Positions 1-53,813 of a stretch of DNA of 53,813 nucleotides are shown piece by piece; within the stretch, counting starts at the first letter, position 1; each line of letters opens with the position of its first letter. Position numbers and translations under genes: made by a program. The notes under the pieces are model-generated. The model did not search any database, was not told the origin of the DNA, and saw nothing but the letters and a program-made list of their open reading frames with translations. Source of the DNA: Clostridia bacterium (GTDB lineage Bacteria; Bacillota; Clostridia; Oscillospirales; CAG-272); the NCBI GenBank assembly GCA_017451045.1, contig JAFSSK010000128.1:1-53813 (forward strand), written 5' to 3'.

Positions 1-85
1 CCTGATCCGGGCCGCGACAAGTCAGTTTTAACAAGAATTGAAACACCAGTCCTTTCATGCGTTTAATCTGGTAACTTCGTGATTG

Positions 86-114
86 TTGACATCACTCTGG
101 CTTTGTAATATAAT
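86..114 (+). promoter_or_regulatory. sigma-A promoter of proS
   Basis: TTGACA(86-91)-17 nt-TATAAT(109-114); GGAGG RBS before ATG 156. Confidence 0.85.
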
Positions 115-155
115 GTTGTATATTAAGTTATTCCGCACGGGCGGACGGAGGTAGT

Positions 156-1592
156 ATGGCAGAAGACAAGAAGATGGTAGAACAGATCACATCCATGGAC
201 ACGGATTTCGCGCAGTGGTATACGGATGTGGTGAAGAAAGCGGAACTGATGGATTACTCCAGCGTCAAGGGCTGCATGGTTTTCAGGCCTTACGGATACG
301 CGATCTGGGAGAGCATCCAGCGCGATCTGGACAGCAGATTCAAGGCGCTCGGGCATGAAAACGTATACATGCCGATGTTCATTCCGGACTCTCTGCTGCA
401 GAAGGAAAAAGACCATGTCGAGGGGTTTGCCCCGGAATGCGCGTGGGTGACTGTAGGCGGTGAGAACCAGCTGACCGAAAGACTCTGCGTCCGTCCTACG
501 TCGGAGACGCTGTTCTGCGAGCACTTCAAAAACGTGATCCATTCCTACAGGGACCTCCCGAAGCTGTACAACCAGTGGTGCTCCGTCGTCCGGTGGGAAA
601 AAACGACGAGGCCGTTTCTGAGGACGTCGGAATTCTTGTGGCAGGAAGGCCACACCATGCACGAAACGGCGGAAGAGGCCAGGGAAGAGACCAGGCGCAT
701 GCTGGAAGTGTATGAGAAATTCTACCTTGAAACGCTGGCGATCCCCGCTTATACGGGAAAGAAAACGGACAAGGAAAAGTTCGCGGGCGCCGAGGAAACA
801 TACACGATCGAGCCGATGATGCACAACGGCGTAGCGCTCCAGGGCGGAACGTCGCACTATTTCGGCGACGGGTTCGCCAAAGCGTTCGATATCGTTTTCC
901 AGGGAAGGGACAACACGCCGCAGTATCCTCATCAGACGTCCTGGGGCCTGTCCACCAGATCCATCGGCGCCATCATCATGACGCACGGGGACGACAACGG
1001 ACTGATCCTGCCGCCTGCCGTAGCGCCGATCCAGATCATCATCATCCCGGTCGCGCAGCACAAGCCGGGCGTTCTGGAAAAGGCAGCCGAGATCCGGGAC
1101 AGACTGAAAGCGTACAGGGTCAAAATCGACGACAGCGATCAGTCTACCGGCTGGAAGTTCAGCCAGTATGAGATGAAAGGCGTGCCCGTGAGACTCGAGA
1201 TCGGGCCTCGAGACATCGAAAGCGGCAACTGCGTGCTTGTCAGCCGCGTGACGAGAGACAAGAAAGTGGTCTCGCTGGACAATCTGGAAAACGAGATCGC
1301 CGACATGCTAAAGCAGGTCCACGACGAACTGGTGGCCAGGGCAGAGAAGAACCTGGCAGAAAAGACGCACACAGCCGTTACCATGGAGGAATTCATCGAA
1401 ACGGACAAGACGCAAGGCGGATTCATCAAGGCGATGTGGTGCGGCGACGAGAACTGCGAGAACAAGATCAAGGATGTTACCGGCGGCGTCAAGTCGCGCT
1501 GCATCCCGTTCGTTGAGGAGCAGCTGTCTGACGTATGCGTTTGCTGCGGCCGCAAAGCCAAACATATGGTGATCTGGGGTCGGCAGTATTGA
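156..1592 (+). CDS. proS: proline--tRNA ligase (archaeal/eukaryote-like type)
   Basis: [40 protein letters not shown]-terminal Zn-binding CIPF...CVCCG...GRQY. Confidence 0.97.
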
Positions 1593-1597
1593 GACCG

Positions 1598-1631
1598 AAT
1601 GGGCACCGGCAGAAACCGGGGCCCATTTTTT
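1598..1631 (+). terminator. intrinsic terminator after proS
   Basis: AATGGGCACCGG-CAGAAA-CCGGGGCCCATT hairpin followed by a T run. Confidence 0.65.
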
Positions 1632-1641
1632 GAAAGAAGGG

Positions 1642-2781
1642 ATGCGTTTGAAAGGAAACTGGATATGGCGGCGACTGCGTAAAATCGATCCGGTCCTGCT
1701 GGGATGCACGCTGGCCCTTTCGCTGATCAGCATCATCACGATCTGGGGCGCTGTCGACAACTTCGGCTTCAGCAAGCTGCGCATGCAGATAGCCATGACG
1801 GTGGCCGGGTGCATTCTGACGGTCGTGATCGCCAATTTGGATATCTCGTTCATCATAGACAGGTTCTGGATAGGGATGGCGCTGATATCCGTCGTGTTCC
1901 TCGGCCTTACGCTGGTGTTCGGATCGAGCGGCGCCAGCATGGACACATCCAACAAAAGCTGGCTGACGATCCCTATCGTCAACATCATGATCCAGCCGTC
2001 CGAATTCGTCAAGTTCCTCTTGATCTGTTCCTTTGCCAAGCATATTTCGCTTGTACAGGACAGGATCAATTACCCTCTCCCACTTCTGGGTCTTGCCCTT
2101 CACGCAGGCGCCATCGTCGGCATGATCCTTTTGTCCGGCGACCTTGGCGTTGCGCTTCTGTTCGTTGCGTTCATCCTGTTCATGCTATACGGGGCAGGGC
2201 TCAGCCTGTGGTACGACGTGGGGCTCGCGGCGGCCGCGGTCGTGGCTTTCCCCTTCCTGTACAATTACGTTCTGAAAGACTACCAGGTCAAAAGGATCTA
2301 TTACGGATTCCATCCCGAGGAGGATCCTGTCAGGTGGGGCTGGCAGGCGCTGTACGGGCGCAAGACGATCGAACACGGCGGCTTCCTGGGCATCGGCTTT
2401 TCAACGCCTGGCTACTATGAGACGCTCCCCGCTTCGCACACGGACTTCATTTTCTGTACCATCTGCGAAAAATTCGGATTCCTGATGGGCGCTTTGACGA
2501 TCCTGGTCCTTCTGGTGCTCGTTTTGAGGATCCTGAAAATCGCAAGGCAGAAAAGCAATTACTACGGCGGCCTGATCTGCCTCGGCGTCGCTGCCGTGAT
2601 CATAGCGCAGACAGCCGAGAACATAGCCATGTGCTTCGCACTGGTGCCGGTCGTGGGGATCACGCTTCCGTTTTTGAGCTGCGGCGGGTCGTCGCTGCTG
2701 GCGACGTTCATGCTGGTCGGACTGGTGCATTCAGTCGGCGCCAGGGAAGACAGATACTATCTTGACAAGAAAACAAAATAA
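1642..2781 (+). CDS. FtsW/RodA/SpoVE-family SEDS peptidoglycan glycosyltransferase
   Basis: Multi-TM; IQPSEFVK, DLG, LPASHTDFIF, PVVGITLPFLSCGGSS; start moved to ATG 1642 after purine-rich RBS. Confidence 0.9.
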   Translation: MRLKGNWIWRRLRKIDPVLLGCTLALSLISIITIWGAVDNFGFSKLRMQIAMTVAGCILTVVIANLDISFIIDRFWIGMALISVVFLGLTLVFGSSGASMDTSNKSWLTIPIVNIMIQPSEFVKFLLICSFAKHISLVQDRINYPLPLLGLALHAGAIVGMILLSGDLGVALLFVAFILFMLYGAGLSLWYDVGLAAAAVVAFPFLYNYVLKDYQVKRIYYGFHPEEDPVRWGWQALYGRKTIEHGGFLGIGFSTPGYYETLPASHTDFIFCTICEKFGFLMGALTILVLLVLVLRILKIARQKSNYYGGLICLGVAAVIIAQTAENIAMCFALVPVVGITLPFLSCGGSSLLATFMLVGLVHSVGAREDRYYLDKKTK

Positions 2782-2820
2782 GATCCCGAGTCGGACAAAT
2801 GCCGCTCCGGATCTTTTTTT
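2780..2820. terminator. terminator between convergent SEDS gene and ttcA
   Basis: AAGATCC...GGATCTT imperfect stem, followed by T run and preceded by A-rich run. Confidence 0.6.
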
Positions 2821-2831
2821 GTATGTGGCAC

Positions 2832-3587
2832 TCAGTCGCCCGGACTGTCTTCTGGTTCGTGCGGATCGAGAGAGAATCCGTCAAGTCCCGAAGACTGCAA
2901 AGCGCTGAAGATTTTCTGCCTGATACCCTTGAACTGCCTGTCCAGTTCGTTGACGGTCTGGTGGACTGTCTCCCTTTCCGTTGCCCCGTCCGCGGGACAT
3001 TTCGATCTGATCACGGGAAGGCCTGCCTGGTTGGCGAAATAGACGATCTCCTTTTCCGGCATGTAGAGCAGGGGCCTTATGAGAAACAGGTCCGATCTGC
3101 TGAGATAGGTGACGGGTCTGAAGCAGCCTAGCCGCCCCTCGTAGAACAGATTCAGGCAGAAGGTGTCGACGACATCGTCGAAGTGGTGACCGAGAGCCAC
3201 GCGGTTGCATCCGGCCTCTCTGGCTGCGGAATGCAGGGCACCGCGGCGCATTTTTGCGCACAGGGAACAGGGGTTCTCCTCTTTACGGATGTCGAATACG
3301 ACCTGATAGATATCAGTGGGCACGACCGTGTATTCCACGCCTAGTTTGTCGCAGAACGCAGCGATGGGGCTGAAATCCGTCCCTCCCGGGAAGCCGACGT
3401 CGATCGTGATGGCTTTCAGGCCGTAGCGGACAGGATAAAAGCGGCGCATTTCGGCCAGGGCGGCCAGAAGGGTCAAGGAGTCTTTCCCCGCAGAGACGCC
3501 GACGGCGACCGTGTCGTTTTCCTTTATCATATGATAGTCGTCAAGCGCCCGCCTGACGTATGACATGACTTTCTGAAGCTGATGCAT
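2832..3587 (-). CDS. ttcA: tRNA 2-thiocytidine biosynthesis TtcA-family protein
   Basis: PP-loop SAGKDS, CSLC, LGHHFDD, IRPL; AGGAGA RBS before ATG 3587. Confidence 0.85.
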   Translation of the reverse strand: MHQLQKVMSYVRRALDDYHMIKENDTVAVGVSAGKDSLTLLAALAEMRRFYPVRYGLKAITIDVGFPGGTDFSPIAAFCDKLGVEYTVVPTDIYQVVFDIRKEENPCSLCAKMRRGALHSAAREAGCNRVALGHHFDDVVDTFCLNLFYEGRLGCFRPVTYLSRSDLFLIRPLLYMPEKEIVYFANQAGLPVIRSKCPADGATERETVHQTVNELDRQFKGIRQKIFSALQSSGLDGFSLDPHEPEDSPGD

Positions 3588-3632
3588 AGAATCTCCTGAG
3601 ACAGCGGCGGTCACCCGCCGTTATTTTTACGG

Positions 3633-4382
3633 TCAGTATAGTGTACAGGTCTCGTAGACTTTCTGGAAATCTTCCGTTGTCTGCCGCGGATCCCGTCCGG
3701 GGGCATCGCGGTAGATGACCAGCGGCTTTGTGACATGCGCACCGGATGAGCCGCCTTTGCACGATTCGACCAGCACTACGGCTGGTTCGGAAGCCGTGTC
3801 GGGAAACACGAACGTGATCCGTTTCGGCTCCAGCCGGGCTCCCCGCAGCGCGCAAAAGAGATCGGTGATCCTGTCCGGGCGCCAGACGCAGTAGAAGGAG
3901 CCGCCCGTTTTCAGCATCCGGGATCCGCATTCGCAGAAGTCCGTTATAGTCCCGAACACCTCGTGCCTGGCATAATACTTTTCATCTGCCTCGTTCCGTT
4001 TTCCCGAGGTCGTTTTCATATAAGGCGGGTTGGCGAATACGGCGTCCGCTTCTCTGCAGGCGTCAGTCGGACGCAGCGTCCTGATATCCTGCTGCCGGAC
4101 ATTCACGATACTGTCGAGGCTGTTGTCCGTACAGTTTTTCTGTGCGATTCCGGCGTAGGATTCCTGGATCTCGTATGCATCGATGGCCTTGAACTTCTGG
4201 TAGGCGGCGCACAAAAGAGAAATGACGCCTGTGCCGCATCCGAGTTCGACGGCGCGTCCTTTCGGCTTCGGCTTTATGAACGCGGCAAGCAGATATGCGT
4301 CTGTCCCGAAAGTAAGCCCTGACGGCAGCTGCCGGAGCGTCAGCGAGGCGTTGATGGACAGGGTGGTCTCTTTAGAAGGCAT
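3633..4382 (-). CDS. tRNA1(Val) A37 N6-methyltransferase-like (TrmN6/YabB family)
   Basis: FGTDAYLLA, ELGCGTG SAM motif, NPPY, ARHE. Confidence 0.85.
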   Translation of the reverse strand: MPSKETTLSINASLTLRQLPSGLTFGTDAYLLAAFIKPKPKGRAVELGCGTGVISLLCAAYQKFKAIDAYEIQESYAGIAQKNCTDNSLDSIVNVRQQDIRTLRPTDACREADAVFANPPYMKTTSGKRNEADEKYYARHEVFGTITDFCECGSRMLKTGGSFYCVWRPDRITDLFCALRGARLEPKRITFVFPDTASEPAVVLVESCKGGSSGAHVTKPLVIYRDAPGRDPRQTTEDFQKVYETCTLY

Positions 4383-4418
4383 AGAATGATACTCCGTGTT
4401 CGAATGATCGAGAATGGT

Positions 4419-4448
4419 AAAAAACGGGCGGTGTTAGACCGCCCGTTG
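4419..4448 (-). terminator. intrinsic terminator of ferredoxin gene
   Basis: AACGGGCGG/CCGCCCGTT stem with minus-strand U run. Confidence 0.75.
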
Positions 4449-4473
4449 CTGTTTTATGAGATTGCGAAATACA

Positions 4474-4647
4474 TCAGGCGTCTGCTTTCGGAGCGCCGAC
4501 AGGACATGTATCTGCACAGGTTCCGCAATCGATGCACTTCTCAGGATCGATCTCGTATTTGCCGTCGCCTTCGGTGATAGCCTGGACCGGGCACTCTTCG
4601 GCACATGCGCCGCATGCTACACAATCGTCAGAAATCTTGTATGCCAT
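4474..4647 (-). CDS. 2x[4Fe-4S] clostridial-type ferredoxin, 57 aa (not in ORF track)
   Basis: Manual translation MAYKISDDCVACGACAEECPVQAITEGDGKYEIDPEKCIDCGTCADTCPVGAPKADA, two CxxCxxCxxxCP motifs; GGGAGG RBS; TTGCAT/TG-TATAAT promoter at 4681-4708. Confidence 0.95.
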   Translation of the reverse strand: MAYKISDDCVACGACAEECPVQAITEGDGKYEIDPEKCIDCGTCADTCPVGAPKADA

Positions 4648-4716
4648 AATAACAACCTCCCATTACGCGTCGTTGAATTCATTATACCACAAAAAACCTG
4701 AAATGCAACAGTTGAT

Positions 4717-6111
4717 TCACGGATTGTTGCGCCCGGGATCATCGGACGCATCCGCGGGCGCCTGCTGCGCCTTAACGCGTTTCAGGACCTGGATCTGATC
4801 GCCCGAGAACGATTTGATGATCCTGCCGTTCCCGCGTTCCTTGTCCTTGCTCTCGGAATCCGGAAGGGAGACCTTGACCGTGTTGGACAAGGGCGCTACG
4901 GCCGTGATGTACCCGTCCCCTTCGGGGGTCCTTACGAAACTGTCCACCGCCGGAAGCTTGGACAGCAGTTCCGAATACGTTGGATATTCGAAGCTCAGGC
5001 AGCACATGAGACGTCCGCAGTTTCCGGATACCTTGCTTGAGTTTAAGGACAGGTTCTGGTCTTTCGCCATCTTGATGGTGACCTGCGCAAAGTCGGGAAG
5101 GAAGGCCGAGCAGCACAGCATCCTGCCGCAGGGTCCCAGACCGCCCAGCATCTTCGCCTCGTCCCGGATGCCGATCTGCCGGAGTTCTATGCGGGTGTGG
5201 AAGATCGAGGCCAGATCCTTGACGAGTTCGCGGAAATCCACGCGGCTCTCGGATGTGAAGTAAAAGAGCAGTTTGGAACGGTCGAAAGTGTACTGGACGT
5301 CCACAAGCTTCATGTTCAGCTTGTGGGCCGCGATCCTGTCAAGTCCGATGGTGAACGCGTTCTTCTCATCCTCATGGTTTACTGCGTCCTGCCGCAGATC
5401 TTCTTCCGTGGCAAGGCGGATGATCTCTTTCAGCGGCTGAACGACAGAAGACGCCCGGACCCACTTGTTGCTGAACGCGATCGATGCGAATTCCTGCCCG
5501 CGCGCCGTTTCGACGATGACGGACTGGCCTTTTTCGGGATGCAGGGAGCCGGGGGAGAAAAAGTATGTTTTCCCGCCGCTTGCGAAGCGGACGCCGACGA
5601 CCTCGATCCGGTCTTCTTCCGGCACCTCGGGTTCTTTTTCCGCAGGCGCTTCATCCTGGTCCGCAGGGACGATGTTGTCGTCGATATCCTGCTCGCCGGC
5701 TGCGACGAAAGTATAAGCCGCAACGGTGTCTTCCGTGATATAATCCGAGGACCCGGTCAGCGAGAACGCCTCATCGGAACCGTCTTCTGCCCTTGCTGCC
5801 AGATCGTCCTCGAGCTGAAGCTGCTGCTTTGATTTTTGTCTGTTACGTCCCGATCTTTTTCTGTTCCGCCCGTTCCTGGACTTTTGCCTGTTTTGAGGAG
5901 CGTCCTGCTTTGCAGAAGAACCGTCACGGACCGCCTCGGCCACAGATTCGCCGGAAACGTCTGTCAGCACATCCGCCTCCGCCTTTTCGCGCGGCTGGCC
6001 GGAAGGTCTGCCGCCGTTGTGGCGTTTTTTGTAATGACGGCCGTGCTTGTGGTTCTGCCGTTTTTCGGGATGGTTTCTATTCTCGTTGTCAAATGTATTG
6101 TTGTCGTCCAT
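4717..6111 (-). CDS. ricT: PSP1-domain protein RicT/YaaT with long N-terminal low-complexity extension
   Basis: VGVRF..GKTYFF, RVDFRELVKDLA, GPCGRMLCC, GNCGRLMCCL; follows holB as in Firmicutes. Confidence 0.9.
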   Translation of the reverse strand: MDDNNTFDNENRNHPEKRQNHKHGRHYKKRHNGGRPSGQPREKAEADVLTDVSGESVAEAVRDGSSAKQDAPQNRQKSRNGRNRKRSGRNRQKSKQQLQLEDDLAARAEDGSDEAFSLTGSSDYITEDTVAAYTFVAAGEQDIDDNIVPADQDEAPAEKEPEVPEEDRIEVVGVRFASGGKTYFFSPGSLHPEKGQSVIVETARGQEFASIAFSNKWVRASSVVQPLKEIIRLATEEDLRQDAVNHEDEKNAFTIGLDRIAAHKLNMKLVDVQYTFDRSKLLFYFTSESRVDFRELVKDLASIFHTRIELRQIGIRDEAKMLGGLGPCGRMLCCSAFLPDFAQVTIKMAKDQNLSLNSSKVSGNCGRLMCCLSFEYPTYSELLSKLPAVDSFVRTPEGDGYITAVAPLSNTVKVSLPDSESKDKERGNGRIIKSFSGDQIQVLKRVKAQQAPADASDDPGRNNP

Positions 6112-6126
6112 ATTGCCTCCTGGGAC

Positions 6127-7164
6127 TCAAAGATTCAAAATTGATGTCTGCACGCCGAAACGTGCGACGGTCAGGGCCGTGTTGGCGTTTTGCGCCAGCA
6201 GCTCGCGGGCTTCAAGGACCGCGCTCCACAGCTGCCGGAGCGTCTTTAGCGGGATCCGTCCGGCCAGTTCGTTTGCATCGGAACGGTCCGTAAAGAACAA
6301 AAGGGGAACGGTGTCCGATTTTTTCAGCAGGATGAGATCCCGCAGCGCATCGGAAAGGTAAACCAGCACCGCGTCGATGTCAGCCCTGTTCGTTCCGAGA
6401 TTCTTCAGCTTCGCGTAAGCCTCGGCCGCCCCCGGTCTGTCTACGCAGCAGCGGAGGAGTTCGTCTGCCGATTCGCGGTTCTGCAGGATCGCCTTTCTGG
6501 TTTTCGCGTCTGTCAGTTCCAGCGCCCGGCCGATACTGCCGCCCGCAAGCAGGATCAGCTGCTTGAGTTCCTCTTTCGGAATGCTTTTGTAGATCTGCGG
6601 GACGGCGCTTTTCAGGTACTCCCGTATGGTGTCGGTCTTTGCCGGCTGGAGCCGCAGGACCGGCGCGCGGCTGCGGATCGTTTCAAGGATCGTATCGGTC
6701 TGCTCGCACAGCAGCATGAAGATCACGTATTCCGGCGGTTCCTCGAGCGTCAGCAGAAGCGCGTTCTGCGCCTGTGGGGTCAGAAGATGCGCGTCCTCGA
6801 TGACGTAGCATTTGTACGGGGACTCGATCGGATTCATCAGAACGTCCTGCGCAAGGAAACGGACGGACTCGATGCCCAGCGTCGCGCGCGTCCCCTCCCG
6901 GCGTATGTAGCGGATGTCGGGGTTGTTTCCTGCCATGATCTTTTTGCAGGCGGCGCATCTCATGCAGGGGACTGCGCCGGGATCGGCATGCCTGTTCTCA
7001 CATGCGAGCGCCGCGAAGATCCTGAGCGCCAGCATATGCTTGCCGAAGCCTCTTCTGCCTTCCAAGATGTATGCGTGCGCCAGTCTGCCGGATTCGATCC
7101 GGGAGCCGATCCGGGAGCGGAGACCGTCATTGGCCAGGAAGTCATCGAAATATGATCTGCTCAC
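6127..7164 (-). CDS. holB: DNA polymerase III delta-prime subunit
   Basis: HAYILEG..GFGK, Zn-binding C..PCMRCAAC, AQNALLLTLEEPP, TIRSR; GTG 7164 with GGAGGTGG RBS. Confidence 0.9.
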   Translation of the reverse strand: MSRSYFDDFLANDGLRSRIGSRIESGRLAHAYILEGRRGFGKHMLALRIFAALACENRHADPGAVPCMRCAACKKIMAGNNPDIRYIRREGTRATLGIESVRFLAQDVLMNPIESPYKCYVIEDAHLLTPQAQNALLLTLEEPPEYVIFMLLCEQTDTILETIRSRAPVLRLQPAKTDTIREYLKSAVPQIYKSIPKEELKQLILLAGGSIGRALELTDAKTRKAILQNRESADELLRCCVDRPGAAEAYAKLKNLGTNRADIDAVLVYLSDALRDLILLKKSDTVPLLFFTDRSDANELAGRIPLKTLRQLWSAVLEARELLAQNANTALTVARFGVQTSILNL

Positions 7165-7194
7165 GGTTCTCCACCTCCTCGTTAATGTGTTTGT

Positions 7195-7223
7195 ATTATA
7201 ACAAAAGTTAAGATACCCGTCAA
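7195..7223 (-). promoter_or_regulatory. sigma-A promoter of holB-ricT
   Basis: TTGACG-17 nt-TATAAT with TG extension on minus strand. Confidence 0.75.
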
Positions 7224-7240
7224 GGAGAAGGGCTGCAGTC

Positions 7241-9577
7241 TTACTGCCTTTTGCGCCGGACTGCCCCGATCGCGCCCGCAAGGATGATTGCGCAGGGGAG
7301 CAGAGCGATCAGCAGGATCCCCCAGACCGTGACGGCGCTGTACGGAACAATCAGCTGCCCGACGGTCGGGACCGGTTCGATGTCATCCTCGAAAGACAGC
7401 ACGGAGTCGCCGCACATCCAGGACAGCATGGAAGAAAGATACACATAGTTCCCGTAACCGGAATACTGGCTGAACTCATCGAGGAAGGCATAGGAGGAAC
7501 CGATCCATATGACGCGGCCGCCCGACGGATCCTCGGCGATGGCGCCGACGGAAACGATGCCCTCATCGGAGTATATGACGTCATCGCCTTCCAGGTCGTC
7601 AAACGACGAGACGTAGGCGGTCGATGTCGTCAGGAACAGGGATGTCACCGTCAATCCGTCGGCGTTCTCCTTCGGAACGACGGGATGCCCCGCACAGCAC
7701 ACCATCACGCTGTCAGAAACAGGCGCTATGCTGGGATGCCTGCCGGGAAGGACGCGGATGATGAACGGATACTGGGTGCTGAGATAGTAATTCTCGTCCG
7801 TTTCCATGACGATATTGAACGTCCGTTCCGCAAGGGTCTCCATGCCCCATGATTCCATCAGGGACAGAAGCCTTGGCATCTCCGTGACGGTCTCGTAGTC
7901 CGTCATGGCTAAAAGCGCTCCGCCTTCGCGCAAATAGTTCTGCAGTGCGAACAGCTCATCTTCCGTCAGGTCGGCCGCCGGGCCGAACAGGACCACCGCG
8001 CAGCAGTCCTGGGGAACTGAGCCTTCCGTCAGCAGATCGAGTCCCCTGTAACGGATGGCCTGGTCGTCCAGAAGTCCCAGCATAAGATCAGACGGCTGTG
8101 TCTCCCCGTGCCCCAGCAGAAAACAGACGCATGGCAGGTCGTCTGCCGCGCAGTATATGACGGCGTTCGTCAGCAGGTAAGCGCCCTGGAACTTTTCCTC
8201 TACGGTATACCCGTATTCGGCCAGAGCGGAGGCGTAGGTCGCGTATTCCGTGATGGAGAACACCTGCTCGAGTTCCGGACAGTAGTACAGATACAGATTG
8301 CTGAAATCCACAAGGGAAGACCTTTTGGCGGAACTGACAAGGATGCTGCTGGCCGAGGCGCCCGCGATGCCGTTCGCGGCCAGGAAGTCCGCATCGTTAA
8401 GGTCTGCCTTCTGCACACGGATGCGGCCGGACAGAGCGGCGTACCGTTCCAGGAACGTCATCATGACGTCGTTGTCGCGCCCGTCCGGCGTGAGCAGGTA
8501 CAGGGTGACGTCGTTTTCAAGGGATCCCAGCGCAGCTTTCGCATTTTCGGGAACGGTATAGAACCCGCCGGACGAGATATCTGCCCTTGTCAGCGCCGGG
8601 GACAGATGCAAGAAGACCATGCCCGCTGAAAGCAGGATGGCGGCCGAAAGGACTGCCGCCGAAGAGAAGCGGGAAAGCGCGGGGGATCTGCCCGTGTGCC
8701 GGCGGAACGCGGGATACCCGTAGCGCCGCCTGTAGGACACGGCGGCTGCCAGCAAAAGGAACACGGGAACGGATACAACGTTCAGTACGAGGTTTCCCCA
8801 GTCGAAAAGACCGTAGACGAGAAGCTTGAACTGGGCAAAGACCGCGCACTTGTTCAAGAGGGCCGGAAGCAGACCGGTAAAGAGCTGCGGCCGCAGGCAG
8901 AAGAGCAGCACGGCAGCTGCCAGCAAAACGCCGCCCGTGACGGCGCTCAGCCGTATGCTTGCGGAAAGCAGGTAGACAAGCAAGCCTGCAAGGCAGATCA
9001 GAAACAGGATAAGGACAAAAGAGAAAACGGGAGCGGAAGGCAGCTCGGAAGCAAGACGGTCCGCGAAGAACAGCAGTGCCACAGCTCCGGCGTTCAGAAC
9101 CGCTGCCAGGACGTAGGATGACATCAGGCTGGACAGAAAGCAGCTGATCGCGAGCAGCGCGCAGGAGAGGATCAGGAACTGCAGGACCGAAAGGTATGCT
9201 GCCCCGAAACTGACTGTGCCGTAAAACGAAAGGATGATCGGGAAGAGCGATACAAGAAGAGCGGCAGGCGCCAGGAACGGGAGAAGGCCGAGAAATTTCC
9301 CGATTATGATCTTATGGAGAGGTATAGGAAGTGAATACAGCAGATCCCGCGCCGGCAATCTGTTGTCCGCCGTGAACGAGCGGATGGTAAGGAGCGGGAA
9401 CAGGACGGCCAGGACAAGCAGCAGATAGTGATGCGTATAACTGGGTTCCGGAGATTGCAGCAGCAGCTGGAAAATACAGAACAGAAGCCCTGCGGACAGA
9501 AGAGATACCGCTATGAGCAGCGGCCCGAAAACGCCGTGGAGAAGGGATGACAGTTTGCGTTTGAAAACAGCTTTCAT
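7241..9577 (-). CDS. fused ABC-2 permease (GldF-like) and GldG-like auxiliary component
   Basis: N-terminal multi-TM with LLYSLPI..IIIGKFL; C-terminal DIS..FYT, GHGE, GPAADL..E, YLREGG, terminal TM. Confidence 0.75.
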   Translation of the reverse strand: MKAVFKRKLSSLLHGVFGPLLIAVSLLSAGLLFCIFQLLLQSPEPSYTHHYLLLVLAVLFPLLTIRSFTADNRLPARDLLYSLPIPLHKIIIGKFLGLLPFLAPAALLVSLFPIILSFYGTVSFGAAYLSVLQFLILSCALLAISCFLSSLMSSYVLAAVLNAGAVALLFFADRLASELPSAPVFSFVLILFLICLAGLLVYLLSASIRLSAVTGGVLLAAAVLLFCLRPQLFTGLLPALLNKCAVFAQFKLLVYGLFDWGNLVLNVVSVPVFLLLAAAVSYRRRYGYPAFRRHTGRSPALSRFSSAAVLSAAILLSAGMVFLHLSPALTRADISSGGFYTVPENAKAALGSLENDVTLYLLTPDGRDNDVMMTFLERYAALSGRIRVQKADLNDADFLAANGIAGASASSILVSSAKRSSLVDFSNLYLYYCPELEQVFSITEYATYASALAEYGYTVEEKFQGAYLLTNAVIYCAADDLPCVCFLLGHGETQPSDLMLGLLDDQAIRYRGLDLLTEGSVPQDCCAVVLFGPAADLTEDELFALQNYLREGGALLAMTDYETVTEMPRLLSLMESWGMETLAERTFNIVMETDENYYLSTQYPFIIRVLPGRHPSIAPVSDSVMVCCAGHPVVPKENADGLTVTSLFLTTSTAYVSSFDDLEGDDVIYSDEGIVSVGAIAEDPSGGRVIWIGSSYAFLDEFSQYSGYGNYVYLSSMLSWMCGDSVLSFEDDIEPVPTVGQLIVPYSAVTVWGILLIALLPCAIILAGAIGAVRRKRQ

Positions 9578-10269
9578 GACTCGACCCCGTTGCCTCCTTC
9601 CTCCTGAAGATCTCCGCTTTGCGCGCCCTGCGCCTCGACGATACCGTCAGCGGCAATCGTTCCGCGGGACAGCGTGAGGACCCGGCATCCGGGACGGATG
9701 TTCTCCGGGGAGGACATGGTCATGATCAGGGTCCGCCCCTCGCACAGACTGTCGAGCATCTGCCAGAGCGCTTTTGCTCCTTCGGGATCAAGACCGTCAA
9801 ACGGCTCGTCCAGAAGGACGATCTCCGTCCGTCCTGCAAACGCCTGCGCACACCTGACCATCGCCAGGAACGGCTGGCCGAGGTTGCGGATCTGCCTTGT
9901 CCAGACAGAAGACAGTTCTGTCATCTCAAGGAACGTCCGCACAGACACGGCGCCGGCTCCTCTGGCTTCCGCTGCAAACGTCAGGTATTCGCGCACCGTC
10001 ATGCCGGGATACGGCAAGGGACCCTGCGGCGCGTAGCCGACCAGGGGCTTCGCCCTTTGGGCGTCCTTGACGATGTCAAGGCCATTGATGCTGACGGATC
10101 CCTCGTCGGGGTCGACGCAGCCGGCCATGAGCTGCAGAAGCGCCGTATTGCATTCTTGCGCAGGACCCAGCAGGCATACCGTTTCACCGCTCGGGATCTG
10201 CACGGTGATATGATCGACAGAGGCCGTTTCCGGCCTGCCGGTTTTTGTAAGACCGGTGAGTTTGATCAT
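9574..10269 (-). CDS. ABC ATP-binding protein with degenerate catalytic motifs
   Basis: ABC scaffold (VGYAPQ, MTVREYL, LLDEPFDGLDP) but Walker A reads GPAQECNT; 4-nt overlap with permease. Confidence 0.8.
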   Translation of the reverse strand: MIKLTGLTKTGRPETASVDHITVQIPSGETVCLLGPAQECNTALLQLMAGCVDPDEGSVSINGLDIVKDAQRAKPLVGYAPQGPLPYPGMTVREYLTFAAEARGAGAVSVRTFLEMTELSSVWTRQIRNLGQPFLAMVRCAQAFAGRTEIVLLDEPFDGLDPEGAKALWQMLDSLCEGRTLIMTMSSPENIRPGCRVLTLSRGTIAADGIVEAQGAQSGDLQEEGGNGVES

Positions 10270-10296
10270 GAAAAACCTCTTTGTGAAAAAGATTAC

Positions 10297-12111
10297 TCAA
10301 TTGAATTGGGACAGGTACAGGGAGCTGTAGAAGCCCTTTGATGCCAGGAGCTGCTCGTGCGTTCCGGACTCCAGGATCGAACCGTCGCGCAAAACCAGGA
10401 TCATGTCCGCATTCTGCACGGTGGACAGCCGGTGCGCGATCACAAAGCATGTCCTGTGCGCCATCAGCGCGTGCATGGCCGACTGGATCTGCTGCTCGGT
10501 CTTGGAGTCGACGTTTGACGTCGCTTCGTCCAAAATCAGCATCGGAGACGTCGCCAGCATGGCGCGCGCGATGGTGATCAACTGCTTCTGGCCTTTCGAA
10601 ATGTTGATGCCGTCGTCGGAAAGGACCGTCTGATAGCCTTGCGGGAGCGAAAGGATGAACTCGTGGATCTTTGCGGCTTTGGCCGCGTTCTCGACTTCCT
10701 CATCTGTCGCGCCCGGTTTCGCGTAGGCAATGTTCTCACGGACGGTCCCGCAGAACAGCCATGTGTCCTGAAGGACCATGGTATAGGCCGCCCGCATGCT
10801 GTCCCTTGTCAGCCTGCGGATGTTTTTCCCGTCTATGCAGATCTTGCCGGTCTGCGGATCGTAAAACCGCATCAGCAGGTTGATGATGGTGCTTTTCCCT
10901 GCGCCCGTCGGGCCTACGATGGCGATCGTCTGGCCGGGATCTGCGTGGAGGGAAAGATCTTTCAGTACGATCTTCTCCTCTGTGTATCCGAAATTCACAT
11001 GATCGACGGAAACGTCGCCGCTGCATTCCGCAAGGACTTGTGCGTCCGGGCAGTCCTGCGGTTCGGGTCCTTCGTCAAGCAGACGGAAAACGCGTTCCGC
11101 GGCAGCCGTCGCGGACTGCACCTCGTTCATGATGTTGGCAAACTCATTGATTGGGCCGGAGAACTTCCTTGCGTACTGGACGAAGGCAGCCACGTCTCCC
11201 AGTCCGATGCAAAGCAGAAGCGGCCAGGTCTCCGGACGCGTCAGGGTGAGCATGTAGAAGATGCCGCCCAGCGTGGCGATCAGACAGATGGAAAGGTTCG
11301 TGATGAAGTTGACGGCTGGGCCGATGACGGCGCCGTGATAGTCTGCGTCGTAGTAGGCGTTCGTCGCCGTTTCGTTGCGCTCGTCAAACCGGCCAACGAT
11401 CGTGTTCTCCTGTCCGTATGCGCGGATGGTCTTCTGTCCGGACAGCATTTCTTCCGCATAGCCGTTCAGCGCGCCCAGCTTGCCGGAACGCTTGCGGAAA
11501 AACGGCTGGATCTTTTTGACCTTGTAGCGGGTGAAGAGAATGGATATGGGCACCGTGACGAGGAACACGGATACGAGGACCGGAGAGATCGTCAGCATGA
11601 CGACCAGCGAGCCGATGATGGTGACAAGGCTCGCGCATATCTGCAGAAGGTCGTTCGTCAGCGACGCGTTTATGGTATCCACGTCATAGGAGATGCGGCT
11701 GATGATGTCGCCCGTCGCGTGCTTGTCGAAATAGCCTACCGGCAGTTTCATGAGATGCTCGAATATCTCGTGGCGCATGGAGAAGATGATCTTCTGGGAA
11801 AGATGCACCATCAGGATATGAAGCAGGTAGGAAAGAAGGGCTGAGAGCAGGTAGACCGCTCCGAGCAGGATGCAGAAGAACGTGACTGAATCGAAGTCCA
11901 CGGCTCCCGTGCCTAGATTGATGGCGTCGATGGCTTTGCCGGACAGTTTCGGGCCGACGAGCGCAAGGCCGTTGGCGGAAAGCATCAGCAGAAGCGCTGC
12001 GATACAGAGGCCTTTATGCCTGAAAAGATATCTGCAGATGCGCAGGAAGATGCGGGAACGGCCTGACTTCTGCTTGCTTTCAAAAGATTTCTGGTCAGTC
12101 AAGCAGATCAC
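10297..12111 (-). CDS. heterodimeric ABC exporter subunit B (TMD+NBD)
   Basis: GPTGAGKST, ISKGQKQ, ILDEATS, IAHRLST. Confidence 0.92.
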   Translation of the reverse strand: MICLTDQKSFESKQKSGRSRIFLRICRYLFRHKGLCIAALLLMLSANGLALVGPKLSGKAIDAINLGTGAVDFDSVTFFCILLGAVYLLSALLSYLLHILMVHLSQKIIFSMRHEIFEHLMKLPVGYFDKHATGDIISRISYDVDTINASLTNDLLQICASLVTIIGSLVVMLTISPVLVSVFLVTVPISILFTRYKVKKIQPFFRKRSGKLGALNGYAEEMLSGQKTIRAYGQENTIVGRFDERNETATNAYYDADYHGAVIGPAVNFITNLSICLIATLGGIFYMLTLTRPETWPLLLCIGLGDVAAFVQYARKFSGPINEFANIMNEVQSATAAAERVFRLLDEGPEPQDCPDAQVLAECSGDVSVDHVNFGYTEEKIVLKDLSLHADPGQTIAIVGPTGAGKSTIINLLMRFYDPQTGKICIDGKNIRRLTRDSMRAAYTMVLQDTWLFCGTVRENIAYAKPGATDEEVENAAKAAKIHEFILSLPQGYQTVLSDDGINISKGQKQLITIARAMLATSPMLILDEATSNVDSKTEQQIQSAMHALMAHRTCFVIAHRLSTVQNADMILVLRDGSILESGTHEQLLASKGFYSSLYLSQFN

Positions 12112-13825
12112 CTCCCATCTGGGAGTGGCTGATCTCCGCGTATTCGGGACATGTCCGCATCAGCGTCTCGTGGTCTCCCTGGCCGATGACTTTCCCGGAT
12201 TCAAGAACCAGTATCGTCGCGCAACTCTTCACGGAGCTGACGCGCTGGGCGATGATCACGGAAGTGGTACCCGGATAGTCCTGCGCAAGCGCCTGGCGGA
12301 GCCTTGCGTCCGTCTGGTAGTCCAGAGCGCTGGACGCATCGTCCAGGATGAGGATCGACGGATCCCCGGCCAGTGCCCTGGCGATCAGGATCCTTTGACG
12401 CTGGCCGCCGCTGACGTTCGTCCCCTTGAAGGTCAGCTCGCGGGCATAGGATTCGGGAAACGATTCGATGAACTCGTCGGCCTGGGCGGTGCGGCAGCAT
12501 GCAGTGATCCGCTCGTGGGGGATGTCCCGGCCGAACGAGATGTTCTCCTCGATGGTATCGTTGAAAATGAAGCCGTTCTGCATGACCGCTCCGAATGTCG
12601 CGGACAGTTCGTCGAGCGGGATCGTCCGGATGTCCCGGCCGTTTATGAAGATCCGGCCCTGCGTCGGGTCATAGAAACGCATGAGCAAAAGAGCAACGGT
12701 GCTTTTGCCGCTCCCGGTCGGCCCGATGATGCCCAGGGACTTGCCGGAAGGGATATGAAAGGTCAGATGGCTTATGTTGTCGCGGACGCCGTTATAGGAA
12801 AAGGAAACATCGTCGAAATAGATGCCGTCCGCGGGAATGCCTTCCGATGCGGGGACTTCGTCCTGCGGCAGAACGGAAACGTCCGGTTCCAGGTTGATGA
12901 TCTCCTCGATCCTTCTGGCGGAAGCGACGCCTTTGGAATACTGCACGAACAGCCGCGTAACGGCCAGCATGGCGTTGGTGATCAGCGTGAAATACTGGAT
13001 GAACGCGACGATCCTGCCGGGCTGGGAAGCGGATCTGTTGACGAGCACCGCGCCTATGACAATAACGCCGACAAGACCGATGTTTAGAAGAAGGGTGATC
13101 AGCGGATTGCTAAGCGCCATGGTGTATCCGGCTTTTTTTTCGGACGCGACGAGCGCTTTGTTGGCGGTCTCGAAACGGGCCCTCTCGTCATCTGTCCGAG
13201 ACAGCGCATTGATGACGCGTATGCCCTGGGCGTCTTCCCGGACGATCCGGATCATATTGTCGTTGGATCTCTGGACACGCGTATACAGCGGGATGCCTTT
13301 TGCCGAGATGACGCCGATGACGAGACAGATGAGCGGCAGCGTCGCCATCATGACGAGCGTCAGCGTGCGGTCCAGCATCCAGGTCACGATCAGGCCGCCT
13401 ATCATGAGAAGCGGCGCGCGGACGCCGAGGCGCTGCATCATACCGACGAAGTGGTGGACGTTATAGGTGTCCGTCGTCAGTCTGGATTCAAGAGAAGGAA
13501 CGGTGATCCTGTCGATCTGCGAGGAGGACAGGCTGAGCGTTTTCTTGAAAAGGTCGTGCCTGATCACGCGGGAGGATTCTTTCGCGACCCGCGCGGCCAT
13601 TCTGTTCGCGATGACATTGAAGATCAGCGCGAACAGGGCGCAGGCCAGCATGATCCCGCCCCAGACGAGGACCTGACTGATCTGGCCTCCCGGGACCACG
13701 TTGTCCAGGATGTGGCTCAGGATGTAGGGAAGGGTCAGCTCGATCAGCGAACCTGTGGCTTTGATGAAAAGGCCGAGTGCCATCCAGCCGTAAAACGGTT
13801 TGAGATAATGTGCTAGGAATCTCAT
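12095..13825 (-). CDS. heterodimeric ABC exporter subunit A (TMD+NBD, degenerate site)
   Basis: GPTGSGKST, VSGGQRQR, ILDDASSALD, IIAQR. Confidence 0.92.
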   Translation of the reverse strand: MRFLAHYLKPFYGWMALGLFIKATGSLIELTLPYILSHILDNVVPGGQISQVLVWGGIMLACALFALIFNVIANRMAARVAKESSRVIRHDLFKKTLSLSSSQIDRITVPSLESRLTTDTYNVHHFVGMMQRLGVRAPLLMIGGLIVTWMLDRTLTLVMMATLPLICLVIGVISAKGIPLYTRVQRSNDNMIRIVREDAQGIRVINALSRTDDERARFETANKALVASEKKAGYTMALSNPLITLLLNIGLVGVIVIGAVLVNRSASQPGRIVAFIQYFTLITNAMLAVTRLFVQYSKGVASARRIEEIINLEPDVSVLPQDEVPASEGIPADGIYFDDVSFSYNGVRDNISHLTFHIPSGKSLGIIGPTGSGKSTVALLLMRFYDPTQGRIFINGRDIRTIPLDELSATFGAVMQNGFIFNDTIEENISFGRDIPHERITACCRTAQADEFIESFPESYARELTFKGTNVSGGQRQRILIARALAGDPSILILDDASSALDYQTDARLRQALAQDYPGTTSVIIAQRVSSVKSCATILVLESGKVIGQGDHETLMRTCPEYAEISHSQMGGDLLD

Positions 13826-13890
13826 AAATTACCCCGGAGTCAAAATTGAATTCCAAACAGTGCGAAGGGGAGAAATATTCCGCCGTTCGG

Positions 13891-14223
13891 TCAGCGGTAA
13901 TATACGTAATAGACGACGAGCGTCCTGACGGCGCCGCCGTTTTCCAGATCGGGTCCTGTGAGCACGACGCCGTCCCCGGACAAAAGGTCCCAGGCCTCAA
14001 GTTCCGTGATGCGGCACCGGAAAAGGACAGTCCCGGACGCGAACACGAGCAGGCAGTCGTCCTTGATGTTGAGACCTCCGTCCTTGCCGATGACGTCGTC
14101 GTTGCCGTTGCGGTTTTCGGTGACGTACCGGATATGATGCTTGCAGATCCTTTGCGCCATATCCAGCCTGTACCTCGGACTGGAGGGGTTCTTGCTTTTG
14201 AACAGTTTCGAGAAAATGCTCAT
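13891..14223 (-). CDS. hypothetical protein, 110 aa, beta-rich
   Basis: ATGA overlap with upstream gene, GGGAGG RBS, operon context; no motif recognised. Confidence 0.75.
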   Translation of the reverse strand: MSIFSKLFKSKNPSSPRYRLDMAQRICKHHIRYVTENRNGNDDVIGKDGGLNIKDDCLLVFASGTVLFRCRITELEAWDLLSGDGVVLTGPDLENGGAVRTLVVYYVYYR

Positions 14224-15398
14224 GACCGGTCCTCCCGCTGCCCCAGCAGGAAGGCCCGTGCCGCCTCATACTGTTCCTGCGCGCGCCTGCGCTTGAGCGA
14301 GGCTGGGTCGAACTTGCGGCTGCGCACGGCGCGGAGAAGGATGTTCTTCGGCGTTTCTTCCGGATCGACAAGTTCAAGCGCTTCAACGGAGTAGCCGTTG
14401 GATTCGAGATACTTGAGACGGAGGGCGTCCGTGGCAGCCTCGCAGAATTTCTGGCGGAGCATGGAATAGCCGGAAAGGAATTCCAGTTCGCGGCAGTTCA
14501 GCGTCCGGTTGAGCTCATGGTGACAGCACGGGGTGGACAGGATGACGTCCGCAGACCAAAAAACGCCTTTATGCAGCACCAGGTCCGTTGCCGTGTCGCA
14601 GGCATGCAGCGAGACGACCATGTGGACGTGACCGTCCGGTTCATATGCGGAAACGTCGGCCGCGATAAAGCGCAGACCGGCAAAGCCCGCCTTTGCCGCG
14701 ACCTCGTTACAGTAGGCGATGACGTCCTTTTTCAGGTCAACGCCCGTCATGGTGACGTCCCGGTGCAGGATGTTCGCAAAATAATGGTAGACGGCAAACG
14801 ACAGATAGCTTTTCCCGCAGCAGAGATCGCAGATCTGCAGAGGCCCCTCTGCGGGCAGTTCTTTCGATGCGTCCCGGACGTATTCCAGAAACCGGTTGAT
14901 CTGGCGGAATTTGGCCTGCTTCTTGTCATGGACGCGGCCGGAGCTGTCCGATATCCCGAGCGCCTGTAAAAACGGCTCCTCTCCCGTGAGCAGATAGTCC
15001 TTGACGCGGTTGTGGGCCGGCTGCTCCGGAGAGCCTTCCTGCGCATTCAGCGCCTTATCAAGCTGCTGCGCGCCGGACAGCATGGTGTTGCCGGAGCGGG
15101 AACGTTTGAACTCGCACTGGCCTGCGTCGGTGAACAGATCTGCCTGGAGCCAGCCGTCCATGCGGGCGAGCAGTTCGCCGGCCGTATTCTCGTCTGCCAG
15201 GTCGTAGTTTTTATGGAGGACTTTATTGTCTGTCTGATAAAGCGATGCCTGGACCGCCTGCCGGCCGCGGATCGCGCATGGCGTCAGGACCATCCGGACG
15301 TGCGCGGCTTCCACGGGTTTTGAGAAGACCGCCTTCTTCAGCATATTCTTCCTTGCGGCAAGCAGGAGCAGGGAAACGAACGATTCACTTTTTGTCAT
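14220..15398 (-). CDS. class I SAM-dependent methyltransferase (Methyltransf_32-like)
   Basis: KFRQINRFLE, DLCCGKSYLSF, SLHACDTATD, TPCCHHE, TPKN. Confidence 0.85.
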   Translation of the reverse strand: MTKSESFVSLLLLAARKNMLKKAVFSKPVEAAHVRMVLTPCAIRGRQAVQASLYQTDNKVLHKNYDLADENTAGELLARMDGWLQADLFTDAGQCEFKRSRSGNTMLSGAQQLDKALNAQEGSPEQPAHNRVKDYLLTGEEPFLQALGISDSSGRVHDKKQAKFRQINRFLEYVRDASKELPAEGPLQICDLCCGKSYLSFAVYHYFANILHRDVTMTGVDLKKDVIAYCNEVAAKAGFAGLRFIAADVSAYEPDGHVHMVVSLHACDTATDLVLHKGVFWSADVILSTPCCHHELNRTLNCRELEFLSGYSMLRQKFCEAATDALRLKYLESNGYSVEALELVDPEETPKNILLRAVRSRKFDPASLKRRRAQEQYEAARAFLLGQREDRS

Positions 15399-16155
15399 CG
15401 TCAGTACCGTCGCTTTCCGGACCGTTCTTCGGTTCCTTCTTCTCGTCTGCCGAAACGGTCCCGGCCTCCTCACGCTTGCGCAGGTATGTCTTTGTCTCCT
15501 GCCCGTGATACAGCCGCTTGATGTTGGCCCGGTGCATGAAGACGATGAATCCTGCCGTCAACACGGCCATGATCACGTTGACTCCCGGTCCGTTCATCGC
15601 GTTGAGGATCAGCGGATAGAGCAGGGCGGTCATGACGGAAGCCAGGGAAACGTAATGCGAGCCGAGGAAAATGATGATAAAGACGGCAAGAAGGATGGCC
15701 GCCACGATCGGCGAGATGACGATAATGGCGCCGAGCGTTGTCGCGACGCCCTTGCCACCCTTGAATTTGAAAAACAGAGGGAACATATGCCCCAGCACCA
15801 CGAAGAAACCTGCGATGTAAGCGCCGTTGACGCTCGCGAGCAGGGCGCCCAGGATGACGGCCGCCATGCCTTTCAGGATATCAAGCGCCAGCGTGAGGGC
15901 CGCGGTCTTCTTGCCGTATACGCGGAGCATGTTGGTGGTCCCGGCGTTCCCGCTGCCGTGGTTCCGGATGTCGTCGTGATAGATGCGTCTGGACAGCAGG
16001 ATGCCGAAGTTGACGCTTCCAAGGAGATAGGCCACGGCGATACTGGTAATGATCCCCAGAAAGATCATGGCTGTCCTTCCGGCGGAGTTGTCCGCGAAGA
16101 AAGTGTCTCTCAGATATGGGAACAGAGCGGGGAACTGTCTGTATACTTCTCCCAT
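15385..16155 (-). CDS. plsY: glycerol-3-phosphate acyltransferase PlsY
   Basis: AYLLGS, GSGNAGTTN, DILKG, GHMFP..FKGGKGVAT, HRANI.RL. Confidence 0.95.
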   Translation of the reverse strand: MGEVYRQFPALFPYLRDTFFADNSAGRTAMIFLGIITSIAVAYLLGSVNFGILLSRRIYHDDIRNHGSGNAGTTNMLRVYGKKTAALTLALDILKGMAAVILGALLASVNGAYIAGFFVVLGHMFPLFFKFKGGKGVATTLGAIIVISPIVAAILLAVFIIIFLGSHYVSLASVMTALLYPLILNAMNGPGVNVIMAVLTAGFIVFMHRANIKRLYHGQETKTYLRKREEAGTVSADEKKEPKNGPESDGTDDDKK

Positions 16156-16157
16156 GG

Positions 16158-17042
16158 TTATCCTCCTTGCTGATTGGTTTTTTTGCCGGACTGATCAAGG
16201 TAGCACTGCTTGAGGAGCAGCGCGTCGTCTGTCTGCGTGCCGGCGGATTCGCATATGACCGTCGGGCAGAGTCCGTTCTGTGCGATGGCGCAGGCGAAAG
16301 GCTCGTAAGGCGGTCCGTACTGATTGTCTGCGAACGTCAGGTGCCGTTTCTCTCCGGCTTCGGTGTATTCTATCTTGGAAAAATGGCAGTGCATATATCT
16401 GGCCGTTTCGTCTCCCAGTGCAAGGGCGATCCGCTCAAAGACGCGAGTGTAGTCGTCCGGCACGGCGAAACAACCGTTTTCTCTGGCGTTCAGGTGCCCG
16501 AAATCGACGACTGGAACGAACAGATCCGGGCAGACGAGGCACTGTTCGATGACCTCGTCCACCGTCCCGAGCTGATTGATCTTTCCCATCGTTTCGATGC
16601 CGATCTTTAACCCGTTGGGGACGGACAGCGACGCTATGCGGACGAGCATGTCCAGCGAACGTTTCATGGCGTCCCGGCGGTCCGCTTTTCCCGCCCCGCC
16701 GCTGTGCACGACGATCGTTCTGGCCCCGACCGCCTCCGCGGCCTGAAGGGACTCCGTGATGATCCGCAGATTCTGCTCCTGCGTTTCCGGACTTTCCGAG
16801 GACAGGGAAATGAAATAAGGCGCGTGTAAAGACATGTGTATGCCGTTCTTACGGGCTTCGTCTCCGACGGCCTGGAGTATGGAAAGATTGCGCGGGACCC
16901 CTCTGCCCGCCTCATATTCGTAAGCGTCGAGACCGTTCGAACGGACCCATGCCGGCGCCTGCTGTGAGTTTTTGTTCCCTTCGAGAGCGAACCTGTCGCA
17001 GTTCCCGCCGGGCCCGAACAGGGCTTTATTGGTGCCGTCCAT
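16158..17042 (-). CDS. endonuclease IV-like TIM-barrel protein
   Basis: FGPGGN, SLHAPYFISL, IETMGKINQLG, DFGH, HCHFSKIEY, ICES; AGGAG RBS before ATG 17042. Confidence 0.85.
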   Translation of the reverse strand: MDGTNKALFGPGGNCDRFALEGNKNSQQAPAWVRSNGLDAYEYEAGRGVPRNLSILQAVGDEARKNGIHMSLHAPYFISLSSESPETQEQNLRIITESLQAAEAVGARTIVVHSGGAGKADRRDAMKRSLDMLVRIASLSVPNGLKIGIETMGKINQLGTVDEVIEQCLVCPDLFVPVVDFGHLNARENGCFAVPDDYTRVFERIALALGDETARYMHCHFSKIEYTEAGEKRHLTFADNQYGPPYEPFACAIAQNGLCPTVICESAGTQTDDALLLKQCYLDQSGKKTNQQGG

Positions 17043-17044
17043 AG

Positions 17045-17551
17045 TCAGTCTCCTTTTTGGTGCTTGCGTTTGTAGCGGCGGATGACTGGCTTTTCCAGCC
17101 ACCGCTTGAAACGGAAGAAAAGAGTGGTTTTGTCTTTGATCGGCGGAACGATGATAGCTTTGAGCCCGATGTGCTTGCCTGCCAGGGCGTCGGTGAGCAG
17201 CTGATCGCCCAGAACAGCCGTTTCTTCTTTCGTGACGCCGAGCTGGCGCATGGCGATCTTCAGGTGCTTTGCAAACGGTTTGTGACTGTCCGGGAAGACA
17301 GGCAGACCGAGTTTTTGGTTGAACAACGTGATACGGTCGGCGTGGTTGTTGGACACGAGCGCCGCCTTGACGCCTGCGTCCGCCAGCTGACCCAACCACC
17401 GGATGATCTGTTCGTCCGGCTCCGGCATCTCGTAAGGGGCAAGCGTGTTGTCGATGTCGATCAGCAAAGCCCTGATCCCGGCGTCCGCAAGGAACGCCGG
17501 CGTTATATCATAGTAATGGTCGAACATATAGTCGGGCATCAGCCAACCCAT
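17045..17551 (-). CDS. yqeG: YqeG-family HAD IIIA phosphatase
   Basis: DIDNTL, VSNN, KP, GDQLLTD. Confidence 0.9.
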   Translation of the reverse strand: MGWLMPDYMFDHYYDITPAFLADAGIRALLIDIDNTLAPYEMPEPDEQIIRWLGQLADAGVKAALVSNNHADRITLFNQKLGLPVFPDSHKPFAKHLKIAMRQLGVTKEETAVLGDQLLTDALAGKHIGLKAIIVPPIKDKTTLFFRFKRWLEKPVIRRYKRKHQKGD

Positions 17552-17759
17552 AGCAACCTCCGTACATCAGAAAGGTGTGATCAAAGAATGTCCGGGAACC
17601 AGTGCGCGATATTGACCCTGCACGGCTCGCAGGGGACGGATGCCTGCTCCGCTCCAAACTATAATCAAAGTTATTATAACATATTTTTTATTTCAGCGGG
17701 GCTGTTTTTTGAAAAAGATGATCCGCGTACGGGATTGGCGGCTTACTCGTGTGTTTTCC

Positions 17760-17787
17760 TTGACTTTTCCAAATAATAAAGTATAAT
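17760..17787 (+). promoter_or_regulatory. sigma-A promoter of glycyl radical enzyme operon
   Basis: TTGACT-16 nt-TATAAT; GGAGGT RBS before ATG 17826. Confidence 0.7.
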
Positions 17788-17825
17788 TGCAAGTAGAAAA
17801 AAACGCATCGCTCGGAGGTGCTCAT

Positions 17826-20024
17826 ATGGAAAACACAAGAGAGACATGGCTGCTGCTTGAACCGTTCGCTATGGGGTTCAAAGAGGCCGACACGACAAAC
17901 ATCGCGCCAGAGTACAGACGCGAATACAGGATCGCGGCTGGCAACAGGAAGCAGATGGAACATATCCGGCTGCATATCGATCCGAAAGACTGGTTCGCCG
18001 GCCCGTGCGGCCGTTTCCCGGACCAGGGAATCAGGTACAACCGCGGGAACGGCATCTTCCATTTCGCACCGGATGATCTGGAGCGACGCTGCAGAGATTA
18101 TCCTGAGCTTGCGGAAGAATTCAAAAAGCTTTACGGTGAATTCGATCATATTCGTACCGACAAGATCGCAGGCGGGACGCTCAGACCCGATCAGCACGAA
18201 AGATGGAGCACCAAAGCCTGCTGGGGCGCGGGCGCCGGACATGCGAACCCCGATTATGAGATGCTGCTCCGCCTGGGGACCGACGGGATCCGCGAAAAGA
18301 TCAAAAGGTTCAGAAAGATAAACGTCGGGAAAGACGGCTTTTATGATGCGCTCGAACTGGCTTTGAGCGCTTTGGACGTGGTGGGAAAGAGATACCGGGA
18401 ACTGGCCCTTGCAATGCTTCCGGATGCATCCGCAGAGGATGCGGTCATCCTGAAAAGGATCGCCGACGCCTTGTCGGTCGTCCCGCAGAAAACGCCCAGG
18501 AACTTCTTCGAAGCCTGCCAGTTCTTCTGGCTCGCGTTCAGTTTCATCGACACCGACTCGCCGGGCAACTTCGACCAGTTCATGAAGGATTACTATCTGC
18601 CTGACGACAAGGCGGACCGGTATGAGTGCCTGCGTCATCTGTGGGAACTGTTCCACAGGACGAGGACCTGGAACCTGTGCATCGGCGGCAGCGACGAATT
18701 CGGGAACGACCTTTGCAACGATCTGACCTACGACGTGCTTCGCGTCGCCAGAGAATTCAAATATGAGACGCCGAACCTCACGATGCGGTTCCACAAGAAC
18801 AGCCCGGACAGGGCATGGCGGGCCGCAGCGGAAACGCTGGCGACCGGCATCGGGATGCCTGCCATCTACAACGACGACGTCGTCTGCCCGGCGCTCGAAT
18901 CGCTCGGCATCCCCGCGTCGGACTCTCACAAGTACTGCATGAACGGCTGCAACCAGATCGATATCTTCGGGAAATCCCACATGGGGCTGGAAGACGGTGA
19001 ATTCTGCGTGGCTAAGGCGCTGGAGTACGCGCTGTTCAACGGCGAGGACCAGTATAATTTCCATGTGCTGGGGCTGGAGACCGGAGAGGCAAAGGACTTT
19101 CCGGATTATGAGAGCTTCAAGCGGGCATTCCTTCAGCAGTGCGACTTTCTGGTCGACCAGGTGGTGGAGATCTCCAATCATATCCAGCAGATATTCGCCA
19201 AAGAGGCGCCTAACCCCTGGATGTCCTGCGTGATCCAGGGATGCATCGAGAAGGGGCAGGACTACAAGAATCACGGGCCTTTCTACGGACACGGTCAGAT
19301 CCTGACCGAGGGACTGCCTGATGCGGTAGATTCGCTCGCCGCCATCAAGCATTACGTGTATGATACGGGAAAGTACGCCATGAGCGATCTTGTGAAGGCG
19401 CTCAAAGCCAACTTCGAAGGCTATGAGGATCTTTACAGGGATTTCTCAACGTACCATAAATTCGGAAACAACATCGAGGACGTAGACGCAATTTACGCCG
19501 AGGTCTCCGATCACATTTACGAATATGCGCGCACCAAAAAGACGTTCCGGGGAGGCTACTTCGGGATGGGGTGCTCGACTTTCAACCGTTCTGCGGACTA
19601 CGGAATTCATCTGGGCGCGCTGCCGAACGGGAAGAGGCGGGGCGAGTCCACCCTCGGGGAGAGCATCGGCCCTGTCCCGGGATGCGACACGAACGGTCCC
19701 ACGGCCATGCTCAACTCCGTCCTGAAATGCAACCAGTACCTGGCGACGAGCGGCAATGTGCTGCAGATGAAATTCATCAAGAGGCAGTTCGAGACCGAGG
19801 AAGGCATGAACGCGTACGTGGCGCTTGCGAAGACCTATTTCAGACTCGGCGGACAGACGCTGCAGATCAACGTTGTCTCGCAGGAAGAGCTTCTTGACGC
19901 AGTCGCCCACCCCGACAAGCACCAGAACCTGATCGTCCGGGTCGGCGGATTCAGCGCCTACTTTGTGCGGCTGGACAGCGGCCTTCAGGAAAACATCATC
20001 AAGCGGACGCAGATGGGTTTCTGA
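17826..20024 (+). CDS. glycyl radical enzyme (PFL-like fold), uncharacterised subtype
   Basis: C-terminal NLIVRVGGFSAYF glycyl loop, LQINVVS, ALPNGKRRG, Cys loop YCMNGCNQ. Confidence 0.92.
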   Translation: MENTRETWLLLEPFAMGFKEADTTNIAPEYRREYRIAAGNRKQMEHIRLHIDPKDWFAGPCGRFPDQGIRYNRGNGIFHFAPDDLERRCRDYPELAEEFKKLYGEFDHIRTDKIAGGTLRPDQHERWSTKACWGAGAGHANPDYEMLLRLGTDGIREKIKRFRKINVGKDGFYDALELALSALDVVGKRYRELALAMLPDASAEDAVILKRIADALSVVPQKTPRNFFEACQFFWLAFSFIDTDSPGNFDQFMKDYYLPDDKADRYECLRHLWELFHRTRTWNLCIGGSDEFGNDLCNDLTYDVLRVAREFKYETPNLTMRFHKNSPDRAWRAAAETLATGIGMPAIYNDDVVCPALESLGIPASDSHKYCMNGCNQIDIFGKSHMGLEDGEFCVAKALEYALFNGEDQYNFHVLGLETGEAKDFPDYESFKRAFLQQCDFLVDQVVEISNHIQQIFAKEAPNPWMSCVIQGCIEKGQDYKNHGPFYGHGQILTEGLPDAVDSLAAIKHYVYDTGKYAMSDLVKALKANFEGYEDLYRDFSTYHKFGNNIEDVDAIYAEVSDHIYEYARTKKTFRGGYFGMGCSTFNRSADYGIHLGALPNGKRRGESTLGESIGPVPGCDTNGPTAMLNSVLKCNQYLATSGNVLQMKFIKRQFETEEGMNAYVALAKTYFRLGGQTLQINVVSQEELLDAVAHPDKHQNLIVRVGGFSAYFVRLDSGLQENIIKRTQMGF

Positions 20025-20025
20025 T

Positions 20026-20964
20026 ATGGTGTTTGCGATTGTCGGCGGCGTACTGCTTGTAGTGGTGGCGGTTGTTTGCCTTTTCCTGAACAGGATCATT
20101 TTTTACTCGCCGCTACCCGGCCAGAGCGACCATTTCAATCTTCCGAAAGGGGAGCAGCTCGACCCGTACAGGGAAGGGGTCCTCAAGGAGATCGCCGAAC
20201 TGGAAAAAGTGCCGTTCGAGCCGGTGGAGATCCGGGCGTATGATAAGATACGGCTGTTCGGCCGGTTCTACAAAGGGCGGGAAGATGCTCCCTTCATGAT
20301 CCTTTTCCACGGTTTCCGCGGAACGTCCATAAGAGATTTCGGCAGCACGGCCAGATGGCTGATCGGAAAAGGCCTCAACGTTCTGATGATAGACGAACGG
20401 GCTACGGGGAAAAGCGGCAGCCATTCGATCACATACGGGATCAAGGAACGGATGGACTGCCTTAGCTGGACGGACTATCTGGAGGACAGGTTCGGTAAGG
20501 AGATCAGCGTCTGCTGGTTCGGGATTTCGCTGGGCGCCGCAACGGTGCTCATGGCGTCCGGACTGGATACGCCGCAGTGCCTGAAGGGGATCATCGCGGA
20601 CGCGCCGTACTCGTCCCCCTCCGAGATCATATGCGAAGTCGGAAGGGCAGGCGGATTCCCGGTAAAGCTTCTTTACCCGTTCGCGGTCCTGACAGCGGCC
20701 GTGTTCGGACATTTCAACCTGAGAAAGACTTCCGCCGTCGAGGCGGTCAAACAGGCGAAAGTGCCGATCCTGCTCATCCACGGCGACGATGACAGATTCG
20801 TCCCGTGCCGCATGGGGATAGAGATCGCGGAAGCCAATCCGGCCATCAGGCTGGAACTGTTCCCGGGTGCCGGGCACGCGCTCTGCGCTTTGACGGACAC
20901 CGAAAGATACAGGGCGCTTGTGGAGGCATTCCTTAAGGATGTTGCAGGCACAAGTCAGTGGTGA
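20026..20964 (+). CDS. membrane-anchored alpha/beta hydrolase (YqkD-like)
   Basis: N-terminal TM, FHGF, GISLG nucleophile elbow, IHGDDDRFVP, GAGH. Confidence 0.88.
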   Translation: MVFAIVGGVLLVVVAVVCLFLNRIIFYSPLPGQSDHFNLPKGEQLDPYREGVLKEIAELEKVPFEPVEIRAYDKIRLFGRFYKGREDAPFMILFHGFRGTSIRDFGSTARWLIGKGLNVLMIDERATGKSGSHSITYGIKERMDCLSWTDYLEDRFGKEISVCWFGISLGAATVLMASGLDTPQCLKGIIADAPYSSPSEIICEVGRAGGFPVKLLYPFAVLTAAVFGHFNLRKTSAVEAVKQAKVPILLIHGDDDRFVPCRMGIEIAEANPAIRLELFPGAGHALCALTDTERYRALVEAFLKDVAGTSQW

Positions 20965-20970
20965 TAAGTA

Positions 20971-21004
20971 CACCCGGCAGGGCTTCGATGAGTCCTGCCG
21001 GGTG
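20971..21004. terminator. strong hairpin after hydrolase gene
   Basis: CACCCGGCAGGGCT...AGTCCTGCCGGGTG stem; no U tract directly after. Confidence 0.5.
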
Positions 21005-21027
21005 CCGGTCACTGCCTAAAAAAGTTC

Positions 21028-21056
21028 TTGACAAAACAATAGGGATATGGTATCAT
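21028..21056 (+). promoter_or_regulatory. promoter of tRNA cluster
   Basis: TTGACA-17 nt-TATCAT with TG extension. Confidence 0.8.
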
Positions 21057-21072
21057 AATCAACGTTCCGAAT

Positions 21073-21146
<74 letters not shown>

Positions 21147-21149
21147 TAT

Positions 21150-21226
21150 GTGCCTTTAGCTCAGCCGGATAGAGCAACTGCCTTCTAAGCAGTAGGTCGA
21201 GGGTTCGAATCCCCCAAGGCACGCCA
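21150..21226 (+). tRNA. tRNA-Arg(TCT)
   Basis: GTGCCTT/AAGGCAC acceptor; ACTGC-CT TCT AA-GCAGT; TTCGAAT; CCA. Confidence 0.95.
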
Positions 21227-21240
21227 GCGGAACAACATAT

Positions 21241-21318
21241 GGTGGGATTGGCGCAGTTGGCTAGCGCGTCAGGTTGTGGCCCTGAAGGTCGTGGGTTCGA
21301 GCCCCATATCTCACCCCA
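21241..21318 (+). tRNA. tRNA-His(GTG)
   Basis: G-1; TCAGG-TT GTG GC-CCTGA; GGTTCGAG; CCA. Confidence 0.95.
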
Positions 21319-21416
21319 TATGGCTATTTTTGTACGAATTAGTGCAAAGATAGCCGTTTTTCTTTGCCAATTATGTGCAAATCAACTATTAAAAATAATC
21401 AATTCGTGTTACCAAA

Positions 21417-21450
21417 TTGAACCCACTTTGAACCCACTTTTGAACCCACT
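21417..21450. repeat. three direct repeats TTGAACCCACT (putative integrase arm-type sites)
   Basis: Identical 11-mers at 21417, 21428 and 21440, between tRNA-His and the integrase stop. Confidence 0.7.
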
Positions 21451-21460
21451 TTTTGCGCCA

Positions 21461-21640
21461 TCATATTCCATCCAACAATGATCCTATCAACGCATGGTCT
21501 TGTGGCATAATGTGAGAGTAAGTGTTGTAGGTTTGGGTTACAGAGGAGTGACCGAGTCGCTTGCTTACGGCGGTAACCGGGACTCCGGAAGACAGCAGAA
21601 AAGATGCGTGACTGTGGCGCAGATCGTGAACTCTGATATG
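21461..21640 (-). pseudogene. C-terminal remnant of tyrosine integrase
   Basis: HDLRHSHAS, LGHSS, TYNTYSH catalytic motifs; N-terminal part absent; converges on tRNA-His 3' end. Confidence 0.88.
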
Positions 21641-21880
21641 TACTTGCAAGTGCTTTTGTATACAACAATAGTGTTGTCCCAGTTAAACTTGAGATAAAAG
21701 AGCGAAGTGATGTAGATAACTCACTATATATTCTTGCAGCAACTGAGGCAATAGAAAAAGATGAAATTGACAAAAAATCAATTTCATCTAACGGGGTCGT
21801 GGAGGGTGTCCGCAAAAGCAGTCATTCCTCTGCCCATGTAATAAGTATAGCACAACTCCTTGAAGAAATCAACCCATCAA
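21637..21880 (+). pseudogene. internal fragment resembling phage large-polyvalent-protein domain
   Basis: Start-less open frame YVLASAFVYNNSVVPVKLEIKERSDVDNSLYILAATEAIEKDEI...ISIAQLLEEINPS; family call from recalled motif similarity. Confidence 0.5.
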
Positions 21881-22332
21881 AAATCCATAGTATGCACCGC
21901 TTTGTATTATTAAAGCCAGGGACACGAAATGGGTTATTCTCTGTAAATGTTGCTCTGCATGCCTTGCATATGTATCTGTGTTGATGAATTTCATAAGTAA
22001 TTGGATGCCCTGGCTCCAATGGAACATCTTTGAGTTTAACCACTTTTTGCCCGTGTCCTATTACATTTCCGCAACAATGCGGGCAACAGGTGTCTGCCGT
22101 TGTTCTCGTGCTGAAAAGCTTTATGGTCTGTTGTTCATCGTTGTCTGAAAAGGCTAATTCTTCGCTTACATAATATTGACATTTTACGCCAAAAGTTGTA
22201 TCGTTAAGTAAAGTCATGGATGCTTCCTCCGGTATGGTTTTTGGTGGTACTTAAAGTATACCATATGGAAGCTCCATGGCTTATTTATTTTTTCAATTTG
22301 TCCAACTCAAACACACAAAAATGTGAAGAGCC
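21880..22332 (-). mobile_element. ISL3-family element, left half (IRL + 5' transposase fragment 22217->~21880)
   Basis: zf-ISL3 CPHC...RYICKAC; terminal GGCTCTTCACATTTTT at 22332-22317. Confidence 0.8.
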
Positions 22333-22346
22333 TTTTTATTGCACAC

Positions 22347-22382
22347 AAAGGCGCCGCTTTCTAATTGAAGGCGGCGCCTTTT
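22347..22382 (-). terminator. terminator downstream of rnpB
   Basis: AAAGGCGCCGC...GCGGCGCCTTT stem. Confidence 0.75.
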
Positions 22383-22386
22383 AAGG

Positions 22387-22742
22387 AGCAGATCTGTCGA
22401 TAAGCCGGGTTCTGTCGTTGAACGGTCATCTATCTTCGCTGGTTATTGCTAAACAGCTTCGGGAGCGATCCCGTGCCACCTAAGGATATATGTCGGGCCG
22501 ACATCCTTTACGGTGTTGCTTCGGATAGGGTTTACAGCGGACACATGTTGCCATGTGAACGAGTGGGCTCTTACCCCGCTTTTCCACCCTTACCTGCGAG
22601 TCGCAGGCGGTTTGTTTCTGTTGCACTTTCCCGGCGGTTACCCGCGGCGGATGTTATCCGTTATCCTGCCCTGTGAAGCCCGGACTTTCCTCACGGTAAT
22701 ACCTTTCGGCACCATACCGCGCGACCGTCTGGCAGACCTGCT
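22387..22742 (-). ncRNA. rnpB: RNase P RNA (type A)
   Basis: GAGGAAAGTCCGGGC near 5' end, ACAGAACCCGGCTTA near 3' end, P1 AGCAGGTCTGCC/GACAGATCTGCT. Confidence 0.95.
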
Positions 22743-22784
22743 TGTGCTCCGGGTGCTGAAAACAGCTCCTGCCGGAGCATTTCT

Positions 22785-22852
22785 ATTATATGGATTTGAA
22801 TGATGTTTGTCAAGCAATTCCATTTGACTTAGAAAAGGAAAAGCGATATAAT
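22785..22852. promoter_or_regulatory. back-to-back sigma-A promoters (rnpB minus; phosphatase plus)
   Basis: Minus TTGACA-17-TATAAT (22813-22785); plus TTGACT-17-TATAAT (22824-22852). Confidence 0.8.
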
Positions 22853-22877
22853 TATTTCACTTTCAAGATAGCGAGGG

Positions 22878-24431
22878 ATGGAAATTATGAGTCAGTCTTT
22901 TGGACGGTATAAACGTGTTCTGATGTTCGGAATCGACGGCATGGGCGCCTACAACAAAATCGCAAAGACGCCGAATATGGATGCCGTGTTCGCCAATGGC
23001 GCCACAACGTATGAGGCGTACTCCGAACGCCCGACGATAAGCGGTCAGTGCTGGACGAGCATGCTGACGGGCGCTATGCCGGAAGTGCACGGCCTGTCCA
23101 ACTGCAACATGCACCCGAACCCGGAGATCCCGACGCTTGTCACGATGATACGTAAAGCGCATCCGAATGCGACCCTGGCTGTCTTTTCCGCCTGGAAATC
23201 GATAGGCTGGCAGATCATCGGGGAAGGAATGGGTGCGGATGTGATCGACGGAGGCGAGGACGAGCCTTTGATCCAGAGACTGGAAGCGTATCTAGAGGAT
23301 CACGATCCGGAGTTCTTGTTCGTCCAGCTTGACTGCGTAGACGGTGCGGGACACGGAAACGGATACGGAACGCCGGGCCATCTGGACGCCATCACCAAAG
23401 CCGACGAACAGTTCGGACGCGTCGTGCATCAGTATCAGAAGCACGAAAGGATGAAAGACACCCTGATCCTGCTGTCGGCGGATCACGGCGGGACGCTCAG
23501 AGGATCCCACGGGGCATGGACGCCTGAAGAGCACTTCGTCTTCCTCGGCGTGGCAGGCGACGGCGTTTTGCACGGGCAGATCGGGGAAGTGCATCTTCGC
23601 GACTATCCGGCCATCGTGCTGTGGGCGCTCGGGATCAAAGAGCCGGCATTCAACAAGAAAGGCTATGTCGGGCAGCTTCCGGTCGGCGTGTTCCCGGACG
23701 CAGGTGTTGCGGAAAGGATAGACGTTTCAACGAAGCAGAAGTTCTTCAAACCGTCCGCCGAGCCTGCGGTCGGCAGCGAAGGATGGATCGGGAATTTTTT
23801 GCCCGAGGAAAAGATAAAGATCTTCATCAACTTCGAAGACGGCGTGAAGGATGTGTCGGGCCATTGCAAGACGACCGTGGAGAGCGGACTCATCAAGCAT
23901 TATTCGGAGGGGATACGCGGACAGTGCGGGGAACTCGGAAACGGCATATTCAGAATTGACAACATCCAGCACGGACCGGTGTTCTCCCTTGCGTTCTGGC
24001 TGATGTGTGACGTCAGCAACGACTCCTGGTCGGATGTTCTCACGACCAAAGACGGCGTGCACAGGGGCTTTTCCATTTCCGCGGCCGACTCCGGCATGGG
24101 CATCTACCTGAAAGAGATCAACAGCAGAGGCAAGTACGATGACTGCTGGAAACTGCAGCGTACGGGGGACGAAGGCCTGTCCAGATCCGCGTGGACGCAT
24201 TTCATTTTCACTGTCGATCTGGTAAAGAACAGGATCACCTCCTACATGAATTTCGCAAAACGGATAGACGGCTGCCCCAATTACGATCTGAAGGATTTCA
24301 TCCGGTTCGATTCGGTCAGGTGCGGGGTGGATCACTCGGAAGGCGCCTATAAAATGGTGGACGACATCCTCCTTTACGACGGCGCACTGCAGCCGGGGGC
24401 ACTGAAAAAATACTATATGTTCCGCCCGTAA
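22878..24431 (+). CDS. alkaline phosphatase/NPP-superfamily enzyme fused to C-terminal LamG/ConA-like domain
   Basis: GIDGMG, PTISGQCWTSMLTG, DCVDGAGH, SADHGG; C-term FSLAFW, WTHFIFTVD, VDDILLYDGAL; start may be 22887. Confidence 0.8.
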   Translation: MEIMSQSFGRYKRVLMFGIDGMGAYNKIAKTPNMDAVFANGATTYEAYSERPTISGQCWTSMLTGAMPEVHGLSNCNMHPNPEIPTLVTMIRKAHPNATLAVFSAWKSIGWQIIGEGMGADVIDGGEDEPLIQRLEAYLEDHDPEFLFVQLDCVDGAGHGNGYGTPGHLDAITKADEQFGRVVHQYQKHERMKDTLILLSADHGGTLRGSHGAWTPEEHFVFLGVAGDGVLHGQIGEVHLRDYPAIVLWALGIKEPAFNKKGYVGQLPVGVFPDAGVAERIDVSTKQKFFKPSAEPAVGSEGWIGNFLPEEKIKIFINFEDGVKDVSGHCKTTVESGLIKHYSEGIRGQCGELGNGIFRIDNIQHGPVFSLAFWLMCDVSNDSWSDVLTTKDGVHRGFSISAADSGMGIYLKEINSRGKYDDCWKLQRTGDEGLSRSAWTHFIFTVDLVKNRITSYMNFAKRIDGCPNYDLKDFIRFDSVRCGVDHSEGAYKMVDDILLYDGALQPGALKKYYMFRP

Positions 24432-24456
24432 CAGACGGGTCGAACGCGCAGAACAG

Positions 24457-24494
24457 AAAAGACCGTTCAGGGATTTGACCCGGGACGGCCTTTT
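24457..24494. terminator. bidirectional terminator
   Basis: AAAAGACCGTTC...GGACGGCCTTTT between convergent genes. Confidence 0.7.
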
Positions 24495-24515
24495 GTATGA
24501 AGTGCGCAACAGGAA

Positions 24516-25175
24516 TCAGTTTGCTTTTGTGATCGCCGGGATCCTGGAGACTGCCAGCGCAGCCACAGCCGTGATGACGATCTCCGGGATCATATAAAGC
24601 CCGTTATAGAAAACAGAGTAGATGATGCCCAGCGCCGCACCGCTGAAATTCGACAGGATGACATTGCCTATCGCATAGAAGCCTTCCTGGCTGAAAAACC
24701 ATTCGGCATATGTGCCGAAGAAGATGTAGCCGGAAACGATGTGCACGAGATATCTTGCAGAAAGCGCCACGACAGAGCCAAGAATGAGGGCGGGCGTCTT
24801 CGACAAGGAATTGCGGAAGATCCCGCCGATGCCGAGCACGGTGTAGGCCAGCAGGTAATCCAGAAGGACGATGAAAACGGCCGCGCGGTATCCCATAAAA
24901 TCGTCTGAATTGACGGAAAACAGCGCCAGCACATATCCCGAGCCTACGAAAGCCCCGAGGGCCAGCTGGATGACAGAGTAGAGGAAAGAGCAGAAGAACC
25001 CCCATCGGATCCCGAACATATAGGCGATGACGATGATGGGAAGCATGCTGGCGATCGTGAATCCGCCGCCGAACGGAAGATTCAGAAACGGGATATAGCC
25101 GCATACAATCGCCAGGACCGTCGACAGAGCGATCAGGACGGCGCTGGTCGTGAGTTTCTTTGCTGTGTTTTTCAT
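24516..25175 (-). CDS. thiT: ECF S-component thiamine transporter ThiT
   Basis: LPFGGGFTIASMLP, LDYLLAY, HIVSG.IFF..YA, YSVFYNG.YM.PE; preceded by TPP riboswitch. Confidence 0.9.
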   Translation of the reverse strand: MKNTAKKLTTSAVLIALSTVLAIVCGYIPFLNLPFGGGFTIASMLPIIVIAYMFGIRWGFFCSFLYSVIQLALGAFVGSGYVLALFSVNSDDFMGYRAAVFIVLLDYLLAYTVLGIGGIFRNSLSKTPALILGSVVALSARYLVHIVSGYIFFGTYAEWFFSQEGFYAIGNVILSNFSGAALGIIYSVFYNGLYMIPEIVITAVAALAVSRIPAITKAN

Positions 25176-25207
25176 AATATAACTCCTTTGGAGAAAAATG
25201 CGAATGG

Positions 25208-25238
25208 AAAAAGGCCGCACGTATAGCGCGGCCTTTTC
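25208..25238 (-). terminator. riboswitch expression-platform terminator
   Basis: GAAAAGGCCGCGC-TATAC-GTGCGGCCTTTTT on minus strand. Confidence 0.8.
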
Positions 25239-25243
25239 GTTGT

Positions 25244-25332
25244 AAAGCTCCCTACGTCGGTATTGTCCGAATCAGGTAAAGGGTTCGGTGTCACCATCTC
25301 AGCCGACTCATGCGGTCAGCACCCCTGCCGTT
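25244..25332 (-). promoter_or_regulatory. TPP riboswitch
   Basis: GGGGTGC...GCTGAGA...ACCC..ACCTGAT.CGGA.AATACCG.CGTAGGGA consensus. Confidence 0.93.
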
Positions 25333-25340
25333 TATGCTGT

Positions 25341-26651
25341 TTAATAATAGAAATTCACGCCGACGGATTTCATATCCGGCGCGACCGCCATGACATTGTC
25401 GTAAATGACGATCCTGTCCATATACGGCTGGCATTTGTCATAGAACAGCTCATCGCAGATCAGATCCGAAAAACTGAACAGATCGTTTTCAAACCAGATC
25501 TGGTTGTTTTCTTTCGAATACGCGCCGTCCGGAAGCTCGTATTTCCGGATGATATGATAGCCGTAATCGGACGTCAATAGTATAACATCTCCGACCTCCA
25601 TTGTCAAGAGCGAATCACGCGCCGTGTTGAGGTAATCCATGTCCTGCCCCAGACTCGAATAGGAAATGTCTTTGCACAAAAAATAACCGTCCTCATACCC
25701 GCTGTCCGTGCCTGCGTCGTCGCTGTCCGTGTAAATGTAGTGCTCGAACGTGATGGGGTCGCCCGGGTGCTCATCGAGAGCGGCCATCAGTTCCGACACT
25801 CTGCTTTCGACCGCCCGCAGTTCTTCGGCTGAAAGGGATTCCGTATCGCTTTCGCCGTCATTGTCACGGTCCAGATAGTTGATCAGCCCGTTCTCCTCGT
25901 CATAGGCAACGGTACCGTCCGGGTTCCTGTAAACGCCCTCGCTGTCAGGGACGCCGTTGACGGTATCGTATGCGATGGTCCCGTCCTGGTTGTAGTAGAT
26001 GACGTTGCCGTCGCCGTCCCGTTCGGGAATGTACTTGTAATTCGCCAGGAAAATCTGCTTGAAGCAGACGAAATTGGACTGGTAAAACTCATCCTTTGCG
26101 CTGGTAGCGACCAAAGACGCCCGGGCACCGTACAGATGCTGCTTGAGATATTCCAGTTTCGCTTCCATTATGTATATGTCCCGGAGCATGTCGTAGTTGA
26201 CCCCGTAGTCGGCCAGGATGCGGTTGAAAGTGCTCTTTGAGCCGTTGGCGTCATAATCGATGCGCTCCTGCATATCCTCGTCTATGGATTTGTAGTAAGA
26301 ATCGGGAAGCGTCAGGCCGTATTCCTCGTCAAACAGGTAGAGCGTGACGAGATACTGTTTCAGATTGTTCAGGACCGCCTGGCTGAAATACTGATTGTAT
26401 GTGGTCCCGTCCATGGAGATCGTCATGTTCCAGAAACTCTCGTCGGTGACGGAGTAGCCTGTCTGTGTACGGACCGAATAGGCGAGATTGCCCTTCAGCC
26501 GCGACAGCAGCAGCTCGTATGTGTTGACGGAGATAGTGCTCTTCCCAAGGGACATGAGCGTACTGGTACTCGAAACACAGCCGGACAGGCTGCACAAAAG
26601 CAACAGTACGGCCAGCGCAAAAGCGGTTAACAGGGCGATTCGTTTTTTCAT
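25341..26651 (-). CDS. PrsA/parvulin-like foldase lipoprotein
   Basis: Lipobox LSGC; KQIFL, YTDSDD, MEVGDV..SDYGYHII; position after mfd. Confidence 0.7.
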   Translation of the reverse strand: MKKRIALLTAFALAVLLLLCSLSGCVSSTSTLMSLGKSTISVNTYELLLSRLKGNLAYSVRTQTGYSVTDESFWNMTISMDGTTYNQYFSQAVLNNLKQYLVTLYLFDEEYGLTLPDSYYKSIDEDMQERIDYDANGSKSTFNRILADYGVNYDMLRDIYIMEAKLEYLKQHLYGARASLVATSAKDEFYQSNFVCFKQIFLANYKYIPERDGDGNVIYYNQDGTIAYDTVNGVPDSEGVYRNPDGTVAYDEENGLINYLDRDNDGESDTESLSAEELRAVESRVSELMAALDEHPGDPITFEHYIYTDSDDAGTDSGYEDGYFLCKDISYSSLGQDMDYLNTARDSLLTMEVGDVILLTSDYGYHIIRKYELPDGAYSKENNQIWFENDLFSFSDLICDELFYDKCQPYMDRIVIYDNVMAVAPDMKSVGVNFYY

Positions 26652-26720
26652 GTTTTCCTCAAGCCCGGATCCCGTGACGGCTGTCCGGAAAGGCGGGCCA
26701 TGCCTCCGTAATAGTAGTGT

Positions 26721-29700
26721 TTACTGCTGATTTGCCAGTTCAAGGTATTTTTCAAAGAGTTTATGCAGATCGCGAAGGATATCTTCGTTTGCGCCGAATC
26801 TCATCTGGATAGACAGAATCGGATCGGTGGTGATCTGAAGTTTTTTACCGAATAGAAGTTTCATATCCACCCACATTTCCCGGTCGAACTTGTAGGGCAC
26901 GATGATGACGTTCCTGCCTTCCTGCTTGACTGATTTCATCCCGCACCGGGAAGCAAAAGATTTGATCAGGGCGATACGGATCAGGTTGTCCGCGGCCGGC
27001 GGCATGTCGCCGAAACGGTCCAGCAGTTCGTCTGCGATATCATCCTGGTCATCCTGCGAATGGATCATGGCGATCTTCTTGTACAGCGCGATCCGCTGCG
27101 TCGAGGCGGGGACGTACGATTCGGGCAGGTATGCGTCGAAATTCAGGGAAACGACGCATTCGGGGTCGGGTTCCGGCGGCGTTTGACCGCGCTCCTCGAG
27201 GATGGCTTCGTTGACAAGCTTGATATACATGTCGTATCCGACGCTGTCCATGTTCCCGTGTTGCTCGGTGCCGAGCAGGTTGCCGATCCCGCGGATCTCC
27301 ATGTCCCTGATGGCAATGTTGAATCCCGCGCCGAATTCCGTGTATTCCCGAATGGCGTCCAGGCGTTTCTCGGACAGTTCGGACAGGGCCATCCCGCGCG
27401 GGTAGGTCAGGTAGGCGTAGGCTTTCCTGGAGGATCGTCCGATGCGTCCGCGGATCTGGTGAAGCTGCGCCAGACCCAGCCGGTGCGCATTTGTGACGAT
27501 CAGCGTATTGGCGTTCGGGATGTCGATGCCGTTCTCGATGATGGATGTGGCAACCAGGATATCCAGCTGGCCGGACAGCATATCGTTCCAGGTGTCTTCC
27601 AGCTCTTCCTTCGGCATCTTTCCGTGCGCCACGCCGATCCTGGCTCCGGGTATGGCTTTCTCAAGGGTTGCCCGTACGTCCAGAATGTCTTCGATCACAT
27701 TGTGCAGATAGAACACCTGCCCGCCGCGGTGGAGTTCGCGTTTGATGGCGTCCGTGACAATCAGATCGTCATATTCCAGCACGTATGTCTGGACGGGCTG
27801 CCGCTCGCCTGGCGCCTCGTCGAGCAGGGAAATGTCCCGGATCCCGTTCATCGCCATATTCATCGTCCGCGGGATCGGCGTGGCCGTCAGAGTCAGCACG
27901 TCAACGTTGGGCGCCAGCTGTTTGATCTTTTCTTTCTGCGCCACGCCGAAGCGCTGCTCCTCGTCCACGATCAGAAGACCGAGGTTCTTGAATTCGATAT
28001 CGGCGGAAAGCAGCCGGTGCGTTCCGATCAGAATATCCGTCTCCCCCCGTCTGAGACGGTCAAGGGAGATCTGATTCTGCTTTGGCGTTTTGAACCTAGA
28101 GACCATGTCGATGGAAACGGCGAACGAGCGCATCCTGCTGGTCGCGGTCTGGTAGTGCTGAAACGCGAGGATGGTCGTCGGCACGAGGAAGGCCACCTGC
28201 TTGCCGGCCAATACCGCTTTGAAGGCGGCCCGAAGTGCGACTTCCGTCTTTCCGTAACCGACGTCTCCGCACAGCAGCCGGTCCATCGGGACCGGTTTTT
28301 CCATGTCCTTCTTGATATCCTCTATGGCGTTCAGCTGGCTGGTTGTCTCTTCGTAGGGGAAGGAGGATTCGAATTCTTCCTGCAGCGCGTCGTCCGGCGG
28401 GAAAACGAATCCCGGCTTCCGCGAACGTTCCGCGTACAGCATAAGGAGTTCCTTCGCCATCTGCTTGGCGATGGATTTTGTCTTCGCTTTCGCTTTTCCC
28501 CAGGAGTCGCTGCCCAGCTTTGAAAGCTTGAGCGTTTTATCGTCTGCGTTGGCGCCGATGTATTTTGCGATCCTGTCCAGTTTCTCGACCGGAATGAACA
28601 GTTTGTCCGAGCCGTCGTACTTTATGCTGATATAGTCGTGCGTGATCCCTTCGACGGTCAGCTTTTCAAGGCCCATGTAGATACCGATGCCGTGGACGTC
28701 GTGCACGACGTAGTCGCCTACGTTCAACTCGGCATAGGAGAGGATCGTTTTCGTGTCTTTCGATCTTTTCGTTTTGCGGTGCCTGCTCCTCCCCGAATAC
28801 AGGATGGGGCCTGCTTCTGCGGGGATCAGGCTGACGACTGCCGCTTTGGAGCGCAGCAGTTCATACCCGGTCGATGAGCAGGAGGACGTGATATAGACGG
28901 TGCCCCGTTCGAAATCGGTCGTTTCGATCTCTGTGCCGGGCTGCAGAACGACGTGACGGAATCCGGCGCTGCGCAGAAGGTCCGACGCGTTGGACGCCGC
29001 TGTCTGGTTTTCCACCTCCAAAAGGATCTTGAACCGGTTGTCGATCAGGTGTCCCAGATCTTCAATCAGCAGTTCAAAGGATGTCGCGTATGAGACGGGC
29101 TGTCTTGTCTGAAAACTGAACAGCCCCGCCATTTTCGTGCCGGACATCCTGTGTGTGAACGAATCGAGATGCAGGGCCGCGCGCCGTTCCAGATAGGCGA
29201 CAAAATCTGATGCAGATTTGGAATAGCGGGCATATTTTTCCGGCAGCATGCCGTCGTCGATCAGACCGTTGACGACCGAGAACAGCTCGCTCTCTGCGGT
29301 TTTGATCTGCTCGGACAGGGCATTTGTCCCGAGCAGGAAACAGACGTTGCGTTCGGGCAGATAATCCAGCAGGCAGAAGGCCTCCGGATATACCAAAGAT
29401 ATGTATTTGTCGATGAACAGCAGTTCTGACCCGGCTTCTACGGCATGGATCTCGGACTCGAGAGACGTGCGCGCTTCCTGTGTGGGCGCCGCCTGGCAAA
29501 GCTGCTGAAGGACTTTTTTCAGCTTGGCGTATGCCGGCTTCCCGGGGAGGATCTCCCGCGCCGGCGGAATGGAGATCCTGTCGATCTGTTCGATGCTGCG
29601 CTGCGTTGCCGTATCGAACAGGGTCATGCGGTCGATCTCGTCGCCGATCAGCTCGATCCTGACCGGCGCGTTGAAATCTGTGGCCGAACCGGCTTCCGTA

Positions 29701-30293
29701 ACGGCGTCGGCATAGGGCGGGTAAATGTCGATGATGCCGCCTCGCACGGAGAACTGACCGATCCCGTCGACAAGATCGCAGCGGATGTACCCGGCGTCCA
29801 CCAGCGCCCTGGAAACGGCAGGCAGATCCAGAGAATCCGACTTGTTGATGACCAGTGTCGCGTCTTTCAAAACGGCCGGGGGGATCGTATAAGACAGGGC
29901 TGCGTCGGGCGTGGAGACGACAACGGAAAGCGTCCCTTTTAGAATGCCCGTCAACACTTGCAGCCTCTCATGCTCGAAATCATGGGAGGCCGTGATGTTA
30001 TAAAGATTCAGATCTCTCGGAGGAAACACCTCTGCGGATATGCCGCAGGCGGAAAGTCTGTCCCGGATGATCCGGCAGGATTTTCCGTTCGGGCAGAGGA
30101 TAAGGGAGGGCGCTGCGGCAGCTGCCGGCAGATCGTCAAGCAGCGAGACGAGGAACGATTCGACCGCACCTTCGCACAGCCCGCCGACCAGGATCGGCAT
30201 CGGCTTTGTCCGCAGACAGGAGCCGACGGCTTCGAGCAGCTGCCCGTATTCCTCCTCCTCCCGGATGAACGAGGAAGAAAGCTTATTGTCCAT
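26721..30293 (-). CDS. mfd: transcription-repair coupling factor
   Basis: RGGIIDIY, GDYVVHDVHGIG, CGDVGYGKTEVA, DEEQRFG, TATPIPRT, QIRGRIGRS; ATG 30293. Confidence 0.96.
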   Translation of the reverse strand: MDNKLSSSFIREEEEYGQLLEAVGSCLRTKPMPILVGGLCEGAVESFLVSLLDDLPAAAAAPSLILCPNGKSCRIIRDRLSACGISAEVFPPRDLNLYNITASHDFEHERLQVLTGILKGTLSVVVSTPDAALSYTIPPAVLKDATLVINKSDSLDLPAVSRALVDAGYIRCDLVDGIGQFSVRGGIIDIYPPYADAVTEAGSATDFNAPVRIELIGDEIDRMTLFDTATQRSIEQIDRISIPPAREILPGKPAYAKLKKVLQQLCQAAPTQEARTSLESEIHAVEAGSELLFIDKYISLVYPEAFCLLDYLPERNVCFLLGTNALSEQIKTAESELFSVVNGLIDDGMLPEKYARYSKSASDFVAYLERRAALHLDSFTHRMSGTKMAGLFSFQTRQPVSYATSFELLIEDLGHLIDNRFKILLEVENQTAASNASDLLRSAGFRHVVLQPGTEIETTDFERGTVYITSSCSSTGYELLRSKAAVVSLIPAEAGPILYSGRSRHRKTKRSKDTKTILSYAELNVGDYVVHDVHGIGIYMGLEKLTVEGITHDYISIKYDGSDKLFIPVEKLDRIAKYIGANADDKTLKLSKLGSDSWGKAKAKTKSIAKQMAKELLMLYAERSRKPGFVFPPDDALQEEFESSFPYEETTSQLNAIEDIKKDMEKPVPMDRLLCGDVGYGKTEVALRAAFKAVLAGKQVAFLVPTTILAFQHYQTATSRMRSFAVSIDMVSRFKTPKQNQISLDRLRRGETDILIGTHRLLSADIEFKNLGLLIVDEEQRFGVAQKEKIKQLAPNVDVLTLTATPIPRTMNMAMNGIRDISLLDEAPGERQPVQTYVLEYDDLIVTDAIKRELHRGGQVFYLHNVIEDILDVRATLEKAIPGARIGVAHGKMPKEELEDTWNDMLSGQLDILVATSIIENGIDIPNANTLIVTNAHRLGLAQLHQIRGRIGRSSRKAYAYLTYPRGMALSELSEKRLDAIREYTEFGAGFNIAIRDMEIRGIGNLLGTEQHGNMDSVGYDMYIKLVNEAILEERGQTPPEPDPECVVSLNFDAYLPESYVPASTQRIALYKKIAMIHSQDDQDDIADELLDRFGDMPPAADNLIRIALIKSFASRCGMKSVKQEGRNVIIVPYKFDREMWVDMKLLFGKKLQITTDPILSIQMRFGANEDILRDLHKLFEKYLELANQQ

Positions 30294-30948
30294 GGTCCTC
30301 CTTTGCGGGTGATCCGTTGTAGGAATTGCAGAGCTGCTGCGCCGCATCCAGCTTATCCTGGAGGATCAGTTCGACGCCCTGTGCGATCGTGGAGAAGGAA
30401 TCGAACAGGATCTGCTGTTCGTCCTTGGTGAACGGGGAGAGGACCCAGTCTATGAGAGAATAGTCCGGTGACGGCTTTCCGCCGATCCCGACCTTGATGC
30501 GGGGGAAGGTATCGGCTTGCAGCTGATAGATGATGCTCTTGATCCCGTTATGCCCGCCGTCGGTCCCTTTCCCGCGGACCCGGATGCGTCCGGGATCAAG
30601 GCTGATGTCGTCGAAGATGACAAGGATATGTTCGGCCGGGATCTTGTAAAAAGCGGCGGCCTCTCTGACGGCGTTCCCGGAATTGTTCATCATCGTCTGC
30701 GGTTTCATCATCAGAACGTGTTTCCCGCTGATGACGGCATCACCGCACAGAGCCTGGAATTTTGAGCGCGTGATTTTGCAGTCGAATTTCTGAGACAGGT
30801 AGTCCATGGTCAAAAAGCCGGTGTTGTGACGTGTCAGGTGATACTTCGCCCCGGGATTCCCGAGACCGACGATCAGCCAACTGACGGGTTCGGCGGGAGA
30901 CGTATCTTTGGCAGTTATTCTTTTCAGCAGTTCGAAAATATTGGCCAT
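30283..30948 (-). CDS. pth: peptidyl-tRNA hydrolase
   Basis: VGLGNPG, TRHNTGF, KPQTMMN.SG, GGHNGIKS. Confidence 0.96.
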   Translation of the reverse strand: MANIFELLKRITAKDTSPAEPVSWLIVGLGNPGAKYHLTRHNTGFLTMDYLSQKFDCKITRSKFQALCGDAVISGKHVLMMKPQTMMNNSGNAVREAAAFYKIPAEHILVIFDDISLDPGRIRVRGKGTDGGHNGIKSIIYQLQADTFPRIKVGIGGKPSPDYSLIDWVLSPFTKDEQQILFDSFSTIAQGVELILQDKLDAAQQLCNSYNGSPAKEDHGQ

Positions 30949-31262
30949 ATCTACCCCTTGTCGTGAAATGAAAACGCAACGACGCCGTCTGCCACGAACG
31001 GCACACGGTTTTCTGCGTTCATTATAATAGATATAATATAAAAAGTCAATAAAAACCGCCCGCGCGGCCGCGCAAACGGCCGGGAACGCGGCAAAAACAG
31101 GCGAAATCGCGATAATTTACACATTTTTTACATTTGGAGCCGCCGATTTTTCGAATATGAGTAGATTTCCTTACTATTATATGTTATAATCTAATTTACG
31201 CTGACGGCATTCCGTCTTGAAGTTGATTAATATTTTTTTATTCTTATACGGAGGTATTTTCA

Positions 31263-33905
31263 ATGGCAAAAAAGTATTGCTACCTTTTTACCGAAGGCAA
31301 TGCAAACATGCGTGAACTCCTCGGAGGCAAGGGCGCGAACCTCGCAGAAATGACCAATATCGGTCTGCCTGTCCCGCAGGGCTTTACGATCACAACAGAG
31401 GCGTGCACCCAGTATTATGAGGACGGCAGAAAGATCAATGATGAGATCATGGCCGAGATCTGGAAGAACGTTGACCAGATGGAAAAGATCAACGGCAAAA
31501 AGTTCGGCGACAAGAAGAACCCGCTGCTGGTTTCCGTCCGTTCCGGTGCCCGCGCATCCATGCCAGGCATGATGGACACGATCCTTAACCTCGGTCTGAA
31601 CGACGACGTTGTCGCCGCAATGATCGCTGGTAACCCGGATCCCAAGTTCGAACGCTTCGTCTATGACTCCTACAGAAGATTCATCCAGATGTTCTCCGAC
31701 GTTGTCATGGAAGTGGGCAAGAAGTATTTCGAGACGCTCATCGACCAGATGAAAGCAAAACGCGGCGTTTCCTTCGACGTGGAACTGACCGCTGCAGACC
31801 TGAAGGAACTGGCTACACAGTTCAAGGCTGAATACAAGAAACAGATCGGCACCGACTTCCCGGCAGACCCCAAGGTCCAGCTGTACGAAGCGATCCGCGC
31901 CGTGTTCCGTTCATGGGACAACCCCCGCGCCAACGTATACCGCCGCGACAACGATATCCCGTACTCCTGGGGTACCGCAGTCAACGTGATGCCGATGGTG
32001 TTCGGCAACCTGAACGACAATTCCGGTACAGGCGTCGCGTTCACACGTGACCCGGCTACCGGCGAAAAGAAACTGATGGGCGAATTCCTGTTCAACGCAC
32101 AGGGTGAAGACGTCGTTGCAGGCGTCCGTACGCCGATGCCCATCGAGCAGATGGCTGAAAAATTCCCGCAGGCATACAAAGACTTCGTCAAGGTCTGCGG
32201 AATCCTGGAAAACCATTACCGCGATATGCAGGATATGGAATTCACGGTCGAGAACGGCAAACTGTACATGCTGCAGTGCCGTAACGGCAAGAGGACCGCT
32301 CAGGCCGCTCTGAAGATCGCCTGTGATCTTGTTGACGAAGGCATGATCGACGAGAAGAAAGCCGTTCTGATGATCGATCCGCGTAACCTTGACACACTGC
32401 TTCACCCGCAGTTCGACCCGAAAGCCCTGAAGGCTGCAAAGCCGCTGGGCAAAGGCCTTGGCGCATCCCCCGGAGCTGCCTGCGGACAGATCGTCTTCAC
32501 AGCTGAAGACGCTGAAAAGTGGAAAGCAGCCGGCAAGAAAGTGGTCCTTGTCAGACTTGAAACATCTCCCGAGGATATCACAGGCATGAAAGCCGCTCAG
32601 GGTATCCTGACAGTTCGCGGCGGTATGACCTCTCACGCAGCAGTTGTTGCGCGCGGAATGGGAACATGCTGCGTTTCCGGATGCGGCGACATCGTGATGG
32701 ACGAGGCGAACAAGCAGTTCAAACTCGCCGGCAGGACCTTCAAGGAAGGCGATGTCATCTCCATTGACGGTACGACAGGTAACATCTACGGCGAAGCGAT
32801 CGCCACCAAAGACGCCAGCATCTCCGGAGATTTCGGCAGACTGATGTCCTGGGCTGACAAATACCGCAAGCTTCAGGTCCGCACGAACGCCGACACACCG
32901 CGTGATGCCAAGAAGGCTCGCGAGCTGGGCGCAGAGGGAATCGGTCTGTGCCGTACAGAACATATGTTCTTCGACCCGGAAAGAATTGCCGCGTTCAGAG
33001 AAATGATCTGCTCCGACACAAGGGAAGAGAGAGAGGTCGCGCTGGCTAAGATCATGCCTTATCAGCAGGCTGACTTCGAAGCTCTGTACGAAGCACTGGA
33101 AGGCTCTCCTGTAACCATCAGGTTCCTGGATCCTCCGCTTCATGAATTCGTTCCGACCGAAGAGGCTGAGATCGCCGCTCTTGCAAAGGCACAGAAGAAG
33201 TCTGTTGAGACGATCAAGGGAATCATTCAGGGTCTCCATGAAGCCAACCCGATGATGGGTCACCGCGGATGCCGTCTGACTGTCACATATCCCGAAATCG
33301 CTGAAATGCAGACAAAAGCAGTCATTCGTGCTGCTATCAACGTTCAGAAGAAACATCCCGACTGGAAAGTCGTTCCTGAGATCATGATCCCGTTGGTGGG
33401 CGAAGTCAAGGAACTCAAGTACGTCAAGGACGTTGTCATTAAGACAGCCGATGAGGAAATCGCATCTGCAAAAGCCGAACTGAAATACGAAGTCGGTACG
33501 ATGATCGAAATCCCGCGCGCCGCTTTGACGGCTGACGAGATCGCGAAAGAAGCCGAGTTCTTCTGCTTCGGTACGAACGACCTGACGCAGATGACATTCG
33601 GATTCAGCCGTGACGACGCTGGCAAGTTCCTTCCGGCTTACTACGATGCAAAGATCTTTGAAAGCGATCCGTTCGCGAAACTGGATCAGATCGGCGTCGG
33701 CAAGCTGATGGAAATGGCAGTTCGCCTCGGAAAAGAAGTTCGCCCGAATATCCATTGCGGTATCTGCGGCGAACATGGTGGAGATTCCACATCTGTCGAG
33801 TTCTGCCATAAGATCGGCCTGACATATGTTTCCTGCAGCCCGTTCCGTGTGCCGATTGCCAGACTGGCAGCCGCACAGGCCGCGATCAAGGACAGTGGAA
33901 AATAA
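31263..33905 (+). CDS. ppdK: pyruvate, phosphate dikinase
   Basis: GGKGANLAEM, GGMTSHAAVVAR, GLCRTEHMF, FGTNDLTQ, GICGEHGG. Confidence 0.98.
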   Translation: MAKKYCYLFTEGNANMRELLGGKGANLAEMTNIGLPVPQGFTITTEACTQYYEDGRKINDEIMAEIWKNVDQMEKINGKKFGDKKNPLLVSVRSGARASMPGMMDTILNLGLNDDVVAAMIAGNPDPKFERFVYDSYRRFIQMFSDVVMEVGKKYFETLIDQMKAKRGVSFDVELTAADLKELATQFKAEYKKQIGTDFPADPKVQLYEAIRAVFRSWDNPRANVYRRDNDIPYSWGTAVNVMPMVFGNLNDNSGTGVAFTRDPATGEKKLMGEFLFNAQGEDVVAGVRTPMPIEQMAEKFPQAYKDFVKVCGILENHYRDMQDMEFTVENGKLYMLQCRNGKRTAQAALKIACDLVDEGMIDEKKAVLMIDPRNLDTLLHPQFDPKALKAAKPLGKGLGASPGAACGQIVFTAEDAEKWKAAGKKVVLVRLETSPEDITGMKAAQGILTVRGGMTSHAAVVARGMGTCCVSGCGDIVMDEANKQFKLAGRTFKEGDVISIDGTTGNIYGEAIATKDASISGDFGRLMSWADKYRKLQVRTNADTPRDAKKARELGAEGIGLCRTEHMFFDPERIAAFREMICSDTREEREVALAKIMPYQQADFEALYEALEGSPVTIRFLDPPLHEFVPTEEAEIAALAKAQKKSVETIKGIIQGLHEANPMMGHRGCRLTVTYPEIAEMQTKAVIRAAINVQKKHPDWKVVPEIMIPLVGEVKELKYVKDVVIKTADEEIASAKAELKYEVGTMIEIPRAALTADEIAKEAEFFCFGTNDLTQMTFGFSRDDAGKFLPAYYDAKIFESDPFAKLDQIGVGKLMEMAVRLGKEVRPNIHCGICGEHGGDSTSVEFCHKIGLTYVSCSPFRVPIARLAAAQAAIKDSGK

Positions 33906-33986
33906 TCCCATGCCCTTCAAATTCGCAGAGTATACGCTCAGAAAGCCGGCTTGACTTCAAGTTCGGTCGCCTGAGTTCATAATGAG

Positions 33987-34026
33987 CCCCCATATCAACA
34001 CGCACCGTTTTGATATGGGGGTTTCT
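33987..34026 (+). terminator. terminator after ppdK
   Basis: CCCCCATATCAA...TTGATATGGGGG stem followed by TTTCT. Confidence 0.75.
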
Positions 34027-34177
34027 CCTGTTTGGATTCGCAAATGTTCGAGTACGCGAGTACGGAAACATCAGATAAGATTGGATGGAAGTATAATTGT
34101 CTGGCCTGGAAGAGTATGATATAATATGGCTGGGTTTTTGCGGATGAAATTGAAAAAAAGAAGGGAGATCGAATCAA

Positions 34178-35398
34178 ATGCTTTGCATTCTTATGCACAG
34201 AAAGACACCTGTAGTCGAAATTGAGATCGATAACAATTCCGGGCTGATTCAGAGAACTGGCGCAGTTTTTAATGAGTTTCATCTCCCTGTTGGTGTATCT
34301 ATTAGACACGGTATCACGGATCGTTCAGCTCTTAACGAGTGGTGGACAGATCGTTCCATACCCGCGAGCCGGTCGGGGATCCGGGAAGCACTGGAAGTCC
34401 TGAATCTTCCTAACACCAGGCCGCTTCTTGCAAAGTGTTGCGGGTTGAGTCTTTCGGATCAGTACTGGATCTGCCCCGACGGGTCCGGTCTTACGTGGGA
34501 AAGCATAAACTTCTTTAGCAATTCTTTTTCAAACGAATTCGGAGATATTCTTTTCGGCAAAGGATGTGCAAATGATCCTCCGGATTTTTTATCCCCGGAC
34601 TGTACATGTGACGGGAATCTGAAAAAGAAGTGGAAGATAACGGAGAGGAAGCGCATCTTGATCAAGGGCGGGTCTAATCCGTATCGGCAGCAACCGCTCA
34701 ATGAGGTTATTGCCACAAAGATCATGCACCTTCTTGGTATTCCCTGTGTCCCTTATTCAGTCTTATGGAGCAAGGGTGAACCATACAGTATTTGTGAAGA
34801 TTTAGTTGATGAGAAGACTGAACTCGTTCCGGCCTGGCGCATTTTAAAAGTTGAGAAACAAAGCAATAGTATTTCTCTTTACCAGCATTTTCTAAACTGT
34901 GCTGATATGCTTGGCATTCCTGGGGTTAGGCAATTCCTTGACAGGATGATCGTGCTTGATTATATCATCGCCAACGAAGACCGCCACCTTAACAATTTCG
35001 GCGCTGTCCGGGATGCTGAAACGCTGGAATGGATTGGCATGGCGCCAATTTATGACAGCGGTTCTTCACTAGGCTATGACAAAACGGTCCCCATGATGCT
35101 GAACAGAAACGAGACCGTCTGTAAGCCCTTCAAAAAATATCACGAAGAGCAGCTGAAACTCGTGTATTCGTTTGACTGGATAGACTTTGATGCGCTGGGT
35201 GATGTAAAGAATATTGTTGTTGAAACGCTTTCAGACGAAAATGCCAAGGCATATATGGATGATTTCAGAATCAAAATGATTGGCGAACTTGTATGCAGGC
35301 GGATCAGGGATCTGCAGACACTGGCCATGTCTGTCGGACGTCGGCAGGAGATCAACACAGACGACGAGGTCGAAAAAAACATCGCCGCCGATTATTAG
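34178..35398 (+). CDS. HipA-like Ser/Thr kinase
   Basis: LSDQYW, DGNLKKKW, LIKG, NEVIA, NEDRHLNNFG, APIYDSGSSL. Confidence 0.82.
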   Translation: MLCILMHRKTPVVEIEIDNNSGLIQRTGAVFNEFHLPVGVSIRHGITDRSALNEWWTDRSIPASRSGIREALEVLNLPNTRPLLAKCCGLSLSDQYWICPDGSGLTWESINFFSNSFSNEFGDILFGKGCANDPPDFLSPDCTCDGNLKKKWKITERKRILIKGGSNPYRQQPLNEVIATKIMHLLGIPCVPYSVLWSKGEPYSICEDLVDEKTELVPAWRILKVEKQSNSISLYQHFLNCADMLGIPGVRQFLDRMIVLDYIIANEDRHLNNFGAVRDAETLEWIGMAPIYDSGSSLGYDKTVPMMLNRNETVCKPFKKYHEEQLKLVYSFDWIDFDALGDVKNIVVETLSDENAKAYMDDFRIKMIGELVCRRIRDLQTLAMSVGRRQEINTDDEVEKNIAADY

Positions 35399-35472
35399 CA
35401 GAAACTGTCCATGTAACGCTCTGACAGCCGCAGAACGGAGAACTGCAGACCAGCATACGTATAAAATACTTT

Positions 35473-35820
35473 GGTTCTTCACATTTTTTAGTAGGCGATT
35501 TAGGGATGGAGAGGAATTTGATATAGGAAAAGAAATATAAAAGATTCCTGTATCCATAAGCACACCTTTTTTATTGTTAAGGCCTTCCAATTTGCCAGTG
35601 TTGATCGGAAATATAGCATGTGCCACAAGACCTTTTAACCGGCCGAACTTGGCCAATGCCGGAATCGGACTATGAATTGCCGCATAGAACAATTTCCCCA
35701 ACCTCGTCGAGCGTCTTCTGGATCACGAACATCAAACAACCGGAACATGTCTTCTTTCATTGCATAGCATATGGCAAGATCGGAATACGAAGATTCTTTG
35801 ATGATCATTATCAACTCTGC
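35473..35820 (-). mobile_element. ISL3-family element, right half (frameshifted 3' transposase + IRR)
   Basis: AICYAMKE..RGW / AKFGRLK..INTGKLEGLNNK / AYGYRN across frameshifts; GGTTCTTCACATTTTT at 35473-35488. Confidence 0.8.
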
Positions 35821-36058
35821 TAGGATTGACTGCTTTAGAAAAGAATTATTGAAAGAAAGAAGATATTAAGAAATACCAAATGTCGGGGGTGTAGCGCATT
35901 ACAAAAATGTCAGCAAGGGTGCATAGGGCGAGCGACTCGTAATGGAAACGAACTTAGGCTTGATGACCGGTGCGATTTCCGAAAAGATCTTCAATTTAAA
36001 AATTTTTTTCTTTTTTCTGAGAAACTCAAATAATCCTATCGCAGGAGGTACCATTGTG

Positions 36059-36610
36059 ATGAAGAAAATTGATTGGAAAAAAGTGATTCTTGATGCATTA
36101 TTGGTTTTTGGTAGTTTGATAGTGGCTTGTTTCGGGGGGTATTTTCTCAGTAATGGCGTATTTGGTTTAGTGGGTTCATTGGTCTCTGATAATAATGTTT
36201 CAATCATGCGGTGGGCCACTTTTGTTCCATATACTGTAATCGTGCTTCTTGCTTTGTTCTTTGTCTCGTTTAGCAAAGAATACATCCGACAACACTACTT
36301 CGCACTGGAAACTGTTATTTCTTCCATAGCCGCTTGTATATTTCAAATGATAGCAGCTAACATTATTACTTTTGCAATTTATACCAGCGGACCAGCCCTT
36401 TATTTTGCGCATATATTGTATGCTGGAAATAATACTACTCTTCATTTTTCTGATGCTGATGTGCCAAGCAGATTATACATTATTTGTATGCTGGTATTGG
36501 ATTTATTATATATAATCTCAGCAGTATTGGGCGGCTACCTTGGGCAAAAAAAACGGAGTCAAGAACGTTTAGCACTAATCAACAATCAAAACAATACAAA
36601 ACTGAAATAA
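36059..36610 (+). CDS. orphan membrane protein (about 4 TM), AT-rich
   Basis: AGGAGG RBS before GTG-ATG (MKKIDWKK); hydrophobic segments; no motif recognised. Confidence 0.7.
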   Translation: MKKIDWKKVILDALLVFGSLIVACFGGYFLSNGVFGLVGSLVSDNNVSIMRWATFVPYTVIVLLALFFVSFSKEYIRQHYFALETVISSIAACIFQMIAANIITFAIYTSGPALYFAHILYAGNNTTLHFSDADVPSRLYIICMLVLDLLYIISAVLGGYLGQKKRSQERLALINNQNNTKLK

Positions 36611-36714
36611 ACACGTTGCCATGGCCCGCAAAGCAGCATACGGAAAAAAACTTTTCCCGGTCCTTTGATCAAACAAAGGGCCGGGAAAAACATATGAAAG
36701 GTAAGCGGGTCACC

Positions 36715-37026
36715 CTATTTTCTTTTGGAAGCGGAAAGCTCTTTTCCCATCTCGGTCAGCAAGCTTTCCAGGAATTCACGATCGTCAACATTATCGACGA
36801 GGATCATGTCTTTCGCTCCGGGGTAAGGTGCTGTGAGCGATGCCTGCGGCATCAGTTTCTTTGCCGAATCCATACATTTGACAAGAAATCTGTTGTCGTA
36901 TATGCCGCCGATGATCTTTTCATTGTAATAAATAATGTATTCGCTCATCATCGGACGGTATGTAACGCCGGCTAGCCCTGACAGCTGATCGAGAATGAAT
37001 TCAAGATAATCCTTGCTGGAAGCCAT
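36715..37026 (-). CDS. TfoX N-terminal domain protein
   Basis: MASSKDYLEFILDQL, YRPMMSEY, GGIYDNRFLVK, PYPGAK. Confidence 0.88.
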   Translation of the reverse strand: MASSKDYLEFILDQLSGLAGVTYRPMMSEYIIYYNEKIIGGIYDNRFLVKCMDSAKKLMPQASLTAPYPGAKDMILVDNVDDREFLESLLTEMGKELSASKRK

Positions 37027-37077
37027 GTCTGTGATCCTCCCAATATATGCTGACGTCAGCCGGACCGTGGAACGGTT

Positions 37078-38163
37078 TCAGATTTTGGACTCCTGGAGCA
37101 GTCTGATCATCAGATCGCCCAACGTATCCATCATCTCTTCCGTTCCGATGGTTATCCGGAGATGCTTTTCGTTGTTTCCGGTGAAGACACGGATAAGGAA
37201 TCCGTTTTCTTCGGCTTTCTGCTTGATCTTGTCGGCGTCATAGCCCACCAGTTTGATGTATACGAAATTGGCGTCTGATTCGTATACGGTCACACCCGGT
37301 ACTTCGTTGAGCTTCTTGGAGAATTTCTCGCGAGAATTGACCAGTTTCGCGGTGATGGTGTCGTAATACTCTTTGTCGTTCAATGCCGCGATAGCCATGC
37401 GCTTGACGATGTGAGAAAGGCGGTGCAGGGGCATGTCGAGCCAAAGGACCTTTTTGAGCTCTTTGGAGCAGATTCCGTAACCAACCCTGAGGTTCGCCAG
37501 CCCGTAGTACTTTGAGAACGAACGCGAAAAGACGACGTTGTCGTATGTTTCGATGATCCTGCGGACATCGAGGGTGTATTCAGAGAAACCGTAGTAGGCT
37601 TCGTCTACGATAACGAGGGTGTCGGGATAAGAACGGATGATGTCCTCTAGATCCTCGTCCGCCATCTTGTTGCCTGTGGGCATCGCGGGCGTCGTCAGGA
37701 TCATGATCTTCGGATTGTATTTTTCAGTCTGCTCCCGGATGCTTTTGATGTCGTGAGCGCATTTCGTTTCGTTCTCTATGATATTGTACTTTGCGATGTT
37801 GACGAATCTGTAATCTGCCACGCCGTAATAGTAGCTCCAGCCCGGATCAGGCAGCAGGATCGTGTCTCCCGGATGCGCGATCATGCTGATGAAGGATTTC
37901 AGATTTTCGGCCGAGCCGTTGTTCAAAAACAGGTTTTCCGAAGGAATGTCGAGCTTTTTGGACAGCTCTTCGATCAGCTCATCTTTTTCGTTGGATTCGT
38001 ACAGACAAAGATCTGTCGGGACGAGCTGTTTGAGTGTGTCGAAGCACTTCGGCGACGGGCCGTATAAGTTCTCATTGAAGTGCAGCCTTCCTGTCGTCCA
38101 TTCGGTAGGGACGCCTGCATATCTAGTGATTCCTTCATATTCCGAAGTCAATCTGTTTTTCAT
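37078..38163 (-). CDS. PLP-dependent aminotransferase class I/II (HisC/CobD-like)
   Basis: NENLYGPSP, NGS, P.MPTG, DEAY, RSFSKYYGLANLRVGY, LRITIG. Confidence 0.85.
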   Translation of the reverse strand: MKNRLTSEYEGITRYAGVPTEWTTGRLHFNENLYGPSPKCFDTLKQLVPTDLCLYESNEKDELIEELSKKLDIPSENLFLNNGSAENLKSFISMIAHPGDTILLPDPGWSYYYGVADYRFVNIAKYNIIENETKCAHDIKSIREQTEKYNPKIMILTTPAMPTGNKMADEDLEDIIRSYPDTLVIVDEAYYGFSEYTLDVRRIIETYDNVVFSRSFSKYYGLANLRVGYGICSKELKKVLWLDMPLHRLSHIVKRMAIAALNDKEYYDTITAKLVNSREKFSKKLNEVPGVTVYESDANFVYIKLVGYDADKIKQKAEENGFLIRVFTGNNEKHLRITIGTEEMMDTLGDLMIRLLQESKI

Positions 38164-38384
38164 AATGAACCCCCTGGTTATATCGTTCTTTTGTTCACAA
38201 AAAATAGAATTGCATAATGCTACGGTCGATAAGTATCATATACTAGCAAGAATGTTTAGTCAAGGTTTTGCCCAGCCAACGATCGGGGACAACATCGGTG
38301 TCTTGAATTTGAATGCCGGCAGCCGTAATTCACGACAAATCCGAGCCCTTGACCAACCGGCGCAGGACTCGGATCTGTGTTGTC

Positions 38385-38469
38385 TGGTGCGAGAAACGGG
38401 ACTTGAACCCGTACGGTGGTTACCACACGCCCCTCAAACGTGCGCGTCTGCCAGTTCCGCCACTCTCGC
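38385..38469 (-). tRNA. tRNA-Leu(GAG)
   Basis: GCGAGAGTGGCGGAACTGGCAGACGCG..TT GAG GG..long variable arm..GGTTCAAGTCC..CCA; TTGACA/TATAAT promoter at 38511-38484. Confidence 0.95.
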
Positions 38470-38678
38470 TCGGAACACTCATAATTATACACATCTCTGC
38501 TGATTTGTCAAGCATTTTTTGTCAGGAACGCAAAATACGAAAGGGCATGTCCGCCTTGCCGGAAGGAAAGCCGGAAAGAACGTTACAACGGGCTTGGGAA
38601 GGATTTCCGTTCCTTGACAGAAGTTCTCTTGTAGATTATAATTATAATGGAATTTTATTCATTAAGCGGAGGTCGCTC

Positions 38679-40124
38679 ATGGAAGCGGAAAGACCTGTAG
38701 CCTCTCACCAATTGTCTTTGCGTGACAGCGAAACATGTCAAAAATATATACTTGCGGTAAAAAAGGCCAACCAGGAAAAGCGGGAAGAAACAGGACGTTC
38801 TCCCCGCGCCTATGTGCTGACTTTCGGATGCCAGCAGAACGAGGCGGACAGCGAAAAACTGGCGGGTCTCGCTTCTGAAATGGGGTATGAGAAAGCCGCT
38901 CATCCGGATGAGGCGGATCTGATCATCGTCAACACGTGCGCCGTTAGGGAGCACGCCGAGCAGAAAGCCCTGTCCATCGTGGGACAGTACAAGCACCTGA
39001 AAGCCAGGAATCCGGAACTGGTGATCGTGATGTGCGGATGCATGGTGACGCAGGCTTTCAGGCAGAACGAGATCAAGCACAATTACCCGTATGTCGATAT
39101 CGTGTTCGGCGCGTCTTCGATGTTCCGGTTCCCGCAGCTTCTGTGGGAACACATGGAAAAGGAAAGAAGACTGATCATCCCGGACGAGGAAACATATCTT
39201 GTGGCCGAAGGACTTCCGGTCCGGCGGAACAGCACATACCGGGCATGGGTATCGATCATGTACGGGTGCAACAACTTCTGCACCTACTGCATCGTGCCGT
39301 ATGTGAGAGGCCGCGAGCGTAGCAGAAGCAAGGAAGACATCATCAGCGAAGTCGAAGAACTCGTGAAACAGGGATATAAGGATATAACGCTTCTGGGGCA
39401 GAACGTCAACTCGTACGGACATGACAATCAGGACGGAGTGGATTTTGCGGATCTGCTTGCACTGATCGACAATATCGAGGGCGATTACACCATCCACTTC
39501 ATGACCAGTCACCCGAAGGACGCGACAGAGAAGCTGATCGACGTCATCGCATCCGGCAGACATATCGCGCATCATTTCCATCTCCCTCTGCAGTCCGGGA
39601 GCGACAGGATCCTGAAGGCGATGAACAGGCATTATGACGCCCAGCATTACAGGAAAGTTTTGAACTACTTAAGACAGCGGATCCCCGACGTGACGGTGAC
39701 GTCCGATATCATGGTGGGATTCCCCGGGGAAACGGAAGAAGATTTCTGCGATACGCTGGCATTTTTAGCGGAAGCAAGATTCGACATGATTTTTTCCTTC
39801 ATCTACTCGCCAAGGAAAGGAACGCCTGCCGCGGAAGCCGCGGACCAGATCCCGCCCGAGGTCAAGAGCGACCGGTTCAGCAGACTGCTGCAGCAGCAGA
39901 ACGAGATCTCGCTTGAATCGAACAGGCGCCTTGTCGGGAGCACCCTGAGGGTCCTGTGCGACGGGCCGAGTAAAAATGATCCTGATGTATGGAGCGGACG
40001 TACGGACGGGAACAAGATCGTGTTCTTTGACGGGTCAAGGGAAGACATCGGCCGGTTTCTGACGATCAGAATCACGCGGGCGGAAGCGTTCGCGTTATAC
40101 GGGGAGAAGGAGTCACATGGATAA
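38679..40124 (+). CDS. miaB: tRNA methylthiotransferase MiaB
   Basis: TFGCQQN, NTCAVRE, CNNFCTYC, TRAM tail; TTGACA-17-TATAAT at 38614-38642; GGAGG RBS. Confidence 0.95.
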   Translation: MEAERPVASHQLSLRDSETCQKYILAVKKANQEKREETGRSPRAYVLTFGCQQNEADSEKLAGLASEMGYEKAAHPDEADLIIVNTCAVREHAEQKALSIVGQYKHLKARNPELVIVMCGCMVTQAFRQNEIKHNYPYVDIVFGASSMFRFPQLLWEHMEKERRLIIPDEETYLVAEGLPVRRNSTYRAWVSIMYGCNNFCTYCIVPYVRGRERSRSKEDIISEVEELVKQGYKDITLLGQNVNSYGHDNQDGVDFADLLALIDNIEGDYTIHFMTSHPKDATEKLIDVIASGRHIAHHFHLPLQSGSDRILKAMNRHYDAQHYRKVLNYLRQRIPDVTVTSDIMVGFPGETEEDFCDTLAFLAEARFDMIFSFIYSPRKGTPAAEAADQIPPEVKSDRFSRLLQQQNEISLESNRRLVGSTLRVLCDGPSKNDPDVWSGRTDGNKIVFFDGSREDIGRFLTIRITRAEAFALYGEKESHG

Positions 40125-40554
40125 ACAGCAGGAAAAGATCATACTCGAAGAGGCCGCGAATCTCGGACAGAAGATCCGGGATGACGCCAGAACGATCACG
40201 CTGAACGTAGCCAGAAAAAGATTCCGGGAAAACGCGGAACTGCAGCGGATGATCTCAGAATGGAGAAAAGAGAACAACGATCTGCAAGAGGAGTTGAAAC
40301 GGACGGATCGCGACACATACACGCTGGACAGCCTCCAGACCAAGCTCGACGGGATATGGCAGGAGATCGTTCAGGATGAAGACTACAAAAGACTCAGCGA
40401 TGCAGAAGCGGAAATGAACGAGCTGATGGCAAAGGTCAAGACTATACTTGAATACAACATCACCGGCGAAAAGCCGTCTTGCAAAGGCACAGCCTGCGCA
40501 GGATGCCGAGGATGCTCGGCAGATCCGGAACGGAAGGAGAATAAGGACTTATGA
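40117..40554 (+). CDS. YlbF/YmcA (RicA/RicF)-family protein with C-terminal Cys cluster
   Basis: Helical protein, ITGE..SCKGTACAGCRGC; miaB-ymcA-mutS synteny. Confidence 0.78.
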   Translation: MDKQQEKIILEEAANLGQKIRDDARTITLNVARKRFRENAELQRMISEWRKENNDLQEELKRTDRDTYTLDSLQTKLDGIWQEIVQDEDYKRLSDAEAEMNELMAKVKTILEYNITGEKPSCKGTACAGCRGCSADPERKENKDL

Positions 40555-43151
40555 CTCCCATGATGGAGCAGTATTTTGAGATCAAGAACCAGTATAAGGA
40601 CTATATCCTTTTCTACCGTCTCGGGGATTTTTACGAGATGTTTTACGACGACGCCGTGATCGCCAGCCGGGAGATCGACCTGACCCTGACCGGCAAGGAC
40701 TGCGGCGAGCCGGAACGCGCTCCTATGTGCGGGGTGCCGTTCCATTCGGCGGAGACATATATCGGCAAACTGCTGGAAAAAGGCTACAAGGTCGCCATCT
40801 GCGAGCAGACGGAAGACCCTGCTCTGGCAAAAGGGCTTGTCAGAAGGGAAGTCATCAGAGTCGTGACGCCGGGCACACTGATCGAGCCGGGACTGTTGAA
40901 GGATCAGAAAAACAATTATCTTTGCTCGATCAATATGACGGACACCGGGTGCGGCGTCTGCTTCGCTGACGTTTCCACGTCGCAGATCTTCGCCACCTCA
41001 TTCGACGGCCCGGACGCCGTGGGAAAACTGACGAACGAGCTCGGTACATATGAGCCGAGCGAGATACTGATCAATACGGACGCGTCTTTTCTGGAAAAGG
41101 AGACCAAACATACCGCAGGCGGAATCCACGCCGTCTGGAACACAGACCAGAAGAGCCGGTATGACGAAGCCGAATGCAGGGAACGCGTCATCAGCCAGTT
41201 CAAGGATATGGCGGGCAGTCCCGTGCTGGAGGACAAACCGCTGGTGGGAGCCGTCGGCGCGCTCCTGTCCTATATCTCCGAAATGGAGAAGGGCGATATC
41301 TCTTATATCAGCGAGCTGCGCGTCTACCGCGACGATCAGTTCATGGAAATCGAGCTGAATACCAGGAGAAACCTTGAACTGACGGAAACGCTGCGCACCA
41401 AGGACAAGCGGGGGACGCTGCTGTGGGTGCTGGACCACACCAAATCCGCGCCCGGCGCGAGACTGCTCAGAAAATGGATCGAGCATCCGCTGCGTCACGT
41501 CAAATCGATTTTGAGACGGCAGGGCGCTGTCGAGGAACTGTTCCAAAACTTCATGCTCAGAGAAGAGATCGGCGATCTGCTTTCCCAGGTCCTTGACCTG
41601 GAGCGTCTGGTCACCAAAGTCGTTTACGGAAGCGCGAACGCGAAAGATATGCGCGCCATCGTCTCGACGATTTCCATCCTTCCCGGGATGAAAGCGACGC
41701 TTGAAAAATGCAAATCGGAAGAGCTCTGCAGGATCAGGACGGAGATGGACACGCTGGACGACATCCGTGATCTGATCCAGAAAGCCATCGCAGACAATCC
41801 GCCCTTTTCGCTGCGGGAAGGCGGTCTGATCGCAGACGGGTACAACGAGCAGGTAGACTATTTACGGTCCGTCATGCACGACGGGAAGAGCTGGGTTGAA
41901 AAACTGGCTGACGAGGAACGCGAAAAGACCGGGATCAAGACGTTGAAGATCGGATACAACAAAGTGTTCGGATACTATATCGAGATCACAAGATCCCTTT
42001 TGGACCAGGTCCCCGAGCGCTATATCCGCAAGCAGACGCTCACAGGCGCCGAGCGCTTTATCACGCAGGAACTCAAGGACCTGGAATCCACCATCCTCGG
42101 GGCAGAAGGCAAGATCTGCGCGCTGGAGTATGAGATCTTCCAGCAGATCCGGGTCACGGTTGCCGAGGACGCAAAGAAGATCCAGAAAGCCGCGGCGCTC
42201 CTGTCCGAACTGGACGCATACCTCAGCCTTGCAACGGCTGCTGTCCGGAACAAATACAGCAAGCCGGAGGTAGACGAGGCGGACGTCATCAATATCAAAG
42301 AGGGCCGGCACCCTGTCGTCGAGCGGTTCGTCAAGGACAGCTACTTTGTCCCCAACGACACTTACCTCGATACAAACCGGAACCGCATGATGCTGATCAC
42401 GGGACCGAACATGGCCGGAAAATCGACTTACATGAGGCAGGTGGCGCTGATCACGCTCATGGCCCAGATCGGATCGTTCGTCCCGGCCGCGGACGCGCGC
42501 ATCGGCGTGGTGGACAAGATCTTCACCCGGGTAGGCGCTTCAGACGACCTTGCGTCGGGACAGTCCACCTTCATGCTCGAGATGAACGAGGTGGCGTATA
42601 TTCTGAAGCATGCCACGAAAAGAAGCCTGATCATTTACGATGAGGTCGGACGCGGAACGTCGACGTTCGACGGGATGAGTATCGCCCGGGCGATACTGGA
42701 GTATACGAACGGAAAGAAGATCGGCGCCAAGACGCTGTTCGCCACGCACTACCACGAGCTGACCAGCATGGAGAACGAATTCGACGGCATCGTGAATTAT
42801 AACATCGCGGCAAAGAAACGCGGCGACGAAGTCACTTTCCTCAGAAAGATCATCAGGGGCTCCTCGGACGACAGCTACGGGATCGAGGTGGCTAAACTGG
42901 CCGGCCTTCCCAACGAGGTCATCAAGCGAGCCAAGGAGATCCTTCGGGCGGTCGAGCTGTCCGCGAAGGATCTGACGACTTCAGATTCCGATTTGTCGGG
43001 GCTGGAGGACGATTCCGTCATCGACCTGGATGACGTCGTGAAGGAGCAGGTCATCCAGCAGCTGAAGGCGCTGGATATCAATTCGCTGTCCCCGTACGAG
43101 GCCATATCGCTTCTTTTCCAGATCCAGAAGCAGATCAAGGAAGCGGACTAA
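40551..43151 (+). CDS. mutS: DNA mismatch repair protein MutS
   Basis: TPMMEQY, GDFYEMF, TGPNMAGKSTYMRQ, DEVGRGTST, ATHYHEL. Confidence 0.98.
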   Translation: MTPMMEQYFEIKNQYKDYILFYRLGDFYEMFYDDAVIASREIDLTLTGKDCGEPERAPMCGVPFHSAETYIGKLLEKGYKVAICEQTEDPALAKGLVRREVIRVVTPGTLIEPGLLKDQKNNYLCSINMTDTGCGVCFADVSTSQIFATSFDGPDAVGKLTNELGTYEPSEILINTDASFLEKETKHTAGGIHAVWNTDQKSRYDEAECRERVISQFKDMAGSPVLEDKPLVGAVGALLSYISEMEKGDISYISELRVYRDDQFMEIELNTRRNLELTETLRTKDKRGTLLWVLDHTKSAPGARLLRKWIEHPLRHVKSILRRQGAVEELFQNFMLREEIGDLLSQVLDLERLVTKVVYGSANAKDMRAIVSTISILPGMKATLEKCKSEELCRIRTEMDTLDDIRDLIQKAIADNPPFSLREGGLIADGYNEQVDYLRSVMHDGKSWVEKLADEEREKTGIKTLKIGYNKVFGYYIEITRSLLDQVPERYIRKQTLTGAERFITQELKDLESTILGAEGKICALEYEIFQQIRVTVAEDAKKIQKAAALLSELDAYLSLATAAVRNKYSKPEVDEADVINIKEGRHPVVERFVKDSYFVPNDTYLDTNRNRMMLITGPNMAGKSTYMRQVALITLMAQIGSFVPAADARIGVVDKIFTRVGASDDLASGQSTFMLEMNEVAYILKHATKRSLIIYDEVGRGTSTFDGMSIARAILEYTNGKKIGAKTLFATHYHELTSMENEFDGIVNYNIAAKKRGDEVTFLRKIIRGSSDDSYGIEVAKLAGLPNEVIKRAKEILRAVELSAKDLTTSDSDLSGLEDDSVIDLDDVVKEQVIQQLKALDINSLSPYEAISLLFQIQKQIKEAD

Positions 43152-43178
43152 AACGAAAGAGAACACAGGAGTTGCGCT

Positions 43179-45071
43179 ATGGGAAAAATCAATGTGCTGC
43201 CGTTCGCGGTCGCCAACCTGATCGCCGCCGGCGAAGTCGTGGACCGGCCCGCATCCGTCATCAAAGAGCTGATGGAGAATTCGATCGATGCCGGGGCCAC
43301 CAGGATCACGGTGGAAATACAGCATGGCGGTGTGACGTTCATGCGCGTGGCTGACAACGGGTGCGGCATTTCGGCAGAAGACCTGCCGGTAGCCGTCAAG
43401 AGACATGCCACCAGCAAGATCCAGACCGCGGACGATCTGGACGGGATCAAAACGCTTGGGTTCCGCGGCGAAGCGCTTGCGGCGATCGCTGCCGTCTCCC
43501 ACATGCGAATCATCACCAAGACCCCGGAAAGCACGATGGGCGCCATGCTGGAGTCTTTCGACAGCGACCATGTGGAACTGACGGAAAGAGGATGCTCCAG
43601 CGGCACGACGATCATCGTCGAGGATCTGTTCGCCAACGTTCCGGCCAGGCGGAAATTCCTGAAAAAAGATATCACGGAAGCCATGGCGGTACAGGCAAAC
43701 GTGGAAAAAGTGGCGCTGTCAAGGCCAGATATCGCCGTGACGCTCATCATCGACGGCACCATCCGTCTGGAAACGGTCGGAGACGGCAGCCTTCAGAACG
43801 CCATCTACTCCGTGTTCGGGAAAGACTTCGCCGGGAAACTGATAGAGATCAACACCGGCTCGGACGGGATCGGACTTACCGGATTCATCGGGAGGACGGA
43901 CAACTACCGCGGCAACCGGAACTGCCAGAATTTCTTTATCAACGGCAGATACGTCAAGAGCAAAACGGCGATGGCCGCCCTGGAACAGGCGTATACCGCC
44001 TACATACCGGCGGAGAAATACCCCGTATGCGTCCTGAATCTGAAGATAGATCCGAAACGCGTGGACGTCAACGTGCACCCCGCCAAGCTGGAAGTTCATT
44101 TTTCCAACGAAAAGCCGGTTTTCGACTGCGTGTACTATTCTGTCAAACTGGCGCTGGAAGAGAACGTCACACGCCCCTCTCTGTCGCTTGAAAAGGGATG
44201 GGACAACAAGGGAAGGATGGCAGACTCCTTCGTCCCGGTGGAAGAACACCCGGAATCGGTTCAGAAGCGCCAGCTGAGCATTCCCATGCGCACGCCTGAG
44301 CCGGAAAGAACGAAGGTGCCTGAACCTGTGCCTGTCAGAACGGACGAGCGCATAACGCGTCCGGCCCCGCCCCAAAGCCCTACGGCACCTGCCGCTGACG
44401 AAAAAGCGTACAGACAGCCTTCGGCGGATGAACGCCGGACAAGTCAGCCCGAGCCGGGCGCGAAAAAAGAGATTCCGGCGCCCATACCGGAAGGGACCTG
44501 GAAGATACTCGGGGTCATTTACAACGCCTATATCATCGTAGATATCGGCGAAAAAGTCCTGCTGATCGACCAGCACGCCGCGCACGAGCGGATCAATTTT
44601 GAAAAGTTCAAAAAACAGATGCTGGCGGAAGAGCCTGCTTCGCAGATGCTGCTGACGTCGATCGACGTCATGGCGACGGAGGAGGAGATCCGGGCACTGG
44701 ATAATTTCAGGGAGGAACTGAGCCGGATCGGATTCTCGTTCACGTCCGGAAAGCACGCGGTCCAGGTCACCGCCGTCCCGGTCGGGATCGAACCGGAGCA
44801 GGTCCCCGGACTTCTGACGGAGATGGCCGCCCAACTGCTCCAGGGGACAGGGAACGTCCGCCTGACAAGGGACATCCTGTTTGAGAAGGCGCTGTTCCAG
44901 ATGTCCTGCAAGGCATCGATCAAGGCTGGCAGGGTCTATACGGACGAGGATATCGAATGGGTCGTCCGTCAGCTGATGGAGAATCCCGAGATCACTTTCT
45001 GCCCGCACGGGCGCCCGGTGGCGATGGAACTGACCAAAAAGATGCTGGATCAGCAGTTCGGCCGCGAATAG
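43179..45071 (+). CDS. mutL: DNA mismatch repair endonuclease MutL
   Basis: IAAGEVV, GFRGEAL, DVNVHPAK, DQHAAHERINFE, SCK, CPHGRP. Confidence 0.98.
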   Translation: MGKINVLPFAVANLIAAGEVVDRPASVIKELMENSIDAGATRITVEIQHGGVTFMRVADNGCGISAEDLPVAVKRHATSKIQTADDLDGIKTLGFRGEALAAIAAVSHMRIITKTPESTMGAMLESFDSDHVELTERGCSSGTTIIVEDLFANVPARRKFLKKDITEAMAVQANVEKVALSRPDIAVTLIIDGTIRLETVGDGSLQNAIYSVFGKDFAGKLIEINTGSDGIGLTGFIGRTDNYRGNRNCQNFFINGRYVKSKTAMAALEQAYTAYIPAEKYPVCVLNLKIDPKRVDVNVHPAKLEVHFSNEKPVFDCVYYSVKLALEENVTRPSLSLEKGWDNKGRMADSFVPVEEHPESVQKRQLSIPMRTPEPERTKVPEPVPVRTDERITRPAPPQSPTAPAADEKAYRQPSADERRTSQPEPGAKKEIPAPIPEGTWKILGVIYNAYIIVDIGEKVLLIDQHAAHERINFEKFKKQMLAEEPASQMLLTSIDVMATEEEIRALDNFREELSRIGFSFTSGKHAVQVTAVPVGIEPEQVPGLLTEMAAQLLQGTGNVRLTRDILFEKALFQMSCKASIKAGRVYTDEDIEWVVRQLMENPEITFCPHGRPVAMELTKKMLDQQFGRE

Positions 45072-45158
45072 GAGCCGGACGCGGATCCGCCGCAAAAAAG
45101 AACTTTCCGACGTGCAACTGTCTTTTGCATAGCCGGTCAGCCGAAAGGATAATAGAAT

Positions 45159-46295
45159 ATGTTTGAACTGCTTAAACAAGAGGGCAGGGCAAGGAGGGGC
45201 ATCCTGCACACGGTGCACGGAGACATCCAGACACCTGTCTTTATGAACGTTGGCACCTGCGCCGCGATCAAGGGGGGCGTGTCAACGGAAGAACTGACGA
45301 AGATCGGATGCCAGGTCGAATTGTCCAACACCTATCATCTGCATCTGCGGCCGGGTGACGGCGTCATCAGAGACATGGGCGGCATCCGCAAGTTCATGAA
45401 CTGGAAAGGACCGGTTCTGACGGACAGTGGCGGCTTCCAGGTCTTCTCCCTGGCAGGACTGAGGAAGATCAAGGAGGAAGGGGTGTATTTCGCCTCGCAT
45501 ATCGACGGACGCAGGATCTTCATGGGCCCGGAAGAGAGCATGCAGATCCAGTCGAATCTTGCGTCTACGATCGCGATGGCGTTCGACGAGTGCGTCGAGA
45601 ACCCCAGCCCTTACGATTATGTCCGTCAGTCATGCGAGCGTACCGCAAGATGGCTAGTCCGCTGCAAAGCGGAAATGGACAGGCTGAACAGCCTGCCGGA
45701 CACCATCAACCGAAAGCAGATGCTGTTCGGCATCAATCAGGGCGGAACGTATGAGGATCTGCGGATCGCCAATATGCAGCAGATCGCGGAACTGAACCTG
45801 GACGGCTACGCCATCGGCGGGCTGGCGGTCGGCGAGGAGACGGAGGAGATGTACCGGATCATCGACGCGGTCGAACCGTATATGCCGAAAGACCGCCCCA
45901 GGTATCTGATGGGCGTGGGAACGCCGCAGAACATTCTGGAGTGCGTGCATCTCGGCGTAGATTTCTTCGACCGCGTGATGCCGAGTCGGAACGCAAGACA
46001 CGGCAACCTGTTTACATGGGAAGGCAAGATCAACATACAGAACGAGAAATATCTCAAGGATCCGAACCCGATCAGCCAGTCCTGTAACTGCCCGACCTGC
46101 AAAAAGTATTCAAGGTCCTACATAAGACACCTGATCAAGGCGAAGGAGTCGCTGGGCATGCGTCTCGCCGTGACGCACAATCTATATTTTTACAATTCCC
46201 TGACGGCGAAGATCAGGGAAGCGCTGGACGAAGGCTCTTTTGAAAGCTTCTACCGGAAATACCGGAACGTTCTGGGCGAACGGAACCCAGACTGA
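45159..46295 (+). CDS. tgt: tRNA-guanine transglycosylase
   Basis: TPVFM.VGT, NTYHL, TDSGGFQ, FDEC, GGLAVGE, CNCPTC...HN. Confidence 0.96.
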   Translation: MFELLKQEGRARRGILHTVHGDIQTPVFMNVGTCAAIKGGVSTEELTKIGCQVELSNTYHLHLRPGDGVIRDMGGIRKFMNWKGPVLTDSGGFQVFSLAGLRKIKEEGVYFASHIDGRRIFMGPEESMQIQSNLASTIAMAFDECVENPSPYDYVRQSCERTARWLVRCKAEMDRLNSLPDTINRKQMLFGINQGGTYEDLRIANMQQIAELNLDGYAIGGLAVGEETEEMYRIIDAVEPYMPKDRPRYLMGVGTPQNILECVHLGVDFFDRVMPSRNARHGNLFTWEGKINIQNEKYLKDPNPISQSCNCPTCKKYSRSYIRHLIKAKESLGMRLAVTHNLYFYNSLTAKIREALDEGSFESFYRKYRNVLGERNPD

Positions 46296-46311
46296 GACAA
46301 CCGCATAACAA

Positions 46312-46457
46312 AGCAAAAGCGCCAAGACTCGATCTGAATCTCGACGCTTTTTTGACCGCGCTTGCCTGTGAAGCATCCACAGGTGTTGCCGCACGGTCTG
46401 GCTGGTTACTCATTTATATACTCAAAGCGGCGTGCCGCCAATATCCTACGGGGCTCT
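46312..46457 (-). ncRNA. candidate structured RNA / rny 3' UTR with terminator
   Basis: Two long stems whose G-U pairs work only on the minus strand; family not recognised. Confidence 0.45.
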
Positions 46458-46514
46458 ATTTTATGTATAATTCCCTGGGGGTAAGAGTGTATCGTTTGAG
46501 TTTCGCGGAACGGA

Positions 46515-48071
46515 TTATTTCGCGTAATCCACCGCTCTGCTTTCCCGGATGACGTTGATCTTGATCTGTCCGGGATACTTGACTTCGTCCTGAATCTTTT
46601 GGGCCATCTCTCTGGCGATGATCTTCATACCGTCATCGTTGACATCTTCCGGCTTGACCATCACGCGGATTTCACGGCCGGCCTGAATCGCATATGCGCG
46701 TTCAACGCCGCTGAAACCGGTGGCGATCTCTTCCAGTTTTTCAAGACGCTTGATATAGTTTTCAAAGTCTGCTCTTCTTGCGCCGGGCCTTGCCGCGGAG
46801 ATTGCGTCCGCTGCCTGGACAAGGATAGCAATAATGGTTTTCGGCTCAACATCGTTATGGTGAGCTTCGATGGCATGGACTACGTCCCTGCCTTCTTTGT
46901 ACTTCTTCGCGAGCTGAACGCCAAGTTCAACATGCGAACCTTCCACATCGTGCGGAAATGCCTTGCCGATGTCATGAAGCAGACCTGCGCGCTTGGCAAT
47001 CTGACTGCTCACGCCGAGTTCTTCGGCCATGGCTCCGGCCAGAAAGGCTACTTCGATGGAATGCTGCAGGACATTCTGCCCGTAACTGGTACGGTATTTC
47101 AGACGGCCCAGCATCTTGATCAGTTCAGGATGCAGACCGTGAACGCCGACTTCGAAAGTTGCGCGTTCTCCTGCCTGTTTGATCTCCGCGTCCACCTCAC
47201 GCTGCGCTTTTTCTACGGTCTCCTCGATACGGCTGGGATGGATACGCCCGTCCGCTATGAGTTTCTCGAGAGAAAGTCTTGCTACCTCGCGCCGCACCGG
47301 ATCGAATCCCGAAATGGTGATTGCCTCCGGCGTGTCGTCGATAATGAGTTCGACGCCTGTTAGTGTTTCCAGTTTCTGAATGTTACGGCCTTCACGACCT
47401 ATGATACGTCCTTTCATATCCTCACTCGGGATCTCAACGACTGAAACGGCGTTCTCAGATACCTGATCTGCCGCCATGCGCTGAATGGCGAGAGTGATGA
47501 TATTCTTTGCTTTCGTATCGGCTTCTTCCTTGAATTGTTCGTCAAGTTCATCCAGGCGCTGAGCGAGTTCGTGCTTGTACTGAGATTCCGTCCGGGACAT
47601 CAGTTCCTGCTTGGCTTCCTCGGAACTCAAACCCGACAGTTCCTCAAGCTTTGCAATCTGCTCCCCGAGCGCTTCTTCAATCTTGACACGCAAGTCGTCA
47701 TTGTCCTTGATTTTCTTGTTCAAAGCTTCTGTTTTATGCTCTAAAGCTTCTGTTTTCTTATCCAGGTTTTCTTCCTTCTGGGTAATCCAACGCTCCTGAC
47801 GTGTAACTTCAGCTCTGCGTTCTTTCAATTCGCGTTCGACTTCGTTCCGTTGACGGATGATCTCTTCCTTTGCTTCGACCAGGGCTTCCTTTTTGGCAGA
47901 TTCGGCCTTTTTCTGGCCTTCTTCCAAAATGCGTTTGGCCTGTTCTTCGGCAGATCCGATCTCCTTCTCCGCAACTTTTTTCCGATACATGATGCCGGCG
48001 AAAACACCGGCGGCAGCACCGACGATCAAGGCGATGACACCGACTAGAATCACGACAACTGGTTCTGGCAT
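46515..48071 (-). CDS. rny: ribonuclease Y
   Basis: N-terminal TM, coiled coil, KH ([12 protein letters not shown]), HD (LLHDIGK); TTGACA-17-TAAAAT at 48165-48137. Confidence 0.97.
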
Positions 48072-48320
48072 GGTAACACCCCCTTTATTTAATTAACAAA
48101 CAACTATGCGCATAAGCACATAAAAGTTCATTTTATATTTTACAATAGAAAACTTCGGTTGTCAATATCAGTTGGCAAAATACCCGCACGACCGGGACAG
48201 TCTGACGGTCAAAACCGGGAGATCCAGACTGTTTCAAGGCCTTGCAGAACCTTGACAATCAAAGGACCTTATGATACAATACAGGCATGAAAAAAGGCAC
48301 AGTAAAAGGAGTTGATTCTT

Positions 48321-49712
48321 ATGCTTCACGAAGATAAAACGATGGATAAGATCGTTGCCCTGTGTAAGAACAGGGGATTTATTTTTCCAAACAGTGAAAT
48401 ATACGGCGGCCTCGCCAATGCCTGGGACTACGGCCCGTTGGGCGTTGAGTTCAAAAACAACGTCAAAAAGGCATGGCTGAAGAAATTCGTTCAGGAATCG
48501 CCCTACAACGTAGGACTTGATTCCGCGATCCTGATGAACCCCCAGACCTGGGTGACCACGGGTCACGTTTCCTCCTTCTCCGATCCGCTGCTGGACTGCA
48601 GAAGCTGTAAAGCCCGCCACCGCGCGGACAAGCTGATCGGGGATTTCTACGCGGACGTCAACGTCGATGCGATGTCCTTTGACGAGATGGACAAATTCAT
48701 CGCCGAGCACGACAATATCGTATGCCCGGTCTGCGGGCAGCACAATTTCACGCCCATCCGCAAATTCAACCTGATGTTCAAGACGGCGATCGGCGTTACG
48801 GAAGATTCGTCGTCCACTTGCTATCTCCGCCCGGAAACGGCTCAGGGCATCTTTTTGAACTTTCCGAACATCCAGCGGACGACCAGACGGAAACTGCCGT
48901 TCGGCGTGTGCCAGGTCGGAAAAGCCTTCCGAAACGAGATCACGCCCGGCAACTTCACTTTCCGCACCCGCGAGTTCGAGCAGATGGAATGCGAGTTCTT
49001 CTGCAAGCCCGATACGGATCTGGAATGGTTCGCTTACTGGAAGGACTACTGCAAGAATTGGCTGCTGACCCTCGGGATCAGCGAAGAGCACATCCGCATG
49101 CGAGACCATGAAAAGGCGGAACTTGCGTTCTATTCCAAGGCCACGACGGATATCGAATATGCGTTCCCGTTCACGGACTGGGGAGAACTGTGGGGCATCG
49201 CGGACAGGACCAATTACGACCTTGGCCGTCACCAGGAGGCATCCGGAAAAGACCTTTCCTACTTCGACCAGGAAACGGGAGAGCATTACATCCCGTTCGT
49301 GATCGAGCCGTCCCTGGGGTGCGACCGCGTGGCGCTCGCGTTCCTGTGCGAAGCGTATGACGAGGAAGTCGTCGACGCCGAGAAGAACGATGTCAGGACT
49401 GTCCTTCACCTGCACCCGGCGCTCGCTCCGTTCAAAGCAGCCGTGCTGCCGCTGTCCAAAAAGCTGTCCGAACCCGCTGAGGCGATCTATAAGGAACTGT
49501 CCCACTACTTTATGGTCGACTTCGACGAGACGGGCTCGATCGGAAAGCGGTACCGCCGTGAGGACGAGATCGGAACGCCTCTTTGCATCACGTATGACTT
49601 CGACAGCGAGGAAGACCATTGCGTGACCGTCCGCGACAGAGATACGATGGAACAGGTCAGGATCCCGATCGAAAACGTCCGCGAATATGTCGCGAAGGCG
49701 ATCGATTTCTAA
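48321..49712 (+). CDS. glyQS: glycine--tRNA ligase (alpha2 type)
   Basis: [61 protein letters not shown]; TTGACA-17-TACAAT at 48252-48280. Confidence 0.96.
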
Positions 49713-49731
49713 AATCGGAAAACAGATACAC

Positions 49732-49782
49732 AAAAAAGACTGCTTGCGCGCCGGCATAGCCGAGCGTTCAAGCAGCCTTTTT
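49732..49782. terminator. bidirectional terminator glyQS/rplL
   Basis: AAAAAGACTGCTTG...CAAGCAGCCTTTTT. Confidence 0.7.
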
Positions 49783-49833
49783 CAAACGGTTGATCCGTTT
49801 GATTATCCGGCAGACAGGTAGCCAGAAAACTGA

Positions 49834-50211
49834 TTATTTGATTTCGACAGTTGCGCCGGCTTCTGCCAACTGAGCTTTCAGTTTTTCAGCATCATCCTTG
49901 GAGACGCCTTCTTTGATTGCCTTCGGGCAAGCTTCTACAAGGTCTTTAGCTTCTTTCAGGCCGAGACCGGTGATTTCACGGACAACTTTGATGACGTTCA
50001 GTTTGCTTGCGCCGAAGTCTGTCAGCACAACGTCAAACTCTGTCTTTTCCTCAGCAGCTGCGGGAGCGGCAGCGGCAGCGCCGGCAACGGCAACGGGAGC
50101 GGCAGCGGAAACGCCGAATTCTTCCTCAACAGCCTTTACCAGGTCAGCCAGTTCCAGGATTGTCAGGGACTTCAGTTCCTCAACGATACTTGCGATTTTT
50201 TCGGATGCCAT
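49834..50211 (-). CDS. rplL: 50S ribosomal protein L7/L12
   Basis: [31 protein letters not shown]. Confidence 0.98.
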
Positions 50212-50281
50212 AATCATATTCCTCCAAATTCTACTAAATGTTTCTTTGTGAGATCATGCTGCGGGTCTGTATGCTTTCGCA

Positions 50282-50818
50282 TCAGGCTTCTGCAGCGGGA
50301 GCCGCCTCTTCAGCGGCAGGAGCTTCACCGCTCTTGTCGACAACTGCCTGCAATGCATATGCAAAGCTGAACAGCGGGGAGCGGAGACTTCCAAGAAGTT
50401 TTGCGAGCAGAACTTCTTTAGACGGAATATCCGCCAGTGTCTTGACTTCATCTGCGTTCAGCAGCTTGCCGTCGCAATAGCCGGCCAGAATTTCAAAGGT
50501 AGCGATCTTTTCAGCGTACTCTTTGAGGATCTTGGCGGGAGCTACAGCGTCTGTGGGACTGACGGCGATGGCTGTCATACCCTGAAGATGCGCCTTCATA
50601 TCGGCGTAGCCTGCTTCATCGCAAGCTCTGCCTGTCAGCGTATTCTTCATGACGACATACTTCACGCCGGCTTCACGAAGCGCTTTACGCATTTTGGTAT
50701 CTTCATCGACTTTGATACCCTGATAGTTCACAACGACACCGGAAACGGAGTTTTTGATTTGCTCAGCGAGATCGGCGACGATCTGCTGCTTTTGTTCCAG
50801 AACCTTAGTGCTGGGCAT
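50282..50818 (-). CDS. rplJ: 50S ribosomal protein L10
   Basis: V.KNTL, LADIPSKEVLLAKLLGSL; upstream of rplL. Confidence 0.97.
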   Translation of the reverse strand: MPSTKVLEQKQQIVADLAEQIKNSVSGVVVNYQGIKVDEDTKMRKALREAGVKYVVMKNTLTGRACDEAGYADMKAHLQGMTAIAVSPTDAVAPAKILKEYAEKIATFEILAGYCDGKLLNADEVKTLADIPSKEVLLAKLLGSLRSPLFSFAYALQAVVDKSGEAPAAEEAAPAAEA

Positions 50819-50855
50819 TCAATTCACCTCCCATTGTGAAAAACCGATAAAATAG

Positions 50856-50980
50856 AAAAAACTTTCTCCCGAAGCATCACAAGCGCCGAAAGAAAGCCAC
50901 ACACATAGTTTCGATATGAGTTTGTCTCTCCTCGGCAGGGAAGCAATGCTTTTATCGGGAACCTGCTGTCTTTGGATAAC
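50856..50980 (-). promoter_or_regulatory. L10 leader (autogenous control) with attenuator
   Basis: CCAAAGACAGCAGG...CCTGCCGAGG core then stem and U tract; TTGACA-17-TATAAT at 51015-50987. Confidence 0.85.
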
Positions 50981-51066
50981 GGGGCAATTATAGCACGGGA
51001 AAGAAAGCCTGTCAATAGTTTTTTTTAAAAAATCCGGCTGCCCGTTGCCGGACAGCCGGATTGGAA

Positions 51067-51609
51067 TCAGTTTTCATTCGCGATCAAAAGGTCTTTCGCC
51101 GCGGTGATGATCTTTTCCCGCAGCCATGCCGGCTCGAGGACTTTTACGGCTGCCGAGGCGGCAAAGATGGATGCCATGAACTGCTCCACGTTCCTGAATT
51201 CGCAGATGTACTTGGTCAGCGAGACTTTATCGATGATGAAACGGCTCAGTTCAAGGGGCGTCAGCCTGTCCGTGATCTCCAGCGTGGCGGAATAGGGGAT
51301 CTGCATCTGGACCATGGACCCGTTGTCGCTGAAAGCGTTGTCGACGGTGATGTCCTCCTCGGCGCCGCTTACGTAGCTGTCGCTGGAACTTGCGAACAGG
51401 AACGGCAGCGTATAAGGCCCGGAGTAGTAAAAACCTTTGCGGCTGGAATCGTAACAGATCGGCGCGCCGAGCTGGTCGCGCAGATAGTCTATGTCCCGCT
51501 GCGCCTGCCTGTGCGAGATCGAAAAACGCTCCGCCAGGTGATTACAGTTCGGATATGAGTTTTCAGACAGCCTTTTGTGGATCCACTGGATGCGTATGTT
51601 GGCGTGCAT
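51067..51609 (-). CDS. HTH + WCX-like regulator lacking WYL domain
   Basis: LAERFSISHRQAQRDIDYLRD..GAPI.YD..RKGFYY wHTH; VKVLEPAWLREKI C-terminus; terminator at 51027-51062. Confidence 0.75.
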   Translation of the reverse strand: MHANIRIQWIHKRLSENSYPNCNHLAERFSISHRQAQRDIDYLRDQLGAPICYDSSRKGFYYSGPYTLPFLFASSSDSYVSGAEEDITVDNAFSDNGSMVQMQIPYSATLEITDRLTPLELSRFIIDKVSLTKYICEFRNVEQFMASIFAASAAVKVLEPAWLREKIITAAKDLLIANEN

Positions 51610-51635
51610 AACTGATCTCCTTGCGTGCTGAAATC

Positions 51636-52613
51636 CTAGTCTTCCTCCGCGTTGCTTTCCGCGTCGCTGTTGTCCTCTGCGTCACTCTCCGCTTCGTTGT
51701 CATCCTGTGCGATACGCTCCGCCTCATTCGTTTCCTCTGCAGTTTCTTCCGCCCGGGTCTCGGACTGGCCGGCTACAGGCTCAAGCTCTGCAGGGACGGC
51801 GGAAGCCATCTGCAGCATCCGGATGAAGGCATACACGGACATGGAAAGGCAGAAAACGGAATAGTGCGGAGACTGGGTGAAAGCGAATACGCCGGCTTTT
51901 TCCGGCAGCAGCATGGAAACGGCCGCGTACGAAAAGCCGAGTAAAGATGTCAGAAAAGCGGAGTAGATCAACCATCCCGGATGACCTTTTCCGTCGGCAA
52001 AGGAAAGCCTGATGTCACAGGACAGGAACATCATGCTGGAAAGGATTGCCAGAAGCGTCAGGACCTTCAGGGGGGCGTTGATGGGAACGACCGGGTCCAG
52101 GTAGTAGGAAGCCAGCTGGACGAATCCCCACAGCAGGTATGCACAGCCGCAGATGGGCTTGAAATGGATGCTTTTCTGCAGGGCAGGGAAAGCTTCAAGA
52201 ACAAAATACATACCGGCAATTATCAGGAGGACTATCTTACAATAAATTGTAAATTTGCCAGGTTCGGCAATTAAATTCTTAACATACTCAACGAAGAATG
52301 GAATTACCGGTAAGGCGCCAATCACAAGATACGGCTTCCCGGGCCGGGAGTCTCCTGCCTCTCCGCAAAGACCGGCCGCCCTCATCGCTTTCGCCGTCAG
52401 GACCGCAACCACGGCTGCCGCGGCACTCAGTACAAGGCAGGCGACGACCCATGCAACAGGCAGAACGCCGCTTTGGAAGTAACCGGGCGTCGTGTCATAG
52501 GAGGCGGACACGGCAACGCAGAGAAGAGTTGCCGAGACTACGACCGCTGCGGCAGACAGGATCCTGAAGACTGTCCAGGCTATGCAATTGAATCGAATGC
52601 TGCTGCTTTTCAC
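51636..52613 (-). CDS. multi-pass membrane protein with acidic repetitive tail
   Basis: About 8 hydrophobic segments; GAGG RBS before GTG; tail AEETAEETNEAE...DAEDNSDAESNAEED. Confidence 0.75.
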   Translation of the reverse strand: MKSSSIRFNCIAWTVFRILSAAAVVVSATLLCVAVSASYDTTPGYFQSGVLPVAWVVACLVLSAAAAVVAVLTAKAMRAAGLCGEAGDSRPGKPYLVIGALPVIPFFVEYVKNLIAEPGKFTIYCKIVLLIIAGMYFVLEAFPALQKSIHFKPICGCAYLLWGFVQLASYYLDPVVPINAPLKVLTLLAILSSMMFLSCDIRLSFADGKGHPGWLIYSAFLTSLLGFSYAAVSMLLPEKAGVFAFTQSPHYSVFCLSMSVYAFIRMLQMASAVPAELEPVAGQSETRAEETAEETNEAERIAQDDNEAESDAEDNSDAESNAEED

Positions 52614-53433
52614 GGAAGACCTCGCACGGTTGATTTCTGACAGTATTTTAACACTTTTTGATGCCTTGTGTCAACCGTGGCGCCAATTCGGTCAGATTAA
52701 ACGAAGGAAAGGACTTGTATCTCAATTCTTGCAAAAACTGGCTTGTGTTGCGACCTGATTCAGATAAAATACTGCCTATTTCATGATGTTTTTTCAATGC
52801 TACAAATGCAACTGGCGGTTCAATTTCAAAATTCCGGACGATCTTTTCTCATGATATTTTTCATGCTCAACTTGCTATAATTTCTTTTGAGTATTTTTAT
52901 AACCGATAACGTGAATCTCATGATCAGACTCTGGATTTGTAACGCTTCTTTGCCTTGATTATTTATACTGCCTTCCAAGAAAAACACATTCAAACAGAAG
53001 CACTACAGATTATTACTATTCTTGCGCCGATCGATTACAAAAGGTAAAAGGTCTATTTTGTTATGAAATGTTTATTAATTCTACAAAAAACGCAAAATTA
53101 GAAACAAAGTCGCAAATATGCATTTACATTTTAGCATATTTGTGGTTTAATAAAAGTAGTATCGAGGGCATTATTTGTTTCGGAAGAAACATGAGTATGA
53201 GTCGATTTGCTCTTATCGGCGATAATCCTATTCATCAATATAAGTTGGAAATGATTGTAATACAAGGATGCGTTAGCGGTGACGGAGAATGTTTATTCTC
53301 TCGACTCTTAATGTGTGCCAATGAGTGTCAAGGAAACACCAAAGATAATGGTGGCGGTGATCACACTTGTAACAGTCAGTGTGCCTATTCTAGCTTATCA
53401 ATTGCAAGTGTTTTTGGGGGTGGGAGAAAAAAG

Positions 53434-53675
53434 ATGATTGAACTTCCGAGTAGTATTAAAAAGGCTATTTGCAAAAAAAAGATCCTGCGGATATTGTTAT
53501 TTTTGTTGTCAACAACTATGATAACTATGATTATTATTCTATGGGGAAATATGATGTTCCCTTTCCCGGAAAACCTTGTCGTATTCAAATACGTATGTTA
53601 TGCAGTGCTTCTCATTTTACCGATTTTCTTTACAAGAATTTACCTAGTTTTTACTGATACCAGTTACACTGGAGA
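53434..53675 (+). pseudogene. AT-rich membrane protein gene truncated by IS insertion
   Basis: GGGAGA RBS, MIELPSS..two TMs..TDTSYTG then abrupt switch to IS-like end sequence. Confidence 0.5.
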
Positions 53676-53813
53676 GTCAAGTCCAAATTTGTGTGTAAAT
53701 TCCTTTAGGCATGAAATGCAGAAGGCTGCTTAAGCCTCTTATCTACCCACATGCACAGATGGATGGCGCTGTCAAGACCGCCGAAGGCGAGGCGTTAGCC
53801 GGTGCCTTGACAG
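53674..53813 (-). mobile_element. terminus of IS256-like insertion sequence running off the window
   Basis: Minus-strand TTTACACACAAATTTGGACTTGAC resembles IS256-family ends; internal CTGTCAAG...CTTGACAG hairpin; GC rises. Confidence 0.5.

Follow-up and report, generated by a model that had tools for sequence, protein, structure and literature searches.

The 53,813-nucleotide contig analysed here (the window) encodes an intact, oxygen-sensitive glycyl radical enzyme (GRE) that belongs to a large, uncharacterised GRE family of gut bacteria, which we call the NGCNQ family after its signature: an invariant N-G-C-N-Q Cys loop together with an RVGG[FY] Gly loop. The reading we somewhat favour is that this is a live member of the family, unlinked from its radical SAM activase and activated in trans, and that the alpha/beta hydrolase encoded directly after it is incidental; the activase, the substrate class and the reaction are what we infer. 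The observation of a GRE at 17826–20024 in an earlier note on this DNA is confirmed, and its interpretation of the locus is partly supported.

The GRE gene (17826..20024, forward strand, as are all features of the locus given below) runs from an ATG with GGAGG upstream to a TGA at 20022–20024 and encodes 732 amino acids, with the assignment resting on the ORF, Pfam, NCBIfam, PDB alignments and an AF2 model searched with Foldseek. It scores 368.1 bits against PF02901 and 94.5 bits against PF01228, and Pfam and the AF2 model (pLDDT 91.4; TM 0.88 to 5I2G, normalised to the query) both give the PFL-like barrel and C-terminal glycine radical domain of the superfamily. The length of the protein and its complete RVGGF Gly loop (residues 705–709, R705-V-G-G708-F, at 19938..19952 by translation and Pfam) are as previously described. 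The promoter of its own that had been attributed to the gene corresponds to a sigma-70-like match, TTGACT-16-TATAAT (11/12), at 17760..17787, ending 39 nt 5′ of the start; this is a consensus match only and not evidence of function.

The MNGCNQ Cys loop, too, is present, at residues 372–377, and spans 18939–18956; the 18945..18956 earlier assigned to it covers GCNQ (G374-C375-N376-Q377) alone. In HMMER alignments GCNQ falls exactly on the GCVE of solved diol, glycerol and propanediol dehydratases, so that Cys375, which aligns with Cys433 of glycerol dehydratase, is the catalytic cysteine and Gln377 replaces the glutamate. The protein thus has both superfamily motifs, an RVxG[FYW] Gly loop and a Cys-loop catalytic cysteine. 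From these alignments the thiyl radical is predicted at Cys375; Gly708 is the predicted radical-bearing residue by the RVxG[FYW] register, which we take to hold here. Glu389 aligns with Asp447 of glycerol dehydratase, and the pocket residues specific to the family (N373, N376, S584, E389, D390, and E392) are polar. His139 (codon 18240..18242) aligns with His164 of glycerol dehydratase, the residue proposed to protonate the leaving hydroxyl (PMC13450708, a 2026 review). It is invariant in the NGCNQ family, yet it is found in 125/143 GRE representatives and therefore gives no specific support to dehydratase-type chemistry; we dropped it as a sign of such chemistry.

Glutamine in place of glutamate is a fixed trait of the family: MNGCNQ occurs in 119 of the 120 closest homologues and NGCNQ in all 11 of the nearest 50%-identity clusters, which rules out a private mutation. 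At the edge of the family the bit score falls from 459 to 383. The family comprises 463 stretches in a collection with one genome per species, and its hosts are Oscillospirales-type Clostridia from the guts of ruminants and other animals. The surrounding clade of short RVGG-loop GREs is large, with CXQ in about half of its members, and none of the 48 clade members tested reaches any NCBIfam cut-off, TIGR01774 (PFL2-3) included. The window GRE itself scores 364.6 bits against TIGR01774 (cut-off 678.2), 276–339 bits against the HypD, CutC, HpsG, HpfG and PflD equivalogs (cut-offs 1000–1109) and 80.5 bits against the PflB equivalog (cut-off 994). Solved GREs are at most 27% identical to it (Foldseek), so that, as had been anticipated, it clusters with no characterised enzyme. 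Our literature search did not find a GCNQ loop together with a glycyl radical, returned the PhdB paper (PMC7079210) alone for CXQ with a glycyl radical, and gave nothing relevant that pairs a GRE with an aldo-keto reductase; the available sections of the AARE paper (PMC11528403) and of the 2026 review (PMC13450708) do not mention the family.

Locus and neighbourhood counts cover the best 80 of the 463 family stretches, with genes at the relatives' loci called by all-ORF clustering; in DNA this rich in GC, a greedy longest-ORF choice had selected antisense frames. The usual family operon is DkgA-like aldo/keto reductase (AKR) or SDR, then GRE, then radical SAM activase; L075 and L046, for example, carry the complete AKR–GRE–activase set. 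The activase lies directly downstream of the GRE in 47/75 loci, and directly upstream are a DkgA-like AKR (20/71) or an SDR (5/71), together 25/71. Since 47 loci carry their own directly downstream activase, the family is not orphan by nature, contrary to what had been proposed, and its recurrent partner is an AKR or SDR, not a hydrolase. Adjacency to the activase has nevertheless been lost at least 6–8 times: on the tree it changed at least eight times, with six changes forced by well-supported branches. The window GRE is sister (99) to that of locus L045, which retains its activase, and clades of 15 and 7 species keep a family GRE without an adjacent one. Four genomes whose family GRE is orphan in this way (G061–G064) each have exactly one full-length activase, adjoining no Gly-radical domain; G064 has no GRE other than that of the family, and its unlinked activase still follows an AKR.

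The window flanks show no synteny with the 80 family loci. A phosphodiesterase/LamG protein is the sole connection, with 35% identity to a protein encoded after the activase in locus L051; this is too weak a basis for inferring in situ replacement of the activase. Nor can insertion boundaries be drawn from the same-genus genome G001, where the phosphodiesterase and the xylose-isomerase-like neighbour are on separate contigs, the latter at a contig end. Around the relatives are sugar genes (GH31, GH4, GH43, GH29, GH38, GH42, GH5, and heparinase II/III), as well as fructose-6-phosphate aldolase, KDPG aldolase, and MFS_2 and SSF transporters; these neighbourhoods differ from one another, with no one sugar pathway recurring.

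The slot after the window GRE holds a 312-residue alpha/beta hydrolase with a hydrophobic N-terminus (20026..20964; ORF, Pfam), whose fold is evident from Hydrolase_4 (54.9 bits, cut-off 27), Peptidase_S9 (37.6) and Abhydrolase_1 (37.2). As reported before, its ATG at 20026 comes 1 nt past the GRE stop. Contigs from two other studies bridge the junction, which is thus not an assembly artefact, and the two genes are probably co-transcribed. This arrangement had been read as a new two-gene system, in which a translationally coupled membrane hydrolase releases or processes the substrate of the GRE. The 1-nt gap, which contains no terminator-like site, the recurrence of the junction in the other studies and the hydrolase variants (12 synonymous to 5 nonsynonymous) all fit such a system, which we nonetheless consider very unlikely. 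A hydrolase homologue is found in none of the 80 family loci, and by the criterion that the earlier note itself set this refutes the pathway link; the slot is filled by an activase in the 47 of 75 loci counted above. The hydrolase family is, moreover, common in other settings, with homologues in 20 of the 41 related genomes; those of G003 are on contigs other than that of its family GRE, and the same-genus G001 yields no homologue at E ≤ 1e-20. A “GRE plus hydrolase system” does not stand, and the hydrolase is an incidental neighbour in the slot where relatives encode the activase.

The window contains no activase, as had been noted: the only radical SAM match on the contig (39249–39767 in ORF 38313–40124, by domain search) is MiaB-like, with UPF0004, Radical_SAM and TRAM domains. 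Nor did tblastn with a family activase reveal a remnant in the window, with the best match (E 0.098) falling on a small ferredoxin-like ORF at 4411–4644. The genome, however, holds three activases (C41, C6, and C41b), all outside the window contig; as it is only 82% complete and in 189 contigs, another activase or GRE may have escaped detection. With three activases elsewhere in the genome, and with G061–G064 each keeping one unlinked activase, activation in trans, which the earlier note had suggested, is the likely state.

Phylogeny and elimination point to the partner-less activase at G000:C41:80041-80952 as the most likely activator. It follows a truncated GRE remnant, a 307-residue PFL-like N-terminal fragment with neither Cys nor Gly loop, and phylogeny places it, at 100/100, with the unlinked activases of G061–G063 and the activase beside the family GRE of G035; on both grounds it is the best trans candidate. 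The same seven-member clade includes two activases beside other GRE types (G003_C34 and G001_C3). The grouping comes from a careful tree, a first quick tree having been too weakly supported. That the activator is instead the C6 (G000:C6:2450-3262) or the C41b (C41:62928-63701) activase, shared with its own adjacent GRE, leaving the enzyme and trans activation unchanged, strikes us as rather unlikely. By similarity C6 has its merits: it is the best tblastn match of a family activase in the genome (48%, 243 bits vs. 39%, 217 bits for the C41 activase), it is as similar to family activases (51%) as those are to each other, reaching 51% with the activase of L072, and the unlinked G064 activase shares slightly more identity with it (47%) than with the C41 activase (44%). 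In the tree, however, C6 falls outside both family-serving clades (split 88/69), while the C41 activase lies inside one at 100/100, and the GRE adjacent to C6 has a different Gly loop, RVSGW.

The GRE gene looks live and under purifying selection, judging from its own sequence and its variants. It retains 145 of the 147 positions that are at least 97% conserved in the family, with the two changes being conservative, and variants in other samples are 19 synonymous vs. 3 nonsynonymous. RNA-library contigs from two studies match the GRE; they may stem from contaminating DNA, and of the 30 bins into which the stretch is divided they cover only 6 and 5, the uncovered bins being uninformative. A decaying or silent remnant left after activase loss would agree with the lack of an activase within the 53.8-kb contig and with the lack of an AKR homologue in the genome by tblastn, from which it also follows that the reductase step may be missing here. 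It is, however, a most improbable account of a gene with an intact reading frame, the conserved positions and the variant ratio just given, in a family in which whole clades (the 15 and 7 species above) retain the GRE without an adjacent activase, and in a genome with three activases.

For the live, trans-activated enzyme we propose the following course. After the split from the same-genus relative the GRE gene would have been separated from its activase, and an unrelated alpha/beta hydrolase would have come to occupy the vacated slot; being separated from its own activase in this lineage, the GRE would be activated in trans. The activase would place the radical on Gly708, from where it would move to Cys375, and hydrogen abstraction by the Cys375 thiyl radical would follow, the substrate being polar and probably derived from a sugar. 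The product would be a carbonyl compound, to be reduced by the reductase where one is present. The reaction is probably a radical conversion of a sugar-derived substrate.

The two adjacent cysteines of pyruvate and ketobutyrate formate-lyases are not found, as the window GRE has a single cysteine in G-C-N, and the CXE of eliminases and isomerases is replaced by an invariant C-N-Q in the window GRE and its family. A Cys-loop glutamate is kept by every characterised GRE eliminase and isomerase; CXE, with the glutamate hydrogen-bonded to substrate, is described for GD, PD, HypD, CutC, IslA/IseG, HpsG, HplG, YbiW, and PflD (PMC13450708). Because Glu-to-Gln mutants of CutC and HypD are inactive (PMC7079210), eliminase-type chemistry with glutamine would need another base. 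The role we propose for Gln377 is to hold the substrate in place through hydrogen bonds, as glutamine cannot serve as a general base like the eliminase glutamate. The earlier account of known Cys loops was incomplete in this respect, for it lacked the CXQ precedent, the phenylacetate decarboxylase PhdB, and the serine found at this position in PflB and BssA (PMC7079210).

PhdB is the only characterised GRE reported with CXQ, and its glutamine is essential without being an acid/base residue, the Q484E, Q484A and Q484L variants being inactive or nearly so (PMC7079210). A decarboxylase of the PhdB kind, with an arylacetate or sugar acid as its carboxylic acid substrate, is an alternative for the window GRE. 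Enzymes that handle sugar acids do occur near relatives: heparinase II/III genes adjoin one of them, and a KDPG aldolase gene is close to another. We judge such a decarboxylase unlikely. The window GRE is nearer to the eliminases both in NCBIfam bits (HypD 338.7, HpsG 294, CutC 285 vs. IAD 202, HPAD 147) and in PDB bits (propanediol dehydratase 290 vs. arylacetate decarboxylase 200, HPAD 80), its pocket is polar (the six residues listed above), and the family partner is a carbonyl reductase, which is not needed for decarboxylation to a hydrocarbon. Beyond the favoured sugar-type conversion in the window GRE, we raise only tentatively the broader possibility that NGCNQ GREs, and perhaps the whole RVGG clade, carry out an undescribed radical reaction on a sugar-derived substrate with no Cys-loop glutamate base, and that unlinked activases are routine among them.

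An eliminase-like scaffold with a fixed glutamine and a carbonyl reductase partner makes the family, widespread in gut and rumen bacteria, a defined target for new anaerobic radical carbohydrate chemistry. Activation is described as the main practical bottleneck of the field (PMC13450708), and the recurrent unlinking of GRE and activase offers a natural test set for activase specificity, including a partner-less activase and an activase-less GRE within the same genome. If one activase lineage does serve unlinked GREs, adjacency would be a poor guide to GRE–activase pairing.

Among known systems, the B12-independent 1,2-propanediol/glycerol dehydratases (5I2A/5I2G, 9RCO, and 1R8W) match best in both sequence and fold (E 4e-85, TM 0.88). 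The Cys and Gly loops are in register, His139 is the equivalent of His164, the acidic Glu389 matches Asp447, and dehydratases and NGCNQ family alike are activated by a radical SAM activase with a ferredoxin domain. Identity is only 25–27%, however, and the dehydratases have CXE and RVAG where the window GRE has CXQ and RVGG; it is also about 55–110 residues shorter, and lacks six residues in the loop whose glycerol dehydratase sequence is ...SNGHSI... The family partner is an AKR or SDR, unlike that of the dehydratases, and no microcompartment genes occur in the annotated family neighbourhoods. HypD is the best NCBIfam equivalog match (338.7 bits vs. a cut-off of 1100), and among activase models, too, that of HypD gives the family activase its top score (315 bits vs. 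a cut-off of 425); HypD differs in its CXE, whose Glu-to-Gln variant is inactive (PMC7079210). With PhdB the window GRE shares the CXQ motif, C375-N-Q377; no PhdB entry is among the PDB matches. PhdB makes toluene from phenylacetate, and it differs from the NGCNQ family in that the family's pocket signature is polar and its partner a carbonyl reductase. YbiW and PflD, PFL2-type sugar GREs that open the ring of 1,5-anhydrohexitol-6-phosphate to give a product cleaved by an aldolase (PMC13450708), are at TM 0.85–0.86 and 22–26% identity in Foldseek. They keep CXE, with the glutamate on the C2 hydroxyl (PMC13450708), in place of CXQ, and the PflD equivalog score is 276 bits against a cut-off of 1109; the resemblance lies in the setting: in relative L112 the gene just upstream of the GRE encodes a fructose-6-phosphate aldolase, and many relatives are found among glycoside hydrolases and sugar transporters.

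The glycyl radical enzyme (GRE) gene runs on the forward strand from an ATG at 17826, eight bases behind a GGAGG, to a TGA stop at 20022–20024, and encodes 732 residues with Pfam matches to PF02901 (PFL-like, 368 bits) and PF01228 (glycine radical, 94.5 bits). Residues 372–377 read MNGCNQ and residues 705–709 RVGGF; the ORF, Pfam and the alignments thus bear out the intact 732-aa GRE with GCNQ and RVGGF described in the earlier note. In HMMER alignments, G-C-N-Q falls exactly over the G-C-V-E of the solved propanediol and glycerol dehydratases, which makes Cys375 the predicted catalytic cysteine, with Gln377 in place of the glutamate. The promoter of its own ascribed to the gene corresponds to a promoter-like match of 11/12 at 17760–17787, a consensus match only. 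It was also correctly noted that the window holds no activase (the radical SAM activator of a GRE): the sole radical SAM ORF of the contig, 38313–40124, has the MiaB domain set, and no activase remnant was found in the window.

The gene is real, intact and selectively maintained. Of 147 alignment positions with a conservation of 97% or more across 126 relatives, it retains 145 and departs only at A611G and D612E. This stretch is present in sequencing runs of 12 studies, and because contigs from runs X3 (3442 nt, spanning 17700–21100 with 26 differences) and X2 (1408 nt, spanning 19693–21100) cross the junction between GRE and hydrolase, two other studies confirm it as real. Among the differences listed, 19 are synonymous and 3 nonsynonymous in the GRE, against 12 and 5 in the hydrolase. 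RNA-library contigs from two studies match the GRE at 99–100% (X15 at 18630–18882, X19 at 19257–19522), and X15 matches the hydrolase at 20159–20382 with 99–100% identity, a weak sign of transcription given that DNA carry-over is possible.

GCNQ is not a private mutation, the outcome that the earlier note had named as refuting its reading. A word-indexed search with the window's GRE scored 8000 proteins, 989 of them at E ≤ 1e-20; in the best 120 of these (55–66% identity, the window's own protein apart, and about 720–730 aa), MNGCNQ occurs in 119. The other, P0024, a single-member cluster, has MNGGNQ: its loop is conserved save for a Gly in place of the catalytic Cys, which points either to a sequencing error or to a variant lacking the Cys. 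In an exhaustive representative search, all 11 best 50%-identity clusters carry NGCNQ (39–65% identity, some fragments), and beyond them the bit score drops from 459 to 383. When a single genome was scanned for each species, 473 pattern matches came up, 463 of them encoding a relative; the best 80 of these 463 loci (L033–L112) are recorded under Acutalibacteraceae, Oscillospiraceae and unclassified Clostridia MAGs from the gut of goat, cattle, horse, deer, buffalo and human, and some genomes have two family copies (e.g., L052/L063, L047/L096, L057/L098). The family to which the window's GRE belongs is large and uncharacterised, and its CXQ loop is fixed. Our literature search found no mention of GCNQ alongside glycyl radical, and CXQ alongside it only in the PhdB paper.

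Placement among known GREs is distant. The protein scores under every NCBIfam cut-off (364.6 vs 678.2 for PFL2-3, 338.7 vs 1100 for HypD, 284.9 vs 1050 for CutC); among solved structures it comes closest to propanediol dehydratase, glycerol dehydratase, HypD and CutC (E 4e-85 to 1e-76), and its AlphaFold2 model (pLDDT 91.4) matches these at TM 0.84–0.89 with just 21–27% identity. In a FastTree of 143 GRE representatives two groups separate with support 96: one of 92 rows, in which G-C-V-E, an RVAG or RVSG loop and a length of 780–850 aa prevail, and one of 51 rows with shorter proteins (710–785 aa) and RVGG loops. The latter includes the NGCNQ family, with 9 rows and support 99, beside an NGCAQ protein and GGCTE, AGCSQ and AGCGQ groups. 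None of the 48 scanned members of the RVGG group reaches any NCBIfam cut-off, and this group contains 29 of the 33 representatives with CXQ. The RVGG clade, among proteins P0134–P0243, also has [CV]GCGQ loops, and one 1019-aa protein of the AGCSQ/GGCSQ group, P0192, shows NCSGY rather than an RVxG motif at the Gly-loop position and may be a fused or rearranged form.

The earlier note coupled the GRE to the alpha/beta hydrolase behind it. The spacing holds, the 312-aa hydrolase (hydrophobic N-terminus; Hydrolase_4, Peptidase_S9, Abhydrolase_1) starting at an ATG at 20026, 1 nt after the GRE stop, but the pathway link does not: a homologue is found in 0/80 of the best 80 of 463 family loci. The hydrolase family is present in 20/41 related genomes at other places; G003, which carries a family GRE, has its homologues on other contigs, and a search of the same-genus G001 at E ≤ 1e-20 found no homologue. 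We conclude that the hydrolase stands next to the GRE incidentally, in the slot of the activase, and that what looked like an orphan GRE tied to a hydrolase is a local rearrangement rather than a system. In another related genome, near a different GRE with one in-frame TAA, a hydrolase homologue (35% identity) lies 1.3 kb away on the opposite strand (G010:C6:53113–57056), probably by coincidence. Upstream of and divergent from the window's GRE, a 413-aa xylose-isomerase-like TIM-barrel protein (16158–17399, reverse strand) likewise has a homologue in 0/80 of the same loci; unrelated members of its Pfam family adjoin the family GRE in L105 and lie near it in L065, which may be coincidental or hint weakly at function. 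The ~1.9 kb between the hydrolase and a phosphodiesterase/LamG gene (20965–22877; G+C 0.51 vs 0.57) has several promoter-like and terminator-like sites and small ORFs (21239–21481, 21399–21815, 21822–22217, 22513–22803) that match no Pfam model and have no second copy in the genome.

What usually fills the slot was seen by clustering the ORFs of the 80 loci, 77 with a complete GRE, and scanning representatives against Pfam and NCBIfam. An activase, a radical SAM protein with ferredoxin insert (TIGR02494, 324 bits), starts some 50 nt or less from the GRE stop in 47/75 loci with at least 900 nt downstream; it follows an intervening aldo/keto reductase (AKR) in L100, and 27/75 have no activase downstream. 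Directly upstream on the same strand, a DkgA-like AKR occurs in 20/71 and an SDR in 5/71 of the loci with at least 900 nt upstream, and reductase, GRE and activase stand together in 16 loci. Sugar genes are found nearby (GH31 with an MFS_2 transporter; GH43; GH29 with GH38; GH42; GH5; in one neighbourhood, two heparinase II/III genes with Zn-ADH and GH4), as are KDPG aldolase, xylose-isomerase-like TIM barrels, and IclR and AraC regulators. These neighbourhoods point to carbohydrate breakdown, without fixing the substrate.

Loss of the linkage is recurrent. A tree of 78 GREs places the window's protein, with support 99, as sister to that of L045, a locus that retains its activase. It requires at least 8 changes of adjacency, of which the starred branches force 6 or more, and clades of 15 and 7 species wholly lack an adjacent activase. 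Whole genomes of five orphan-clade members (G061–G065) were searched. Besides the family GRE, each of G061, G062 and G063 encodes just one further GRE, paired with a short activase of its own, and a single full-length activase that adjoins no Gly-radical domain; in G061 this full-length activase lies 81 kb from the family GRE on the same contig. In these three genomes of the 15-species clade an endonuclease/exonuclease/phosphatase-family gene directly precedes the unlinked activase, with flanking GDSL lipase and YhhN genes, an arrangement common to all (L137–L139). In G064 the family member is the only GRE, and the one full-length activase sits on another contig directly behind an AKR (L140, G064:C23, 1356–3089), as if the GRE had been excised from a three-gene operon. 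G065, with 18 Gly-radical matches, is uninformative.

The search for activases elsewhere in the window's own genome (G000; 82% complete, 189 contigs), called for by the earlier note, found three. Two follow intact GREs of 706 aa (DGCWE/RVSGW; C6:328–3262) and 702 aa (VGCIE/RVSGF; C41:62928–65806), 30–33% identical to the window's. The third (C41:80041–80952) is partner-less: at C41:80041–82429 (L012, 451–2839), a cyclophilin, a 307-aa PFL-like N-terminal fragment and, 15 nt further on, an intact ferredoxin-domain activase follow one another on one strand; the fragment covers only profile positions 129–322 of 647, and no Cys or Gly loop is left in the region. The activase thus remains next to a truncated GRE. 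In the assembly, G000 has as many intact GREs as activases, three of each, and one GRE and one activase are left without a partner. In an IQ-TREE phylogeny (ultrafast bootstrap/SH-aLRT), the 48 linked family activases (47 adjacent plus that of L100) and the unlinked one of G064 form one clade (90/85). The partner-less C41 activase is in a second (100/100) with the unlinked activases of G061–G063, the activase adjacent to the family GRE of G035, and two beside other GRE types; the C6 activase is outside both. On this placement, C41:80041–80952 is most likely the activator of the window's GRE. The interest lies in the chemistry of the family and in the repeated unlinking of GRE and activase.

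As described in PMC13450708, a GRE activase splits SAM and takes a hydrogen from the loop glycine; the radical passes to the loop cysteine, whose thiyl abstracts a substrate hydrogen that the product radical recovers. Here, the activase would place the radical on Gly708, from which it would pass to Cys375, and the Cys375 thiyl would abstract a substrate hydrogen later taken back by the product radical. The same source gives CXE as kept in all GRE eliminases and isomerases, its Glu binding the substrate hydroxyl and, in most proposed mechanisms, deprotonating it. According to PMC7079210, CutC and HypD are inactive once this Glu is changed to Gln, a Q484E exchange kills PhdB, whose Cys loop is CXQ, and PflB and BssA have Ser at this position. 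From this it follows that Gln377 cannot serve as the base; it would instead orient the substrate. Around the Cys loop lie polar residues specific to the family (N373, N376, H385, E389, D390, E392, and S584, where other GREs have Y, F, V or I), Glu389 aligning with glycerol dehydratase Asp447, so the base could come from elsewhere in the pocket. The recurrent reductase partner argues for a carbonyl product or precursor, and no AKR homologue was found in the 82% complete G000.

Compared with known systems, the window's GRE shares its CXQ Cys loop with PhdB and lacks, by deletion, the SNGHSI loop of glycerol dehydratase. In the YbiW/PflD pathway, as outlined in PMC13450708, glyceraldehyde-3-phosphate and hydroxyacetone arise from the GRE product by aldolase cleavage. 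A parallel to this aldolase is the fructose-6-phosphate aldolase directly upstream of the GRE in L112. The DkgA-like reductase of the family loci could, we presume, reduce a ketone such as that of the YbiW/PflD pathway.
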